A DNA stretch of 64,000 nt, from positions 2,670,713-2,734,712 of the forward strand of contig CAWJSJ010000002.1 in assembly GCA_963845565.1 (NCBI GenBank), read 5' to 3'. Source of the DNA: an uncultured Methylomirabilota bacterium. Lineage in GTDB: Bacteria; Methylomirabilota; Methylomirabilia; Methylomirabilales; 2-02-FULL-66-22. This document shows positions 1 through 64,000 of this stretch, piece by piece. Every line of letters starts with the position of its first letter. The first letter of the stretch is position 1. Under the pieces are notes generated by a model. It worked only from the letters and a program-made list of their open reading frames with translations. It was not told the origin of the DNA and did no database searches. The position numbers were made by a program, and so were the translations under genes.

Positions 1-366
1 GACCCCCAGGCAGACATGCCCCGGCGGATCCCCATACCGGTTACCCGCCGGCCCCGTCGCGCCGGTCTCGCCCAAGCCCCAGGTTGCGGAGAGCTGCTGC
101 CGGACCGTGCGCGCGAGAAGCAGCGCATACGGTTCGGTTGCCGGTCGGAGCCCGGTCAGCGCCGCGCTCGGGAGGTCCAAGAACACGCCACGCGCGGCGT
201 ATGTGTACACGACCGCGCCGCCGAGGAAATAGGCAGACGCCCCCGGCACGGCGAGCAGGGCGGCCGACAGCAGCCCGCCGGCAGACGATTCGGCGACCGC
301 CACGGTCTCGCCCCGCTTCTTGAGCAGGGCGGCCACCTTCTCGGCACAGGGTACCAGATCCTGCAT
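1..366 (-). CDS. CinA C-terminal / PncC (NMN deamidase) family protein, truncated by the window edge
   Basis: Manual translation from ATG at 366 (RBS GGAG upstream): MQDLVPCAEKVAALLKKRGETVAVAESSAGGLLSAALLAVPGASAYFLGGAVVYT...GLGETGATGPAG. The AES-x-GG, PGAS-YF-GG-V-Y and TG-xGP motifs are typical of the CinA_C domain. Not in the ORF track because it runs off the window. Confidence 0.85.
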   Translation of the reverse strand, partial: MQDLVPCAEKVAALLKKRGETVAVAESSAGGLLSAALLAVPGASAYFLGGAVVYTYAARGVFLDLPSAALTGLRPATEPYALLLARTVRQQLSATWGLGETGATGPAGNRYGDPPGHVCLGV

Positions 367-608
367 GGGGGCTCCTTTTCATGGACGAAAGACCGCGAGC
401 GGCGCTCGATCGATACAACAGGGATCGCAGGCTCGATCTGTCGCGGGACGAGCCCGAGCCGCCCGACCTCCGTCGTTCTGGACGGTTGTGTATCGGAGAT
501 CCGCGCGGGAGCCTACCCAATCGCTTCCCTGATGTCAATTGACGGACGATCCGAGAACGAACCGAGAGTGCGGCGGCTCGCTCCGGCCGCCCGAACCCTC
601 CCCTCCTG

Positions 609-636
609 TTGACAGACAGAGCGGATTCGCTATAGT
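609..636 (+). promoter_or_regulatory. Candidate sigma70 promoter for the PilZ gene
   Basis: TTGACA-N16-TATAGT in an intergenic gap. Confidence 0.6.
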
Positions 637-783
637 GCGTCCTTAAGGGGTCATGGCGGCCAGAACCCGAGCGCATCGAGATCCGGAAGTCCGCCGTTGT
701 GCGGGTCGGATGACCGGCATTCGGTGCACCGGGGCGGCCGTCGGGCGTTTGGCGCACCGGAGAGAATCGTCGGAGGCGTGGGC

Positions 784-1491
784 ATGCCAACAGGAACGGG
801 CGGGCGGACGTTGCCGCGGTATCAAATCATTCTTCCGGTGTCGTATGACGCCACACCCGATGGGGCTCCCGCGCCCAGGGAAGGCTCCGGCTGGACCCGC
901 AACCTGAGCGACACGGGTGCGTGTCTGGAGCTGAACGAAGCGGTTCCAGTCGGTACCACGCTCCGTCTGACGCTCCGGGATGAAGGGGGTGCGGTGGCGC
1001 TGGAGGCCCGGGTGATCTGGGTTGGCCATCCCCGCGTCCCCGCGGGGGGTATCCTCCACGGAGTAAACTTTGGGGACCTCACGCTGCACCAGCGACTCGT
1101 CCTGCCGACCCTCTGCCGGCGCCACACCGGGTTACGGGTGCAGGCGACGCGCATCCCCGCGGCGCTCCCCGCCATGTGCCGGCCACTCGGGGCGGCCGGG
1201 CCGCCTCTCCGGGGCTGGACCGGCGACCTCGGCCGTGAAGGCTGCCTGTTGCTGTTACCGGAGCAGCTCGTCGTGGGGACGCTGATCGCGGTCACCCTCA
1301 CCACGCCGCGGGGCGACGTTACCGCCGAGGCGACGGTGGTGTGGGGCGAGCCGGCCGTCCAGGCCGTGTTGCGTCAGCTCACGCGGCACGGCGTGCGGTT
1401 CATCGAGGCCCGCGCGCTCCAGGACACGCTCGTCGCCATGCTTCGGGAGGGGTCTCCGGCAGGCGGGGCGGCCACGCTGCCGGTTGCGTGA
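784..1491 (+). CDS. Tandem PilZ-domain protein (putative c-di-GMP effector)
   Basis: Two PilZ-like repeats: RTLPR...NLSDTG...ARVIW and RVQATR...DLGREG...ATVVW...HGVRF. ATG 784 follows GGAGG. Confidence 0.8.
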   Translation: MPTGTGGRTLPRYQIILPVSYDATPDGAPAPREGSGWTRNLSDTGACLELNEAVPVGTTLRLTLRDEGGAVALEARVIWVGHPRVPAGGILHGVNFGDLTLHQRLVLPTLCRRHTGLRVQATRIPAALPAMCRPLGAAGPPLRGWTGDLGREGCLLLLPEQLVVGTLIAVTLTTPRGDVTAEATVVWGEPAVQAVLRQLTRHGVRFIEARALQDTLVAMLREGSPAGGAATLPVA

Positions 1492-1736
1492 CACGGCCGG
1501 CCCTGGCAGGAGCGCCGACGGTCTCCCCGACGTCTCTCCCGCCTTGCGAAAGCTCCCGCACCACTCCCACCCGTCAATGGTGAGGCTCTCAGCTCGACAG
1601 GCAACCGCGCGTGGCTCCCCGGGTTGTTCCTCACCACGAACTCGACCGCAGATCGCGGGGCGATCCTGCGGCATGGCGGAAGCGTGCGGCGTCCGTCGGC
1701 CGTGAGGCGCCACCGGCCCTTCCGCCACGGCCGACC

Positions 1737-1765
1737 TTGACAAGCCCGACCCCCTGGCCTACGTT
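1737..1765 (+). promoter_or_regulatory. Candidate sigma70 promoter for rtcB
   Basis: TTGACA-N17-TACGTT, about 28 bp upstream of the rtcB ATG, with strong SD sequences (AAGGAGG). Confidence 0.55.
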
Positions 1766-1792
1766 GGCGGTATGCGAAGGAGGTGAAGGAGG

Positions 1793-3241
1793 ATGACCCT
1801 TCCTGTCGAGCGCATCGATGACTACCGCTGGCAGATTCCGGCGGGCAGCAAGCCGGGGATGAAGGTGCCTGCGATTATCTTTGCCGACGAGAAGCTGATG
1901 GAACAGGTCAAGGGCGACCTGTCCCTGGAGCAGGCGGCTAACGGCGCCACGCTGCCGGGTGTGGTCCGGGCAGCGTACACGATGCCGGACATCCATCAGG
2001 GGTACGGTCTGCCGATCGGCGCGGTGGTGGCGATGCGGACGGATGGCGGTGTCGTCACGCCGGGCGGCGTCGGTTATGACATCAACTGCGGCGTGCGGCT
2101 CCTGCGTACGGACCTCACCAAGACCGAGGTCGTGCCGCGGATCAAAGAGCTCGTGAACACGCTCTTCGCCGAGATCCCGAGCGGGGTGGGGTCGCATGGC
2201 AAGGTCCGTCTGACGAAGGAGAACCAGATGCGGCCCCTCGTGGAGGGTGCGCGCTGGGCGGTACAGGAGGGGATGGGCGAGCCGGAAGACCTGGTGTTTA
2301 CCGAGGCGGGCGGCTGCATTCCGGGGGCGAACCCCGATGCGGTGAGCCACAAGGCGTACGAGCGCGGACGCGACCAAGAGGGCACCCTGGGGTCCGGGAA
2401 CCACTTCGCAGAGGTGCAATTCGTCGACCGGATTTACGACGAGGACGCGGCACAGGCGTTGGGCTTCTTCCCCGGTCAGATCACGGTGCTCATCCACACA
2501 GGCTCCAGGGGGTTCGGCCATCAGGTGTGCACGGATTATCTGGCCGGCATGGAGCGGGCCGTCAAGAAATACGGAATCCAGGTGCCGGACAGGCAGCTCG
2601 CATGCGCTCCGTTCGATTCCGAGGAGGCTCAGGCCTATCTCGGGGCCATGCGCGCGGCGGCGAATTACGCCTGGGCCAACCGGCAATGTCTGACGCACTG
2701 GACGCGCCAGGTCTTCGAGCGGCTCTTCCGGAAGTCCCCGCGGGATCTCGGCATGTGCGTGGTCTACGACGTTGCCCACAACATCGCCAAGGTCGAGGAG
2801 CACCAGGTCGGAGGCCGGTCCATGCGGCTCGTCGTCCACCGGAAGGGGGCGACACGAGCCTTCCCGCCGGGGCACCCGGAACTCCCGGAGCGGTACCGAG
2901 CCGTCGGGCAGCCCGTCCTGGTTCCCGGAGACATGGGGCGAGCGTCGTTCGTCCTGGTGGGGACGAAGGGCGCCATGGACGAGACGTTCGGGAGCACGTG
3001 CCACGGGGCCGGTCGCTTGTTGAGCCGGGCGGCCGCCATCAAGGCGGCCCGCGGTCGGGCCATCGAGCGGGAGCTCGAGGACACGCACGGAGTCTATGTC
3101 CGGGCGACCGGTCGTGACTCTGTGAAAGAAGAGATGCCCGAGGCCTACAAGAACGTCCAGGACGTCGTCAGTGTCTGCCATAACGCCGGCATCTCCAAGA
3201 TGGTTGCCAGACTCCGACCGCTCGGCTGCATCAAGGGGTAG
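1793..3241 (+). CDS. rtcB: RtcB RNA-splicing/repair ligase
   Basis: Motifs MPDIHQGYGLPIG, VGYDINCG, GTLGSGNHFAE, HTGSRG, HNIAK, HRKGATR, STCHGAGR, EEMPEAYK and C-terminal IKG. Confidence 0.97.
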   Translation: MTLPVERIDDYRWQIPAGSKPGMKVPAIIFADEKLMEQVKGDLSLEQAANGATLPGVVRAAYTMPDIHQGYGLPIGAVVAMRTDGGVVTPGGVGYDINCGVRLLRTDLTKTEVVPRIKELVNTLFAEIPSGVGSHGKVRLTKENQMRPLVEGARWAVQEGMGEPEDLVFTEAGGCIPGANPDAVSHKAYERGRDQEGTLGSGNHFAEVQFVDRIYDEDAAQALGFFPGQITVLIHTGSRGFGHQVCTDYLAGMERAVKKYGIQVPDRQLACAPFDSEEAQAYLGAMRAAANYAWANRQCLTHWTRQVFERLFRKSPRDLGMCVVYDVAHNIAKVEEHQVGGRSMRLVVHRKGATRAFPPGHPELPERYRAVGQPVLVPGDMGRASFVLVGTKGAMDETFGSTCHGAGRLLSRAAAIKAARGRAIERELEDTHGVYVRATGRDSVKEEMPEAYKNVQDVVSVCHNAGISKMVARLRPLGCIKG

Positions 3242-3500
3242 GGCGCACAGCGCAACCGTAGAGCGTGCGGGGCGTGAGGCGTGACGGGTGAGGGGAGCGG
3301 GCCACAGACGGCAGAGAGGGTAACGGCGGGCGTGGGCCGTGACTGAGATACTCAAATTCATTGCCGATCTGGCGGCCACGATTGCCGGCTGGGTCAGGAT
3401 CCTGCGGTAGCGGTCGGCGCGCAGAACGCGAGAACGTGGTCGCCGTGCCGCGTTGTGCCGCCATCATGCGTCGTGCGCGGCTGGGGAAGAGGTGGACCGG

Positions 3501-3809
3501 ATGGGAGCCCTGGTGAAGGTCGCCCTGGTCTCGGATCTCGCGCCGGGGCAGGGGAAGACCGTGGAGCGGCGGGGCGTGGCCATCGCGCTCTTCAACGTCG
3601 ATGGCACGTTTCGCGCGATCGGGAACGCTTGTTGCCACCACGGGGGGCCGCTGGCCGAGGGGGAGCTGACGGGGACGATCGTCGCCTGCCCCTGGCACGG
3701 GTGGCGGTTTGATGTCGTTACCGGGTCGACGCTCCGGAATGCGGAGATCGGCGTGCCCACCTACCGCGTCGAGGTGCGAGGCGACGAGGTGTTCGTCGAA
3801 TTGCCCTAG
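3501..3809 (+). CDS. Rieske [2Fe-2S] ferredoxin (NirD/dioxygenase-ferredoxin type)
   Basis: CxH (CCHHGGPL) and CPWHGWRFD motifs; ATG 3501 after GAGGTGG. Confidence 0.9.
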   Translation: MGALVKVALVSDLAPGQGKTVERRGVAIALFNVDGTFRAIGNACCHHGGPLAEGELTGTIVACPWHGWRFDVVTGSTLRNAEIGVPTYRVEVRGDEVFVELP

Positions 3810-3904
3810 GGATGCAAGAGGGCACACTCCCCAACCATCACGCCGGTGGACGTCTCACCGGGCGGCGCATACGGGTCGTGGATGCGGAAAGAGCGCGCGC
3901 GGAA

Positions 3905-4108
3905 TTAGGCGCTCGGGTTGGCCTCCACCTCGGCCGGGGATGCCGGAGCCGGGGCGGCAGGGGCAGGCGCGGGGGTTGGGGCCTCGGCCTTGCGCCGGGT
4001 CTTTGCACTGCCGCTGGCGCTGGCCGCGATGGCGGCCTGGCGGCGGATCTTCAGGCGGTCCTGACGGCGCTGGCGCCGGCGTCGAATCTCGGTTTCCTTT
4101 TCTCGCAC
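3905..4108 (-). CDS. Small Arg-rich protein with Ala/Pro tail (resembles DUF6800-type proteins)
   Basis: GTG start preceded by AAGGAGG; sequence EIRRRRQRRQDRLKIRR; two upstream TTGACA-type promoter candidates. Confidence 0.6.
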   Translation of the reverse strand: MREKETEIRRRRQRRQDRLKIRRQAAIAASASGSAKTRRKAEAPTPAPAPAAPAPASPAEVEANPSA

Positions 4109-4161
4109 GAAATGCCTCCTTGTCGAATCTGTTTCGAGTGTGCCGGGGCAACGAGGGGCTA

Positions 4162-4259
4162 AGGGTAATCAGATACGGCCGCGCTGTCAATCAATTAGCC
4201 CCCCAGTCCCGAGTCGTCGACGGCCATTCAAAATACGCGAAACCGTTCGCCGGTGTCAA
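4162..4259 (-). promoter_or_regulatory. Two tandem sigma70 promoter candidates upstream of the small basic ORF
   Basis: Minus strand TTGACA-N17-TACCCT (4190-4162) and TTGACA-N18-TATTTT (4259-4230). Confidence 0.45.
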
Positions 4260-4373
4260 TCCCGCTCAGTCAAAGGTTCGGCTTTACCGGCATTGGCCCG
4301 AAGGGGTCTTTGGGTCCGTTGCAGGCGGACCGGGGACGACGGCTCGTGCGCCTACCCGTCAGCGGCACCCCCC

Positions 4374-4874
4374 TCACCAATCCTTATAGCTTTCCGCCTT
4401 GATCCCAGGCAGTGTCTTGAGGGGCTTGTCCTTGCTCTTGCTGTGCACATCCTCGATCCCGGACACGGTTCCGGTCCGATCCGCGAGCAGTTTCAGATCC
4501 CAGTCCGCCTTGCCGGTCATGGGGTCGGTGTACAGGCGGCGCAGGTACCGGCGGGTCTGCAGCTGAGTCCGGTCCTCGAGCAGCTCCTTGAGCTCCTTGG
4601 GAAGGCGGTTCTTGTCGGCGCGATAACGGATGATGCCGCGCCGGATCTCGGACAAGCGGAACAGCAGCTCCTCCTCCTTCTCCCGCTTGATCTGGGTCGT
4701 CCAGAGCTCGGCCACGCCGGCCGTCGCCACGCCGATGACCAGGATGCCGGCGAGTAACATGGGAAACACGATGCCGCGGGGGGGTCGGCGGGCCGCGGGC
4801 CGCGGGCCGCGAGCCGCGAGCCGCGGTGTGGCGCGGGAGCCGAGGAGGGAGAACCCCGGATGACTGCTGCACAT
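4374..4874 (-). CDS. Minor pseudopilin-like type II secretion protein
   Basis: Prepilin-like site RG|IVFPMLLAGILVIG, then REKEEELLF...YLRRLYTDPMTGKADW, typical of the last gene of this T2SS-like operon type. Start uncertain. Confidence 0.75.
   Translation of the reverse strand: MCSSHPGFSLLGSRATPRLAARGPRPAARRPPRGIVFPMLLAGILVIGVATAGVAELWTTQIKREKEEELLFRLSEIRRGIIRYRADKNRLPKELKELLEDRTQLQTRRYLRRLYTDPMTGKADWDLKLLADRTGTVSGIEDVHSKSKDKPLKTLPGIKAESYKDW
4788..4822. repeat. Heptamer tandem repeat inside a pseudopilin leader
   Basis: (GCGGGCC)x3 followed by (GCGAGCC)x2; a related degenerate array lies at 5275-5324. Confidence 0.8.
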
Positions 4875-4887
4875 CAAGCGTGTGACC

Positions 4888-5283
4888 TCACCAGTCCGCG
4901 TATCGCGAACCGTCCCGCGCCGTCCTGTCGGAGCCGCTTCGCACGTCGTACACGCCCGCCGATTGTCCCTGCTCGTCCGTCGCCGGGACGAGGACCCAGG
5001 TGTCCGCCGAGCCGGTGACCGGGTCCTTCGGAACCTGACGGATGTACCCCTTCTCGACCAGTTCGCTGAGCGAGGCGGGATACTTGGTATTGTCGGCATA
5101 GAACTGATCGATGACGTCGCGGAAGATGAACAGGTTCTCCTTGAGCGTGGCCTCTTTGGCGGCCGTGACGGCCCGGTTGAAGTTGGGCTGTGCCAGTGTG
5201 ACCAGGATGCCGATGATGGTGATGACGATCAGGATTTCGATGAGGGTGAAACCGCGTGAGGAGATCCGCGGACGACGAGCCAC
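4888..5283 (-). CDS. GspG-like pseudopilin
   Basis: G|FTLIEILIVITIIGIL N-methylation motif; IDQFYAD..KYPASLSELVEKGYIRQVPKDPVT. Confidence 0.9.
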   Translation of the reverse strand: MARRPRISSRGFTLIEILIVITIIGILVTLAQPNFNRAVTAAKEATLKENLFIFRDVIDQFYADNTKYPASLSELVEKGYIRQVPKDPVTGSADTWVLVPATDEQGQSAGVYDVRSGSDRTARDGSRYADW

Positions 5284-5366
5284 GAGCCAGCGAGCCGCGG
5301 GCCGCGGATGAGGAGCCGCGACACGAGTGATTACGACCGGCCGGCGACCGACGGGGCGTGGCGGAC

Positions 5367-5855
5367 CTACCAGGTGTCATATGTCGTTCCATCGAGGGCG
5401 ACCGCCTTGCTCGCGCTGCGGATGTCGTAGACATCCTTGGCGTCCGAAAGACTGGATTCGGGGTTGTCGGAGAAGGACCGGACGACCCATTTTCCGTCGG
5501 CGGTCATCGGATCGCGGGGGACGCGCCGGAGGATCTTGGTCTCCGCCAACTCGTCCAGCGTGAGCGGATACCCCGTCCGATCCACCGACACCTTCCGCTT
5601 GAACACGTCGCGAGCGTCCCGCACGTTGGTGCGGGCCTTGTCGTACTCCGCCTTGAACTGGTCGATGCCCTGGCGAACGCTCCGCAGGCTTCGGCGAAGT
5701 TCAAGCTCCCGCGTTCGGATCGCGGTGACCTGCGCAAGCGGCAAGGCCACCCCGGCCAGGATCCCCAGCACCGCCACGGCGACCAGCAACTCGATGAGGG
5801 TGACCCCGCTCCGCCTCCGCCGCCGGACGGGCCTCATCTGTGTGCACGCTTCCAT
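5367..5855 (-). CDS. GspG-like pseudopilin
   Basis: G|VTLIELLVAVAVLGIL; GYPLTLDEL...LRRVPRDPMT...DVYDIRS. Confidence 0.9.
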   Translation of the reverse strand: MEACTQMRPVRRRRRSGVTLIELLVAVAVLGILAGVALPLAQVTAIRTRELELRRSLRSVRQGIDQFKAEYDKARTNVRDARDVFKRKVSVDRTGYPLTLDELAETKILRRVPRDPMTADGKWVVRSFSDNPESSLSDAKDVYDIRSASKAVALDGTTYDTW

Positions 5856-7816
5856 CAGGGTCGCGGGCCGGGTCCGGATGCCCCCGGCGCGCCCGGGCCG
5901 CCGGGTTGTCCCGACGGCTGCGGCGTGGGCAGTGCCGGACGAGGCGGCGCCACCACCCCACCGGGGGAGGCGGGCGCCGCCGGCCCGAAGCTATCCGCCG
6001 TTCCCGACGTGAAGCCCTGGATGTCCGCGTCGGGGCGGCTCATAGTCTTCACGATCCGGGGGGTCAGGGAAATCATGACGTCGGTCCGGCTCCGCTGCTC
6101 GTTCGGGCTCATGAAGAGTCGTCCGAGGAGGGGGAGTTCGCTCAGGAGGGGCATCTTGCTGTTCGCGACGGACGCATCCTCCTGGTAGAGACCACCCAGG
6201 AGGCGGGTCTCGCCGTTTCGCACCTTGATGAACGTGTCCAGGTTCCGCGTGTTCACGGGCGGCAAGAGATTCGCGCCCGGGACGTCGGCAATGGCGGGGC
6301 CGATGGCACTGATCTCGAAGTTGATCTCCACCGTGACCTCGCCGTCCAGGTGCACGGTGGGAGTCAAGGTCATCTTGAGGCCCAGGTCCCGGTACTCCAC
6401 GTTGGTCTGTGTGGTGGTCACGGCACCGGTCGCGGTGCCCGGCGTCGTCCCCGTACCCGTCCCAGTGGAAACCGAGGGCACGCTACTGATCGAGGATATC
6501 AGGAACGGGCGTCGCTGGCCGATGAGCAGGCGCGCCTTCTGCCGGTCGAGGATCCGGACGGTCGGGTTCGCCAGCACCTTGGTGGTCGAATCGTTCTTGA
6601 TCAGATTCATGATCAGTGTGGGGCTGGTGATGCTGACGGTGCTTCCCCGTTGGATGAAACTCACGAAACTTGATACGGGAATGTTTTGCGGGAAGTTGAG
6701 GGTCACCGACAGCGTGCGGGGCGAGAAGTCGAGCCCGAGGTTCTGCGCCGCGGTGCGGTCGACCTCGAGGACTTCCATGTCGATCTCCACCTCTCCCACG
6801 CTCCGGTCGTTGGCCTCCAGGACCTTCCGCGCCAGCTCGATCTTCTCCGGAGTCTCCCGGACCACCAGGGCGTTGAGTTTCTCGTTCACGAACACCTGAC
6901 GGGTGTTCAGGATGGTCCGCAGGAGATTCACCGCCACCTTGGCGTCGGCGTCGGTGAGATAGAAGGTGTGCACCGCCAGATCGTCGTACTGTTGTCGCTT
7001 GCCCGGGTTGTCGGGGACCACGATCACCGTGTTCTCCGCCGCGCGTCTGGCGAAGAGGCGGTTGGAGGACAGGATCAGGATGAACGCCTCGCGCAGCGGT
7101 ACGTCCTTGAGAAAGGCCGTGATCCGCTTCGGTTGGAGCGACTCGTCGGTGACGATGTTCACACCGGCGGTCCGGGAGATCACCTCCAGGACCTCCTTGA
7201 TATCCGTGTCCTTGAACCGCAGGGTCACCGGTTTGGCGGAGAAGAGCTGCTGCGCCGCCTTCTCGGCGTCGATTTGGATCGTGGATGGGGGCGCCTCGGC
7301 GGCCACCATGGCCGCCAGCTCCTTCTTGAGGGCCTTGGCCTCGGCGTTCTCGGAATCCAGCCGCAGGACCGCCTGGACTTCATTCCGGGCGGGACCCCAC
7401 TCCTTATTCGCCATCCGTTCGCGCGCCCGCTTCAGGCGGTCCCGGATTTCGGTCGCGCGGCCGATCCGCTCCAACCCCACCAGAGCCAACTGGTTCTCCC
7501 CGTTGTAGGTCAGGGCGCGGCGGTAGGCGGCGGCGGCGTCTTCCAAGCGGTGGATCTGCTCGAACTCGTTGCCCTGGCGGACATATTCCTGGGAGGCCAC
7601 CCAGAGTGTTCGGGCAAGACCGATGCGGGCCTCCAGATTCCGAGGATCGTTCTTGGTCGCCTCCTGGTAGAACTGGATGGCTTCGTCCCAGCGTCCCTGC
7701 TGGGCCAGTTCCTCACCGGGCAGCGTGGGCAACTGCAGGGCGCAGCCGGCCAGGAGACCTCCCAGGAGGAGCGGAAGCGCCAGCCGTCGGATCTCACGGA
7801 GATGTTGAGTCGTCAT
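5855..7816 (-). CDS. Lipoprotein secretin with N-terminal TPR repeats (GspD/PilQ family)
   Basis: Lipobox LLAGC, TPR-like helices, STN/N domains (LRFKDTDIKEVL), secretin core (VLANPTVRILD, YRDLGLKMTLTP, VRNGETRLLGG, PLLSELPLLGRLF). Start placed at ATG 7816. Confidence 0.92.
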   Translation of the reverse strand: MTTQHLREIRRLALPLLLGGLLAGCALQLPTLPGEELAQQGRWDEAIQFYQEATKNDPRNLEARIGLARTLWVASQEYVRQGNEFEQIHRLEDAAAAYRRALTYNGENQLALVGLERIGRATEIRDRLKRARERMANKEWGPARNEVQAVLRLDSENAEAKALKKELAAMVAAEAPPSTIQIDAEKAAQQLFSAKPVTLRFKDTDIKEVLEVISRTAGVNIVTDESLQPKRITAFLKDVPLREAFILILSSNRLFARRAAENTVIVVPDNPGKRQQYDDLAVHTFYLTDADAKVAVNLLRTILNTRQVFVNEKLNALVVRETPEKIELARKVLEANDRSVGEVEIDMEVLEVDRTAAQNLGLDFSPRTLSVTLNFPQNIPVSSFVSFIQRGSTVSITSPTLIMNLIKNDSTTKVLANPTVRILDRQKARLLIGQRRPFLISSISSVPSVSTGTGTGTTPGTATGAVTTTQTNVEYRDLGLKMTLTPTVHLDGEVTVEINFEISAIGPAIADVPGANLLPPVNTRNLDTFIKVRNGETRLLGGLYQEDASVANSKMPLLSELPLLGRLFMSPNEQRSRTDVMISLTPRIVKTMSRPDADIQGFTSGTADSFGPAAPASPGGVVAPPRPALPTPQPSGQPGGPGAPGASGPGPRP

Positions 7817-7871
7817 GCCTGTGCCTCGCCGAGATGAAACCGTGTGAGTCGTTGACCAACATCGGCCGCCC

Positions 7872-8474
7872 TCATTGCGGCGCCCGTCCGGGTGCGCTGG
7901 GAGGACGTGGCGCCGCCGCCCCTGCGGCGGGCGTCGAGAGATCGAGACGGGCCTGCTTGTCCCCGGAGGGGGAGGTAAGGAGCACGCTCTCATCCTGCAC
8001 CTCCGCGACGCGAAAGCGTCCGGACAGCATGCCGCCTACCGGCACGGTATGCACCTCCTGCCCCTGGACGATGAACGCCGTGAGCACGTCTCCCGAACGC
8101 AGAAACCCGACGTACCGGAGCTGCTTGACCTCTTCCTGGAACGGGTCCGGCGGCGGGGGCACGGCTAGCGCAGCTCCAGGAGCCGCCACGGCCTGAGGCG
8201 GCGGTGGGGGAGGCGGCGGTGGGACGCTGAAGATGTTCTGCACCTCCGACGGATACGGGGCGCGCGGAAGGTTCGCGAGCTCCGCCTTGAGCCGCGGGAT
8301 GTTCGCCGACGGGCCCGCGGTGGCACGGACGGGCCGCGCACCGGTCTGGGGTGGCGGCGATGTCCCCACGGGCTCGTCGGGTCGGTGCAGGCCGAAGATC
8401 AACGCCCAGATCCCCACCAGCGCCGCCAGGATCAGGACCTTCATCCGCGCAGATCGCATTGTCGCCGCCATCAT
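7872..8474 (-). CDS. PilP/GspC-position accessory protein (N-terminal TM, Pro-rich linker, beta domain)
   Basis: Single TM, poly-Pro linker, LRYVGFL...AFI...G...FRV beta domain; lies between pilO and the secretin. Confidence 0.65.
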   Translation of the reverse strand: MMAATMRSARMKVLILAALVGIWALIFGLHRPDEPVGTSPPPQTGARPVRATAGPSANIPRLKAELANLPRAPYPSEVQNIFSVPPPPPPPPPQAVAAPGAALAVPPPPDPFQEEVKQLRYVGFLRSGDVLTAFIVQGQEVHTVPVGGMLSGRFRVAEVQDESVLLTSPSGDKQARLDLSTPAAGAAAPRPPSAPGRAPQ

Positions 8475-8475
8475 C

Positions 8476-9000
8476 CTACTGCAAGTACATCCCCAGCTGC
8501 AGCTGTACCTGCAAGTTGGCCGTGCCCTTGAGCTCTCTTAGTGCCAATCGCTCGATCACCAGAAATCGGCGCATGCCTTCCAGTTCGTAGAGATACCGCC
8601 GGATCGTCTCGTAGGGCCCCTCGACGCCCAACTGCACCGTGACCTTGGTGAGGCCTGCCTCCTTGGCCTGGGTGGGCCGGTAGTCCACGTCCGGGACTTG
8701 CAGGGCGTGCGACCGGGCCAGTTTGGTGAGCCGGCCCATGAGTGCCACCAGCTCCGCCCGGCGGGGGAACCCTTGCGAGAATTCCTCGACCTCGCGCATG
8801 GCGGTCAGGAGGGTCTCGCTGGACTGTCCCTCGCGCTGGGCGCTGCGAACGTTGCGCTCCAGTCCCGCGATCCGCGTCTCGATGTCAAGGCGCGCCTGGC
8901 GGGTGGGCTGGAGCAGAAAGACCAGGACCCACAGGTTGGCCGCCAGGAGCACGAGCAACCCACCCCACGCCCATGCGGTGCGGGAAGTCAGGGGCATCAT
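8476..9000 (-). CDS. pilO: PilO/GspM-like inner-membrane protein
   Basis: TM, coiled coil and the VEGPYETIRRYLYELE motif. Confidence 0.8.
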   Translation of the reverse strand: MMPLTSRTAWAWGGLLVLLAANLWVLVFLLQPTRQARLDIETRIAGLERNVRSAQREGQSSETLLTAMREVEEFSQGFPRRAELVALMGRLTKLARSHALQVPDVDYRPTQAKEAGLTKVTVQLGVEGPYETIRRYLYELEGMRRFLVIERLALRELKGTANLQVQLQLGMYLQ

Positions 9001-9569
9001 CGCGGGCGTTCCTGGTAGATCAGGTTCACCGTGAACTCCAACACCTCGGGCCCACCCGCAGCGGATTTCCGCGCCGTCTGGCGGAGGAGGAACACGTCAC
9101 GGAAGCCGGCACGCTGTTCCAAGCCGTTCAGCAGCTTGGTGAGGTCCTCGAAGGTGCGCGCTTCGCCGCGCAAGGCGACTTTCCCCGACGGCAGGTCGGG
9201 GCGGATCTCGCTCAGCGTGACGCCAGGCGGCACGGATCGCTCCAGCTCGACCAGCAGGCCAATCCACGAGAAGGTGGAGGCCTCGAGGATCTGATTGTAG
9301 GCGGCCACCTTGGCCTCGTACTGCTTGACCGCCTCGGCGGGGACGCGCGCCCGGACGGCGCGCGCCTCTTCCTGGTGTCGCCGAAGCGCACCTTCCATTT
9401 CCCCCAGCCGTGCCTCCACGACTTGAACCTCGCGCCGCTGGGCGGACCACACCACAAGCTGGATGGCCAGCGCGACGATCAGAATCGCGCCTGCCGCAAC
9501 CGCGAAGACGACGCGCCGCCGGCTGCGGGCGAAATCGGCGGACGCCAGATTGAAACCCGCGATCACCAT
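8997..9569 (-). CDS. pilN: PilN-like protein
   Basis: FNLAS N-terminal motif, TM, coiled coil, W..LLVELERSVPPGVTL...LRGEA...LLNGLE...FRDV; start overlaps the pilM stop. Confidence 0.85.
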   Translation of the reverse strand: MVIAGFNLASADFARSRRRVVFAVAAGAILIVALAIQLVVWSAQRREVQVVEARLGEMEGALRRHQEEARAVRARVPAEAVKQYEAKVAAYNQILEASTFSWIGLLVELERSVPPGVTLSEIRPDLPSGKVALRGEARTFEDLTKLLNGLEQRAGFRDVFLLRQTARKSAAGGPEVLEFTVNLIYQERPR

Positions 9570-10459
9570 GGTCGGATGGCCGCTCCGATGGCCGCGCCCC
9601 ACCGGGTCAGCTCTTCCGTAGAGCCGCCCGGGCGGGTTCCGGGTACGAACGCCTCGGCCAGGTCCAGGATGCTGACGGGAAGCTCCAGCCAGCGAGCGAG
9701 TCCCGCGGCGATCTCGTCCGTCCTGGGGCCCATGCCGTGCACGAGCACGCGCTGCAGCGGACCCAGGCCCTCCGATTCCTGAAAGAAGGCCAGAGAGTCG
9801 GCGACATCACGAATCAGGCGGACCGGATCGCCGTCCGCCGCCAGGATACGCCAGAGTTGGGGACGCCCCTCTTGGATCAGCAGGAGCGTGGCGCGGTCCC
9901 CATCGGCGGTCAACAAGCCCGCGGTCCGCGCGGTCAGGACGACGGAGGTCGCCTGCGCCAGGGACACGCTCCGCGCGTCCAGGACGCCGGCCCGGAACCC
10001 GGCCCCCTGCAGGGCCCGTTCGTAATCCGCCAGGAGGCTCTTCCGCGCGACCAGGCAGGCCAGCCGCACACGGCCGTCGGGGCCCGCGCCGACATTCAGA
10101 TAGTCAAGACGGGCCTGCTCCACCGGGAAGGGGAGCAAATCCCGCGCCTGCCAGCACAGGAACCGCCGCGCCGCTTCCCGTTCGTCCGGGAGCTGGTCCG
10201 TGGCGATCGTCCGGAGGATGAACAACGGATCCGGCAGCGCCACGCGGACCCACCCGCGACAACCGCCGCGGCGTCTGAGGCTGCGGAGAGCCGCGGTCAG
10301 GGCCGAAACGTCCGCCAGTTTGGTCTCCTTGATCGAGGGCTGGACCACACCCGGCGCGATCGCCGCATCGACCACCCGGCGGATGCGGATCTGGCCCCGG
10401 CGCACCTCCGCGCGGCACAGCCGAAGCCGATCTGGTGCAATCTCCAATCCCCAGGCCAT
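9563..10459 (-). CDS. pilM: PilM-like actin-fold assembly protein
   Basis: WGLEIAPDRLR start, LLPFPVEQARLDY, and AAIGAA C-terminus; operon position. Confidence 0.75.
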   Translation of the reverse strand: MAWGLEIAPDRLRLCRAEVRRGQIRIRRVVDAAIAPGVVQPSIKETKLADVSALTAALRSLRRRGGCRGWVRVALPDPLFILRTIATDQLPDEREAARRFLCWQARDLLPFPVEQARLDYLNVGAGPDGRVRLACLVARKSLLADYERALQGAGFRAGVLDARSVSLAQATSVVLTARTAGLLTADGDRATLLLIQEGRPQLWRILAADGDPVRLIRDVADSLAFFQESEGLGPLQRVLVHGMGPRTDEIAAGLARWLELPVSILDLAEAFVPGTRPGGSTEELTRWGAAIGAAIRPW

Positions 10460-10485
10460 GGGCGTTCCGTTGCGCTCCTGTCGCG

Positions 10486-12189
10486 TTATTCGGCGAACGT
10501 CACGCGGTTGACCTCGGCCACCGACGTGACCCCGCCGCGAGCCTTCGCCAGGGCGGCATCCCGCAGCAGGAGCGTGCCGCCGGTCTGTGCGGCAGCGTAG
10601 ATCTCGGTGGCCGGTCGTCGCTCAAGAATCAAACCGCGGATGGTATCGGTGACCTCGACCAGTTCGGAAATGGCGCTGCGCCCGCGGAATCCTGAGCCCT
10701 GGCATTCGTCGCAACCGCCGTTCTCGAAGAAGGTGTGCGCCGCGTCCTTATCCGGATCGAGGCCGAGATCCTTCAGGCCGTCAGGCAGATACTGCACGGG
10801 CCGCCGACAGGACCGGCAGAGGACGCGCACGAGCCGCTGCGTCATGATGCAGTTCAGGGACGACAGGAAATGGTACGGCTCCAGCCCCATGTTCAGGAAG
10901 CGCCCCAGGACGTCCATCACGTTGTTCGCGTGTACGGTGGTGAAGACCAGGTGGCCTGTCAAGGCGGACTGGACGGCGATCTGCGCCGTCTCGGGGTCGC
11001 GGATTTCCCCGACCAGGATCTTGTCGGGGTCGTGGCGCAGGATGCTGCGCAAGCCGCGGGCGAAGGTCAGCCCCTTCTTCTCGTTCACCGGAATCTGGAC
11101 CACGTCCCTGAGCTGGTACTCGATGGGGTCCTCGATGGTGATGATCTTCTCGGTGCCGGAGTGCACCTCGGTAATGGCGGCGTAGAGGGTGGTGGTCTTC
11201 CCCGACCCCGTCGGGCCGGTGACCAGGACCATCCCGTGCGGTCGGTGGATGTGCCGTCGCAGGCGGCGCAGATCGGTGTCGCTGATCCCCAGGAGTTCCA
11301 GCTTGAGATCGGCCAGTTCCTTGGTGATGGCTTCTTTGTCCAGGATGCGGATGACCACCGCTTCGCCGAAATTGCTGGGGAGGATGGAGACGCGGAAGTC
11401 GATAGAGCGGCCGCGGATCCGGATCTTGAACCGGCCATCCTGGGGGATGCGGTGTTCCGCGATGTCCAGCTCCGCCATGATCTTGATCCGCGAGACGATG
11501 GTATCCTGGTGGCGACGGTCCAGGGGTTCCATGGCGGGGTGGAGCATCCCGTCCACGCGGAACTTGAGGTGGACCTGCTTCTCGCTCGCCTCAATGTGGA
11601 CGTCGCTGGCCCGATGCTCCAGGGCGTTCAGGAGGATGGTGTCGACCAGGCGAATGGTAGGGCTGGCGTCGGTTGGCTGAGGGTCGACGACGGCGACCCC
11701 GTCCTCCTCGTCCGCCTCCGTGAGCTTGAAATCCTCGCTGATGGCGTTCAGCACCCGCTGCGAAGCATCCACGCGGCCCAACCGATCCAGGAGCGCACCA
11801 CGGACGACCACCACCAGATCCACTGGGCCGCCATGCGTCTGCACGAGGTCGTCTTTGAGAAGGACGTTGCCGGGGTCGGCGACTGCGACGATCAGGCGGG
11901 CGCGGTCGCGACGGAGAGGCAGGAACAGATCACGGCGCATTCGCTCCAGCGGAAAGGCGTCCAGAATACCCGCCTCCAGCGGAGTGGTCGCCAGGTCCAC
12001 GATCGGCAGGTCGTGAAGTCGGCTGAAGGCCTTGGCCAACGCGTCCTCGGTGAGGAGGCCGGTTTCCACCAGATGCCAACCCAGACCGCCGCGCAACCCG
12101 TTTCGCTCGCGCAAGGCCTGATCCATCTGCGGGCGGGTGACGTGGCCTTCGCCGACAAGCGCTTCTTCCAGCGTCCGGTACTGTGTCAT
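10486..12189 (-). CDS. gspE: GspE/PilB-family secretion ATPase
   Basis: GPTGSGKT, TIEDPIEY, LRHDPDKILVGEIRD, TGHLVFTTVH, and Zn tetracysteine CRSC/CDEC. Confidence 0.95.
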   Translation of the reverse strand: MTQYRTLEEALVGEGHVTRPQMDQALRERNGLRGGLGWHLVETGLLTEDALAKAFSRLHDLPIVDLATTPLEAGILDAFPLERMRRDLFLPLRRDRARLIVAVADPGNVLLKDDLVQTHGGPVDLVVVVRGALLDRLGRVDASQRVLNAISEDFKLTEADEEDGVAVVDPQPTDASPTIRLVDTILLNALEHRASDVHIEASEKQVHLKFRVDGMLHPAMEPLDRRHQDTIVSRIKIMAELDIAEHRIPQDGRFKIRIRGRSIDFRVSILPSNFGEAVVIRILDKEAITKELADLKLELLGISDTDLRRLRRHIHRPHGMVLVTGPTGSGKTTTLYAAITEVHSGTEKIITIEDPIEYQLRDVVQIPVNEKKGLTFARGLRSILRHDPDKILVGEIRDPETAQIAVQSALTGHLVFTTVHANNVMDVLGRFLNMGLEPYHFLSSLNCIMTQRLVRVLCRSCRRPVQYLPDGLKDLGLDPDKDAAHTFFENGGCDECQGSGFRGRSAISELVEVTDTIRGLILERRPATEIYAAAQTGGTLLLRDAALAKARGGVTSVAEVNRVTFAE

Positions 12190-12280
12190 TTTTTCCCTAT
12201 GAGAATCGGCCAGTGTGCGATTATGCAATATTTGGACCGATAGCGCACACGCCAGACAGACGACACACCGACCGCGCGTT

Positions 12281-13496
12281 CTACCGTATCGCCGACGACA
12301 GGTTAAAGATCGGCAGGTACATGATGACGACGATGGCAGCCACGACGAGGCCCATCCCGATCATGATGGCGGGTTCGATGGCGGCCGCCAGGGCCGTGAG
12401 TCGCATGTCCATCTCGGCATCGTACATATCAGCGACATGCCCCAGCATTTCCCCAAGGGCTCCGCTGTTCTCTCCGACGGCCACCAACTCCTGCATCAGA
12501 CTGGGGACAACGCCGGTCCGACCCAAAGAATCTGCCAGGCTTCCACCCGCGGCCACGCGCGGAATGGCCGTGCGGATCTTGTCGGTCAGGTAGGCATTTC
12601 CCACCGTTCCCAGTGTCGTCTCGAGCGACGGAATCATGGGAATGCCGCCCACCTGCATCATGGCCAGTGTCCGGGCGAAGCGGGAAAAGAGGTAGCCGCT
12701 CACGAGGGTCCCGAACCACGGGAGGGCCACGACCCAGCGGTCCATCAGCCGTTTCCCTCGCGGGGTCCGACGCCAACGCCACAGGCCCAGTCCCGCCGCG
12801 ACGAGCGCGATGGAGGCCAGCGGAATGGCATTCTGGAGGTGCCCCGTGATCGTGATGAGAATACGAGTTGCCACGGGAAGTTGCGCATCCATGTCGCCGT
12901 AGATCCGGCTGAAGGTCGGGACCACGAAAACCAAGAGAAACAGGATGACCGCCAGGGAGGCCCCAACCAGGATCATCGGATAGGTGAGGGCCGCCCGCAG
13001 GCGTTGGCGCAGGGCCAGGATGCGCTTCTGGTAATCCACATACCGGGTGAGGGCGTCGACGAAATTCCCGCTCTGCTCACCGGCATGGAGTGCAGCCGCG
13101 TACAGCGGGCTGAAAACATCCGGGTGTTTGGCCATGGCCGCAGACAGGGCCGCGCCGCCCTTTACATCCTCCCGTACTGCCTCCAGCAGACTCCGCAGGC
13201 GCGGCTGCTGGGTTCGCTCGCGGAGCAGGTCCAGGGAGATGATGATCGGAAGCCCCGCTCGCACGAGGGCCAGGAGTTCCTGGTTGAAGACCAGCAGGGC
13301 CCGTGGGCTGATGCGTGCGGCGAAAAAGGCCGGCACGCGCACCGTGAGCCGGGGCCGTGTTCGCGTTTCGGCGTCGAACACGAAGAAGCCCTTGGACTCC
13401 AGGCCGTGCCGCGCGGCCTCCGGGCTGTCCGCCCTCGGCCTCCAGCGTCTGGATGGAGCCCGTGGGCGTTCCGACTTTGAAAGAATATTGCGCCAT
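12281..13496 (-). CDS. gspF: GspF/PilC platform protein; one-base frameshift near 13432-13434
   Basis: The true N-terminus MAQYSFKVGTPTGSIQTLEAE (ATG 13496) continues as ADSPEAAR... only if one G is removed from GAGGGCG. The body has GEQSG, ALTYP, VGENSG and EPAIM motifs. Confidence 0.9.
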
Positions 13497-13602
13497 CGAT
13501 CCTCTGCCGGGTTGGCTACAAGATGATAATTGTATAGAGCTTTTGTCAGGAAACGCAAGCATATTGTCGGGTCGCGCCTAGCGGACTACGTCGTCGTTTT
13601 TC

Positions 13603-13630
13603 TTGACTCCTTTTGCTAACGGCTTATCAT
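13603..13630 (+). promoter_or_regulatory. Candidate sigma70 promoter for the ctaA-ctaB unit
   Basis: TTGACT-N16-TATCAT in an AT-rich divergent intergenic region. Confidence 0.5.
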
Positions 13631-13751
13631 ACCCCTGCTTTCGGTCATGGTTGACACGGCCTTTGCCCTGGATCCTCGGCGCACGGCGGCGGGGGAACAT
13701 GTTGCCCACCCGGCCGCGGCGGAACCTCCGACCCCGATGGGGCGCTCCGGT

Positions 13752-14018
13752 ATGACGTCGCTCGCGCATCTCGCCTATGGCATCGTTGGTTCCCTCTTTC
13801 TCCTTGTGACCGCAGCCTGCCTGGGATTTCTGGCGATTGGGTGGCTTCATCGGAGTCCGCCGGGTCGCACACTCACCGGGCAGGAACTGGTGTGGAGCCT
13901 GGTCCCGGCCCTGGTGCTGGTGTGGCTGACCGTGGCGAGCGATCTTCCGAGAGGGTGGGGCAGGGTGCCGGCGGGTTCAGTTGGCGCGATCGCGCTCGAA
14001 AGCGCGCCGGGAAGGTGA
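13752..14018 (+). CDS. Small 2-TM protein resembling the cytochrome c oxidase subunit II transmembrane domain
   Basis: Two hydrophobic helices; the second, QELVWSLVPALVLVWL, matches the CoxII E-x-x-W-T-x-I-P pattern. Start may be upstream (13647 or 13737). Confidence 0.55.
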   Translation: MTSLAHLAYGIVGSLFLLVTAACLGFLAIGWLHRSPPGRTLTGQELVWSLVPALVLVWLTVASDLPRGWGRVPAGSVGAIALESAPGR

Positions 14019-14062
14019 CGCGAACCGTGCCAGGGAGCAACTCGGTGCAGAGCGGAGCGGGG

Positions 14063-15025
14063 ATGGTGGTGACGGATTCCGCCCGGGAAGTTGTCCGGGG
14101 CGCCTGGAGTCCGTGGCCCCACCGGATCGCCCTGGTGACCACGACGGCGACGTTCTTCCTGATCTTGGCCGGCGGGGTCGTGACCAACACCGGGACGGGG
14201 ATGGCGGTTCCGGACTGGCCGACCACGTTCGGTCACAACATGTTTCTGTTCCCCTGGTCGAAGATGGTCGGCGGGATCCTGTACGAACATGCGCACCGCC
14301 TCATCGCCTCCCTGGTCGGCGCATTGACGTTGACGGTCGCGATCTTTTTGTGGGCCCTGGAGGCTCGACCGTGGGTGCGGGGGTTGGGGATTGCGGCCGT
14401 CGGTGCGGTGGTCGTCCAGGGGGTCCTTGGCGGTCTGCGCGTGGTCCTGGCGCAGCAGGGGCTGGCGATCGTGCATGGGGGATTCGCCCATGCATTCTTC
14501 GCCCTCCTCGCCGGCCTGACGCTGGTCACCTCGCCGGGCTGGTGCGCGCCGGTTGCCGAACGCGTCGCGTCGCCGGCGCTCCTCCGCCTGCGGCGGCTGG
14601 CGGTCTGCATCACGGCGGGTCTGTACCTGCAGGTCCTCCTCGGCACGCTGGTGACCCATTTGAGCGCGCGGCTGGATGCGCACCTGCTCGTCGGAGGACT
14701 GATCTCGGTGGCGGTGATCCTGCTGGGTTTTTGGATCCTGCCCGGGCGTGCCGCGTGGCCCGAACTGGTGCGGCCTGCCGAGATCCTGCGCGTGCTCTGG
14801 ATCGTCCAGCTGCTCTTGGGGCTCGGCGCCTATCTGGCGAAGTTCCAGCCGGTGGATATCGGGCTGGGGGCGGGGCTCTCGCTGGTGCTATCGGTGAGCC
14901 ATCGGTTGGCGGGTGGGTTGATGTTGATCACCAGCCTGGTGATCGTGTTGCGGATTTACCGACGCACGGGTGGGTCGGATTCCGAGGCAGGGCGTCGGCC
15001 CGGCTCCCGGGGGGTGACGGCATGA
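14063..15025 (+). CDS. ctaA: Heme A synthase (COX15/CtaA)
   Basis: GGVVTNTGTGMAVPDWP, YEHAHRL, VQGVLGGLRV, conserved His residues, about 8 TM helices. Confidence 0.88.
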   Translation: MVVTDSAREVVRGAWSPWPHRIALVTTTATFFLILAGGVVTNTGTGMAVPDWPTTFGHNMFLFPWSKMVGGILYEHAHRLIASLVGALTLTVAIFLWALEARPWVRGLGIAAVGAVVVQGVLGGLRVVLAQQGLAIVHGGFAHAFFALLAGLTLVTSPGWCAPVAERVASPALLRLRRLAVCITAGLYLQVLLGTLVTHLSARLDAHLLVGGLISVAVILLGFWILPGRAAWPELVRPAEILRVLWIVQLLLGLGAYLAKFQPVDIGLGAGLSLVLSVSHRLAGGLMLITSLVIVLRIYRRTGGSDSEAGRRPGSRGVTA

Positions 15026-15927
15026 CGCTCCGTGCGCTGGCCGTCGCCGGGGCGCGCGTCTGCGCCCACCCGCGCGCGATGGACTTCCTGGTGCTGACCA
15101 AACCCCGCGTCGTCCTGATGGTCCTGGTGACGACCTTCGTGGGGTTCCATGTCGGGTCGCTCGGCCCCTCGGACCCGCTGCGCCTGCTGCACGCCCTCGT
15201 CGGAACCTGGCTGGCCGCCGCGGGCGCCTCGGCGCTGAATCAGTACCTGGAGCGGGATGTGGACGGCCGGATGGAGCGCACGCGGCGTCGGCCCCTGCCC
15301 GACAAGCGCCTGCAGCCGCGGGAAGCGGGGTGGTTCGGCCTGGGGCTGACGCTGGCCGGCCTGCTCTACCTCGGACTGGCGGTGAACTGGCTGAGTGCCG
15401 CCGTCGTGGCGGTCACGGCCGCCAGTTACCTCCTGGCCTATACGCCGCTGAAGCGTCGCTCCTCGCTGTGCACCGTCCTGGGGGCGATCCCCGGCGCGCT
15501 GCCGCCGGTCGCCGGGTGGGTGGCCGCCCGCGGGGAATTCGGCGTCGGCGCCTGGATCCTCTTCGGAATCCTCTTCCTCTGGCAGCTCCCGCACACCCTG
15601 GCGATCGCGTGGGTCTATCGCACGGACTACGCCCGGGCCGACCTCCGGATGTTGCCGGTCGTGGATCCGGACGGGGGGAGCACCGGGCGGCAAGTGGTGG
15701 TCAACTGCCTGGCGCTGCTCGCCGTGGGGATGCTGCCCACGCTCGTCGGCATGGCCGGGCCGGTCTACTTCCTGGGCGCCCTGCTCCTGGGCGTCGGCAT
15801 GCTGGCGTGCGGACTGGGACTCGCCGTGACGCGGTCCTCGGTTAGCGCCCGCCGCCTGGTCTACGCCTCGCTCATCTATCTCCCCGCCGTGCTCGTCCTG
15901 ATGGCCATCGACAAGATTCGCCTGTAG
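15022..15927 (+). CDS. ctaB: Protoheme IX farnesyltransferase (heme O synthase)
   Basis: LTKPRV, NQYLERDVDGRMERTRRRPLP, YTPLKR, GAIPGALPP, WQLPH, DYARA..MLP. Confidence 0.95.
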   Translation: MTLRALAVAGARVCAHPRAMDFLVLTKPRVVLMVLVTTFVGFHVGSLGPSDPLRLLHALVGTWLAAAGASALNQYLERDVDGRMERTRRRPLPDKRLQPREAGWFGLGLTLAGLLYLGLAVNWLSAAVVAVTAASYLLAYTPLKRRSSLCTVLGAIPGALPPVAGWVAARGEFGVGAWILFGILFLWQLPHTLAIAWVYRTDYARADLRMLPVVDPDGGSTGRQVVVNCLALLAVGMLPTLVGMAGPVYFLGALLLGVGMLACGLGLAVTRSSVSARRLVYASLIYLPAVLVLMAIDKIRL

Positions 15928-16154
15928 GCCGCCGCGACCAACGCCACCTCGCCGTTCTCGCACCCCGCACGCCCCGCCGGGCGCTCACGCGCCTGCCCTC
16001 TCGTGTCTCCTTGGCAATCCGTGGGCGAAACCACCGGGTTTTTCGGATGCGCGATGACCGGCGGGAGCATGCCGCACCGCCCGGGCTGGTGCCACGCGGG
16101 TCGGCGCAAGATACGCGCCTCCCCGACACGCCGGCCGTTGCGGTGGAGCGGTGG

Positions 16155-16478
16155 CTACGGATTCCAGGGGAGCGAGAGCGGGAACAAGCCGCGGCCCAGG
16201 TAGTCGGCCAGGGTGAGGACGAAGAGGATGAGCAGCCAGAAGCCTCCGGCGCCGACGAAGATCCAGATCAGCCGGCTGCTGTACCGGACGTGCATGAAGT
16301 AGAGGATCACCAGGAGGGCCTTGACCAGGGCGATGGTGATGGCCGCCGCCGCGTTCACGGCGTGCAGGCGGCCGCCGCCGAGATCGAAGAACGCCACGCC
16401 CACGGTGAGCCCGGTGAGCAGGATCAAGGCGGCGAAGATCCCCAGATAGAGTCGGAGGGAAACGGTTGGGTGCGTCAT
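16155..16478 (-). CDS. ctaF: Cytochrome c oxidase subunit IV (caa3-type)
   Basis: 3 TM helices with KALLVILYFMHVRY. Confidence 0.9.
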   Translation of the reverse strand: MTHPTVSLRLYLGIFAALILLTGLTVGVAFFDLGGGRLHAVNAAAAITIALVKALLVILYFMHVRYSSRLIWIFVGAGGFWLLILFVLTLADYLGRGLFPLSLPWNP

Positions 16479-17122
16479 CCGTGTCGCGCCACCAGATAGA
16501 GGGTTGGGAACAGGAAGATCCAGACCACGTCCACGAAATGCCAGTAGAGCCCCGAGACTTCCACGGGCGTGAAGTAGGCTTCCGTGTACTTCCCGCGCCA
16601 GGCGTTGACGAAGAGCCAGGCCAGCAGGCCGATGCCGACTACCATGTGGAGCGCGTGGACGCCGGTCATGGCGAAGTAGAACGAGAAGAACAGCTGGGCG
16701 GACTGGGCGTGCGGTCCGGCCAGGCCGAAGCCTGGACCCGGGACGAGGTGCTGCTCGAATTTGTGGGCGTACTCGAGCCCCTTGATCCCCAGAAACAGCG
16801 AGCCGAGGATCACCGTGAGGCCGAGGAAGAGCAGCTGCCCGTTCCGGTTCCCCTGCTGCGCGCTCCGCACGGCGAGCGCCATGGTCAGGCTGCTGCCCAG
16901 GAGCACCACGGTGTTGACCGTGCCCAGGGTGAGATCCAGGTGGCGGCTGCCCTCGGCAAACGCCTGGGCGTGGCCCAGGATGTACACGAAGAATCCGGCA
17001 AAGAGGCCGCCAAAGAACATGATCTCGGTGAGGAGGAAGGCCCACATGCCGAGGGTCGAGGCCTCGTACTGCTGCGTGGCGTCCTCGAACTGGTGGGCAA
17101 CCTGCGAGGCGTGCTCAGCCAC
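16475..17122 (-). CDS. ctaE: Cytochrome c oxidase subunit III
   Basis: [38 protein letters not shown]. Confidence 0.95.
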
Positions 17123-18735
17123 GGTGCCCCTCCGGCAAGGAGTCGTAGGCGTACGCCTCCTCGGTGACGACCGGGGTCCGGTCGAAGTTGAACGTCGGAG
17201 GCGGCGACGGCGTCTGCCACTCCAGCCCGGTGGCCCCCCACGGATTGTCGCCGGCCGGTTGTCCCTTGAACAGGGACCAGACGAGGTAAAGAACCGGAAT
17301 CAGGTAGCCGAGGCCAAGGATGGTGCCGCCCGCGGTCGAGAGCACGTTCAGCATCTGGAACTCCGGCGGGTAGACATGGTAGCGACGCGGCATGCCCAGG
17401 AACCCGAGGACGAATTGCGGGAGGAAGGTCAGGTTGAACCCGACGAACAGGATCACCGCGGCGATCCGTCCCCAGGCATCCGAGTACAACCGCCCGGTCA
17501 TCTTCGGCCACCAGAAGTGCAGGCCGCCCATGTAGCCCCATGATGGCGCCGCCCACCATGATGTAGTGGAAATGGGCCACCACGAAATAGGTGTCGTGGA
17601 CGTGTACGTCAATGGCCAGGGTGGCCAGGAAGAGGCCGGTCAGGCCGCCGACGGTGAACAGCCCGACGAATCCGAACGCGTAGAGCATCGGCGTCTGGAG
17701 GGCGATGGAGCCCTTGTACATGGTGGCGGTCCAGTTGAACACCTTGACGGCCGAGGGCACGGCGACCAGGAAGCTCAGCAGCGAGAAGATGATCCCCGCA
17801 TACATCGACTGGCTGCTGACGAACATGTGGTGGCCCCAGACCAGGAACCCCAGGATGGCGATGGCCATGCTGGAGCCGGCCACGAAGTTGTAGCCGAAGA
17901 CTCGCTTGCGCGAGAAGCAGGCGACCAGCTCGCTCATGACCCCCATGGAGGGCAGGATCATGATGTAGACGGCGGGATGGGAGTAGAACCAGAACAGGTG
18001 CTGGAACAGCACGGGGTCGCCGCCCAGATTCGGGTCGAAGATCCCGATCCCCAATCCCCGCTCCAGCGCCACCAGCAGGATGGTGATGGCGATGACCGGA
18101 GTCCCCAGGATCATGATCAGGCTGGTAGCGTAGTGCGCCCAGATGAAGAGGGGCAACCGGAACCAGGTGAGCCCCGGCGCGCGCATCTTGTGGATGGTGA
18201 CCACGAAGTTCAGCCCGGTGAGGATGGACGAGAAGCCGGTGATGAAGACCCCCAGGGCAGTCAGGATGACGTTGGTGTTGGCGTAGGTGCTGCTGTACGG
18301 GGTGTAGAAAGTCCAGCCGGTGTCCACGCCGCCCGTCACCATGGCGACCACGGTGAATCCGGCGCCGAGGGTGTACACGTACCAGGACAGCAGGTTGATC
18401 TTGGGGAACGCCAGATCGCGGGCCCCGATCATCATGGGGACCAGGAAGTTCCCCAGCACGGCGGGGATGGAGGGGATCAGGAAAAAGAAGATCATGGTGA
18501 TGCCGTGCATCGTGAACAACTTGTTGTACGTCTCGGCCTGGACCAGATCCCCGTGCGGCGTGAGCAGTTCCAGCCGGAGGAGGCCCGCCAGCACCCCTCC
18601 CAGCCCGAAGAAGAGGGTGATGGAGATCAGGTACAGGATGGCGATCCGCTTGTGGTCCGTGGTCAAGAGCCACGACCGCACGCTGTAGTCGCTGTTGAGG
18701 TAATGCGTCCGGGGCTCGGGTGCCGCGTCAGTCAT
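17115..18735 (-). CDS. ctaD: Cytochrome c oxidase subunit I (A2-type); one-base frameshift at 17536-17539
   Basis: [42 protein letters not shown]. The frame continues as [11 protein letters not shown]...GMPRRY if one G is removed from ATGGGGCTAC. Confidence 0.95.
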
Positions 18736-19691
18736 GGCTTGGCCTGTCCGTCCGTCTTCAAGGATTTGAGGTAGGCGAGGAGCTGCACGAGCTGATCTTC
18801 GGTGACGAGCCCCTTGAACGTCGGCATGATCGGCGGATACCCCACCGTGATCTTGGCCTGAGGATTCAGGATCGACTCGCGCAGGTAGCTCTCATCCACG
18901 GCGATCGTCTCGCCGCTGGTGAGCTTTTCCGTCCTGCCGAATTTGCCGACCAGGGATGGGCCGCGGCCGCTCCCGTCGGACCGGTGGCAGGTGTGGCAGC
19001 CCAGCCGCCCGAAGAGTTTTTCCCCGGCGGCGGGCAGCGACTCTTCGCCGACCCCGCCGGCCAGCCACCGCTCGTACTCCGCCGGCTCCATGACCACGAT
19101 CCGTCCGCCCATCACGGCGTGGCTGGTACCGCAGTATTCGGCACAGAACAGGTGATACTCGCCGGTCTTGGTGGCCTCGAACCAGACGCTGGTGTACTTG
19201 CCCGGCACCACGTCCGCTTTGACCCGGAACGCCGGGACGTAGAAACTGTGGATGACATCTTCGGAGGTCATGGTGAGCTTGACCGGCCGGTGGACCGGGA
19301 CGTGCAATTCGTTGATCTCGCGCTGCCCGGTGGGATGCTGGAGCTTCCACATCCACTGCTTGCCCACCACGTAAACCTCCATGGCCGCGGCGGGTGGCCG
19401 GGAGATCACGAAGTACAGGTAGGTGCCCCAGACAAAGATGGCCAGCGCGATGCCGAGAGGAATGACGGTCCAGAGGGCCTCGAGCAGCAACGAGCCGTGG
19501 ATCGCCCGCGGTCGGTCCGCGTCGCTGCGGCGCCGGTATTTCAAGGCGAAGACCACGACGAGAAGGAAGATCAGCCCGCTGAAGAACACGGTGACCGCCA
19601 CCAGGAACAGGAAGAGCGCATCCACCTGGCCGGCGACGGTGGAGGCTTGTTCGGGGAGGAGGCGCAGCGCTTGAGGCACCTGTGGCCACAT
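18732..19691 (-). CDS. ctaC: Cytochrome c oxidase subunit II with fused C-terminal cytochrome c (caa3)
   Basis: DVIHSF, CuA motif [12 protein letters not shown], heme c motif GCHTCH...YLRESILNP...MP. Confidence 0.95.
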
Positions 19692-19695
19692 GATC

Positions 19696-20547
19696 TCAGC
19701 GGTCCTCCCCGGGCACGGCGGCGTTGCGGCGGTCGCGGCGGAACATGGCGACCATGAAGGCGCCCAGGCCCAGGACCGTGGCCGACCCCGCGAGGCGTAT
19801 CACATTCATGATGAGGACCCCGTATTTTCCGGTGAGCGGGTCGTAGTGGTAGCAGTACAGCAGGATCTGGTCGATCGGGTTGCCGATGGTGTTGTTGCCC
19901 GCCTCGATGAGTGCCAGGCGCATGTCGCGGGGCGAGAACTCGATTCCGTAGAGGTACCGCGCCGCCTTGCCCTCGGGGGTGAAGATGACGACGCCGGAGG
20001 CGTGGGCATATTCGTCCTTCTGCTTGTCATACACGTACCGGAAACCCACCGCCTGGGTGAGCGCGGCGATTGCCTCCGGCTTGCCCGTGAGGAAGTGCCA
20101 CCCCTTCTCCGCACCAGGACGACCGTAGCGCTGGATGTACAGGTCTTTCCGGGAGGCGGCGATGGAGAAGGTCTCCCGGGGATTGACACTCAGCGTGAGG
20201 ACCGTGAACTGCTTGCCGATGTCGAAACTCACCGGACGGAGAGTTCGCACCAGACCGTCCAGGAGGAGAGGGCACAGCATGGTGCAGTTGTAATAGGTGA
20301 TCAGCATGATGACCGGCTTCTGGCCGAAGTAGTCGCCCAGGCGGACGGCCTTGCCGGTCTCGTCGGTGAAGGTGAGATCCAAGGGCAGTTGCGCGCCCAG
20401 TTTCTGGTCGAAGCCGATCTCTTTCAGGAAGGCCTCGTCCTTCGTGTAGGGCTCCTTCCCCGTGTGGGCGAGGGAGATCGAGGGAGTGACGAGTCGGAGG
20501 CCGACCGCGACGGCGACCACGACAAGAAGGGCGAGTCGGAGGGTCAT
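19696..20547 (-). CDS. SCO/SenC copper chaperone
   Basis: YYNCTMLCP (CxxxC), WHFLTG, YAH; C-terminal LYCYHYDP extension plus a TM helix. Confidence 0.92.
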   Translation of the reverse strand: MTLRLALLVVVAVAVGLRLVTPSISLAHTGKEPYTKDEAFLKEIGFDQKLGAQLPLDLTFTDETGKAVRLGDYFGQKPVIMLITYYNCTMLCPLLLDGLVRTLRPVSFDIGKQFTVLTLSVNPRETFSIAASRKDLYIQRYGRPGAEKGWHFLTGKPEAIAALTQAVGFRYVYDKQKDEYAHASGVVIFTPEGKAARYLYGIEFSPRDMRLALIEAGNNTIGNPIDQILLYCYHYDPLTGKYGVLIMNVIRLAGSATVLGLGAFMVAMFRRDRRNAAVPGEDR

Positions 20548-20963
20548 CGGGCGCCCCCCTTCACCGGCGGAGCGGCCGGGGCGGCCGGCCTCAGGGCCGG
20601 GAGGCCACGCTCCAGGACCAACCGCATGGCGCGATCGACCGGGACCCGGGCGATCCCCGCCTCCTTGTTGACCCAGGCGTAGCTGGTGAGGATCTCCTGC
20701 TCGGCCGTCTGGAGGGCCTTGAGTTCCTTCGGCGCCTGGACCTGGAGGCGAGGCTCGATCGGCACGGTCCGGGTCGCCAGGGGTGAGGCCGGGGTTTCCA
20801 GCCGCGGCCGTTCCCACCAGCCGAGGAGCCGCATCATGCCGTAGGCCGCCACGAAAACCAGGACCGTGACCACGGCCAGAATCACGCCGGAGATCAGGAT
20901 GGGCTTCGGCCTGACGTCGGACTTTTCGTAGCCGCCGGGGGCGGAGCCATGGGGCGTCGTCAT
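20544..20963 (-). CDS. actG: Alternative complex III subunit ActG-like protein
   Basis: GYEKSDV, single TM, PRLQ...L..Y.WV...G..R.P..RAM; lies between actF and SCO. Confidence 0.7.
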   Translation of the reverse strand: MTTPHGSAPGGYEKSDVRPKPILISGVILAVVTVLVFVAAYGMMRLLGWWERPRLETPASPLATRTVPIEPRLQVQAPKELKALQTAEQEILTSYAWVNKEAGIARVPVDRAMRLVLERGLPALRPAAPAAPPVKGGAR

Positions 20964-20965
20964 CC

Positions 20966-22147
20966 TCACGCTCCGTGCGGCGCGTCCGCCAGGTCGGCGA
21001 AGCGCGGATCCCGCTCCGCGAGGAGCGGCCGGCGCTTCAGGAGACCCAGGAACGTCGCCAGCCAGAGCCCGCCCAGCCCGATGGGCAGGACGAGATCGAG
21101 CCAGTGCAGGTGGAAGCCCTCCGCGTGGAGGGCCGGGGCGATCAACCAGAAGAGATCGACGAAGCGCACCACCAGGATGCCGGCCGCGACCGCGCCGAGC
21201 ATCTTGGCGCGCCGCTTGGTGGTGCGCGACAGCAAGAGCAGGAAGGGAACCACGAAATGGAACACGATCAGGAGCAGGGCGACCGCCCCCCACCCGCCCG
21301 CCATCCGATGGAGGTACCAATGGTTTTCCTCGGGCAAATTGCCCGACCAGATGATCAGGTACTGCGAGAAGGCGATGTAGGCCCACAGCATCACGAACGC
21401 CAGCAGGAGATTCCCGAGGTCGTGGAACTGGGTCGGCCCCATCGCGCCCTGGATGGGAGGCCGATTGGCCAGGCAGACCACCACGCGGGTCACGAAGGCC
21501 AGCGCCAGCAGCGCTTGGCCGACGAGGAAGACCACGCCGTAGATCGAGGAGAACCAGTGCGGCTCGAGCGACATGACCCAGTCCACGGCCGCGAACGTGA
21601 CCGCCATCCCGTAGAGGACCAGGCCCGGGCCGCTCACGACCTGCAGTCGGCGGGTGAGCGGGTCCGTGCCGATGCCCTGATCCTGTCGCGCCGAGAGCAT
21701 GGTGAGGATCGTGCCGGTCCCGATCCAGATCAGGAAATAGAACGCGGCGCGGCCGAAGAAGGCCGGGCCGTTCAGATACCGTTGCTTGTGCTGCAAGAGC
21801 GCGTCGGTCGCCACCAGGTCGGGGCGCGCCCAGGGATAGAGATCCTGCAGGCCGAAGAGGAGCGGCACGAACAGGAGCGCCAGCAGCGGCAGCGTGCGCA
21901 CCCCGGCTTCCAGAAACCGCTGGATCACATACCCCCAGCGGCCGGCGACCAGATGGTGGAGCATCAGGAGGCCGAGGCACCCCACGGCGATCCCGGCCCA
22001 GAAGACGTATCCCAGGAGGTAGGCCTGGAAGAACGCGGCCCGGTTCATGAGGCCCCCGAGGACGGCCAGCGCCAGGGCACCCAGGCCGACCATGAGGGCC
22101 TTTCGCTGCATCCCATCGAATTCCCAGGCGCTGCCTTCACCCGTCAT
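20966..22147 (-). CDS. actF: Alternative complex III membrane subunit ActF
   Basis: About 10 TM helices; DWVMSLEPHWFSSIYG, HDLGNLL, WAY..FSQYLIIWSGNLPEE. Confidence 0.92.
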   Translation of the reverse strand: MTGEGSAWEFDGMQRKALMVGLGALALAVLGGLMNRAAFFQAYLLGYVFWAGIAVGCLGLLMLHHLVAGRWGYVIQRFLEAGVRTLPLLALLFVPLLFGLQDLYPWARPDLVATDALLQHKQRYLNGPAFFGRAAFYFLIWIGTGTILTMLSARQDQGIGTDPLTRRLQVVSGPGLVLYGMAVTFAAVDWVMSLEPHWFSSIYGVVFLVGQALLALAFVTRVVVCLANRPPIQGAMGPTQFHDLGNLLLAFVMLWAYIAFSQYLIIWSGNLPEENHWYLHRMAGGWGAVALLLIVFHFVVPFLLLLSRTTKRRAKMLGAVAAGILVVRFVDLFWLIAPALHAEGFHLHWLDLVLPIGLGGLWLATFLGLLKRRPLLAERDPRFADLADAPHGA

Positions 22148-22196
22148 CCGTTCGTCCTCGGGCGGCCGGTGCTCTCCGCCGCCGTGTCCGCGGTTG

Positions 22197-22844
22197 CTAC
22201 TTCTTCTGATCGAGCGCGGCGCGCTCTTCCGCCGTCAGATCGGCCACCGGAATTCCCTGGCTGACCTGCAGGGTGCGGATGTAGGCCGCGATGGCCCAGC
22301 GATCGGCCGGGGGGACCTGCGCGGCGTAATCCGGCATGACGCCGAAGCCATTGGTCATGACGTCGAAGAAATACCCGAGCGGGACCTCGCGCAGCCGCGG
22401 GATGTGGTACGACGGCGGCGGCCGCAGCCCCCGCTTGGTCACGGCGCCTTCCCCCGTGCCCACGCGGCCGTGGCACGGGGTGCAAAAGATCTCGTACCGC
22501 TCCCGTCCCCGCTCCAACAGGGCCCTGGTGAGGGGCACCGGCAGCGGTTCCACCAGGGCATCACCCACCTTGCCCGTGTAGAACGCGGCATCGGCCTTGA
22601 GCTCCCCCCGCGCCACGGTCCCCGGGACCAGCGGTCGGGCCAGGCGCCGGTCCTCGAAGAAGGCGCTCTGATCCAGCGGCTTCTCCCGGCCGGTCTCGGC
22701 CATCTGCTGCCGGCAGCCGACCAAGAGAAGCAGGCAGCAGGCAGCGAGCAGCAGGCAGGCGAGGAGATTGCGCGGTACCGGGGCGATCCGACGACCCACT
22801 GCCCACTGCCACCTGCATGCTGCCAGCTGAACGCTACGGCTCAA
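22197..22844 (-). CDS. actE: Alternative complex III monoheme cytochrome c lipoprotein ActE
   Basis: Lipobox LLVGC, PGTVARG, CTPCHG, TNGFGVMP, DRWAIAAYIR. Confidence 0.92.
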   Translation of the reverse strand: MSRSVQLAACRWQWAVGRRIAPVPRNLLACLLLAACCLLLLVGCRQQMAETGREKPLDQSAFFEDRRLARPLVPGTVARGELKADAAFYTGKVGDALVEPLPVPLTRALLERGRERYEIFCTPCHGRVGTGEGAVTKRGLRPPPSYHIPRLREVPLGYFFDVMTNGFGVMPDYAAQVPPADRWAIAAYIRTLQVSQGIPVADLTAEERAALDQKK

Positions 22845-23370
22845 CGTCCGTCACCTCTTTCGCCCCCAGCCCTTCCAGAAATTTCCGCGTGGCCTCGGAA
22901 TCGAACCGGGGGTCGGTGGCCTCGATGCACAGGAAAAAGCGGTCCCGCGTCGCCAGGGCAAAGCGGGGCGCGTTGAAGACGGGGTGGTAGGGTTGGGGCA
23001 AGCCGTTCAGCGCCAGCATCCCGAGGACCGCGGTGGCGGCCGCCGCCAGGATGGTGACCTCGAAGGTGATGGGGATGAATGCCGGCCAGCTGTTCAAGGG
23101 GCGGCCGCCCACATTGAGCGGATAGTCGATGACGGCCGCGTAGTACTGGGAGAAAAACCCCGCCCCCGCCCCGACGATGCCCGCGATGAGCACCAGGAGC
23201 GGAAGCCGGTTGGTGCGGAACCCGATGGCCTCTGCCAGCCCGTGGACGGGAAAGGGGGTGTAGGCATCCAGCCGACGGTACCCGTCGGCGTAGGCCCGCT
23301 CTCCCGCGGCCACCAGCTCTTCCGGGGCGTCAAACTCGGCCAGCAAACCGTAGACGGGCGCCGTGCTCAT
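22834..23370 (-). CDS. actD: Alternative complex III subunit ActD (DUF3341)
   Basis: DAYTPFPVHGL, YPLNVGGRP, PITFE.TIL. Confidence 0.92.
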   Translation of the reverse strand: MSTAPVYGLLAEFDAPEELVAAGERAYADGYRRLDAYTPFPVHGLAEAIGFRTNRLPLLVLIAGIVGAGAGFFSQYYAAVIDYPLNVGGRPLNSWPAFIPITFEVTILAAAATAVLGMLALNGLPQPYHPVFNAPRFALATRDRFFLCIEATDPRFDSEATRKFLEGLGAKEVTDVEP

Positions 23371-23373
23371 GGC

Positions 23374-24780
23374 TCAATCCCCCGCCGGGCCGGCGCCCGG
23401 CGCGGCCGCCGGCCGCGGCTTGGGCGACGGCAGGATGGTCCGCATCTCGAAGATCGAGATCATCGGAAGCACCCGGATGAAGAGGAACAACATCGTCAGG
23501 AACAGGCCGATGGATCCGACGAAGATCGCCCAGTCCACCCAGGTGGGATAGTACATGCCCCAGGCCGAGGGCAAGAAGTCGCGATGGAGGCTGGTGATCA
23601 CGATCACGAAGCGCTCCAGCCACATCCCCACGTTCACCACCAGCGCGATCAGGAAGAGCAGGGGCACGTTGGCCTTGACCCGCTCCGACCACAGGAGCTG
23701 GGGGACCAGGATGTTGCAGCAGATGAGCGCCCAGTAGAACGGGCCGTAGGGGCCGGTCATCCGGTTCAGCATCATGAACATTTCGAAGGGGTTCCCGCTG
23801 TACCAGGCGAAGAAGATCTCCATCAGATAGCCATAGGCCACCATCAGGCCGGTCGCCAGCATGACATTGGCCATGTTGCGCAGGTGGCGCATGGTGATGA
23901 AATCGTCCAACCGGTAGAGCCACCGGATGGGGATGGTGAGCGTCAGCACCATGGCGAAGCCCGAGTAGATGGCCCCGGCGACGAAGTAGGGCGGGAAGAT
24001 CGTCGTGTGCCAGCCGGGGACCAGGCTGGTCGCGAAGTCGAAGCTCACCACGGTGTGCACGGACAGGACCAGGGGGGTAGCCAGGCCCGCCAAGAGCAGA
24101 TAGGCCGTCTCGTAGCGGTGCCAGTGCTGCGCCGAGCCGCGCCACCCGAGGGCCAACATGCCGTATCCGATCTTGAGGGCCCTCGCCTTGGCGCGATCGC
24201 GCAGCGTGGCCAGGTCGGGGATCAGCCCGACGTACCAGAAGAGCAGCGAGACTGTGGCGTAGGTCGAGACGGCGAAGACGTCCCAGACCAGCGGGCTGCG
24301 CGTCTGCGGCCAGATGGCCATGGTGCTGGGATACGGGAACATCCAGTACCCGAACCACGGCCGCCCCATGTGGAGCAAGGGGAAGAGGCCGGCGCAGGAG
24401 ACCGCGAACAGCGTCATGGCCTCGGCGAACCGGTTGATGGAGGTGCGCCACTGCTGACGGAGCAGGAGCAGGATCGCGGAGATCAGGGTCCCGGCGTGGC
24501 CGATCCCGATCCACCAGACGAAGTTGACGATGGCGAAGCCCCAGCCGACCGGGATATTGATCCCCCAGGTTCCCAGGCCGAAGACCACCGTCCAGCCGAT
24601 GCCGAGGAGCAACGCTTGCAGCAGACCGAAGGCGATCAGGAAGCCGGCGAACCAGGAGAGCGGGGTCGTCCCGCTCAGCACGATGACGCTGATCTTGTCC
24701 GTCACCGAGGCGTAGGTGTAGCCCGGCGTCACGATCGGGGTGCTTGGCATGCCGGGTCCGGTCTCGGGGTGCGTCGCCAT
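23374..24780 (-). CDS. actC: Alternative complex III quinol-oxidising subunit ActC (NrfD/PsrC family)
   Basis: [49 protein letters not shown]. Confidence 0.95.
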
Positions 24781-24784
24781 GCGC

Positions 24785-27772
24785 TCAGCCCTGTTCCAGC
24801 GCCGGATTGGGATTCCGGAGCCGTGCGAGATAGGTCGTCCGCGGCCGGGTGTTCAGCTCTGTGAGGAGGCCGTAGTTCAGCGGGTGGGCCTTGAGCTGGG
24901 ACACGCGGCTCTTGGGGTCGTTGATGTCGCCGAAGACAATCGCCTGGCTGGGGCAGGCCGCCTGGCAGGCGGTGATCACCTCCCCGTCCTGGATGTCGCG
25001 GTCGTGGGTCTTGGCCTGGATGCGGGCTTCATTGATCCGCTGCACGCAATAGGTGCACTTCTCCATGACGCCCCGGCTGCGCACCGTCACGTTCGGGTTC
25101 CGGACGAGCGCCAGGCTGGGGGTCCGGTCGTCGGCGTACTGGAGGAAGTTGAAGTGCCGGACCTTGTAGGGGCAGTTGTTGGAGCAGTACCGGGTGCCCA
25201 CGCAGCGGTTGTAGACCATGTCGTTCAGCCCTTCGCTGCTGTGCACGGTGGCCCCGACCGGACAGACCGGCTCGCAGGGCGCGTTCTCGCACTGCATGCA
25301 CAGGACCGGCTGATGGACCGTCTCGGGGGCCTCCAGGCCGCCCTTGTAGTAGCGGTCGACGCGGATCCAGTGCATCTCGCGGCCGACCAGGACCTCCGCC
25401 TTGCCGACCACGGGACTGTTGTTCTCGCTCTGGCAGGCCATGACGCACGCGTTGCAGCCGGTGCAGGCGTTGAGGTCGATGGCCATCCCCCAGGCGTACC
25501 CTTCGTACTTGTGCGCGGGGTAGAAGCTGGGCTGATGGCCGGCCTCATGGTCGCCCGGATCGCGCGCGAAGTCCGGATGCTTCCGGAACTCCTCGGCGGT
25601 GGCCATCCGGACCAGGTTCCGGCCCTGCATGGTCTGGTGGCCCTGCGTGCTCGCCAGGCGGGAGCGCGCGCCGGTCGTCTTCAGCGTCAGCCCGCTCCCC
25701 CCCCAGGGGGCCGCCGCCGTCCGCAGGAGATAGGCGTTGACCCCGATCCCGGAGCCGGCCCGGCCCGCCTGCGTCCGGCCATAGCCCAGGTGGAGGGTCA
25801 CCGTCCCGTCGGCCTGGCCGGGCAGGATCCAGGCCGGCGCGTTCAACCGCCGCCCCGCGAACGTGAGCTCGACCACGTCGCCGCTCTGCACGCCCAGCCG
25901 CTCCGCGGCGGCGGGGCTCATCAGTGCCGCATTGTCCCAGGTGAGCTTGGTGAGCGGCTTGGGCAGCTCCTGCAGCCAGCCGTTGTTGGCAAAGCGGCCG
26001 TCCCAGACGGCGGGGTCGGGCCGGAAGACGAGGTCCAACCCCTGGGGGGCAACCGACGGGGCCGCGGGAATGACGCCCTTCCACGTCGGGACCTTGGCGG
26101 GAAGCGCGGAGTCCGCGATCAGACCGTCATGCAGGGCCTTGCGCCAGACGGTCTCGAAGTCGCCGCTGCGGCGCTGGCTCTTCCAGTAGTCCCGCACGAT
26201 GTCGTATCCGGACCGCGGGTCGCCCAGCAGCGCCGACGCCACTTCGTGCGCCGTCCGTCCCCCGTAGAGCGGTGCGATCAGGGGTTGCTGGATACTCACC
26301 GTGCCGTCGTACGCCCGCCCGTCGCTCCACCCCTCCAGGGTGTGCGCCTCGGGCAGATGCCAGTGGCAGAGCGCCGAGGTTTCGTCCTCGTAGAGGGCGA
26401 GGTGTGCGCGGAAGGCGACCTTGTTGAGTGCCTCGGCAAAGGGAACGTCGGCCGGCGCGGTGTACACGGGATTGCCGCCCAAGATGAGCAGCGTCTCCAC
26501 CTTTCCGGCCTGCATGTCCGCCACGAGCTGTCCGAGCGACTCCCCCTGGTCCACGGGGACGGCCTCGATGGGGTCGGTGAAGACCACGGTCCGGCCGTGG
26601 TTCTCCAGGGCGCGGTTCATGGCGTGGGCGAGCAGGTGAACTGCGGGCGATTGCTCGTCCCCCGCCACCACCAGGCTGGCGCCCCGATGGGCCGCCAGGT
26701 CGCGGGCCAGCGCGTCGACCCACTTCGCCTGCTCCGGGGTGGGGCGCCATGAGTGGCCGCCGACCTCGATCCCCAGCCGCACCGCGAGACCCCGGGCAAA
26801 GGACTCCAGGTCATCCGGGCGCACCACCAGCCGGTGGTCGGCCATCCCGCCCGTCAGCGTGGGCGTGGCCTCGATGGCGTACAGACGGTTCAGCGCTGTC
26901 GCCGGCGTCTCGGCGCGGCGGCGCGACGCGAACTCGCGCGCGTAGCGGACCGCGCCCGGCCCGGTCGTCAGGAAATCGCTTCCCAGCGAGACGATCACAT
27001 CGGCCGCCTCCACCCGATGGATTGTGTTCACCGTCTCGCCGAACGCCAGTCGGGCGCCGGCCCGGACCGTGTCGCGCGAGACCGGCTCGAACTGATGCCA
27101 GCGGGCCGCCGGGAACTTCGCGAGCACGGCCTGGAGCTGGGCGGCCAGCGTGGGCGAAACTACGGTCTCGGTCAGGATGCGCAGGCCGCCGCCTTGCGGC
27201 TGCGTCCCCGAGTCCAGTTGCGTGGCCAACCCGGACACGAACGCGTTCCAGGTGCTCGGCGTTCCCGTGCGCAGGACGACCTGCGACCGGTCCGGATCGT
27301 ACAGCCCGAGGATGGAGGCCTGCGTCAGGGCGTCGGTGGCCCCGAGGCTTCCCGGATGAAGCGGGTTCCCCTCGATCTTGGTGGGTCGGCCCTGATGGCT
27401 CTCCACCAGGACGCCCACGGAACATCCGCCGAGCGTGACGGCGGTGGCGAAGAAGAGCGGCTTGCCCGGGATCACCTCTTCGGGCGCGCGCACATACGGG
27501 ACGATCTTGTCGCTGGGCTGGCTGCTGCAGGCGGTCAGCCCCGCCAGGGCCAGCGACGCCCCCATCAGCTGCAGGAACTGGCGCCGGCCGACGGGATCCG
27601 TCCACTCGGTGGCCCCCTCGGGGAACTCCCGGTGCAGAAGTTCCTGAAACTCCGGCGTGTCCGCGACCTCGTCCAGGCTGCGCCAGTACTCCGGGCCCTG
27701 CCGCTCGGCCAGCCGGCGTCGGATCTCGCCCCAGTCGATCCCGTCGTGTCCAGGCATCGCGTCGTGACTCAT
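24785..27772 (-). CDS. actB: Alternative complex III subunit ActB (molybdopterin-oxidoreductase-like plus Fe-S domains, Tat-exported)
   Basis: YWRSLDE leader, Tat motif [25 protein letters not shown]; Fe-S motifs [42 protein letters not shown]. Confidence 0.95.
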
Positions 27773-28419
27773 CGGTGACAGACCGAGCAGCTTTCGAGCC
27801 GCTGGATCTTGTATTCGGCGACCAGCTTCTTGCCGAGGGCGGCCTGATCGGCAGGCGGCGTCCACGTCATGCTGAAGACCTGCTCGCGCGGCCGGACGAA
27901 CCGCTCCGGATTGCGGTGGCACTCCAGGCACCATTCCATGTACAGCGTGTTGACGCGCCAGGTGAGGGGCATCTGATCCACGCGCCCGTGGCACGTGACG
28001 CAGGCCATCCCCTTTTTCACGTGGATGCTGTGATCGAAATAGACGAAGTCCGCCACCTTGTGGACGCGCACCCACTCGATCGGCTTGCCGGTCCGGTAAC
28101 TCTCCCGCACTGGCTCCAGCATGGGGGCGTCGGCCCAGAGCTGGGCGTGGCAGTTCATGCACGTCTTGGTGGGCGGGATACCCGCGAAGGAGGATTGTTC
28201 GACCGAGGTATGGCAGTACCGGCAGTCGATCCCGGCGTCGGCCACGTGGTGCTTGTGGCTGAACGGCACCGGTTGCTGCACGGCGACGCCGACGCCCGAC
28301 ACGTAGGGGGACCGTACGAACGCGCCCACGGCCCAGCCGATGCCGGCCAGGATGAAGACCGCGCCGAAGATGCTGACCTTGGCGAGAACGTTAGTGCTGC
28401 GATGGAAGATTTGAGCCAT
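27769..28419 (-). CDS. actA: Alternative complex III pentaheme cytochrome c ActA
   Basis: N-terminal TM and five CxxCH motifs (CRYCH, CMNCH, CVTCH, CLECH, CSVCH); QPVPFSHKHH. Confidence 0.95.
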   Translation of the reverse strand: MAQIFHRSTNVLAKVSIFGAVFILAGIGWAVGAFVRSPYVSGVGVAVQQPVPFSHKHHVADAGIDCRYCHTSVEQSSFAGIPPTKTCMNCHAQLWADAPMLEPVRESYRTGKPIEWVRVHKVADFVYFDHSIHVKKGMACVTCHGRVDQMPLTWRVNTLYMEWCLECHRNPERFVRPREQVFSMTWTPPADQAALGKKLVAEYKIQRLESCSVCHR

Positions 28420-28798
28420 CAGGGCGTCGCGTTGTGCCGGTTGAGATGACCCAGAACAGGATACACGCGCCGAACGAGCGGGATAGTATGCTACTAACTT
28501 CACAAAGACAACTCCAAAAAAGAGCGAGTCAGTGTCGAATTTCCACGAGGGAGCGCGCGGCGCACGGACGGTCACCGAAGGGCCATCGGCCGCGGATCAG
28601 CGATGCGGACCGCGGAGCGGGCACGTCCTCCGGGCGCCCGCGCCACCCGCTCGCGATCTGCAGCGTGTTGTCGAACCCGCCGCGGCTTTGGCTATCGCCG
28701 CGCGCGCTGGCGTGGTAAAGTCAACCCCGGCTGCCGGGGGTAGAGGCGATGCGGCGCGCTCGCGCCGCGGATCGGCGGGGAGCGAGGGACGGATACGC

Positions 28799-29776
28799 AT
28801 GGAGCAGGTTGTGGAGCAACCGCGTCTCGAACAGGGTGAGGTCGACGGCCCGGCCGTGCTGGTCGACGGCCTCAGTCATCGGTACGGCGATCGCGTCGCG
28901 CTCTCGGACGTCACGCTCTCCGTCGCGCGCGGGGAGATCTTCGGGCTGCTTGGGCCGAACGGGGGCGGGAAGACGACGCTCTTCAAGATCCTCTCGACGC
29001 TGCTCGGCACGACCGCGGGGCGGGTGACCGTGTTCGGCCACGATCTGGCGCAGGAGGCTGCCCACGTGCGACGCCACCTGGGGGTGGTCTTCCAGCGGCC
29101 GAGTCTGGACCCCAAGCTCACGGTTATGGAAAACCTGCGTCACCACGGGCACCTCTACGGGATGCAGGGACGACCGCTGCGGGAGCGGGCGGACGCCCTC
29201 CTGGCCCGGTTGGGTTTGCCGGAACGGGCCGGCGAGCGAGTGGAGACGCTCTCCGGCGGTCTGCAGCGTCGCGTCGAGTTGGCCAAGGCCCTCATGCACC
29301 ACCCGGATCTCCTGCTGTTGGACGAGCCGTCCGCGGGGCTCGATCCCGGCGCCCGCCGCGACTTCACCCATTACCTGGAGCACCTGCGGGCCGAGGAGGG
29401 GGTCACCATCCTGCTCACGACGCACATCCTCGATGAAGCGGAGCGTTGCGATCGCCTGGGGATTCTGCACCAGGGAAAACTGGTGGCCCAGGGAACGCCG
29501 GGCGCGTTGAAGGCGGCGGTCGGCGGAGACGTGGTGGTCATCCATTCCCATGCGGCGGCGGCGCTCGGTGTCAAGATCCGGGAGCGGTTCGGCTGCGATC
29601 CCGTCGTGGTGGATGGAAACCTCCGGGTGGAGATGCCGGAGGGGCACGAGTTCGCGCGGGAGATCGTGAACGACTTCGGCAGCGAAGTCGAGACGGTGTC
29701 GTTCGGGCGGCCCACACTGGAGGACGTGTTCATTCACCTCACAGGGTCGCATCTGTGGGGCGAGGGTGGCATATGA
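28799..29776 (+). CDS. ABC-2 exporter ATP-binding protein (DrrA/NodI-like)
   Basis: GPNGGGKT, LSGG, LLLDEP, TTH, C-terminal PTLEDVF. Confidence 0.92.
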   Translation: MEQVVEQPRLEQGEVDGPAVLVDGLSHRYGDRVALSDVTLSVARGEIFGLLGPNGGGKTTLFKILSTLLGTTAGRVTVFGHDLAQEAAHVRRHLGVVFQRPSLDPKLTVMENLRHHGHLYGMQGRPLRERADALLARLGLPERAGERVETLSGGLQRRVELAKALMHHPDLLLLDEPSAGLDPGARRDFTHYLEHLRAEEGVTILLTTHILDEAERCDRLGILHQGKLVAQGTPGALKAAVGGDVVVIHSHAAAALGVKIRERFGCDPVVVDGNLRVEMPEGHEFAREIVNDFGSEVETVSFGRPTLEDVFIHLTGSHLWGEGGI

Positions 29777-30570
29777 GGGAGACGGGACTGGCAGAGACCG
29801 CGCTTGCGGTGTGGACGCTCTGTCGGCGGGAATTGATCCGCTTCTTCCGGCAGCGGAGTCGTGTAATAGGCGCGGTCGTCCAGCCCTTGGTTTTCTGGCT
29901 GCTGGTGGGTTCGGGATTTCGGGCCTCCTTCCGCCCGCCCGGCGTCCCGCAGGGGACCACGTATGCGGAATACGCCTACCCGGGCATCCTCGCCATGGTC
30001 TTGCTGTTCACCGCGATCTTCGCCACCATCTCGGTGGTGGAGGATCGGCGCGCTGGATTCCTGCAGGGAGTCCTGGTCGCCCCGGTGAGCCGCGGGACCA
30101 TCGTCCTCGGTCAGGCGCTCGGATGCACCGCGCTGGCCCTGTTGCAGGGGGTGGGCTTTCTGCTCCTGGCACCGGTGGCCGGCGTGCCGCTCTCGTTCCT
30201 GGCGGTGTTCGCCACCACCGCCGTCATGGCGCTGCTGGGCTTCGGCCTGTCGAGCCTCGGTCTGGCGATCGCCTGGCGACTCGATTCCACCCAGGGATTC
30301 CACGCCATCATGAATCTGGTGCTGCTGCCCATGTGGGTTCTCTCCGGGGCCTTCTTCCCGAGTGCCGGCGTGCCCGGCTGGATGCGCTGGGCCATGGGAG
30401 TGAATCCCATGACGTACGGCTTGGCCGCCATCCGCCGGTGCCTTTACCTTGGTTCCCCGGAGGCGGCGGGGGCGGTGCCGGCACTGGCCGGCGCCTTGAC
30501 GGTGACGATGCTCTTCGGAGGCGTGGCGTTCGCCGCGGCGGTGTGGGTTGCCACGCGGAAACCGGCCTGA
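29773..30570 (+). CDS. ABC-2 exporter permease
   Basis: 6 TM helices; EDRRAGFL..VLVAPV, LSGAFFP, NPMTY; overlaps the ATPase stop. Confidence 0.9.
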   Translation: MRETGLAETALAVWTLCRRELIRFFRQRSRVIGAVVQPLVFWLLVGSGFRASFRPPGVPQGTTYAEYAYPGILAMVLLFTAIFATISVVEDRRAGFLQGVLVAPVSRGTIVLGQALGCTALALLQGVGFLLLAPVAGVPLSFLAVFATTAVMALLGFGLSSLGLAIAWRLDSTQGFHAIMNLVLLPMWVLSGAFFPSAGVPGWMRWAMGVNPMTYGLAAIRRCLYLGSPEAAGAVPALAGALTVTMLFGGVAFAAAVWVATRKPA

Positions 30571-30582
30571 GAGGAGGGCGGC

Positions 30583-31011
30583 GTGATCAGTCTCGCGACG
30601 TGGATTCTCTGGGTGCACATCCTGGCGGCGGCGCTCTGGCTGGGCGGTGCGGCGACAGTGCGCACGGTGGTGTTGCCATTCGAGGGCGCGGCACGGGCAG
30701 CCGCGGCCCGGCGGGCGCAGTTTCTGACCTCGCGCGCCATGGAAGTCCTGCTCCTCACCGGCGTCATCAACGTCCTGCTGAAAGGCCTCCAGGGCGGCTT
30801 CACGCTCGGTCGGGGGTTCTTCGCGATGCTCTCCCTCAAGATGGCGCTCCTGGTCGTGATGGCGGGTCTCCAGATCTGGATGGGTGTGATCTGGCGGCGC
30901 ACAGGCGCCGGCGAGACCGACGCCGTGCGCCGGGCACGGGTGGGCCTGAGCCTCCAGTGCGCGTTGGGTGCCGTGGCCGCCTTGCTGGGCCTGGGTCTCC
31001 GCGCCGCCTGA
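30583..31011 (+). CDS. Small 4-TM membrane protein (CopD-like N-terminus)
   Basis: WVHILAAALWLGG...LLLTG..N...LKMAL pattern; GGAGG RBS before GTG. Confidence 0.6.
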   Translation: MISLATWILWVHILAAALWLGGAATVRTVVLPFEGAARAAAARRAQFLTSRAMEVLLLTGVINVLLKGLQGGFTLGRGFFAMLSLKMALLVVMAGLQIWMGVIWRRTGAGETDAVRRARVGLSLQCALGAVAALLGLGLRAA

Positions 31012-31192
31012 TGCGCCGGGCGGCCTCCAGCGCCTGCCTGGTGATCCCCCCATCCTCTATCCTGGAATAGACCTGCCTCAGCGTTGGGGACCGTTTCCAC
31101 GCGCCCGTCCCATCGGTGTTTTTGTGTGCCTTCCTCGCCGGGACCGCGTCCACGCTTGTGCAAATTTGCTCAGACTTTCCGCGAGTTTTCGC

Positions 31193-31248
31193 TTGACAAG
31201 AACACAAGATATAGGGCATAAAGTGTCGGCCTGCCCAAGATGTTGCGC
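31193..31248 (+). promoter_or_regulatory. Tandem NrdR boxes next to a TTGACA -35 upstream of nrdJ
   Basis: ACACAAGATATAGGGC (31202-31217) and GCCCAAGATGTTGCGC (31233-31248) resemble the NrdR consensus acaCwAtATaTwGtg. Their starts are 31 bp apart; TTGACA lies at 31193-31198. Confidence 0.75.
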
Positions 31249-31389
31249 CAAATGGCCTGGGAAGGATCCAGACGAAGGTCGCGGAAGGATACCGGGTTCC
31301 GGGGGTTCCGACGGGTTCCGGATCCGGTTTTCGGGTGGGTCCGACGCGGGTCGGTCACGAGGTGCTCGATAGGTATGGAGGAAGTTGCT

Positions 31390-33715
31390 ATGGCAGAGCT
31401 CGCGCGTCCGTTGAAGCAAGGCCAGTGGTCGGAATCCGCGCTGCGGGTCTTGCGGGAACGATATCTGGACCGATCACGCAAGGGCGGTGGCGACGCGCTG
31501 GCGCCAGGCGCCGGAACACGCGAGACTGCCGAGGACATGTGCTGGCGGGTGGCGACGGCCATTGCGAGCGCCGAGGCGACGTGGGGTCGGACGCCGCAAC
31601 AGATCCACGAGGCGGCCAGCCAGTTCTACGAGTTGATGGTGGACGGCGCGTTTCTGCCAAATTCCCCCACGCTGATGAACGCCGGCAAAGACAACGGCCT
31701 GCAGTACTCGGCCTGCTTCGTCCTTCCGGTGGGCGACTCCATGGACCAGATCTTCGAGGCCGTCAAGCGCGCCGCCATCATCCACAAGAGCGGCGGGGGA
31801 ACCGGATTCGCCTTTTCGCGGCTTCGACCCAAGGATACCGAGGTCCGGTCCACCGGCGGGAAGGCCAGCGGGCCGGTGAGCTTCCTGCGGGTCTTCAACG
31901 GCGCCACCGAGGCGGTCAAGCAGGGCGGCACCCGGCGCGGTGCCAACATGGGCATCCTGAAAGTGGATCACCCGGACATCCTGGAGTTCATCCACTGCAA
32001 GATGGACGGCGGCATCAGCAACTTCAATATCTCCGTGTCGATCACCGAGCCCTTCATGGAGGCCCTGGCAAAGAACGGCGAGTACGAGTTGCGGGACCCG
32101 CACACCCACGAGGTGGCGGGTCGCCTCAAGGCCCGCGAGGTCTTCGACCGCATCGTGAAGGCGGCCTGGCAGACGGGCGATCCCGGTCTGGTCTTCATCG
32201 ACCGCGTGAACGGCGGCCCGGCCAATCCGGTCCCGGACCTGGAGACGATCGAGGCCACCAATCCCTGCGGTGAGCAGCCCCTGGCTCCCAACGACGCTTG
32301 TAACCTCGGGTCCATCAATCTGGACAAGTTCGGCCGTCCGGGCGATCCGACGGGGCCGATCGCCTGGGATGCGCTGGAGCGGGCGGTTCGCCTGGGGGTG
32401 CGTTTCCTGGATGACGTGATCCAGGTGAACCCGTACCCCTTGCCGGAGATCATGGACCAGGTCCACCGGAACCGCCGGATCGGTCTCGGCGTGATGGGCT
32501 GGTCGGACCTCCTGATCCAGCTCGGGATTCCCTATGACAGTCAGGCCGCGCTGGATCTGGGCGGCAAGGCCATGGAGTTCATCACCACGATCGGCCGGGA
32601 CGAATCGGCGCGGCTGGCCGAGGAACGGGGTCCGTTCCCGAATTGGTCCAAGAGCATTTACCGGAACGCCCGCCCGCTCCGGAACTCCACGGTGACGACC
32701 ATCGCCCCCACCGGGACGATCAGCATCATCGCCGGCTGCTCGTCGGGGATCGAACCCCTCTTCGCGGTGGCGTACAGCCACATCGTGGGGGACCGACACC
32801 TGACGTTCGTGAATCCCCACTTCGAGGCGGTGGCGCGGAAGCGCGGCTTCTACAGCGAGGCGCTGATGGAGGCGGTGGCGGAGCACGGGACCGTGCACGA
32901 CATCGCCGAGGTGCCGGAGGACGTCCGCCGGGTCTTCGTCACCGCGCACGAGATCGCGCCCGAGTGGCACGTCCGCATGCAGGCCGCTTTCCAAAAGGCC
33001 ACGGACAATGGCGTCTCCAAGACGATCAACCTGGCCAACTCGGCCACGGTCGAGGACGTCGCCCGGGCCTACCAGATGGCGTATGACCTGGGATGCCTCG
33101 GGATCACGGTCTTCCGGGATGGTTGTAAGTCGGCCCACGGCGGCCAGGTGCTCCACGTCGGGACCGGCGGCGCGGGGGAAGGACGTGCTGGAAGAGCACG
33201 AGGGGGTGGCCCACGTTCCGACGACGGTCAGCCCGCGTCCGCGGACGCTGCGCGGGGTGACGTTCCGGGTGGACACCCCGCTTGGCACCGGGTACGTCCA
33301 CGTGAATCAGAACACCTCGGGGGAGCCGTTCGAGGTCTTTCTGAACGTGGGCAAGGCGGGGAGCGACGTCCAGGCGGACGCCGAGGCGCTGGGCCGGCTC
33401 ATCTCGCTGATCCTGCGCATGCCCTCGCCGTTGACGCCGCGCGAACGGGTGGAGGAGATCGTCAAGCAGCTCGACCGGATCGGCGGGCGCCGCGATGCCG
33501 GCATGGGGCCGGGGCGCGTCCGATCCATCCCCGATGCCATCGCGCAGGTCCTGGCGGAGCATACCGGATTGCGCGAGCCGGGCGAGGAGCACGTCCGGGA
33601 GGTTCGGGAGGGGCGGCCCAAGGCCAGCGACATGTGTCCGGACTGCCAGAACTTCACGCTCGTCTTCGAAGAAGGCTGCCAAAAATGCCACGTCTGCGGC
33701 TTCAGCGAGTGCTAG
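31390..33715 (+). CDS. nrdJ: Class II (B12-dependent) ribonucleotide reductase with C-terminal TSCPD/Zn-ribbon domain; one-base frameshift at 33174-33178
   Basis: FLPNSPTLMNAG, SACFVL, QGGTRRGANM, TNPCGEQPL..NDACNLGSINL, TIAPTGT, SKTIN. The +1 frame continues PRPRTLRGVT...PFEVF...GKAGS...SIPDAIA...CPDC...EEGCQKCHVCGFSEC. Confidence 0.93.
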
Positions 33716-33724
33716 GGAAGTGAG

Positions 33725-33919
33725 ATGCGCGAACGGCGGGATCGCCTGGATTCCAGCGCCCAGTACCTGGTCCTCTGCCGAGCCTGTGCCGAGTTGTATG
33801 CGGAGATCGCCGCGTTCTTCTCCGAGCGGCCCGACGTCGTCGTTGTGGTGGACCGCCGGCGGGTGGAGACGGCTCCGCGAGGGTACCTCGACCCCGTGCT
33901 CCCGGAAATTGTGGCGTGA
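33725..33919 (+). CDS. Small hypothetical protein with VVVDRR motif
   Basis: 64-aa ORF 9 bp after nrdJ with GC-rich codon use; YLVLCR...LYAEI...F...DVVVVVDRRR. Confidence 0.5.
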   Translation: MRERRDRLDSSAQYLVLCRACAELYAEIAAFFSERPDVVVVVDRRRVETAPRGYLDPVLPEIVA

Positions 33920-34013
33920 GCCGGGAGAGATGACGGGAGGAGAGACAGGCAAGCCGGCGACTGGGCAATCGGGCAAGTAGAGAGGCCCCCTATAACGTTC
34001 TTCGTCGCCGGTT

Positions 34014-34048
34014 CTCGAACCTCGAACCGAGAACCCCGAACCGGAGCC
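34014..34048. repeat. Heptamer tandem repeat immediately before dcd
   Basis: CTCGAAC CTCGAAC CGAGAAC CCCGAAC CGGAGCC. Confidence 0.8.
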
Positions 34049-34051
34049 TTC

Positions 34052-34603
34052 ATGTCCATCAAGTCGGATCGGTGGATCACCCGCATGGCGCGCGAGCATC
34101 GGATGATCGAACCGTTCTCGGACAGCCAGGTGCGGAACGGCATCTCCTACGGGGTGTCCTCGTACGGGTACGACATCCGGGTTGCCGACGAGTTCAAGAT
34201 CTTCACCAACGTGAACTCCACGATCGTGGATCCGAAACGGTTCGATGAGCAGTCGTTCGTGGACTTCAGGGGCGAGGTGTGTCTGGTGCCGCCCAACTCC
34301 TTTGCGCTGGCCCGGACCGTGGAGTACTTCCGGATTCCCCGGAGTGTCCTGACCCTGTGCCTCGGGAAATCCACCTATGCCCGGTGCGGGATCATCGTGA
34401 ACGTGACCCCCTTCGAACCCGAGTGGGAGGGGACGGCGACCCTGGAGATCAGCAACACCACGCCGCTCCCGGCCAAGATCTACGCCAACGAGGGGATCGC
34501 CCAGGTGATCTTTTTCGAATCCGATGAAGTCTGTCAGACGTCGTACGCGGACAAGAAGGGAAAGTACCAGGCCCAGCGCGCCATCACGCTCCCGAAGATT
34601 TGA
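34052..34603 (+). CDS. dcd: dCTP deaminase
   Basis: [45 protein letters not shown]. Confidence 0.97.
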
Positions 34604-34657
34604 TGATGCGCCGCGTGGGATCTGGTGCTGATTGCTGACGGCGCCGATTCGCTGCTG

Positions 34658-34760
34658 AGGAGCCGTTACGAAAAAACTGGTCCATTGTTTGGAATTTCGT
34701 TACGGCTCCTTATGCCGTTTCCAAGATTTCTCCGGTCAAGTTATTCTTTGACAACGGCCT
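34658..34760 (-). mobile_element. MITE-like composite palindromic element, full copy 1
   Basis: AGGAGCCGTTACGAAA...TTTCGTTACGGCTCCT joined to TATGCCGTTTCC...CAAGTTATTCTTTGACAACGGC; the reverse complement aligns end to end with 60844-60947. Confidence 0.7.
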
Positions 34761-34776
34761 TCCTCCGAGGGACGCC

Positions 34777-34989
34777 ATGAAGATCGAGATCGACGCTGCG
34801 CATGATCTGGTCAAGGTCAATCTCCTTGCGGACGTGCCCGTCGCAGAGTCGAAGGAGACCGAGGGCATGGTCTTCGGCTATGCGGCCGACCGCCGCATCG
34901 TCCAGATCGAGATCCGCGGCGCCAAGAGCCGGATCAACGGCGAGCTCCTGAAACTGATCGACCCCGCCTTCGCCCGATCCGCGGCCTGA
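34777..34989 (+). CDS. DUF2283-like small protein
   Basis: MKIEIDAAHDLVKVNL....VAESKETEGMVFGY.....IVQIEI pattern. Confidence 0.65.
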   Translation: MKIEIDAAHDLVKVNLLADVPVAESKETEGMVFGYAADRRIVQIEIRGAKSRINGELLKLIDPAFARSAA

Positions 34990-35309
34990 CCCCGACGACC
35001 CCGCCCTCCATGCGGTAATCGCGCGGCGCCGCGTGAGCCGTCCAGCAGGACCAATCCTGAATTCCCCTTGACACTCCGAGTGGGGGTGGGGCATGCTGCG
35101 CTACCCAGGGGGGCACGGCTCCGCGATTCACGGCCGGTCGGGTCGAGGTTGCCTGAGTCGTCCGCCGCGGCAAACATAAACCATGCACCGTTTCGCTCTG
35201 TGCGGGATCCCCGGGACGACGCGTTCGACGGCGCCGCACCGGGGAGACCTGTATTCACGGCCGAGACTTGCGAGCGTTGACCGAACAGGGGAGACAAGGA
35301 GGGGACACG

Positions 35310-35594
35310 ATGGCGGGACTGGACTTCAAGGCGCCGGTGGCGAGGGAGCAGGAGGATGCGGCGATTGTCGCCCACAACACGCGCATGGGCGTGATCCTGT
35401 TCGTCGTCTATGTCGCGTTCTACGGAGGGTTCATGGCCCTGAGCGCGTTTTGGACCGAGCTGATGAGCGTGCCCGTTCTGGGCGGGGTAAATCTGGCCGT
35501 GGTCTATGGGTTCGCGCTGATCGCCGCCGCGCTGCTCCTGGCGCTGGTCTACATGCGGGTGTGCCGCAAGTCGAAGGAGGGGGGCTCGAAATGA
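35310..35594 (+). CDS. DUF485 (YjcH-like) accessory membrane protein of the solute symporter
   Basis: 2 TM helices; GGVNLAVVYGFALI; AAGGAGG RBS; overlaps the actP start. Confidence 0.85.
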   Translation: MAGLDFKAPVAREQEDAAIVAHNTRMGVILFVVYVAFYGGFMALSAFWTELMSVPVLGGVNLAVVYGFALIAAALLLALVYMRVCRKSKEGGSK

Positions 35595-37513
35595 TCCACG
35601 AGACCTCCTGGATTGCCGTCCTGATCTTCCTATTCTTCGCCGGATCCGTCCTGGGCATCAGCTTCTACCTGGGTTCGCGCGCCAAATCGGCCAGCGGGTA
35701 CTTCGCCGCCGGCGGCGGCATCCACTGGGCCGTCAACGGGGTGGCGTTTGCCGGGGACTACCTGTCGGCGGCCTCGTTTCTCGGCATCTGCGGGATGATT
35801 GCCTTCTTCGGCTACGACGGGTTCCTGTACTCCATCGGGTACCTCGCCGGGTGGATCGTGGCGTTGTTCATCATCGCCGAGCCGCTGAAGCGGCTGGGGC
35901 GATACACCTTTGCCGACGCGCTGGACAATCAATTCAACTCCCGCGGCATCAAGCTGGCGGCGGCCATCAGCACGCTGGTGGTCAGTTGCTTCTATCTGAT
36001 CCCGCAGATGGTGGGAGCCGGGGCCCTGGTGCAGCCGCTCCTGGGATTCCCGCACTATGTGGGCGTGATCGTGGTGGGCTGCGTGGTGACGCTGATCGTC
36101 ACGACGGCGGGCATGGTCTCGACCACCTGGGTGCAGTTCATCAAGGGAACGATGTTGGTCCTCCTGTGCGCGTTCATCACGGTGCTGATCCTGCTCCGGG
36201 GCGTCACGACCCGGCCGACGGATGCCGACGGCCGCGAGGTGCGGATCGCGAAACGCGGCGTGCCGGCCGCCGAGGTCACAGGTGCGGCCGGGGTGCAGGT
36301 CTTGGCCGAGGAGGGCGCCTGGCGCGGCAAGCCCTATGTGCGCATCAAGAGCGCCGCCGGCCCGGTGGCGGTCTGGCGCAAGGACGGTGATCTGCTGTCC
36401 GAGACCCAGACGATCACGGCGCAGCAGGACGGGCGGAAGCTGGTCAATGGGCGGCCGCGGGGCAAGGGGCCGGGCGAGGCGGATCTCTCGCCGGTGGGCT
36501 ATGCGTCGAAGCTGCCCAACGGCGTGGAGCGAACCGGCGCCATCGGCCCGCTGGCGTTCTTGCAGACCATGCAGGAGAGTGACGTCATCCAGTGGGCGCC
36601 CGAGAAAATTGTCGAGTCGGATGGCAGCGTGACGACGGTGTTTTCCCAGCGGGTGGCCTCGGGCAAGGATTTCATGACGCCCGGCTCCAGCCCCACCTTC
36701 AAGAAGGTCCGCAGCGCGAAGCTGTTCGACAAGCTCGATTTTCTGTCCCTGATGCTGGCGCTGTTCTGCGGCACGGCGTCCCTGCCGCACATCCTGATTC
36801 GGTATTACACGGTCAAGGACCAGATCAGCGCCCGGAAGAGCACGGTGGTGGGGATCGCGGCCATCGGCTTCTTCTACGTGCTGACGCTCTACCTCGGGCT
36901 GGGAGCGATGACCAGCGGAGCGTTGGACATCACCGATTCCAACATGTCGGCCCCCCTCCTGGCCCGCAGCTTCAGCGAGCTGCTGTTCGCGGTGCTGTCG
37001 GCCGTGGCCTTCACCACGGTGCTGGGGACGGTGAGCGGCCTGATCATGGCCGCCAGCGGCGCCGTGGCGCACGATCTGATGACCAACTTCCTTCAGATGA
37101 AACTGGACGAGTTCCAGAAGGTGCGCGCCGCCAAGATCGCCGCGATGTGCGTGGGGGTGGTGGCCATCGTGCTGGGGATCCTGTTCGCCAGGATGAACGT
37201 CAACTTCCTGGTCGGGTGGGCGTTTAACATCGCCGCCTCGGCCAATCTTCCCGCGCTGGTGATGCTCCTGTTCTGGAAGCGGACGACCAAGGAAGGCATC
37301 ACCGCCGCCATCATCGTCGGGATGCTGTCGTCCCTGGGATGGATCCTGCTGAGCGCGCAGGCCTTCAGCGACGTCTACGGTTTGAATCCGGCGAACGCCA
37401 TCGTGCCCTTCAGTCAGCCGGCGATCGTGACGATCCCGTTGGGTTTCTTGGTGCTGATCGTGGTCTCGCTCTTCACGAAGCCCGCTCGGGTTTCGGCGGT
37501 GGTCGCTCGGTAA
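35591..37513 (+). CDS. actP: Cation/acetate symporter ActP-like (SSS family) with a large extramembrane insertion
   Basis: AFAGDYLSAASFLG, AEPLKRLGRYTFAD, YLIPQMVGAG, TTWVQFIKG, GTASLPHILIRYYTV, AHDL, AASANLP. Confidence 0.88.
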   Translation: MIHETSWIAVLIFLFFAGSVLGISFYLGSRAKSASGYFAAGGGIHWAVNGVAFAGDYLSAASFLGICGMIAFFGYDGFLYSIGYLAGWIVALFIIAEPLKRLGRYTFADALDNQFNSRGIKLAAAISTLVVSCFYLIPQMVGAGALVQPLLGFPHYVGVIVVGCVVTLIVTTAGMVSTTWVQFIKGTMLVLLCAFITVLILLRGVTTRPTDADGREVRIAKRGVPAAEVTGAAGVQVLAEEGAWRGKPYVRIKSAAGPVAVWRKDGDLLSETQTITAQQDGRKLVNGRPRGKGPGEADLSPVGYASKLPNGVERTGAIGPLAFLQTMQESDVIQWAPEKIVESDGSVTTVFSQRVASGKDFMTPGSSPTFKKVRSAKLFDKLDFLSLMLALFCGTASLPHILIRYYTVKDQISARKSTVVGIAAIGFFYVLTLYLGLGAMTSGALDITDSNMSAPLLARSFSELLFAVLSAVAFTTVLGTVSGLIMAASGAVAHDLMTNFLQMKLDEFQKVRAAKIAAMCVGVVAIVLGILFARMNVNFLVGWAFNIAASANLPALVMLLFWKRTTKEGITAAIIVGMLSSLGWILLSAQAFSDVYGLNPANAIVPFSQPAIVTIPLGFLVLIVVSLFTKPARVSAVVAR

Positions 37514-37570
37514 GCCGTTGTCAAGGAATAACTTGACCGGAAATGGACCAAGGATTTCGTAACTGCGCCT
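37511..37570 (+). mobile_element. Internally deleted copy of the MITE-like element
   Basis: TAAGCCGTTGTCAAGGAATAACTTGACCGG fused to AAATGGACCAAGGATTTCGTAAC, i.e. the left and right ends of the full element; begins at the actP TAA. Confidence 0.65.
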
Positions 37571-37605
37571 GATCGCGGGGCCGCCCCGCGATCCCACACG
37601 TTACC

Positions 37606-37647
37606 ACGGCCGGCTTGGAGCACTCGCTCCGGGCCGGCCGTTTCTTT
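37606..37647 (+). terminator. Intrinsic terminator after actP
   Basis: Stem ACGGCCGGCTTGGAGC / GCTCCGGGCCGGCCGT with a 4-nt loop, followed by TTCTTT. Confidence 0.65.
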
Positions 37648-37661
37648 CGGGCGGGGCGGGG

Positions 37662-38456
37662 TCAGGGCGGTGGGGCGCTCGGATCGGCAGGGCACATCAG
37701 GAGCCGCTGCTCTTCGGTATCCCAGATCACCATGGTGCGGCACGGCGAGTCCAGATCGTCGCCGAGACAGACGAAGCGGGTGCCTTCGATGACGACGTCG
37801 TGCGGGCGATGAAAGTGGCCGAACACCCACACCCGCGGCGTGTAGGCGAGGTCGCACCAGAGCCGGCTCAGCTCCACTTCGCCGCGGTCGTGCTCCGGCC
37901 CGGGATCGAACCCCGCCCCCCGGATGTGCTCCGCGACGCCGGGTTCCAGCGCGGGCGCGCCGTGCAGCCCGATCCCGATCCGCGACGGGCAGGAATGGGT
38001 CACGATGAGTTGCGGCCGATGCCGGTTGAACAGCGCGGTGGCGTGCTCCCGGTTGCGCCGCAAGATGTAGTTGGGGAAACCGCTCAGCCAGTTATGCTTC
38101 TGCGGACGGTCCACATGCAAGGCGCCGCCCAGGAAGCCCACCATCGAGGCGCCGAGGGGTGTAACCGACGGACGGGGTTGATAGACCAGATTCTGCTCGC
38201 GCTTCCAGACGCGGCCGGCGCCGGTGAGCAGGGCCCGGCGCAGCCAGCGGTGGTCCTCGTGGTTGCCGTCGATCACGTGCAGGGGGACCGGATACCGAAC
38301 GGTGTCCTCGCGAGCGCGGCCCAGGCGGTCCCGGTAGAATCCGAAATCCCCGACCTGGATGGCGGCCTCGACCCGAAAATCCACCTGGGCCTGCCGCAGG
38401 ATCTCGGCCAGCCGCCGATGCCGACCATGCACGTCGCCGACCACGAGCACGCGCAT
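37662..38456 (-). CDS. Calcineurin-like metallophosphoesterase
   Basis: All five motifs present: GDVHG, GDFG, GNHE, TH, FGHFH. Confidence 0.92.
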   Translation of the reverse strand: MRVLVVGDVHGRHRRLAEILRQAQVDFRVEAAIQVGDFGFYRDRLGRAREDTVRYPVPLHVIDGNHEDHRWLRRALLTGAGRVWKREQNLVYQPRPSVTPLGASMVGFLGGALHVDRPQKHNWLSGFPNYILRRNREHATALFNRHRPQLIVTHSCPSRIGIGLHGAPALEPGVAEHIRGAGFDPGPEHDRGEVELSRLWCDLAYTPRVWVFGHFHRPHDVVIEGTRFVCLGDDLDSPCRTMVIWDTEEQRLLMCPADPSAPPP

Positions 38457-38460
38457 GGGC

Positions 38461-40983
38461 TCAGACCGTCCGCGCGAAATCGGTCTCCAGGCGGGCCTGG
38501 AACACGGTGATGTCCGCGAAGACCTTCTTCAGCACCGACCGTTCAAGCTGGGTCAACGTCTGCAAGTCGATGGCGTTGTCCGGGACGAGGCCGTGGTTGA
38601 TCTGGGCCGCCTGGTGCGTCAGCCGCATCTGCATCAGGGTGGTGTAGGCCTGGACCAGCTCGTCGTGGCTGGATGGCAGCAGCACGCCCTGATCCCGCAG
38701 GTGCCGCAGCCGCTCGAGGGTGTTCGTCTCCGCCAGGCGGTGCTGCAGGGCATACATCCGTGCAAAGTTCACCAGCGGGATGATGGCCGTCTTGATGTTG
38801 AAAGCGGCGGAGCGTTCGCCGGACGATTCCAGCTGGATGGTTCCGAAGAAGCCGCGGGGCGGCTTGAATTGCAGGGTGCTCTGGGCCAGGTGGAAGAAAA
38901 AGACGTGTCTGCCGTCGTCGTCCAGGGCGCCGTGCAGGTGGCGACGCAGCTCCCGCACGTAATCGGCCTGGCCGTAGGCGCAGCGGAAATCGAAGAACAC
39001 GTTGACGTCCAGCAGGTCCTGGGGCCGCGCCGCCGCCACGCACTCGGTGAAGTACCGCCGCCACGCGGACAGGGGTTGACACCACTTGGGGTTGGAGGCC
39101 ATCACGTCCCCCTTGCAGCGTCGGTAGCCCACCAGATCCAGCCAGCCGCAGACCGTGTCACCGAGCCGCAAGAAATACGCCTGGGCCGCCGCGGTCCGCT
39201 CCGGGTCGCCGTCGGAAAAAATGATGGCGTTGTCCTGGTCGGTGGCCAGGGTTTGCTCCTCCCGCGCCTCGCTGCCCAGCACGACGAAGGCGAAGGCGAC
39301 CGGGGGTGGGCCGAGGTCGGCTTCGGCCAACTCGATGAGCCGCACCAGGATGGCATCGGACACGGTGGTCATGATCCGGGTGACGCTCTCGACCCGGGCG
39401 CCGCTCTCCAGGAGTGCCTTGACGAACACCGGAAGCTTGGCGCGGCTGTCCTTCAATTCCTCGGGGGACCGCGCCTCCTGGATCTCGCCGAGCAATGCCG
39501 CGATCGCGTGTCGTTGCGCATGGAGGATCTCCGTGCCGATCAGGACCCCCAGCGTGGCGCCGCGCTCGTCGGTGACCACCAGATGCTGTATCCCGTGTTC
39601 CTGCATCAGGAGCGCGGCTTCGAACAGCAGCGCGTGATCGGCGATGCGCACCAGAGGGGCGCTCATGATGGTGGAGACGGGCTGGACGGCGTCGCGCGCC
39701 AAGGCCAGCACGCGGTTGCGCAGGTCCTGGTCGGTGACCATGCCGATCGGCTCGCCGCCCGGGCCGGTGACCAGGATGGCGCTGCTCTTCGCGCGCGCCA
39801 TGGTTGCCACCGCTTTGTGGATCGGCGTGTCCAGCCCGCAGGTCACCAACGTCAGCGGCATGGACTTGATGGAGCGCGTGGCCAGCGGCAGCATGCTCTG
39901 CAGGTCGGCGACCAGACGAGCGAGCGTCTCCTCGGTCTGTTTGCGGGTCGCCACATCCCGGATGGAGAGGATCTGGCCGGGCCGATCCCCGATCCGGACG
40001 GGGCCGACCGTGAGGAGGACATCGGTCACCTCGCCGTTCTTGTGGAGGAGCTGGGCGCGCCGCTCCGTGGCCGGCTCGGTCGGGCTTCCGTTGGGGAGCG
40101 AGGCGATGATCTTCTCCAGCGGCAGTTGGGCCAGTTCCTGTTCCGTGTACCCCAGGCGGTTCCGCAGGGTTGTGTTCGCATAGACGGGGCGCTCCTGCAT
40201 CACCAGCAGGATGCTCTCGGTGGTGCCCTCCACCAGCAGCCGATACTTTTCTTCCGAGCCGCGCAACGCCGTTTCCGCGCGCCACCGACGGCGCTCGAGG
40301 TTCAGCCCCTGCTTGGCGATGTACGCCAGGAGCCCGGCGATGACGACGGAGATCCCGACGGACACCTGCAGGGCGCGGCGGATGATCGCGTTGATCTCCG
40401 CGCGCACGTCTTCCATGTAGATGCCGGTCCCCACCACCCAGCCCCAGGGCGCGAAGCCTTTGACGTAGGACAGCTTGGGCACCACGCGCGTCTCATCGTC
40501 CTTCCACTGCCAGAGATACTCGACGTAGCCGTCGCCGCGCTCCCGGACGGTCTGGGCAAATTCGACGAACAGCTTCTTGCCCGCCGGGTCGGCATAATCC
40601 GAGAGACTCTGTCCGTCCAAATCCGGGCGGTAGGGGTGCATCACCATCCGGGGGCTGAGGTCCTGGATCCAGAAGTAGTCCTTGCCGTCGTCCCCGAAAC
40701 GCAGATGTCGGACCCGCGCCGCCGCCGCCTGCTGGGCGGCCGCCCGGCTGAGCGTCCCGCGCTGCTCCTCTGCGTGGAGGGCGGCGAGATCGCTCCAGGC
40801 GGCCTGGGTGAGCTCGCGGAGCATCTCCTTCTTCCGCTCGACGATGTTCTTCTTCATCGTCGGGATGATGACCGCAAAGATCAGGACCAGAAACAGCGTG
40901 AAGGTGAGGATGGCGGGGGAGATGATGTTGACGGCGAAGTGCCGCCAATGCGGTCGCGGGTACGGCGCCCGGTTACCGTCCAT
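38461..40983 (-). CDS. Membrane sensor nucleotidyltransferase: TM-sCache_2-TM-PAS-CBS pair-DUF294/DUF294_C
   Basis: Cache motifs LRF...DYFW...MVMHP..PDLDG...DPAGK..F...GYVEYLW...KLSYVKGFAPWGWVVGTGIY; SEEKYRLLVE PAS entry; CBS IGMVTDQDL and IQHLVV; NTase LGSEAREEQTLATDQDNA; CKGDVMASNPKW; NIKT...PLV.FAR...TNTLERL. Confidence 0.9.
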   Translation of the reverse strand: MDGNRAPYPRPHWRHFAVNIISPAILTFTLFLVLIFAVIIPTMKKNIVERKKEMLRELTQAAWSDLAALHAEEQRGTLSRAAAQQAAAARVRHLRFGDDGKDYFWIQDLSPRMVMHPYRPDLDGQSLSDYADPAGKKLFVEFAQTVRERGDGYVEYLWQWKDDETRVVPKLSYVKGFAPWGWVVGTGIYMEDVRAEINAIIRRALQVSVGISVVIAGLLAYIAKQGLNLERRRWRAETALRGSEEKYRLLVEGTTESILLVMQERPVYANTTLRNRLGYTEQELAQLPLEKIIASLPNGSPTEPATERRAQLLHKNGEVTDVLLTVGPVRIGDRPGQILSIRDVATRKQTEETLARLVADLQSMLPLATRSIKSMPLTLVTCGLDTPIHKAVATMARAKSSAILVTGPGGEPIGMVTDQDLRNRVLALARDAVQPVSTIMSAPLVRIADHALLFEAALLMQEHGIQHLVVTDERGATLGVLIGTEILHAQRHAIAALLGEIQEARSPEELKDSRAKLPVFVKALLESGARVESVTRIMTTVSDAILVRLIELAEADLGPPPVAFAFVVLGSEAREEQTLATDQDNAIIFSDGDPERTAAAQAYFLRLGDTVCGWLDLVGYRRCKGDVMASNPKWCQPLSAWRRYFTECVAAARPQDLLDVNVFFDFRCAYGQADYVRELRRHLHGALDDDGRHVFFFHLAQSTLQFKPPRGFFGTIQLESSGERSAAFNIKTAIIPLVNFARMYALQHRLAETNTLERLRHLRDQGVLLPSSHDELVQAYTTLMQMRLTHQAAQINHGLVPDNAIDLQTLTQLERSVLKKVFADITVFQARLETDFARTV

Positions 40984-41057
40984 GGGCTACCGGCGGGACG
41001 AAGGGTTCCCGTCGGTGCGCCGCGACGCAGGTGCGCGACGATCTCATGAAGTCCTCC

Positions 41058-42692
41058 TTATTTGGAGAAGACCGGATCTTCCCTGGTGATGATCTCCAGG
41101 AGCGCGGGGCGGCCACCGTCGGCGGCCTGCAGGGCGCGCTTCGTCGCGGGAATGATCTCGGCCGGCTTCTCCACCCTTTCGGCGTAGGCCCCCAGCCCCG
41201 CTGCCACCGTGGCGTAGTCGCCGGACAGGAAGCGGGTCCCGTACCGCTCCGTGGCGATGGGGATGTGCTTGTCGTAACCACCCATGCAGGAGTTGTTCAG
41301 GAGCACGGTCACGGTGCCGATCTTGTTTCGGACGGCCGTCTCCAGATCCATGCCGCACTGCCCAAAGGCGGCGTCGCCCAGCACGTGGAGGACGGTTGCG
41401 TCCGGCCTGGCCACCTTGGCCCCCAGGGCGAGGGGGAGGCTGTAGCCAAGATGGGTGGAGCGGCCCCACCCGATGTAGCTGTTGGGCGTCCGCGCCGTCC
41501 AGAAGGGGGTCATCTGATCGCGGGGGTTGCCGGCGTCGTGCGTCACGATCACGTCGCGCTGCGCCACCGCCTGCTGCAGATCCCAGACCACCCGATAGGG
41601 GTTGATGGGCACCTCGGCGGACGTGAGCCGCGGCATCCATTCGGCCAGCCACTCGGTCTTGATGGTGCGAATCTGCCGGGCGGTCCGGTCGTCGCCCTTC
41701 CGGCCGTCGGGGCCCAGGAGCCGCTTGGCTTCCTCGATCATCTGTCGGAGCGTCAGCTTGGCGTCGCCCACCAGGAGGTGCTGGGCGACGTAGTCCTTGT
41801 TCAGGTCTTTGTCGTCCACGGTGAGCTGGATACCCACCTTGCCCTTCGGGATCGGGGCCGCGAAGCTGGAGATCGAGAGGCTCGCGCCGGCGCCGAAGAC
41901 GAGATCGGCGTCGGCCAGGAACCGGGACACAGCCCGCGGCCAGGCCATCCCGCCGCTACCGATGGACAGCGGGTGATCCTCGGGGAAGGCGCTCTTTCCG
42001 GACAAGGTGGTCATGACGGGCGCCTGGAGCAGTTCGGCCAGCTCCACGAGTTCGGCGGACGCCTCGGCGTACAGGGTCCCGAGGCCCGCGTGGATGAGGG
42101 GGCACCGGGCGGCGACCATGGCGGTGACAGCGGCCGCGACATCAGCTGGCGCTGCCATGGAACGCGTCCCCCGGACAGGCTGGTAGTGGGTCGCCGCCTC
42201 GTCCGCATCGGACAGCATCACGTCCCAGGGCAACTCCAGGGCCACCGGTCCGGGTCGTCCGGTCCGCAAGTAGGTGAAGGCCCGCCGCAGGAACTCCGGG
42301 ACCCGCTCGGTGCGATTGACCCGGGCGACCCATTTGGTGATGTGCTGGAAATTGAGGACCGCGTCGAAGTTCGGCCGGACGCCCGTCCGCGTCTCCGGCG
42401 CGCCGCCCGGCAGGCAGAGGATCGGCGTGGAATCGGAGAAGGCCTGCGCGATCCCCCCGAAGGCGTTCTCGGTCCCGGGGCCGTACTGCATGGTGCAGAC
42501 GCCGATCTTCCGTCCGTTGGTCACTCGGGTATACCCGTCCGCCATGCCCACCACGGTGCGCTCGGTCCGCGCCATGATGGGACGGATGCCCAGTTCGGCG
42601 CAGGCGTCGATCACCTGGTGGATGGGAAAGCAGAAGAGGTGCTCGACCCCTTCTCGCTGCAAGATCCTCGCAACCGCCGCCGCTGCTTTCAT
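41058..42692 (-). CDS. Thiamine-pyrophosphate-dependent enzyme (acetolactate synthase-like superfamily; substrate unknown)
   Basis: RTER..VGMADGY, GPG..N, GRPGPVALELP.D, TPP motif GDAAFG...LLNN. Confidence 0.9.
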   Translation of the reverse strand: MKAAAAVARILQREGVEHLFCFPIHQVIDACAELGIRPIMARTERTVVGMADGYTRVTNGRKIGVCTMQYGPGTENAFGGIAQAFSDSTPILCLPGGAPETRTGVRPNFDAVLNFQHITKWVARVNRTERVPEFLRRAFTYLRTGRPGPVALELPWDVMLSDADEAATHYQPVRGTRSMAAPADVAAAVTAMVAARCPLIHAGLGTLYAEASAELVELAELLQAPVMTTLSGKSAFPEDHPLSIGSGGMAWPRAVSRFLADADLVFGAGASLSISSFAAPIPKGKVGIQLTVDDKDLNKDYVAQHLLVGDAKLTLRQMIEEAKRLLGPDGRKGDDRTARQIRTIKTEWLAEWMPRLTSAEVPINPYRVVWDLQQAVAQRDVIVTHDAGNPRDQMTPFWTARTPNSYIGWGRSTHLGYSLPLALGAKVARPDATVLHVLGDAAFGQCGMDLETAVRNKIGTVTVLLNNSCMGGYDKHIPIATERYGTRFLSGDYATVAAGLGAYAERVEKPAEIIPATKRALQAADGGRPALLEIITREDPVFSK

Positions 42693-42715
42693 CCGACGCC
42701 TCCCAAGATTTCCCT

Positions 42716-42763
42716 ACTCAATAACTCAACAACTCAATAACTCAACAACTCACCCACTCGGTC
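42716..42763. repeat. Octamer tandem repeat
   Basis: ACTCAATA ACTCAACA ACTCAATA ACTCAACA ACTCACCC ACTCGGTC in the gap between ftcD and the TPP gene. Confidence 0.85.
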
Positions 42764-42768
42764 CGCCG

Positions 42769-44622
42769 TCATCGCGCCGCGTCGATCATTTCGACCAGGC
42801 GGCGGTCCACGTGCTGCGTGACCTGAGCCAAGAGCGCGTGCGCGTCCTCCAGGAGCGACCCGCACGAGTTCCGCATGTCTCGCACGAAGGCGGTATCCGT
42901 GATGTCCTTCAAGTTAATGAGAACGTTCCAAATTGCCCCCCGGACCCCCGCGTAGCCTATCTGCGCGCCGACAGCTCCGTCGGTGAGAGAATTGACGTTA
43001 CCGTGCTCGACGACGGCCCAGGCGGACTGCATCGCTACGAAGCTGGCCAGCGCCGTCTGGTACGGAACGTTGACCGCCCGCTTCAACCCGAGCTGCATGC
43101 TGGCCTCGCGATGCGCCTGCTCCTCGGGGGTGTTGGCGGCGAGCCGCCGCGCTTCCATATAGGCGGTGAAGGCGTTGGTGTCTTCGTCCACTGCGAGGAT
43201 GAGCTGCTCCTTCACCCGCTGTGCGGCCTCCGCGGCTTCGAGCAGCGCCGCGGCGGTGGCGGGAGACTCGACCTTGTCCTGCCACAGGTTGGCCACCATG
43301 GACGCCAGCGCCGCGGCCAGGGCGCCTGCCAGCGCCGCCACCGATCCGCCGCCCGGCGCTGGCGTATCCCGGGAGACTTCGTCGGTGAAGTTCCGGACCG
43401 ACATCGCGGCGAGGCCGTTGGCGAACTCCCGCGGCAAGCCGATCACCTTCTTCGCGAGGTCGAAGGGCGCGATGTCCGACAGGCCCATGGAGAACGCCGC
43501 GGCCTGCAGGATGTCGGGTATCGGAACGAAGGGGGACTTGCCCTGGGCCTTGAGGTAATACCGGCCGGCCTCCAGGAGGGCAGGGTAGGGGATCAGACCC
43601 ACGACCTCGCTCCCCGTCACGACGAGCCCGCGCTGGACAGCGAGCCGTCGAGCTTCTTCCAGGACCAGGTGCGGCGGCGTGGTCTTGTAGTTGGTGAGGT
43701 TGATGGAGATCTGCGCCCGCTTGTACTCGTCCACGTACCAGCCGATCGCCTTGCAGTGGGTGAACTTCCCCGCCCGGTAGACCTTGCGCCCCTCCAACAG
43801 ATGCGACGGATCGATGTCGTTCAGGCGCAGGAGGTTCTCCAGGTCGTAGCCGTGCGCCTCGCGGCAGTGGCCGACCGTCTCGGCGAATGTCCCGCCGACG
43901 AATTCGCAGTTCCCGCACGGGTAGGCGTTCTCGCGGTAGATGAGGATCCTTCCCCGGGAATAATTGGACGATGGCGTCGCGGCACGCGCCACGCGGCCCT
44001 TCTCGCGCAGCTCGAACGCGATGTCGGTCGCCAGCGCCTTGTCGCGGGTGTTGAGCGTCACGTTGTAGGCGATCAGGAACTCGCGGGCGCCGATGACGGT
44101 GGCCCCGGCCTTCGGGTTGAACCGGGCCGGGCCGAAATCCGGCGCCCAGTCGGGGTCGCGGAGCTTTTCGGCCAGCCCTTCGTACTCGCCGCGCCGAATG
44201 CCTGCCAGATTCTTTCGCGCGGGCCGAGTCGCCGCCGCTTCGTAGAGGTACACGGGGATCTCGAGTTCGCGGCCGACCCGCTCGCCGACCGTCCGCGCGA
44301 GCGCGGCGCAGTCGTCCATCGTGAGGCCGGCGATCGGGATGAACGGGCACACGTCGGTGGCGCCCATCCGCGGGTGGGCGCCGTGGTGCTGGCCCATGTC
44401 GAGGACCTGCGCTGCCTTGGCGATCGCCTGGAATGCTCCCTCGGCCACGGCGTCTGGGTCCCCCACGAAGGTGACCACCGTGCGGTTGGTGTCCGCCCCC
44501 GGGTCCACGTCGAGCAAGCGCACACCCGGGACGGCCTCGATGGCGTCCGTGATCTGCTTGATCTTGGCTCGGTCCCGCCCTTCGGAGAAATTCGGAACGC
44601 ACTCGACGACGCGCTGATCCAT
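42769..44622 (-). CDS. ftcD: Bifunctional glutamate formiminotransferase / formiminotetrahydrofolate cyclodeaminase
   Basis: ECVPNFSEGRD, NRTVVT, HPRMGATDVCPF, GAR..LIAYN, QISINL, SEVVGL; cyclodeaminase PAPGGGSVAA...DED..AF...N...D...NVLINL. Confidence 0.95.
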   Translation of the reverse strand: MDQRVVECVPNFSEGRDRAKIKQITDAIEAVPGVRLLDVDPGADTNRTVVTFVGDPDAVAEGAFQAIAKAAQVLDMGQHHGAHPRMGATDVCPFIPIAGLTMDDCAALARTVGERVGRELEIPVYLYEAAATRPARKNLAGIRRGEYEGLAEKLRDPDWAPDFGPARFNPKAGATVIGAREFLIAYNVTLNTRDKALATDIAFELREKGRVARAATPSSNYSRGRILIYRENAYPCGNCEFVGGTFAETVGHCREAHGYDLENLLRLNDIDPSHLLEGRKVYRAGKFTHCKAIGWYVDEYKRAQISINLTNYKTTPPHLVLEEARRLAVQRGLVVTGSEVVGLIPYPALLEAGRYYLKAQGKSPFVPIPDILQAAAFSMGLSDIAPFDLAKKVIGLPREFANGLAAMSVRNFTDEVSRDTPAPGGGSVAALAGALAAALASMVANLWQDKVESPATAAALLEAAEAAQRVKEQLILAVDEDTNAFTAYMEARRLAANTPEEQAHREASMQLGLKRAVNVPYQTALASFVAMQSAWAVVEHGNVNSLTDGAVGAQIGYAGVRGAIWNVLINLKDITDTAFVRDMRNSCGSLLEDAHALLAQVTQHVDRRLVEMIDAAR

Positions 44623-44776
44623 CCTCGGACTCCCTCCGTGTCGGCAAAAGGTTTCCGCCGTGCGTGCGCGCATCCGGCGGCGTCCGGGAGCATGACGCAG
44701 AGGGTCGGAGGCTGTCAAGGGAAAGGGAAACGCCCAGCCGGATGGCATGCCTTGATAGGCAACCAACACCTATTGC

Positions 44777-45205
44777 CTAGCCGCCAACGAGCAGCATCCT
44801 GCGGAAGGCGGCGGGCGAAACGATGGGGATGTCGCGGAATTGCCCGAGGTCGAGGAGATCGCGGTCTCCGGTGACGATGCAATCGGCCTGGCCCTCGACG
44901 GCGCAGGAGAGAATGGGATTGTCCTTGGGATCGCGGAGTACGGCCGACACCGTGTGCCTTTCCGTGACGACGACGGCGCGGACGGACAGAAGATCGAGGA
45001 GGCCCTGCACGTCGTGGGGATCGAGAGAGTACCTGCGGGCAATCTTTGGAAGGTGGAGCACGCGGTCGAGCTCGGAAAGAATGGTGGGACCGATGACCAG
45101 ATCGAACCGCCGCTCGCGCCACGCGGTCAGGATTTCGGCGGGTGCCCCCGCACTGAGGATGGCGCCGCTGACGAGAACGTTGGTGTCGAGGACCGCCCTA
45201 CGCAC
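44777..45205 (-). CDS. PIN-domain toxin (PIN_3-like)
   Basis: VLDTNVLVSG, RDPKDN.IL.CA, IVTGDRDLL; GTG start overlaps the antitoxin stop. Confidence 0.9.
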   Translation of the reverse strand: MRRAVLDTNVLVSGAILSAGAPAEILTAWRERRFDLVIGPTILSELDRVLHLPKIARRYSLDPHDVQGLLDLLSVRAVVVTERHTVSAVLRDPKDNPILSCAVEGQADCIVTGDRDLLDLGQFRDIPIVSPAAFRRMLLVGG

Positions 45206-45494
45206 GCTTCCGGCTCTTGGTGCGGGGAGCGGCACGGACCTCCTCGACCGCCGCCGCAACATCGCTCTCGACCTGCTCGGGGTCCTTCTCCCGGTTCCGA
45301 TTCCGGATCCGGTCCAGGACGGCGAACGGCTCATCCCATGCCCGGGCCAATCGCTCGTACCGCTCCATGTCGATCACGGCGGCCACCGGTTTGCCCGCCT
45401 TTTCGACGATGACGGTGTCTTTCCCGAAATGAACCTGGCCGAGGATCTCCGCGAACCGGTCGCGGGCCTCCTTGGCCGACAGACGCTTGACCAC
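45198..45494 (-). CDS. Phd/YefM-family antitoxin
   Basis: LSAKEARDRFAEIL..V......IVEKAGKPVAAVI...YE. Confidence 0.9.
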   Translation of the reverse strand: MVKRLSAKEARDRFAEILGQVHFGKDTVIVEKAGKPVAAVIDMERYERLARAWDEPFAVLDRIRNRNREKDPEQVESDVAAAVEEVRAAPRTKSRKRA

Positions 45495-45520
45495 GGCGCA
45501 CCTCCCTCACGAACGATCCG

Positions 45521-45561
45521 AGGTTATGCCACGGGAGCCGGAATGTCAAGAATGTACATTC
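45521..45561 (-). promoter_or_regulatory. TA operon promoter with an adjacent palindromic operator
   Basis: Minus strand TTGACA-N17-TAACCT (45549-45521); perfect palindrome GAATGTACATTC at 45550-45561. Confidence 0.6.
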
Positions 45562-45627
45562 GCGCTTACCTGGAAAGCAGAATCGGTTCCCGATTGCGCA
45601 CGGCCATAGTTCGGTGCCCGAGCGCGC

Positions 45628-46492
45628 TCACGAGTCACGGTCACGGCCCGTCTCCACGATCCAGAGCGCCGCACCGATCAGTCCCAGGGCGAGCAGCGTG
45701 CGGGCCAGGTGCCCGCCCGATGGCAGCGATTCGAAGACGACCCACGAGACCAGGATGGCGAGTGGGACCTTGGCGTTGTTGAGGACGGCCACCGTGCCGT
45801 CGCTGGTGCGCCGCGCCCCGGCGTTCCAGAGGAAGAAGGCGACTCCGGATGGAATGAGTCCGAGGTAGAGGATGGTCGCCACCTGGCCGCCGCTGAGCCC
45901 TGCGAGGGCGCCGAGCATCCCGGTGCCCATGCCGACCGGGATGGCGGCGAGCAGGGTTCCTCCCAGGTAGAGTGCGGCGAAGATCTCGCGATCCCGGAGG
46001 TCGGAGGTCATGGGCACGAGGCGCCGATACCAGACCTGTCCGACGGCGAAACAGAGGTTGGACACCTGCACCAGGCCGACGCCGACCAGCGCTACCCCGG
46101 TGACGCTGGGAGAGACCAGCCACGCCGCCAGGACACTCAGACCGGCGGCGGTGAGGTTGCGGCGGCGAAACGTGCCGGCGATCGCATCGGCGAGCACCGC
46201 CACGTAGACGGGGGTGAAGATTGTCCAGAGCGCCACCTCGGATGCCTTCAGGTGGGCGAAGGATGCCAGGTAGGCCAGGTACATCAGCGCCGTACTGCAC
46301 CGCGCCGATGGTTACCAGGAGGGCGAGGGTGCGCCGTTCGAGGCGCCTCGGCCGAAACCAGGGGACGAAGAGGAGGGCTGACAGCACCAAGCGGAGGAGT
46401 GCCACCAGGTGCGGCGGCACCCCGGCCAGCTGGGTCTTGATGAGGCCGAAGGAGAAGGCCCAGATGAGCGAAGCGGCGAGCAGGGCCGACAT
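45628..46492 (-). CDS. EamA/DMT transporter (YigM/BioP-like); one-base frameshift near 46288
   Basis: LIWAFSFGLIK...IGAVQYG joins LMYLAYL...EVALWTIFTPVYV...FFLWNAGA...NNAKVP if one base is removed from TACGGCGCTGATG. Confidence 0.85.
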
Positions 46493-46754
46493 GATTGATC
46501 CCAGGCGACCCCACGGTCGGGGTCAGGGCGCGGTGCCGAGAGTTGCGCGAAGCAAGCCTGGCCGGATGTGAACAGGCGCGCGATTCCCCAGGCGGCTCAA
46601 AAAGGTCCAGATGCCAGGCGGCGCGACCCATCCTGTGGATGGGTGCCCGGGGCCGAGTGAGGCGTACTCCATGTACGCCGCAACGAGTGCCCGCGCACGC
46701 GGGGTACCCGTCCGGAGGATGGGTCACCGCAGATGGGCGTTTTTCAGCCGCGTG

Positions 46755-48629
46755 TTAGAACTCCCGCAGGGATTCGTGAATCCCCTTGTGAACCTCGTAC
46801 CAGAAGCCGAGCGCGGCTTCTTGCTTGTCCGTCTCGAAGCGGCCGATCCACTCGGCGAGCTCCGCGTCCGTGCTGCCGTCCACATCGCGGTGCCGCTTCA
46901 GGAAGGTGTGGACGTAGTCCGCGCTCCGCCCGGATTCCCAGAAGATGGAGGAGTTCCGGCTGTTGATCCGGCTGGCCGTTCGGGCGAGGCCCTTCAGGAA
47001 CGGCTCTTTTTGGCCATACAGGGAGCCGATCACCTCGGGCAGCATCTCCTCGGCCCAGAGGCGGTGGAACCGGCACATCCCCAGGTTGTCCATGATCAGT
47101 TCGTCCCGGAAGCGCTGGGCGTTGATGCGCCCCAGCTTCCGGGGCGGCATGAACTCGGCGCCGTAGTACATGTAGTACTTTCCCATGATGGCCATGGGAG
47201 AGAGGGCGCCCGGCGTCCAGTATTGATTCGGCACCATCCAGCCCTTGCGGGCGTACGCCAGGTACACGAAGGGGTCCAGGATCGCCTTGCCCTTCTCCCG
47301 TGCCAAGCGCCGCGCCAGCCGCCGGGCGCCGTCCTCCAAGTTGAGGACGCCGCGCTTGGCGACGATGGCGTCGAGGAGCTCGACGCCGAGCTCGGCATTT
47401 CCCAGCGAATCGGTCTCGAGGCTGAAACCTCGGGGGGAGAAGGCGGGCTGGCGCGTCACCCCCAGCTCGTTCGGGGTGAGTAGCCCCTTGGCGAGACACT
47501 CCATCAGCCAGGACAGGACGCCGCCCACCGAGATGGCGTCGAAGCCGTACGTGTCGGCGTGATGGTTCAAGCGCTCGGCGCCGCGCTGGTCGAAGATGCC
47601 GCAGAGCGGTCCCATGGTCTGGTAGGGCTCGTAGTCCTTCTTGAATTCGTCCCGCATCTTCTTGCACACGGCGGAGCAGGGCTCGCCGCAGGTATGCTGC
47701 TGCTTGGTCTGGATGGTCTCCTCGTTGAACTGGCGGAGGTAGTGATTGAGGATGAATTTCTCGTGGATCTCTTTCCGCTCGCCCTCCTCGAGGTAGATGG
47801 TGGAGTAGTTGAACGCCAGCAAGCGTCCGCCGATGGTGGCGTAGTTGACGCCGAAGGTGCCGCCGGTGTCGAACTTCGGGTCATACCGGTACTTGACGGT
47901 GGACTCGAGGTCCTTGGCGCTCAGTTTCTTCTGGTATTTGTCCTGGAACCACTGGTCGGCGACGCTGCGGTCACGGAAGTCCTCGTCGGCGAAGGTTCCG
48001 CCGTAGATCACGGCGGCGATCCCGTGCTGCTGCAGCATCTTGCTGCCCAGGCCGCCGCGGCCGGCCCAGGTGTCCACGTGGGAGAGCGTGCCGCGGGACA
48101 TCGGGACCGAGCCGATGGCCCCGAAGTCGGTGGCCGCCGCAGCGGGCCCCACCGCCAGCACACGCGGGTCGGTCGTGTAGGCGCCGCCGCACTGCTCGAC
48201 GGCGTGATCCATCAGGGCGTAGACGCCGCCCCGGCCGCCTCCCCAGATGCGCGGGAGATCCAGCGGGACGAGCTTCACGTCGATCTCCTCGCCGTGCGTC
48301 CGGTTGAGGTAGAGCAGCGACGGTGTCGGCGCCCGGCCAACGAGAGACACCATGTTGATGCCGAGATTGTCGAAGATCAGGCCGGCGCCCCCCATGGAGG
48401 AGACGAAGAACCCGCCCCAGCACGGGGAGAAGCCCGTGAAGATCAGCCGGTTCGAGCCCGGAAAGATGGAGCCGGCCAGGAGCCCGACGCCGATGTTCAG
48501 GCTGTTGTGCCGCCCGGCCAGGTACAGTCCCAGATCCACTGGGCCGAAGAAATCCCCCACCGGGAAGCGGGTGACCCGGTAATACCCGGTCGCCGCATCC
48601 ACGAATAGCACCTTCTGATGTGCGTCCAC
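46755..48629 (-). CDS. Tungsten/molybdopterin aldehyde:ferredoxin oxidoreductase family enzyme, GAPOR-like
   Basis: G.LAGSIFPGSNRL, SSMGG, VGPAA, AGRGGLGS, KYRYDPKFDTGGTFG, CGEPCSAVCKK, YEP, GFDAIS.G, DNLGMCRF. Confidence 0.85.
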   Translation of the reverse strand: MDAHQKVLFVDAATGYYRVTRFPVGDFFGPVDLGLYLAGRHNSLNIGVGLLAGSIFPGSNRLIFTGFSPCWGGFFVSSMGGAGLIFDNLGINMVSLVGRAPTPSLLYLNRTHGEEIDVKLVPLDLPRIWGGGRGGVYALMDHAVEQCGGAYTTDPRVLAVGPAAAATDFGAIGSVPMSRGTLSHVDTWAGRGGLGSKMLQQHGIAAVIYGGTFADEDFRDRSVADQWFQDKYQKKLSAKDLESTVKYRYDPKFDTGGTFGVNYATIGGRLLAFNYSTIYLEEGERKEIHEKFILNHYLRQFNEETIQTKQQHTCGEPCSAVCKKMRDEFKKDYEPYQTMGPLCGIFDQRGAERLNHHADTYGFDAISVGGVLSWLMECLAKGLLTPNELGVTRQPAFSPRGFSLETDSLGNAELGVELLDAIVAKRGVLNLEDGARRLARRLAREKGKAILDPFVYLAYARKGWMVPNQYWTPGALSPMAIMGKYYMYYGAEFMPPRKLGRINAQRFRDELIMDNLGMCRFHRLWAEEMLPEVIGSLYGQKEPFLKGLARTASRINSRNSSIFWESGRSADYVHTFLKRHRDVDGSTDAELAEWIGRFETDKQEAALGFWYEVHKGIHESLREF

Positions 48630-48773
48630 GACGTTCCCCTTTCTGTGTTGCGGGCGTTTTCTCCTGCACAGCATACCACGGTAACCCGCCGCCCGCGGTG
48701 GGCGAAAGCGCGCCGGGGGTCTCTGGGGGGAATGCACGCGCGGCGTCCGGGCGCGATGCCGTGCCGGTTCGAC

Positions 48774-49571
48774 CTACTCCCCGTCTTTGTACTGGGTGGC
48801 CTTGATGGCCTCTTCGCGGATCAGGTCGAGGGCACGCTTCTTGAGGTGCAGGAACGTCTCCGAGGATTTCATCTCGTACCGGCGGGGCCGTTCCAGCGGG
48901 ACATCGATCTCGGCCTTGATCCGCCCGGGCCGGGCGGTCATGACGAAGACGCGGTCGGAGAGGAAGATCGCCTCCTCGACGTCGTGGGTGACGAAGAGGA
49001 TCGTCTGGTGGAACTCTTCCCAGATCTGGGTGAGCAGTTCCTGCATCAGCGCGCGGGTCTGCGCGTCGAGCGCCCCGAAGGGTTCGTCGAGGAGGAGGAC
49101 GTCGGGGTTGTTGGCGAGGGCCCGCGCGATGGCCACCCGCTGCTTCATCCCGCCCGAGAGCGCCTTGGGGTAGGCGTGCTCGAAGCCCCGGAGCCCAACC
49201 TTGGCCACGAACTGCTGAGCGATGGTCTCCTGTTCGTCCTTGGCCAAGCCGGTAACTTGCAGGCCGAATTGGATGTTCTGGCGGACCGTGAGCCAGGGGA
49301 AGAGGGTATAGCTCTGGAAGACCATCCCCCGGTCCCGGCCCGGCCCGGTGATGGCGTGGCCATCCCGGTGGACCTGACCCGCGGTGGGACGCACCAGTCC
49401 CGCCACGATGCGGAGCAGCGTGGTCTTGCCGCACCCCGAGGGGCCCAGGATGGTGGCAAACTCCTTGTTCCGGATCGTGAGCGAGACATCGTCGATGGCC
49501 GTGACCTCGTGGCCCCCGGACCGATAGTGCTGGCTGACGTGCCGGATGTCGAGCTTGATCGGTGCGTCCAT
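48774..49571 (-). CDS. ABC transporter ATPase (SsuB/TauB/NrtD-like)
   Basis: GPSGCGKT, VFQSYTLFPW, LSGGMKQR, LLDEPFGALD, VTHDVEEA. Confidence 0.95.
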   Translation of the reverse strand: MDAPIKLDIRHVSQHYRSGGHEVTAIDDVSLTIRNKEFATILGPSGCGKTTLLRIVAGLVRPTAGQVHRDGHAITGPGRDRGMVFQSYTLFPWLTVRQNIQFGLQVTGLAKDEQETIAQQFVAKVGLRGFEHAYPKALSGGMKQRVAIARALANNPDVLLLDEPFGALDAQTRALMQELLTQIWEEFHQTILFVTHDVEEAIFLSDRVFVMTARPGRIKAEIDVPLERPRRYEMKSSETFLHLKKRALDLIREEAIKATQYKDGE

Positions 49572-49620
49572 CTTCAATCCAAATCGCCGGGTCGCCAAAT
49601 TGCCGGCCTGCCCAACGCGC

Positions 49621-50448
49621 CTACGCCGACCACGGGAAGAGCCATCGGTGGAGCCACTTGAACCCATAATCGGTCACGATCCCCAGGAACCCGATGGCCA
49701 GGATGCCGAAGATGATGGCGCCAGTCTGGAGCATCCGTTGGGCGTTGATGATCATGTAGCCGATACCCGACTCGGCTGCGACCAGCTCGGCCACGATGAT
49801 GTACGTCCACGCCCACCCCACGATGATCCGCAGGGTGTCCAGGATGCCGGGCAGGCTGGCGGGGAGCAGGACCCGCCGGATGACCTGGAGGCGCCCGGCG
49901 CCCAGGGTATAGGCGGTCTCCAGCATTTCCTTGGGCACGCTGGACGCCACCACCGCGATCATCAGGATCAACTGGAAGAAACTGCCGACGAAAATGATGG
50001 CGATCTTCTCAAGATCGCCGATCCCCACCCAGAGAATGAACAGCGGGATGAACGCCGAGGCCGGCATGTACCGGATGAATCCCACCAGCGGCTCGATCAG
50101 GGCCTCGACGGCCTTGAAGGTTCCCATCAACAGGCCGAGCGGGACCCCGATGACGGCAGCGGCCAGGAAGCCGGCCATCACCCGGTAGGTACTCATCAGG
50201 ATGTCGGTGGCGAATCCAAATTGGGTGAACTGCTGGATGCCCGCCAGCAGGACGCGGTGCGGCGTGGGCAAGAAGAGGGCGGTGACGAACCCCCCATAGG
50301 TCAGCGCGGACCAGACGAGCAGGACGCCGGCGAACCCCACCACGCCCAGGCCGACGTACACGCCGGCCGGAATGGGTTCGCGCGGGCTCAGATAGTCCGT
50401 CACGCGCCGCCGGACACCGGATGCGGAGGGAGGAGGCATGGTAGTCAT
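49621..50448 (-). CDS. ABC transporter permease (SsuC/TauC-like)
   Basis: FLPTP, RYMPASAFIPLFILW.G, ETAYTLGA, AELVAAESGIG. Confidence 0.93.
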   Translation of the reverse strand: MTTMPPPSASGVRRRVTDYLSPREPIPAGVYVGLGVVGFAGVLLVWSALTYGGFVTALFLPTPHRVLLAGIQQFTQFGFATDILMSTYRVMAGFLAAAVIGVPLGLLMGTFKAVEALIEPLVGFIRYMPASAFIPLFILWVGIGDLEKIAIIFVGSFFQLILMIAVVASSVPKEMLETAYTLGAGRLQVIRRVLLPASLPGILDTLRIIVGWAWTYIIVAELVAAESGIGYMIINAQRMLQTGAIIFGILAIGFLGIVTDYGFKWLHRWLFPWSA

Positions 50449-50557
50449 CAACCGTACCAGAAAGACGCCAAGGCACCAAGGAGCCGTCCCGGCACATCCG
50501 GGGAGCCCCTCGATGCCTTGGCGGTGACGTCCTGCACGCGCGGCGCGTGGGTCGGCG

Positions 50558-51517
50558 CTACTCCAGGAACGAGCCGTCGATCAGGTCCGTGACCTTGGGC
50601 TTGGCCTTGATCAGCTTCAAGTCAAACCAGACATCCGCGGCCCGCTGGCTGGTCGCGTCCAGCTTGCCCCCGGCGGCGAACCACTCCTTATTCTCCTTTG
50701 CCCCGTAGAAGATGACACCCGCTTTCTCGATGGCGAGGATGTCCGGGGTGAGGTTCGAGAACTTGGCCATGATGGCGTCCGCCTCAGCCGGGTTCGTCTT
50801 CATGAAGGCGATGGCCTCGTTCCACGCGGCGATGATCTTCTTCACGTCGTCGCCCCGCTTGGCCACGAACTCAGGCTTGAATCCCAGGGAGTCGACGATG
50901 ATCCCGGGCGTCTTGTCGCTGGCGTACAGCACGTGACCGTGCGGTGCGTTCTTGGCGCGGTAGAGCCAGGGCTCCCAGGTGATCGCCGCGTCCACTTTCT
51001 CCGCCACGAACGCCGCGCCCGCATCGGGGGCTCGCATGTCCACCATCTTGAGGTCGGAGAGCTTCATTCCATTCTGGGTCAAGACATAGTTGAGCCAGAA
51101 GTAGCTGGCCCCACCACCCATCTGGCCGGCCACGGTCTTGCCTTTCAGGTCTTGGATGGTCTTGATATCCTTCTTGGCCACGATCCCGTCCGCTCCGTGG
51201 GAGGCGTCGAGGACCAGGACCTGCTTGACCGGTATGGGAGTTTCGGCCGCCGCAGTCATCACCAGGGTGTCCACGGTGGTGGCGAATCCCTGGATGCGGT
51301 CGGCGGCGAACGCGGCGCGGCGATCCACCGGACTGTTGATGACGACGACGTCCACATCGAGGCCGCGCTTCTGGAAGAAGCCCTTTTCCTTGGCAAGGTA
51401 GAGAGGCGCGTACCCCAGCCAGATCGACACGCCGATCTTGATGTTCTCACCCGCCGACGCCGTTCCGGCGATCAGGACCGACGCCACCAACAGACCGACC
51501 AGCCACATCTTCTTCAT
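50558..51517 (-). CDS. ABC substrate-binding protein (SsuA/THI5/NMT1-like)
   Basis: Signal peptide; WLGYAPLYLAKEKGFF, DASHGADGIV, VDAAITWEPW. Confidence 0.92.
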   Translation of the reverse strand: MKKMWLVGLLVASVLIAGTASAGENIKIGVSIWLGYAPLYLAKEKGFFQKRGLDVDVVVINSPVDRRAAFAADRIQGFATTVDTLVMTAAAETPIPVKQVLVLDASHGADGIVAKKDIKTIQDLKGKTVAGQMGGGASYFWLNYVLTQNGMKLSDLKMVDMRAPDAGAAFVAEKVDAAITWEPWLYRAKNAPHGHVLYASDKTPGIIVDSLGFKPEFVAKRGDDVKKIIAAWNEAIAFMKTNPAEADAIMAKFSNLTPDILAIEKAGVIFYGAKENKEWFAAGGKLDATSQRAADVWFDLKLIKAKPKVTDLIDGSFLE

Positions 51518-51627
51518 GCGTTCGTCCTCCTCCTGTCACCATGACTATGCGGATGGTGTTCTCGAGCAGCCTCGATGAGGACTCTTCCCGGACCACCAGG
51601 CGGGGTGCAAACTCCCGAGCCGCGCGG

Positions 51628-51655
51628 ATAGTACCACCACACGGGGTTGTGTCAA
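51628..51655 (-). promoter_or_regulatory. Sigma70 promoter of the ABC transporter operon
   Basis: Minus strand TTGACA-N16-TACTAT with a TGn extended -10. Confidence 0.6.
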
Positions 51656-51817
51656 CGGCAAAGTGCCGCGTCTTCCGGCGTTCCGGACCGACGGAGAATC
51701 GAACCCGGCCCCGCATCGAGGGGCGCCGTTTGCACTCTGGACTGGCCAAGTTGACTGCATTCCACTAGACTGCGACCGGCGGGAGATGGTGAGGGCACGG
51801 CGGACAGGAGGTGGACG

Positions 51818-52687
51818 ATGGAACAACGACGGCTGGGGCGGACGGGGCACCTGAGCAGCGTGGTGACCTTCGGGACGGCGGGCATCGGCAAGGTGGACCA
51901 GGCGACGGCGGATCTCGCCGTACAGATGGTGCTCGATCACGGCGTCAACCACTTCGACGTGGCGCCGAGTTACGGGGAGGCGGAGGTGCGACTCAACCCC
52001 TGGATGTCCTGCCTGCGGGAGAAAGGGGTTTTCCTCGGCTGCAAGACCAAGCAACGGACCAAGGACTCGGCCGAGGCGGAGTTGCACCGATCTCTCGAGC
52101 GGCTCGGGACGGATCGGCTCGACCTCTACCAGCTCCACGCGGTGGGCAAGCTCCACGAGCTGGACGAATGCACGGCCAAGGGCGGGGCCCTGGAGGCCCT
52201 GGTCGAGGCGCGCGCGAGTGGGATCGCCCGCTGGCTCGGCATCACCGGCCACACCCACGACGCGCCGCGCACCCACCTGGAGGCGCTGCGCCGGTTCGAT
52301 TTCGACACGGTGATGTTCCCCTTGAACTTTGTCCTGTGGACGAACCCCCAGTATCGCCGGGACGTCGAGGCGCTCTTGGGCGAGTGCGCCCGGAAGGATG
52401 TGGGGGTGCACATCATCAAGACGGTCGCCAAGGACCCCTGGGGGGACCGTCCCAAGACGCACACGACCTGGTACGAGCCCTTCACGGATCAGGCCACCAT
52501 CGATCGGGCGGTGGCGTTCGTCCTGTCCCGGCCGGTCACGACGCTCACCAGCGTCGGCGACGTCACGGTGCTGCCGAAGGTGCTGTCCGCGGCCGAGCGG
52601 TTCCGGCCGCTGGACCCGTCGGGGGAGGAGGCGTTGCTGGCGACGGCGACCGGATACCATTCGCCGTTCGTCGGCACCTGGGCCTGA
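51818..52687 (+). CDS. Aldo/keto reductase
   Basis: RRLGRTG, FDVAPSYG, K, SLERLGTDRLDLYQLH, GITGH. Confidence 0.93.
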   Translation: MEQRRLGRTGHLSSVVTFGTAGIGKVDQATADLAVQMVLDHGVNHFDVAPSYGEAEVRLNPWMSCLREKGVFLGCKTKQRTKDSAEAELHRSLERLGTDRLDLYQLHAVGKLHELDECTAKGGALEALVEARASGIARWLGITGHTHDAPRTHLEALRRFDFDTVMFPLNFVLWTNPQYRRDVEALLGECARKDVGVHIIKTVAKDPWGDRPKTHTTWYEPFTDQATIDRAVAFVLSRPVTTLTSVGDVTVLPKVLSAAERFRPLDPSGEEALLATATGYHSPFVGTWA

Positions 52688-52706
52688 CCGGAGGGGCAGG
52701 AGCCGC

Positions 52707-53342
52707 ATGGACATTCTCGCGCTGCTGGACGAGATCCAGACGATTGCCCGGAACGGGCTCAATTTCACGCCGAATCCCTACGATCGGGAACGGTACGAGC
52801 GGCTACTCCAGGTGGCGGCGACGTACTATGGCCGGGCGCTCGACCTCCCGCCCGCGGCGGCGCGGCAGCGGCTGGTCGGCGAACTCGGATACATCACCCC
52901 GAAGGTGGGAGCGCACGCGGCGGTCTTCGACGCCGGGGGGCAGATCCTGTTGGCCCGGCGCACCGATGACGGGCGCTGGTGCCTGCCGTGCGGGTGGGTC
53001 GAGCCGAACGAGGCGCCCGAAGAGACCGCCGTCCGAGAAACCCGCGAAGAGGTCGGACTGGACGTCCGGGTCCGGATGTTGACCGGCGTCTTCGCGCGCC
53101 GGGCGAACAGCGGCCACGGGCCGCACTCGGCGATTGCCATCGGGTACCTGTGCGAGGTGACCGGCGGAACGCTGCGCACGTCGCACGAGGTTCAAGACGT
53201 CCGGTACTGGCCGATCGCCGACGTCACGGACTGGCACGAGATGCACCTGGAGTACGCGCTGGCGGCCCAGGCCCAGTGGGGCGGGTCGGCGCCTGGGGCG
53301 GCCGGCCGATCTGTGGACGGACAGGAAGGAGAACCTCGATGA
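52707..53342 (+). CDS. Nudix hydrolase with Nudix_N domain (YjhB-like)
   Basis: IQTIARNGL....YDRERY...GYITPKV; Nudix box PCGWVEPNEAPEETAVRETREEVG. Confidence 0.9.
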   Translation: MDILALLDEIQTIARNGLNFTPNPYDRERYERLLQVAATYYGRALDLPPAAARQRLVGELGYITPKVGAHAAVFDAGGQILLARRTDDGRWCLPCGWVEPNEAPEETAVRETREEVGLDVRVRMLTGVFARRANSGHGPHSAIAIGYLCEVTGGTLRTSHEVQDVRYWPIADVTDWHEMHLEYALAAQAQWGGSAPGAAGRSVDGQEGEPR

Positions 53343-54514
53343 ACTGGGAGGCGGCGTACGCCAAGCGGATGGGCCGGGTGCAGCCGTCGCCCATCATGGA
53401 CCTCATCCGGGTGATGGGGAAACGGCAGGTCATCAACTTCGCCTCGGGCCTGCCGGACCCGGTGGGGTTCCCCGTCGAGCGATTGCGCGAGATTTCGGCG
53501 CAGGTCCTGGCCGAGGACTGGAAGGGCGGCCTGCAGTACGGCGAGGCGGAAGGGTATCGCCCCCTGCGGGAGTGGGTGGCGGCGGATCTCGTCCAGCGGG
53601 GCGTCCCGACTGCGGCGGAACAGGTGCTGATCACCAACGGGTCGCAGCAGGGGATCGACCTGCTGGCCCGCGCCCTGCTGGATCCGGGCGATGTGGTGCT
53701 CACGGAGCAGCCGAGCTACCTGGCGGCGCTCCAGGTCTTCGATGCGTGCGAGGCGACGGTGCGCGCGATGCCGATGGACGAAGACGGGGTGGACGCCGAG
53801 GCGACCGCCGCGGCGCTCCGGGCGCCCGGCGTCAAGCTTCTCTACCTCATGCCGAATCACCAGAATCCGTCGGGACGGACGCTGGCCGCCGATCGGCGCC
53901 GCACGGTGCTCCGCGCCGCGGCAGCCGCCGGGGTGCCGGTCCTGGCGGATGAGGCGTATGTCCACCTCCGGTACGATCCGGGCGAACCCGACCTCTTGGC
54001 GGCGGCCGACCCGCAGGCGCCGGTCATCTCCGTCGGCACGTTCAGCAAGACGATCGCGCCGGGGCTCCGCGTCGCGTGGACCGTCGGGCCGGCTCCGCTG
54101 ATCGAGCGTCTCGCGCTCCTGAAGCAGGTGGCGGACCTGCACACCAATTCCTTCTCGCAGCGCGTCGTGTATCGGTACCTTGCCGCCGGGGACCTGCCGG
54201 CGCAGATCGCGCGGCTCCGCGCGGCCTACCGGACGAAGCGGGACAGCTTCCTGGCGGCGCTGGACCGGCACCTCGGCGGTCGCGCAACCTGGACCCGGCC
54301 CGGCGGCGGCATGTTCCTTCTGCTCCGATTGGCGGCAGGCCGATCGGCGGGACAGGTGCTCCCCGCGGCGCTGGATCAGGGCGTGGCCTTCGTGCCGGGG
54401 GCGGCGTTCTTTCCGGGAGGCGGCGGCGAGGACACCATGCGCCTGAATTTCGTCAGCCCGCCGGTCGCGCAGATCGAGGACGGCGTGGCGCGACTGGCCC
54501 GGGCAATCGGCTAG
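53339..54514 (+). CDS. PLP-dependent aminotransferase class I/II (2-aminoadipate transaminase/MocR-like)
   Basis: FASGLP, LQYG, TNGSQQG, HQNPSG, DEAY, TFSKTIAPGLR, PGGGMF. Confidence 0.93.
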   Translation: MNWEAAYAKRMGRVQPSPIMDLIRVMGKRQVINFASGLPDPVGFPVERLREISAQVLAEDWKGGLQYGEAEGYRPLREWVAADLVQRGVPTAAEQVLITNGSQQGIDLLARALLDPGDVVLTEQPSYLAALQVFDACEATVRAMPMDEDGVDAEATAAALRAPGVKLLYLMPNHQNPSGRTLAADRRRTVLRAAAAAGVPVLADEAYVHLRYDPGEPDLLAAADPQAPVISVGTFSKTIAPGLRVAWTVGPAPLIERLALLKQVADLHTNSFSQRVVYRYLAAGDLPAQIARLRAAYRTKRDSFLAALDRHLGGRATWTRPGGGMFLLLRLAAGRSAGQVLPAALDQGVAFVPGAAFFPGGGGEDTMRLNFVSPPVAQIEDGVARLARAIG

Positions 54515-54545
54515 GAGCCGTTACGAAAATCCTTGTCCATTTAGC
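54512..54545 (-). mobile_element. Single-end fragment of the MITE-like element
   Basis: TAGGAGCCGTTACGAAAATCCTTGTCCATTT matches one end of the 34658 and 60844 elements; begins at the aminotransferase TAG. Confidence 0.6.
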
Positions 54546-54557
54546 ACGGGGGAACCG

Positions 54558-55331
54558 ATGCAGATCCGCCTGCTGCGCCACGCGAGCTGTGTCCTGCGAT
54601 TTGGCGACCTCCGTGTGCTGACCGATCCCATGCTCAGCCGCGCGGAGGCCATGGATCCGGTCCAGAACGCCGCCAACACCCGGCGGATTCCGTTGGTCGA
54701 GCTTCCCCTGGATGCCGCGGGGCTGGACGCCCTGATTCGCCGGCTGGACGCCGTGCTGGTCACCCACCTGCACCGCGATCATTTCGACGCTCGGGCCGGC
54801 GAACTGCTCCCCCGGACGCTCCCGGTCCTCTGTCCGCCGCCGGATGCCGGGCACTTCGGGACGCTGGGGTTTGAGGCGGTGGTACCGGTCGAGACGGAGA
54901 CCGAGTGGTGCGGTATCCATTTCACGCGGACGGGCGGCCGGCATGGCACCGGCGACGTCGGCCGGAAGATGGGGGCGGTCTCGGGGTTTGTTCTGCGCGG
55001 CCCGGCGGAGCCGAGTGTGTACCTGGCGGGGGACACGATCTGGTGCGAGGAGGTCCGGGAGGCCATCGATCGCCATCGCCCCGACGTGATCGTGGTAAAC
55101 AGCGGGGCGGCCCAATTCCTGTCCGGCGATCCTATCACGATGACGGCCGAGGATGTGATCCGCGTCTGCCGGGCCGCCCCGGCTGCCACGGTGGTGGCCG
55201 TGCATCTGGGGGCGCTGAATCACTGCCTGCTGACCCGGGCCGATCTGGGGCAGGCCCTCGACGAGGCCGGGCTCCTCTCTCAGGTGCGGATTCCCGCCGA
55301 CGGCGAGACCCTCACGTTTTCCCACCACTAG
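54558..55331 (+). CDS. MBL-fold metallo-hydrolase
   Basis: TDPML, THLHRDH, GRHG, YLAGDT, VH. Confidence 0.92.
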   Translation: MQIRLLRHASCVLRFGDLRVLTDPMLSRAEAMDPVQNAANTRRIPLVELPLDAAGLDALIRRLDAVLVTHLHRDHFDARAGELLPRTLPVLCPPPDAGHFGTLGFEAVVPVETETEWCGIHFTRTGGRHGTGDVGRKMGAVSGFVLRGPAEPSVYLAGDTIWCEEVREAIDRHRPDVIVVNSGAAQFLSGDPITMTAEDVIRVCRAAPAATVVAVHLGALNHCLLTRADLGQALDEAGLLSQVRIPADGETLTFSHH

Positions 55332-55345
55332 CGCGAGGTCGAACG

Positions 55346-56224
55346 ATGTTGCGGATTGCACGGGACCGAATTGTGTATTCGCTCGACAAAGTGCACCCTC
55401 CGGTGGCTGTCATCGACCCGGGGGACGAGGTGTGCTTCGAGACCTGGGATGCGCGCACGGGAACCATCCGGAGCGAACGCGATTTGCTCGACAGGCCCCA
55501 TCCCCTGGGGCCGAATCCCGCCACCGGACCGATTCTCGTCCGCGGCGCCGCGCCCGGCGACGCGCTGGTCGTCACCATCCGAGACATCGCGCTGGCGAAC
55601 CGGGGCTATACCGGGACGCGGCCCGGGAAGGGCGTCCTCGGGCACCTGATTACGGAGCATCGTACGCGGATCTTCGAGGTCGTGGACGGCATGGTCGTTT
55701 TCAACGAGCGGATCCGCTTCCCGGTGCGGCCGATGGTCGGCGTGATCGGTACGGCGCCCGCAGGGGACGGCGTGGCCACGCTCCATCCGGGACCGCACGG
55801 GGGCAACATGGACCACAACGATGTGCGGGTCGGCGCCCGGGTCCACCTGCCCGTGTTTGTCCCCGGGGCGCTCCTCGCCATCGGAGACGTGCACGCGACC
55901 ATGGGCGACGGCGAGATCTCCATCACCGCCCTGGAGATCCCCGGCGAGGTCCGGGTCCAGGTGGACCTCGCCAAGGACGAAGGGATCCGGCGCCCGTGGA
56001 TCGAGTTTCCGGACTGCTGGATCACGACCGGGGACGGACCGGGCATCGCGGAGGCGATCCGCGTGGCAGCCGACGAGATGGCCCACTTCCTGATGCGCCG
56101 CCTGGGATTGTCAGCCGACGAGGCCTACATGCTGCTGTCCGTGCGGGGCGACGCGCGCGTCTCCCAGTGCGCCGAGCCGGCCGTGGTGGCCGCCACGGCC
56201 CGCATGATCATGCCGTGCCTGTGA
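55346..56224 (+). CDS. Acetamidase/formamidase family protein
   Basis: NPATGPI.V.GA.PGD, PMVGVIGTAP, HGGNMD, GDVHATMGDGEI. Confidence 0.92.
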   Translation: MLRIARDRIVYSLDKVHPPVAVIDPGDEVCFETWDARTGTIRSERDLLDRPHPLGPNPATGPILVRGAAPGDALVVTIRDIALANRGYTGTRPGKGVLGHLITEHRTRIFEVVDGMVVFNERIRFPVRPMVGVIGTAPAGDGVATLHPGPHGGNMDHNDVRVGARVHLPVFVPGALLAIGDVHATMGDGEISITALEIPGEVRVQVDLAKDEGIRRPWIEFPDCWITTGDGPGIAEAIRVAADEMAHFLMRRLGLSADEAYMLLSVRGDARVSQCAEPAVVAATARMIMPCL

Positions 56225-56247
56225 CGGCGGCCACGGCGCGTACCCCC

Positions 56248-56538
56248 ATGCCATTCGTCTACATTCTCCGCTGCTCCGACGGCTCGCTCTATACGGGCAT
56301 CGCCAAGGATGTGGCGCGGCGCCTGGCGGAGCATAACGCCGGCCGGGCGTCGCGCTACACCCGGGTTCGCCGACCCGTGAGTATGGCCTGGTCGCGCCGG
56401 GTGCGTTCGTGGAGTCTCGCCCTCAAAGAGGAGTACCGGATCAAGCAAATGCCGCGCGCGGCGAAACTCGCGCTCGTCCGGAGCGGGCCGGGGCGGCCGA
56501 CCGCACCGGCCCGCGGGGCGCGGCGGAGGATCGGATGA
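56248..56538 (+). CDS. GIY-YIG nuclease (UPF0213)
   Basis: FVYILRCSDGSLYTG...RRL..HN.G.A.RYTR.RRPV...ALKEEYRIK. Confidence 0.92.
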   Translation: MPFVYILRCSDGSLYTGIAKDVARRLAEHNAGRASRYTRVRRPVSMAWSRRVRSWSLALKEEYRIKQMPRAAKLALVRSGPGRPTAPARGARRRIG

Positions 56539-58367
56539 GCCGGCTGCCGATCCTGAGCTGCGAGGGCGTCAGCAAGGCGTACGGCGTCCAGCCCCTCTTC
56601 GAGGGGTTGTCGTTCGGCCTGGCCGAAGGGGATCGAGTCGGCCTGGTGGGTCCCAACGGCTCCGGCAAGACGACGCTGCTCAAGGTGCTGGCCGGGATGG
56701 AGCCGCCGGACACCGGGACGCGATCGCAGCGTCGGCTGAGCCGCCTGGGGTACGTGCCCCAGGACCCGACGTTCCCGGGCGACCGCACCGTCGAGGCGAC
56801 GCTGGCCGCGGGGCTTCCGCCGGAGCAGCGCGACGGGTTCGAGGCGGCCGGCCGGATCGCCGCCATGCTGGGGCGGGCCGGATTCCACGATCCGCACCAG
56901 ATGGTGGGCGCCCTCTCCGCCGGGTGGCGCAAGCGGCTGGCCATCGCCTGCGCACTGGTGGCCGCACCCGACGTCCTGCTGATGGACGAGCCGACCAACC
57001 ACCTCGACGTGGAGGGCATCCTGTGGCTCGAGGCCCTCCTGCGGACCGAGGTCCCCGCGTATCTTGTGGTCAGTCACGACCGTTACTTCCTGGAGCACAT
57101 CGCGTCGCGCGTCCTGGAACTGAACCGGTGCTACCCCGGCGGCCTCTTCCAAGCCGAGGGGCGGTACAGCGACTACCTCGTGCGGCGTGACGAGGCCCTG
57201 CGCGAGCAGGCGGTGTATCAGGACACGCTCGCCAACCGGGTCCGGCGCGAGGTGGAATGGCTGCGGCGCGGACCCAAGGCGCGGACTCGCAAGGGGCAAG
57301 CCCGGGTGAAGGCGGCGGGCCGGCTCATCCAGGAGCTGGACGAAGTCCGGGCGCGGGCCGCGGGCGGCACGGCCGGGATCGAGTTCACGGCGTCGGGGCG
57401 TCAGTCCAAGAAGCTCCTGGTGGCGCGGGGCCTCGTCGCATCGGTCGGGGGGCGGCGTCTCCTCACCGGCCTGGATCTGACGCTGACGCCCGGGATGCGG
57501 ATGGGAGTCCTCGGGGCGAGCGGGAGCGGTAAGAGCACGCTGCTCAATCTGCTGGCCGGTACACTTGCTCCGGAGGCCGGTCAGATTGAGCGTGCGGAAG
57601 GATTGCGGCTGGTCCGGTTCGACCAGGAGCGGGAGGGACTCGACCCGACGGTCCGTCTCCGCCGGGCGCTGGCCCCGGAGGGCGATGCCGTCGTCTACCG
57701 GGACCGGTCTGTCCACGTGGTGTCGTGGGCCAAGCGCTTCCTCTTTCAGCCCGAGCAGCTCGAGACGGCGGTGGGCCGCCTCTCCGGCGGAGAGCGGGCC
57801 CGGATCCTGCTCGCGCGGCTGATGCTCCAGCCGGCGGATCTCCTGATCCTCGATGAGCCGACCAACGACCTGGACATCCCCACGCTGGAGGTTCTGGAGG
57901 AAACCCTGACGGACTTCCCGGGGGCGCTGGTCCTCGTCACGCGGGATCGCTTCCTCTTGGAACGCGTCTCGACGCTGGTGTTGGCACTCGACGGTACCGG
58001 CGGCGCCACCTTCTTTGCCGACTATAGCCAGTGGGAGGCAGCGCGGGAGGAGGCCGACCCGGAGGCGAGGGACACGTCGGAGACCTCGGTGCGGCCCAAC
58101 CCCGATACCCCGCCGCAGCGCGCCGCGCGGGAGGGGCTCGATCTGCGGCGGCTGACGTATCTGGAAAAACGGGAGTGGGAGCAGATGGAGGCGACTATCC
58201 TGGACGCGGAAGAGGCACTGGCCGCGTGCCGGGAACAGGCGGAAGACCCCGCCGTGGCTTCCGATTCCGCCGCGCTGCGGGAGCGCTGGGCGGCCCTGGA
58301 GGCGGCACGGGCAGAGGTCGATCGCCTCTACGCGCGTTGGGCAGAACTGGAAGAGAAGCAGCGATGA
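56535..58367 (+). CDS. uup: ABC-F family ATPase (Uup-like)
   Basis: Two NBDs (GPNGSGKT/DEPTNHLD and GASGSGKS/DEPTNDLD), E.EWLRRGPKAR linker, coiled-coil C-terminal domain ending LYARWAELE. Confidence 0.9.
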   Translation: MSRLPILSCEGVSKAYGVQPLFEGLSFGLAEGDRVGLVGPNGSGKTTLLKVLAGMEPPDTGTRSQRRLSRLGYVPQDPTFPGDRTVEATLAAGLPPEQRDGFEAAGRIAAMLGRAGFHDPHQMVGALSAGWRKRLAIACALVAAPDVLLMDEPTNHLDVEGILWLEALLRTEVPAYLVVSHDRYFLEHIASRVLELNRCYPGGLFQAEGRYSDYLVRRDEALREQAVYQDTLANRVRREVEWLRRGPKARTRKGQARVKAAGRLIQELDEVRARAAGGTAGIEFTASGRQSKKLLVARGLVASVGGRRLLTGLDLTLTPGMRMGVLGASGSGKSTLLNLLAGTLAPEAGQIERAEGLRLVRFDQEREGLDPTVRLRRALAPEGDAVVYRDRSVHVVSWAKRFLFQPEQLETAVGRLSGGERARILLARLMLQPADLLILDEPTNDLDIPTLEVLEETLTDFPGALVLVTRDRFLLERVSTLVLALDGTGGATFFADYSQWEAAREEADPEARDTSETSVRPNPDTPPQRAAREGLDLRRLTYLEKREWEQMEATILDAEEALAACREQAEDPAVASDSAALRERWAALEAARAEVDRLYARWAELEEKQR

Positions 58368-58438
58368 ATCATTGGTCGAGGTGGCGGGATCGAGAAAAAG
58401 GGAGCTCTCCGGTACGGATCGGGGGATTCATGGGGATG

Positions 58439-58455
58439 ACGGCACGGACGTTGCA
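58439..58455 (+). promoter_or_regulatory. Candidate sigma54 (-24/-12) promoter
   Basis: ACGGCACGGACGTTGCA: GG-N10-GC spacing with GGCACG and TTGCA cores. Confidence 0.55.
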
Positions 58456-58580
58456 CTGACGGTGTGTCGGTCCGAGGCGTACAGGCGAAACGCTGCCAAG
58501 GCACGGCGTGTCGTCCGGTCCGATCAGTGGGGTGCACGCGGGTGCGCTACCGGGCGGGCATGTGAGGCGGAGGTAGGACA

Positions 58581-58817
58581 ATGCATTATGCGGACGATTC
58601 GCTCGCCCATCTGAGACCGGAGGACCTTGGGCGGGTGCGCTCGTGGGTCGAGGACCGGTTCATCAATGCCGTGTGTCCGCTGGCGCTCCGGCTCAATATG
58701 GAGGCGCCCTGGCAGCTCAGCAAGGACCGCACGCTGCAGGAGGCCCGGCGCACGATCGATCGCGTTCTGGCGGCGGTCGAAGAAGTCCGCCGGATTGACG
58801 GCGGCCCGGACGCGTAA
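58581..58817 (+). CDS. Small hypothetical helical protein
   Basis: 78 aa, GGAGGT RBS, downstream of the sigma54-like site. Confidence 0.55.
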   Translation: MHYADDSLAHLRPEDLGRVRSWVEDRFINAVCPLALRLNMEAPWQLSKDRTLQEARRTIDRVLAAVEEVRRIDGGPDA

Positions 58818-59215
58818 CCCGATTCTTTCTTCCGCCACTCCCACCCGTCGTTTCCCCTTTCCCGCACATCGAAGAGACGTCCCTTAGGCCCTTCCCAATC
58901 CTGTCTGTTCTCCTTTGCCGTTTCCTTCACCTTCACGTGTCGCTCGACACCGGGTCGGCGAGGACCATCCCTCGCCCGGATACTTTCCGGCACGCGATGG
59001 ACAAAATTTGACACCCGATGGTGGCCAGGGCACGCTGGTGACGTGGCCGCGGTGCGCATGAAGGCGTCGCTCCACGACCAGGCCGCCCCTCCTCCGTGGG
59101 TCTCCGCTGCACGAGAGGATTGCGATGACCGGGTCCTTCTGGTAGGGTCATCCCCCAGGGCAACCGACCGTCGTGTGCCTGTGGCAATCCGCACCCCGCC
59201 ATCCTGGAGCCGCGC

Positions 59216-60193
59216 ATGAAGTGCATTGCGATCCTCGACGACTATCAGAACGCGGCGCGGTCCGTTCCGGACTGGCAACGACTGGCGAGCCGTGCCGGCG
59301 TGGAGGTCTTTCGCGATACGCTGGCGGACACCGACGCGCTGGCGCGCCGCCTGGCCCGTTTCGAGATCCTGGTGACGATCCGGGAGCGGACGCGATTCTC
59401 GGCGGCGCTGCTCCGTCGACTGCCCGCCCTGGAACTCCTGGCGCTCACCGGTCGGAACTCGGGACAGGTGGATGTTGCCGCCGCGACGGAGCAGGGGGTG
59501 CTCGTCACCGAGACGGAGGGCTCCGGCGCCTCGCCCGTCGAGCTGACCATGGGGCTCATCCTGGCCGCCGCCCGACGCATTCCCCAGGAGGATCGCGCGC
59601 TCCGGTCCGGCCGCTGGCAGACGAGCGTCGGGGTCGAACTGCGGGGGCAGACGCTCGGAATTCTCGGACTGGGGCGGATCGGCGGCCGGATCGCGGCCTT
59701 CGGGAACTTGCTGGGCATGCGGGTGCTGGCGTGGGGGCCGACGCTGACGGACGAGCGCGCTGCGGCGGCGGGGGTGGCCCGCGTCTCCCTGGAGACGCTC
59801 TTCCGCGAGAGCGACGTGGTCAGCCTGCATCTCCGGCTGTCCGAGATGACGCGCGGCGTGGTGACGGCGGCGCTCCTGTCCCTGATGAAGCCGACCGCCT
59901 TCCTGGTGAACACGGCGCGCGGGCCCCTGGTGGACGAGGCGGCATTGGTCGCAACGCTTCGCGCGCGGCGGATCGCGGGCGCGGCGCTCGACGTGTACGA
60001 CGTCGAGCCGCTGCCCGCGGATCACCCGCTGATCGCACTGGACAACGTGGTGTTGACACCCCACGTCGGATACGTCACCGGCGAGGTGTACCGGATCTTT
60101 TTCCGGCACGTGGTGGAGGCCATTGAGGCCTACCTGGACGGGACGCTGCCGCCCCGGACGGTGAACCCGGAGGTGTGGAGGCGCCCATCATGA
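59216..60193 (+). CDS. D-2-hydroxyacid dehydrogenase family protein
   Basis: AILDDYQ, RERT, GLGRIG, VNTARG, DVY..EPLP, TPHVGY. Confidence 0.93.
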   Translation: MKCIAILDDYQNAARSVPDWQRLASRAGVEVFRDTLADTDALARRLARFEILVTIRERTRFSAALLRRLPALELLALTGRNSGQVDVAAATEQGVLVTETEGSGASPVELTMGLILAAARRIPQEDRALRSGRWQTSVGVELRGQTLGILGLGRIGGRIAAFGNLLGMRVLAWGPTLTDERAAAAGVARVSLETLFRESDVVSLHLRLSEMTRGVVTAALLSLMKPTAFLVNTARGPLVDEAALVATLRARRIAGAALDVYDVEPLPADHPLIALDNVVLTPHVGYVTGEVYRIFFRHVVEAIEAYLDGTLPPRTVNPEVWRRPS

Positions 60194-60846
60194 CGGACTA
60201 CGCGGGACCGACGTGCGTTCTGTGCGGGGTGAAGGCGTGTACGGCCGAGCCGGAGGCAAAGACCCCACCGGGGTTTTGCCCCATGCCGGCGGAAGGGGAG
60301 TTGCTGGCGGAGGTGGAGCGGGCCTACCTGGAGCGGGATGATCTCAAGCGTCTGGCACTGGAATCGGCCCGCACCGAGGCCGCGGGGTACTGTCGGAGCA
60401 CGCGGGTCGAAGAGATCATGGATTTTGCCCGCCGGATGGGGTACCGGCAGCTTGGCATCGCGCACTGCGTGGGGTTGATGCAGGAGGCCAAGGCGGCGCG
60501 GGACATCTTCGTGGCGGGTGGGTTCGCGGTGTACACCGTGTGCTGCAAGGCCGGCTCGATCGACAAGGAGACCGTCGGGATCCGCGACGACGAGAAGGTG
60601 CGCCCCGGCCAGTACGAGGCGATGTGCAGTCCGGTGGGGCAGGCGGCACTCCTGGCCAAGGCCGGGACGGAGTTCAACGTCGTGATCGGTCTGTGCGTCG
60701 GCCATGACAGCCTGTTCTTCATGCACTCGAAGGCGCCGGCGACCGTGCTGGTGGCCAAGGATCGCGTGCTGGGACACAATCCGGTTGCGGCGCTCTATAC
60801 CAGCCACTCGTACTACAAGCGACTGACCGAACGACAGGCGACGTAA
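60190..60846 (+). CDS. DUF1847 domain protein (Cys-rich, metal-binding)
   Basis: CVLC...C...FCP, TRVEE, GIAHCVG, CCK, MCSP.GQA, GLCVGHD, KDRVLGHNP. Confidence 0.9.
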   Translation: MTDYAGPTCVLCGVKACTAEPEAKTPPGFCPMPAEGELLAEVERAYLERDDLKRLALESARTEAAGYCRSTRVEEIMDFARRMGYRQLGIAHCVGLMQEAKAARDIFVAGGFAVYTVCCKAGSIDKETVGIRDDEKVRPGQYEAMCSPVGQAALLAKAGTEFNVVIGLCVGHDSLFFMHSKAPATVLVAKDRVLGHNPVAALYTSHSYYKRLTERQAT

Positions 60847-60947
60847 GCCGTTGTCAAAGGATGACTTGATCAGAGATATTCCGGGAACGGCATAAGGAGC
60901 CGTAACGAAATGACAACAAATGGACAAGTTATTTCGTAACGGCTCCC
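60844..60947 (+). mobile_element. MITE-like composite palindromic element, full copy 2
   Basis: TAAGCCGTTGTCAAAGG...GAACGGCATA joined to AGGAGCCGTAACGAAA...TTTCGTAACGGCTCCC; begins at the DUF1847 TAA. Confidence 0.7.
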
Positions 60948-60968
60948 AAGAAAAGGGAGGGCACCGCC

Positions 60969-61472
60969 ATGACGTTACAGGACGTTTTCACGCTGTACGA
61001 ATACAATCGGTGGGCGAACGGCAGGACGCTGGATGCCGCCGAGAAGCTGGATCCGGCGGCATTCGTGAAGGATCTGAAGAACAGCTTTCCTTCGGTGCGG
61101 GACACGCTCGCGCACATTCTGGGGGCCGAGTGGGTCTGGCTGCACCGCTGGAGGGGGGAATCCGGGGCGGCGCTCTTGGCGGCGACGGACTTCCCGACCG
61201 TGGCCAGCCTGCGGGAGCGGTTTCGCGCCGTCGATGCGGAGCGGGGAACGTTCCTGGCATCGTTGACGGAGGAGCGGCTCCAGCGGCCCTTCGACTACCG
61301 CGACCTCGCCGGAAACCCGATGCGCTTACCCCTGGTTCAGACCATGCAGCACGTGGTCAATCACGGCACCTATCACCGAGGACAGATCACGACGATGCTC
61401 CGCCAACTCGGCGCCACGCCCATCGGCACCGACATGAGCCGGTTCTACCTGGACCGGGCTGCGGGGAAGTGA
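60969..61472 (+). CDS. DinB family protein
   Basis: YNRWAN, SVRDTLAH, HVVNHGTYHRGQ. Confidence 0.93.
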   Translation: MTLQDVFTLYEYNRWANGRTLDAAEKLDPAAFVKDLKNSFPSVRDTLAHILGAEWVWLHRWRGESGAALLAATDFPTVASLRERFRAVDAERGTFLASLTEERLQRPFDYRDLAGNPMRLPLVQTMQHVVNHGTYHRGQITTMLRQLGATPIGTDMSRFYLDRAAGK

Positions 61473-61571
61473 CGAGGGGCGGCAGGGGACGGCCAGCGGC
61501 TTGGCGGTCAGGCGGGGGGTGTCCCAGAGGCCCACGACGGTGACGGGCCATCAGTCAGGGAGGTTCGGGTG

Positions 61572-62021
61572 ATGCGCTGGATTACGCGGTCTCGTGTCCA
61601 TGTGGATCGTGTGGCGTGCCCTTGGCTCATCAAGCGCTTCGTCGATTCGAACGCGGACTTCCTGTTCGTGCCGGCGAGCCAGGTGCGGGCGGTGGCCGCA
61701 GAGACGGGTGCCACGCCATTCGACGTCCCAGGTGCCGAATTTGGCCATCATGAAGGACGGTGCTCGTTCGAGGTGATCATCGCCAAGTATCAGCTGACCG
61801 ATCCCGCATTACTCCGGCTGGCCCGCATCGTTCACGCAGCCGACATCGCCGCAGATCTGCATACGGATGAAATTGCGCCAGGCTTGGAGGCGATCGCGAC
61901 GGGGTTCGGCATGCTGTTCCCGGACGATCGCGCGAACCTGGAGGCCCAGCTCTGCGTGTACGATGCGCTCTATGCCTGGTGCCGGCTTCAGGTGGCCCGC
62001 GAGAGCGGGGCGGTACGGTAG
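61572..62021 (+). CDS. Chromate resistance protein ChrB-domain protein
   Basis: WITR....DRVACPWLIKRFVD..A.FLFV, PFD...F.H...CSFE, A.IVHAAD, YDALYAW. Confidence 0.88.
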   Translation: MRWITRSRVHVDRVACPWLIKRFVDSNADFLFVPASQVRAVAAETGATPFDVPGAEFGHHEGRCSFEVIIAKYQLTDPALLRLARIVHAADIAADLHTDEIAPGLEAIATGFGMLFPDDRANLEAQLCVYDALYAWCRLQVARESGAVR

Positions 62022-62131
62022 GGCGAGTTCGCGGCTCACCGCCGCGCGGGCCGTCTCTCAGGTTCTTGTGAGATTGGTGCCCACCGTGGCGAGGTGCACC
62101 GGCGCGTACACGGATCCGAAGGAGAGACGAC

Positions 62132-62644
62132 GTGGTGCCAACGATCCTCTTCGAAGTCAACGATCCCGATCTGCGAGAGCGATTCTTTCGTCATCTGCTC
62201 TTCGACGCCCTCTCGGGTCTCCGTGAGAACATCCCACCCGCCTGGGGGAAGATGACGGCCCGGCAGATGGTCGAGCATCTCGTCTGGGCGGCCGAGATCT
62301 CAACCGGGAGGGTGCAGGCGGAATGCTTCTTTCCCGAGGAGCAGCGCGAACGGCTCAAGGCGTTTCTGCACGACAATAGGCCTACGCCGCACGAGTTTCA
62401 AAACCCGGCGCTCGCGGCGGGACTGCCGCCTCTGCGCTACTCGGGTCTGGCCGCCGCCACCGCGGCGCTCCGCGCCGAGATGGACCGCTTTCTCCGCGAA
62501 GCGGTTGCCACGCCCTCCACGGCACGGATGCATCCCGTGTTCGGACCAATCGGGTCCGAGGCATGGGCCCGGTCGCATTTCAAGCACTGCTACCACCATT
62601 TGCTCCAATTCGGGTTGATCTCCCAGGGGAACACCATCTCGTAG
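62132..62644 (+). CDS. DinB-like / DUF1569-like four-helix protein
   Basis: PAWGKMTARQMVEHL...HPVFGP....W....KH..HHLLQFG; start uncertain. Confidence 0.75.
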   Translation: MVPTILFEVNDPDLRERFFRHLLFDALSGLRENIPPAWGKMTARQMVEHLVWAAEISTGRVQAECFFPEEQRERLKAFLHDNRPTPHEFQNPALAAGLPPLRYSGLAAATAALRAEMDRFLREAVATPSTARMHPVFGPIGSEAWARSHFKHCYHHLLQFGLISQGNTIS

Positions 62645-62662
62645 TCCAGGAGGATTCCAGCC

Positions 62663-63622
62663 ATGAAGCCCGTTGTGCTGGTCACCCGCACGCTTCCGCA
62701 GGCGGTCGAGGATCGTCTTCGCCGCGACTATCAGCCGCGGCTCAACCCCGACGACCGTCTCTATTCCAGCGACGCGCTGATCGAGGCCGCGCACGGCGCC
62801 GACGCGATCCTGACCTGCCACACGGAGCGCTTCTCCGCCGGGGTTCTGGAGCGGCTCCCGCGGAGCGTCCGTATCATCGCCACGTTTTCGGTGGGCTACG
62901 ACCACATCGACGTGGATGCCGCGAAACGCCGCGGCGTAGTTGCCACCAACACGCCCGACGTGGTGTCAGAAGCTACCGCTGAACTAACGATCCTCCTGAT
63001 GCTGGGGGCGGCCCGACGGGCGAGCGAAGCGGACCGGCTGGTGCGCTCGGGGGCGTGGCGCGATTGGAGCCCAAGTTTCATGGTGGGAACCCAGGTGACG
63101 GGGAAGCGGCTCGGCATCGTGGGGCTGGGGCGTGTCGGCCAGGTGACGGCCCGGCGTGCCCGCGGCTTTGATATGACGATTCACTACCACGACGTGCAGC
63201 GTCTGGCGGCGGCCCAGGAGCAGGGCGCGATGTACCACTCGACCCCCGAGGACCTGATGCCGCACTGCGACTTTCTGGCGTTCCATTGCGTCTCGACGCC
63301 GCAGACCCGGAAGATGCTCAACGCTGCGCGGATCGCCTTGCTCCCCGACGGCGCCATCGTGGTCAACGCCAGCCGGGGCGCCGTCATCGATGACGGCGCA
63401 CTCATCGCAGCGCTGAAGAGCGGCAAGGTGGCCGCGGCCGGTCTGGACGTCTACAACAACGAGCCCGACATCCATCCGGAGTATCGGGAGCTTCCCAACA
63501 CCTTCCTGATGCCGCACATCGGCACCGCCACCAAGGAGACCCGCGACGCCATGGGCTTCCGGGCCCTGGACAACCTGGATTCCTTCTTCGCGGGACGCGC
63601 ACCCCGCGACCGCGTGGCCTGA
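62663..63622 (+). CDS. D-glycerate dehydrogenase / glyoxylate reductase (GyaR-like)
   Basis: SVGYDHID, NTPDV...TAE, GLGRVG, NASRG, GLDVY..EP, PHIGTAT.ETR.AMG. Confidence 0.93.
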   Translation: MKPVVLVTRTLPQAVEDRLRRDYQPRLNPDDRLYSSDALIEAAHGADAILTCHTERFSAGVLERLPRSVRIIATFSVGYDHIDVDAAKRRGVVATNTPDVVSEATAELTILLMLGAARRASEADRLVRSGAWRDWSPSFMVGTQVTGKRLGIVGLGRVGQVTARRARGFDMTIHYHDVQRLAAAQEQGAMYHSTPEDLMPHCDFLAFHCVSTPQTRKMLNAARIALLPDGAIVVNASRGAVIDDGALIAALKSGKVAAAGLDVYNNEPDIHPEYRELPNTFLMPHIGTATKETRDAMGFRALDNLDSFFAGRAPRDRVA

Positions 63623-64000
63623 CCGCAGCGGTGGCAGCCGCGCCCTGGCGGCTGCGGACCGAACAGGGGTTCGAATCTCTCTGGAGAATCGATCCCACCC
63701 GCAACTCATTGACGGGCCTGGACAAATCCCTGCCGGGTTCGATTCCCCTCTCTGGAAAGGAACCCATCGATCCCACCAAATGTTTCCCCCATTCCCCCTG
63801 AACTGCAACAGCCCCGTCCGCCGTTCCTTGGTCCGCCTTCACCACTTTTGAATCGCGTTGCAGATTTGCCTGAGTTGGCGCCATATGTGAAACATGGGCG
63901 TTGCAGGTGGCACCTGAATTAACTCTGACAAGAGTATCGAAACATCTCAGGATTATAATTGTCCTCTATCAAAATTCTGCCTGTGGACGCGCGCAAGTCA

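Follow-up and report, generated by a model that had tools for sequence, protein, structure and literature searches.

A transmembrane receptor with a predicted nucleotidyltransferase output is encoded, together with a metallophosphoesterase, beside a DUF485-symporter gene pair in the genome of an uncultured Methylomirabilota bacterium, within a window of 64,000 nucleotides (the whole stretch of DNA that was analyzed). The receptor is a membrane variant of the uncharacterized COG2905 family, and our literature search found no paper on such a variant. We give a nearly even chance to the reading that the cassette is a carboxylate-gated, reversible protein-nucleotidylation switch acting on the neighboring transporter. 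The preliminary description of this DNA had announced a new signaling system, which is apt for the membrane receptor but slightly overstated, as a soluble cNMP-CBS-nucleotidyltransferase form with an exonuclease is already in print, in the portions of the publications available, as a predicted nucleotidylation regulator. The features are as follows.

35310..35594, plus strand: DUF485 small two-helix symporter subunit, 94 aa (PF04341 E 1e-12; hydrophobic segments)
35591..37513, plus strand: ActP/MctC-like sodium:solute symporter, 640 aa (SSF E 3e-68)
37606..37641, no strand: GC-rich hairpin of 16 pairs where the two gene pairs converge, likely terminator
37662..38456, minus strand: calcineurin-like metallophosphoesterase of a Dbr1-like clade, 264 aa (Metallophos E 8e-12), the proposed eraser
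38461..40983, minus strand: receptor nucleotidyltransferase, 840 aa, TM-sCache_2-TM-PAS-CBS-CBS-DUF294-DUF294_C, the proposed writer
40378..40839, minus strand: its sCache_2 sensor, residues 49-202 (Pfam E 2e-39)
39952..40218, minus strand: its PAS domain, residues 256-344 (weak Pfam match, TIGR00229 E 1e-10, fold match)
39508..39870, minus strand: its CBS pair, about residues 372-492 (two CBS stretches in Pfam)
39022..39435, minus strand: its DUF294 nucleotidyltransferase core, residues 517-654 (Pfam E 1e-47)
38476..38904, minus strand: its DUF294_C helical domain, residues 694-836 (Pfam E 8e-43)

Architecture of the receptor

Pfam matches and hydrophobic segments agree on the TM-sCache_2-TM-PAS-CBS-CBS-DUF294 order originally read from the letters, and DUF294_C is added at the C-terminus. 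The hydrophobic segments (residues 25-43 and 206-224) lie on either side of the Cache domain, and both DUF294 (PF03445, 161.5 bits, gathering score 21) and DUF294_C (PF10335, 146.2 bits, gathering score 22.5) are above their thresholds. The PAS_9 match (E 9e-5) is below the cut-off, and a PAS fold is present in the model (Z 15.1 to 3olo). HD, ACT and PF03710 domains are absent from the protein in Pfam and NCBIfam and, in contrast to the canonical COG2905 form, there is no cNMP-binding match and the N-terminus carries TM-Cache-TM-PAS.

That this arrangement is a chance neighborhood or an assembly chimera is hardly credible. The genome has an estimated contamination of 6.4% and a frameshift in nearby nrdJ, but Cache, CBS, DUF294 and DUF294_C occur together in 120/120 of the best-listed homologs, the same four genes are found together in many taxa, and independent contigs from public runs span both the PAS/TM2/Cache junction and the nucleotidyltransferase/phosphoesterase junction. 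The fusion, being common to the 120 best homologs, is therefore genuine and not the misassembly that had initially been considered.

The nucleotidyltransferase motif, GSEAREEQTLATDQDN (residues 570-585), had been called intact and of pol-beta type, and DUF294 related to GlnD/GlnE, which is upheld by the conservation of the motif and the fold of the domain. Residues G570, S571, R574, E576, D582 and D584 are present in 200/201 aligned proteins, the remaining one being a gapped fragment, and the G-[GS] plus D-x-D motif is accompanied by a pol-beta-type fold. The best structural match of the model is the adenylyl-removase domain of GlnE (Z 27.7, rmsd 3.5, 338 aligned), followed by the adenylyl-transferase domain of GlnE (Z 26.4, rmsd 3.1, 312 aligned) and DrrA (Z 25.6, rmsd 3.5, 299 aligned), all of which we take to be protein-NMP enzymes. 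No cGAS/DncV-like or tRNA nucleotidyltransferase was among the fold-search matches listed. C623 of the core is invariant (201/201) and lies near the third Asp of GlnE and a Gly of GlnD in a gapped alignment that holds only 9 and 4 of their sequences.

The window protein is like GlnD and GlnE in the fold of the nucleotidyltransferase plus helical domain, and like GlnD in its G-x-x-x-R-x-E...D-x-D and acidic-x-R motifs, and its system, like theirs, would contain both writer and eraser. It differs from them in lacking HD, ACT and second nucleotidyltransferase domains, in being anchored in the membrane with an outer sensor and in having neither PII nor glutamine synthetase in its cassette; the genome encodes its own GlnD and GlnE separately, both above cut-off. 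DrrA/SidM has an AMPylation domain of similar fold but only 13% identity, and is a secreted effector, whereas the window protein sits as a sensor in the inner membrane of an environmental bacterium. In the accessible part of one article, DUF294_C is grouped with the C-terminal HEPN-like domains of GlnD/GlnE, minus the RNase motif (PMC3710099).

The soluble COG2905 form, cNMP-CBS-CBS-DUF294 plus a DEDDh exonuclease, is represented by Pflu5625 (P. fluorescens), PP_0354/PP_0353 (P. alloputida) and the PA3232-PA3235 cluster (P. aeruginosa). It shares with the window receptor the CBS-DUF294-DUF294_C output, the same invariant residues and a linkage to carboxylate symporters. The two forms differ in input (a soluble cNMP domain versus membrane-spanning sCache_2 plus PAS), in partner (DEDDh exonuclease versus Dbr1-like phosphoesterase) and in setting, the window cassette having no Acs or CrbS/R-type control. 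Cache-type nucleotidyltransferases form one clade inside the cNMP types, with weak node support (aLRT 79, UFBoot 64; the fragment L028 was left out of the trees).

Sensor inputs

On the evidence of its pocket, the sCache_2 domain should detect extracellular acids resembling acetate. Residues Y103, W105, H116, F139, Y156, W158 and K170 align with Y90, W92, H103, F126, Y143, W145 and K156 of PscD, so that 7/7 of its acetate/propionate-binding residues are kept, and they are identical in 176/176 relatives, in agreement with the carboxylate-type sensor proposed at the outset. The same seven are shared with McpP, Adeh_3718 and MctS-type histidine kinases, and the modeled domain superimposes on acetate-bound Adeh_3718 (4K08) with an rmsd of 1.0 Å and Z 24.3. 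Where pyruvate and lactate sensors differ, according to the available part of the source, the window domain has His and not Leu. The MctS model matches the window protein in the sensor portion only (90 of 700 bits). PscD and its like have a chemoreceptor or kinase output whereas the window protein has a nucleotidyltransferase output; the same Cache subfamily also drives histidine kinases. Sensing of energy charge by the CBS pair, a further part of the first proposal, has to be reduced to an optional input because the pair is missing from 8/60 full Cache-nucleotidyltransferase proteins. The G414-x-x-T417-x-x-D420 site is kept (T417 in 106/111 and D420 in 107/111 aligned proteins).

Phosphoesterase and partner slot

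The phosphoesterase gene begins 4 bases past the end of the nucleotidyltransferase gene, and this gap and the five metal-binding motifs attributed to the enzyme (D8-x-H10, G36-D37, N65-H66, H154 and H214-x-H216) are both borne out, together with the calcineurin-like fold. Its best solved match is Dbr1 (profile E 8e-10, Foldseek E 3e-11; Z 17.9, rmsd 3.9, 227 aligned), tied with aq_1956 (Z 18.0). Identity to Dbr1 is 16-19% and, unlike that lariat debranching enzyme, the window enzyme is bacterial and coupled to a receptor nucleotidyltransferase; its Asp8 takes the position of a Cys in Dbr1. A DUF294 gene precedes the phosphoesterase in 42/42 close relatives with upstream DNA, and reciprocal phosphoesterase-DUF294 linkage is 42/42 versus 4/29. 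Among 25 distant relatives examined, four loci are near RlaP nucleotidyltransferases and three near RNA ligases.

The gene adjoining the nucleotidyltransferase thus encodes a calcineurin-like enzyme and not the DEDDh exonuclease of canonical COG2905, for which the genome has no match at E 1e-5 with a locus-built profile. The suggestion that one stands in for the other is strengthened by a survey of 118 DUF294 loci, to which five partner labels were assigned by hand: exactly one hydrolase-type partner is present in 114/118 and two types in none, although these loci are kin and the counts are not independent. The slot is occupied by DEDDh, PHP, calcineurin-like enzymes or DUF6915, and metal ligands are intact in PHP (34/35), DEDDh (19/19) and window-type phosphoesterases (all seven ligands in 80/80 aligned relatives). 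Partners are also fused before TM1: PHP in most Chloroflexota-type proteins, DUF6915 in three proteins and, within the 150 best Cache representatives, an intact DEDDh in two. The partner types are interspersed in the nucleotidyltransferase tree, with deep nodes too weak for counting swaps. One interchangeable partner slot supports a writer/eraser pair. In addition, the gene order DUF4212-SSS-nucleotidyltransferase-DEDDh is found in 15/17 loci, which suggests that the 'RNase T domain protein' that Price et al. reported three genes downstream of DUF4212, and cofit with it, may be the eraser.

Linkage to the transporter

The pair had been described as converging on DUF485-actP. The gene pairs are convergent, and the end of DUF485 overlaps the start of the symporter gene by 4 bases, but the symporter is ActP/MctC-like only: it scores 408 of 670 bits against MctC and 390 of 750 against ActP in NCBIfam, both below cut-off, and a soluble insertion of ~180 aa (about residues 204-380), which has no Atlas match above 0.80, splits the match. 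It is the sole SSF match in the genome (locus-built profile). A plasmid search with ActP gave seven partial matches. DUF485 itself has been proposed as an ActP component from mutant fitness, in the available part of a preprint (bioRxiv 10.1101/072470). The hairpin between the pairs is suggestive by position, while the scan alone is no evidence, as 4 terminator-like sites were found versus 3.4 expected from shuffles. A riboswitch or operator before DUF485 was rejected: the region has no Rfam match or sigma-70 consensus, and in a comparison of 34 cassettes only near-identical relatives had an upstream RNA or DNA motif in common. The cassette clusters have no conserved transcription factor.

The linkage of the receptor to both the phosphoesterase and the symporter, as first put forward, is conserved. 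An SSS gene lies beside 47/54 Cache-type loci and Acs beside 1/54; in the other seven no SSS was found within the DNA examined, three of them having at least 5 kb on both sides. Acs lies beside 17/23 cNMP-type loci, and SSS at 0/11 cNMP-type loci in a second phylum sample. Between dcd and the TPP enzyme, three same-genus genomes (G202, G162 and G159) do not have the four-gene cassette, which travels with the transporter only. Acs was rejected as a target in this genome, where no AcsA is above cut-off (161 of 725 bits; the control passes in 7/14 genomes). Other acyl-CoA ligases are present in it. A single cassette, its absence at the same site in the three genomes and the lack of an AcsA above cut-off favor the transporter over Acs as the target.

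In genome G208, the nucleotidyltransferase is at one locus and the phosphoesterase is with a different SSS at another. In G205, the four cassette genes contain 18 single-base indels and nrdJ, dcd, TPP and FtcD none, but this co-decay is indistinguishable from assembly error because EamA (1) and an aldehyde oxidoreductase (15) are also broken. Fragments of each of the four genes turn up in RNA runs, on contigs that come from related strains, which is not proof of expression. Y406 of ActP was considered as the acceptor and rejected: Tyr is present in 92/97 linked SSS proteins, yet also in 10/18 from genomes where no DUF294 was found. No Tyr is common to all small subunits across types, and no acceptor residue specific to linked transporters was found. 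A complex prediction of ActP 1-632 with nucleotidyltransferase 490-840 scored 0.22 against a mark of 0.32, without folded controls, and so counts neither for nor against contact.

Proposed mechanism and alternatives

We infer each biochemical step of the proposed switch from the anatomy, conservation and linkage observed above. Acetate, propionate or pyruvate would bind the outer sCache_2 pocket, as its 7/7 residue match suggests, and from there TM2, a coiled helix and PAS would relay the signal to DUF294 in the cytoplasm, a route read from the architecture, to which the CBS pair may optionally add an adenylate signal. From fold and linkage, DUF294 would then move NMP from NTP onto a cytoplasmic side chain of DUF485-ActP, much as GlnD, GlnE and DrrA act on their own targets, and the Dbr1-like enzyme, given its interchangeable slot, would cut the phosphodiester and reset the switch. 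In the preferred direction, the tag would close the transporter, and outside substrate would shift the balance toward the untagged, active form, a direction for which we draw on the cofitness reported by Price et al. Several observations count against this reading, including the Cache-type loci without SSS (7/54) and the 0/11 result for cNMP-type loci, the separated genes in G208, the failure to find a transporter-specific acceptor residue, the apparent replacement of the third catalytic Asp of GlnE by Cys, and partner families best known for nucleic-acid or nucleotide substrates. In addition, deletions of soluble homologs have no or moderate phenotypes in the accessible portions of the publications, and Price et al. 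speculated on symporter expression, not activity.

The nature of the partners and the guess of Price et al. would fit a system with the same sensor and writer/eraser logic in which the writer makes a small oligonucleotide messenger or extends RNA 3′ ends, the expression or activity of the transporter being controlled by that product, and the partner is a nuclease. This we consider unlikely, though worth serious attention, since the partners resemble DEDDh exonucleases and the 2′,5′-phosphodiesterase Dbr1, and below cut-off RNase AM/3′,5′-nucleoside bisphosphate phosphatase, and distant phosphoesterase relatives lie near RlaP or RNA ligases. However, a protein-NMP bond is likewise a phosphodiester with a free 3′-OH, which the partner folds could cut; among the CBS-dominated matches listed, no cyclic-dinucleotide synthase or RNA-tailing enzyme ranks above the protein-NMP enzymes; and the upstream regions and conserved neighbors contain none of the Rfam matches, shared motifs or transcription factors sought.

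Nucleotidylation of a different protein (the receptor itself, a PII-like protein, or a carbon enzyme such as an acyl-CoA synthetase) seems rather improbable to us. It draws on the Acs genes at cNMP-type loci, on the acyl-CoA ligases, GlnD and GlnE of this genome and on the P. alloputida paper, the available part of which likens PP_0354 to Acs acetylation and PII uridylylation, but must contend with the near-absence of Acs from Cache-type loci, the lack of an AcsA above cut-off here and a cassette that moves with the transporter only. Still less probable is that DUF294 binds nucleotide without useful transfer, in which case the receptor would gate the transporter through contact while the phosphoesterase would serve unrelated nucleotide housekeeping. 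The apparent Cys in place of Asp, a removase domain as the best fold match and the weak published knockout phenotypes of soluble homologs are compatible with this. Yet GlnD, an active transferase, has Gly at about that position, D-x-D is kept in 200/201 aligned proteins, and hydrolase folds that are unrelated but retain their metal ligands have repeatedly come to occupy one slot, three such folds through fusion.

Biological significance

DUF294/COG2905 proteins are common near acetate and pyruvate permeases and their role is only a predicted one in the publications consulted. The window receptor has a sensor with a predictable ligand and so offers the switch that an in vitro transfer assay has lacked. 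If the protein-nucleotidylation reading is correct, signaling across the membrane would have nucleotidylation as an output beside those of kinases, cyclases and chemoreceptors, and it would be unusual for uptake to be controlled by attaching NMP to a transporter, with nucleotide tags and not phosphate. The broader idea, to which we assign somewhat less than an even chance, is that of a class of one-component transmembrane receptors with reversible nucleotidylation output, which has members in numerous anaerobic and uncultured phyla and whose receptors switch a secondary transporter by its own outside substrate, the eraser having been recruited from at least four unrelated folds. Were this so, the mostly viral DUF6915 would be a phosphodiesterase, and the interchangeable partner slot provides a functional lead for both DUF6915 and the bacterial Dbr1-like family.

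Organization of the locus

The domain order TM-sCache_2-TM-PAS-CBS-CBS-DUF294 put forward in the preliminary description is borne out by Pfam and by two hydrophobic segments. A 264-aa calcineurin-like phosphoesterase starts 4 bases past the stop of the Cache-nucleotidyltransferase (Cache-NTase) gene. The pair converges with DUF485 and a 640-aa SSF symporter, which is ActP/MctC-like and scores under the NCBIfam cut-offs.

Features of the cassette and domains of the Cache-NTase
35310-35594, forward strand, DUF485
35591-37513, forward strand, SSF symporter
37662-38456, reverse strand, phosphoesterase
38461-40983, reverse strand, Cache-NTase open reading frame, 840 aa
Residues 25-43 and 206-224, hydrophobic segments
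Residues 49-202, sCache_2 (Pfam)
Residues 256-344, PAS, weak (Pfam)
Two stretches, CBS (Pfam)
Residues 517-654, DUF294 (Pfam)
Residues 694-836, DUF294_C (Pfam)

The genome (G000) has one full DUF294 only, its other two matches being weak and representing GlnE and GlnD. The misassembly considered earlier is ruled out and the fusion is no assembly error: Cache, CBS, DUF294 and DUF294_C occur together in 120/120 of the best-listed homologs (the top 120 out of 2631 with an E value no higher than 1e-30), and the PAS/TM2/Cache and NTase/phosphoesterase junctions are each bridged by public-run contigs, none of which covers the entire gene.

A MITE- or REP-like dispersed repeat of ~101 bp lies at 34658-34758, with a partial inverted copy at 37509-37570; it has 190 matches of at least 80 bases spread on all six G000 contigs and is missing at this site in related strains. 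The class II ribonucleotide reductase gene (31240-33715), a single frame in relatives, has a frameshift near 33160-33180 that is either an assembly error or real, and an ARAGORN tRNA-Ser call within the gene (32950-33028) is probably false. Between dcd and the cassette lies a brief conserved segment (34779-34990) that same-genus genomes without the cassette also have; read by eye, it is probably a small gene. An apparent toxin-antitoxin pair, PIN-like and Phd-like respectively (44777-45494), is missing at this site in genome G205.

Sensor and nucleotidyltransferase

The Cache domain aligns without gaps across the pocket with PscD (5G4Y) and Adeh_3718 (4K08), and the Cache-NTase model overlays the acetate-bound structure 4K08 with an rmsd of 1.0 A. 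All seven propionate contacts described for PscD (Y90, W92, H103, F126, Y143, W145, and K156; PMC5062169) have counterparts in the window (Y103, W105, H116, F139, Y156, W158, and K170) that are invariant in 176/176 Cache domains of the family. This match upholds the proposed carboxylate-type pocket and makes the domain a predicted carboxylate sensor. At the sCache_2 selectivity position, His has been associated with binding of pyruvate and not lactate (PMC12415202).

The AlphaFold2 model (pLDDT 85.4, pTM 0.57) matches the removase domain of GlnE (Z 27.7, rmsd 3.5, 338 aligned), its transferase domain (Z 26.4, rmsd 3.1, 312 aligned) and DrrA (Z 25.6, rmsd 3.5, 299 aligned), and Foldseek agrees. 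The NTase motif is intact as first described, with G570, S571, R574, E576, D582, and D584 retained in 200/201 DUF294 domains of the Cache and soluble cNMP types, and C623 is invariant in all 201. A profile alignment, which has small templates and is gapped in this region, places C623 at about the position of the third Asp in GlnE and a Gly in GlnD, and likens R574/E576 and D665-x-R667 to GlnD. GlnD is active although it lacks the third catalytic Asp, and the Cys is therefore no argument for a dead enzyme. The CBS pair retains one canonical site but is missing from 8/60 full Cache-NTase proteins, so that the suggested energy-charge sensing would be optional.

One partner position, several folds

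Partners were tallied at 118 DUF294 loci, with five of the labels set by hand. The loci comprise 79 from GTDB (596 matches trimmed to the best 80, less fragment L048), 20 of 48 matches from the window's phylum and 19 of 30 from a second phylum. The 46/201 genome count for the window's phylum includes the unpublished G101, which contributes no sequence to the tally. Exactly one partner type occurs at 114/118 loci, none at 4 and two types at 0, as expected if the phosphoesterase replaces the usual exonuclease; since the loci share kinship, these counts represent a pattern and not a statistical test. In the first set, Cache types carry the window-type phosphoesterase at 13 loci (5′-truncated in two of them), a YfcE-like phosphoesterase at 5, another calcineurin-like enzyme at 1, an N-terminally fused PHP domain at 36 and no partner nearby at 1, while cNMP types have DEDDh at 20, YfcE-like at 1 and none at 2. 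Metal motifs are intact in 34/35 PHP and 19/19 DEDDh domains.

Among the best 150 Cache-domain representatives are 34 Cache-NTase, 11 PHP-Cache-NTase, 5 PHP-Cache, and 2 DEDDh-Cache-NTase proteins; 98 lack an NTase, and most of the 29 of these scanned have kinase-type domains. The motifs of both DEDDh fusions are complete, which places the canonical DEDDh partner in the same slot. These single chains (P0303 and P0351, DEDDh-TM-Cache-TM-PAS-PAS-(CBS)-DUF294) are candidate bifunctional writer/eraser receptors. DUF6915, a mostly viral domain of no assigned function, is fused at the PHP position in three genomes (weak Pfam match; Atlas score 0.95), and this position and its His/Asp pattern suggest a hydrolase or phosphoesterase. 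At L233, L234, and L235 it occupies residues ~25-150 of the Cache-NTase, where others carry PHP or DEDDh. Because unrelated phosphoester-cutting folds interchange and fuse on the cytoplasmic side of TM1, the partners are best read as putative erasers of the DUF294 product.

The window's phosphoesterase model (pLDDT 96) has Dbr1 as its top match, tied with aq_1956 in one comparison, and an 80-sequence profile likewise ranks Dbr1 first; seven metal ligands are present in 80/80 relatives. The proposed linkage to DUF294 is conserved. In a reciprocal metagenome scan of the best 80 of 188 relatives, 9 of which lack upstream DNA, 42/42 with at least 48% identity and more than 200 bases upstream follow a DUF294 gene, compared with 4/29 below 48%, a threshold picked post hoc with the data already seen. 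Among 251 genomes from the phylum to which G209 belongs there are three strong matches, each within ~200 bases of DUF294_C. Comparative evidence is thus good that the NTase and phosphoesterase form a predicted writer/eraser pair.

The transporter as proposed target

Linkage to actP is also conserved, an SSS gene adjoining 47/54 Cache-type loci, while Acs adjoins 1/54 Cache-type versus 17/23 cNMP-type loci. In the window's genus 2/21 genomes have the symporter, and in G202, G162, and G159 dcd and the TPP enzyme are 0.4-1.1 kb apart and the cassette is missing. It was probably gained as one unit, since the phosphoesterase occurs in 1/201 genomes of the phylum while close homologs, by source names, include Verrucomicrobia and Planctomycetota. 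In G205 (locus L188) single-base frameshifts affect every gene of the four-gene cassette as well as EamA and the aldehyde oxidoreductase; nrdJ, dcd, TPP, and FtcD are free of them. Many cassettes, including L005, L007, L008, L010, L012, L016, L022-L024, and L058, carry an extra outer-membrane porin (DcaP-like or phosphate-porin-like, weak matches), which the window's lacks.

The DUF485-ActP complex is the likeliest thing controlled, because of the SSS linkage, the absence of any AcsA above cut-off in G000 (98.7% complete) and the absence of a co-travelling regulator or upstream motif in the cassette neighborhoods compared. Evidence for the transporter as object of the pair is moderate. Against it, 7/54 Cache-type loci lack an adjoining SSS gene, the cassette is split in genome G208, SSS adjoins 0/11 cNMP loci in the second phylum, and symporter Y406, the candidate acceptor residue, failed its control. 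ActP residues 204-380 (window ~36200-36730) are a soluble insertion typical of cassette symporters, found also in a few genomes with no DUF294 found; it matched no known family.

Mechanism and alternatives

We tentatively favor a mechanism in which an outside carboxylate would gate NMP transfer by DUF294 onto the DUF485-ActP complex and the phosphoesterase would remove the tag. Cofitness is reported for DUF485 and ActP-like permeases, as well as for DUF4212 and an 'RNase T domain protein' (Price et al., 10.1101/072470). That RNase T protein is probably the DEDDh partner, as gene order around DUF4212 supports at 15/17 loci, although its identity is uncertain given its COG2905 label in the same source. 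If it is DEDDh, eraser loss would mimic transporter loss and the tag would be inhibitory.

A nucleotide messenger or RNA as the DUF294 product is the leading alternative, though less likely. On its side is the Dbr1 likeness, and 4/25 loci of unlinked distant phosphoesterase relatives lie near RlaP nucleotidyltransferases and 3/25 near RNA ligases, both described in phage RNA repair (PMC7824862); these relatives are possibly a Dbr1-like RNA-repair family. Such loci include L142, L143, L144, L153, L154, and L158, on phage-like contigs. Nucleotidylation of another protein is rather unlikely. A non-catalytic role, for which the Cys at the third-Asp position might be cited, is distinctly improbable given the retained motif, and an artefact is hardly conceivable with the junctions bridged.

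Relation to known systems

DUF294_C has been classed with the GlnD/GlnE C-terminal domains (PMC3710099). For the soluble form, Pflu5625 is described as having no phenotype, with nucleotidylation predicted (PMC5715377), PP_0354 and its exonuclease PP_0353 as giving moderate defects on propionate and pyruvate (10.64898/2026.09.07.749794), and PA3232-PA3235 as increasing on propionate (PMC9765439). A literature search, largely of open-access papers, turned up no account of either a Cache-DUF294 receptor or DUF6915. The soluble cNMP form is thus already published as a prediction, and what the window adds is the membrane receptor. The Cache-NTase system is real, is conserved and amounts to more than a curious fusion: within a nucleotidylation family that is itself uncharacterised, it is a variant built as a membrane receptor.
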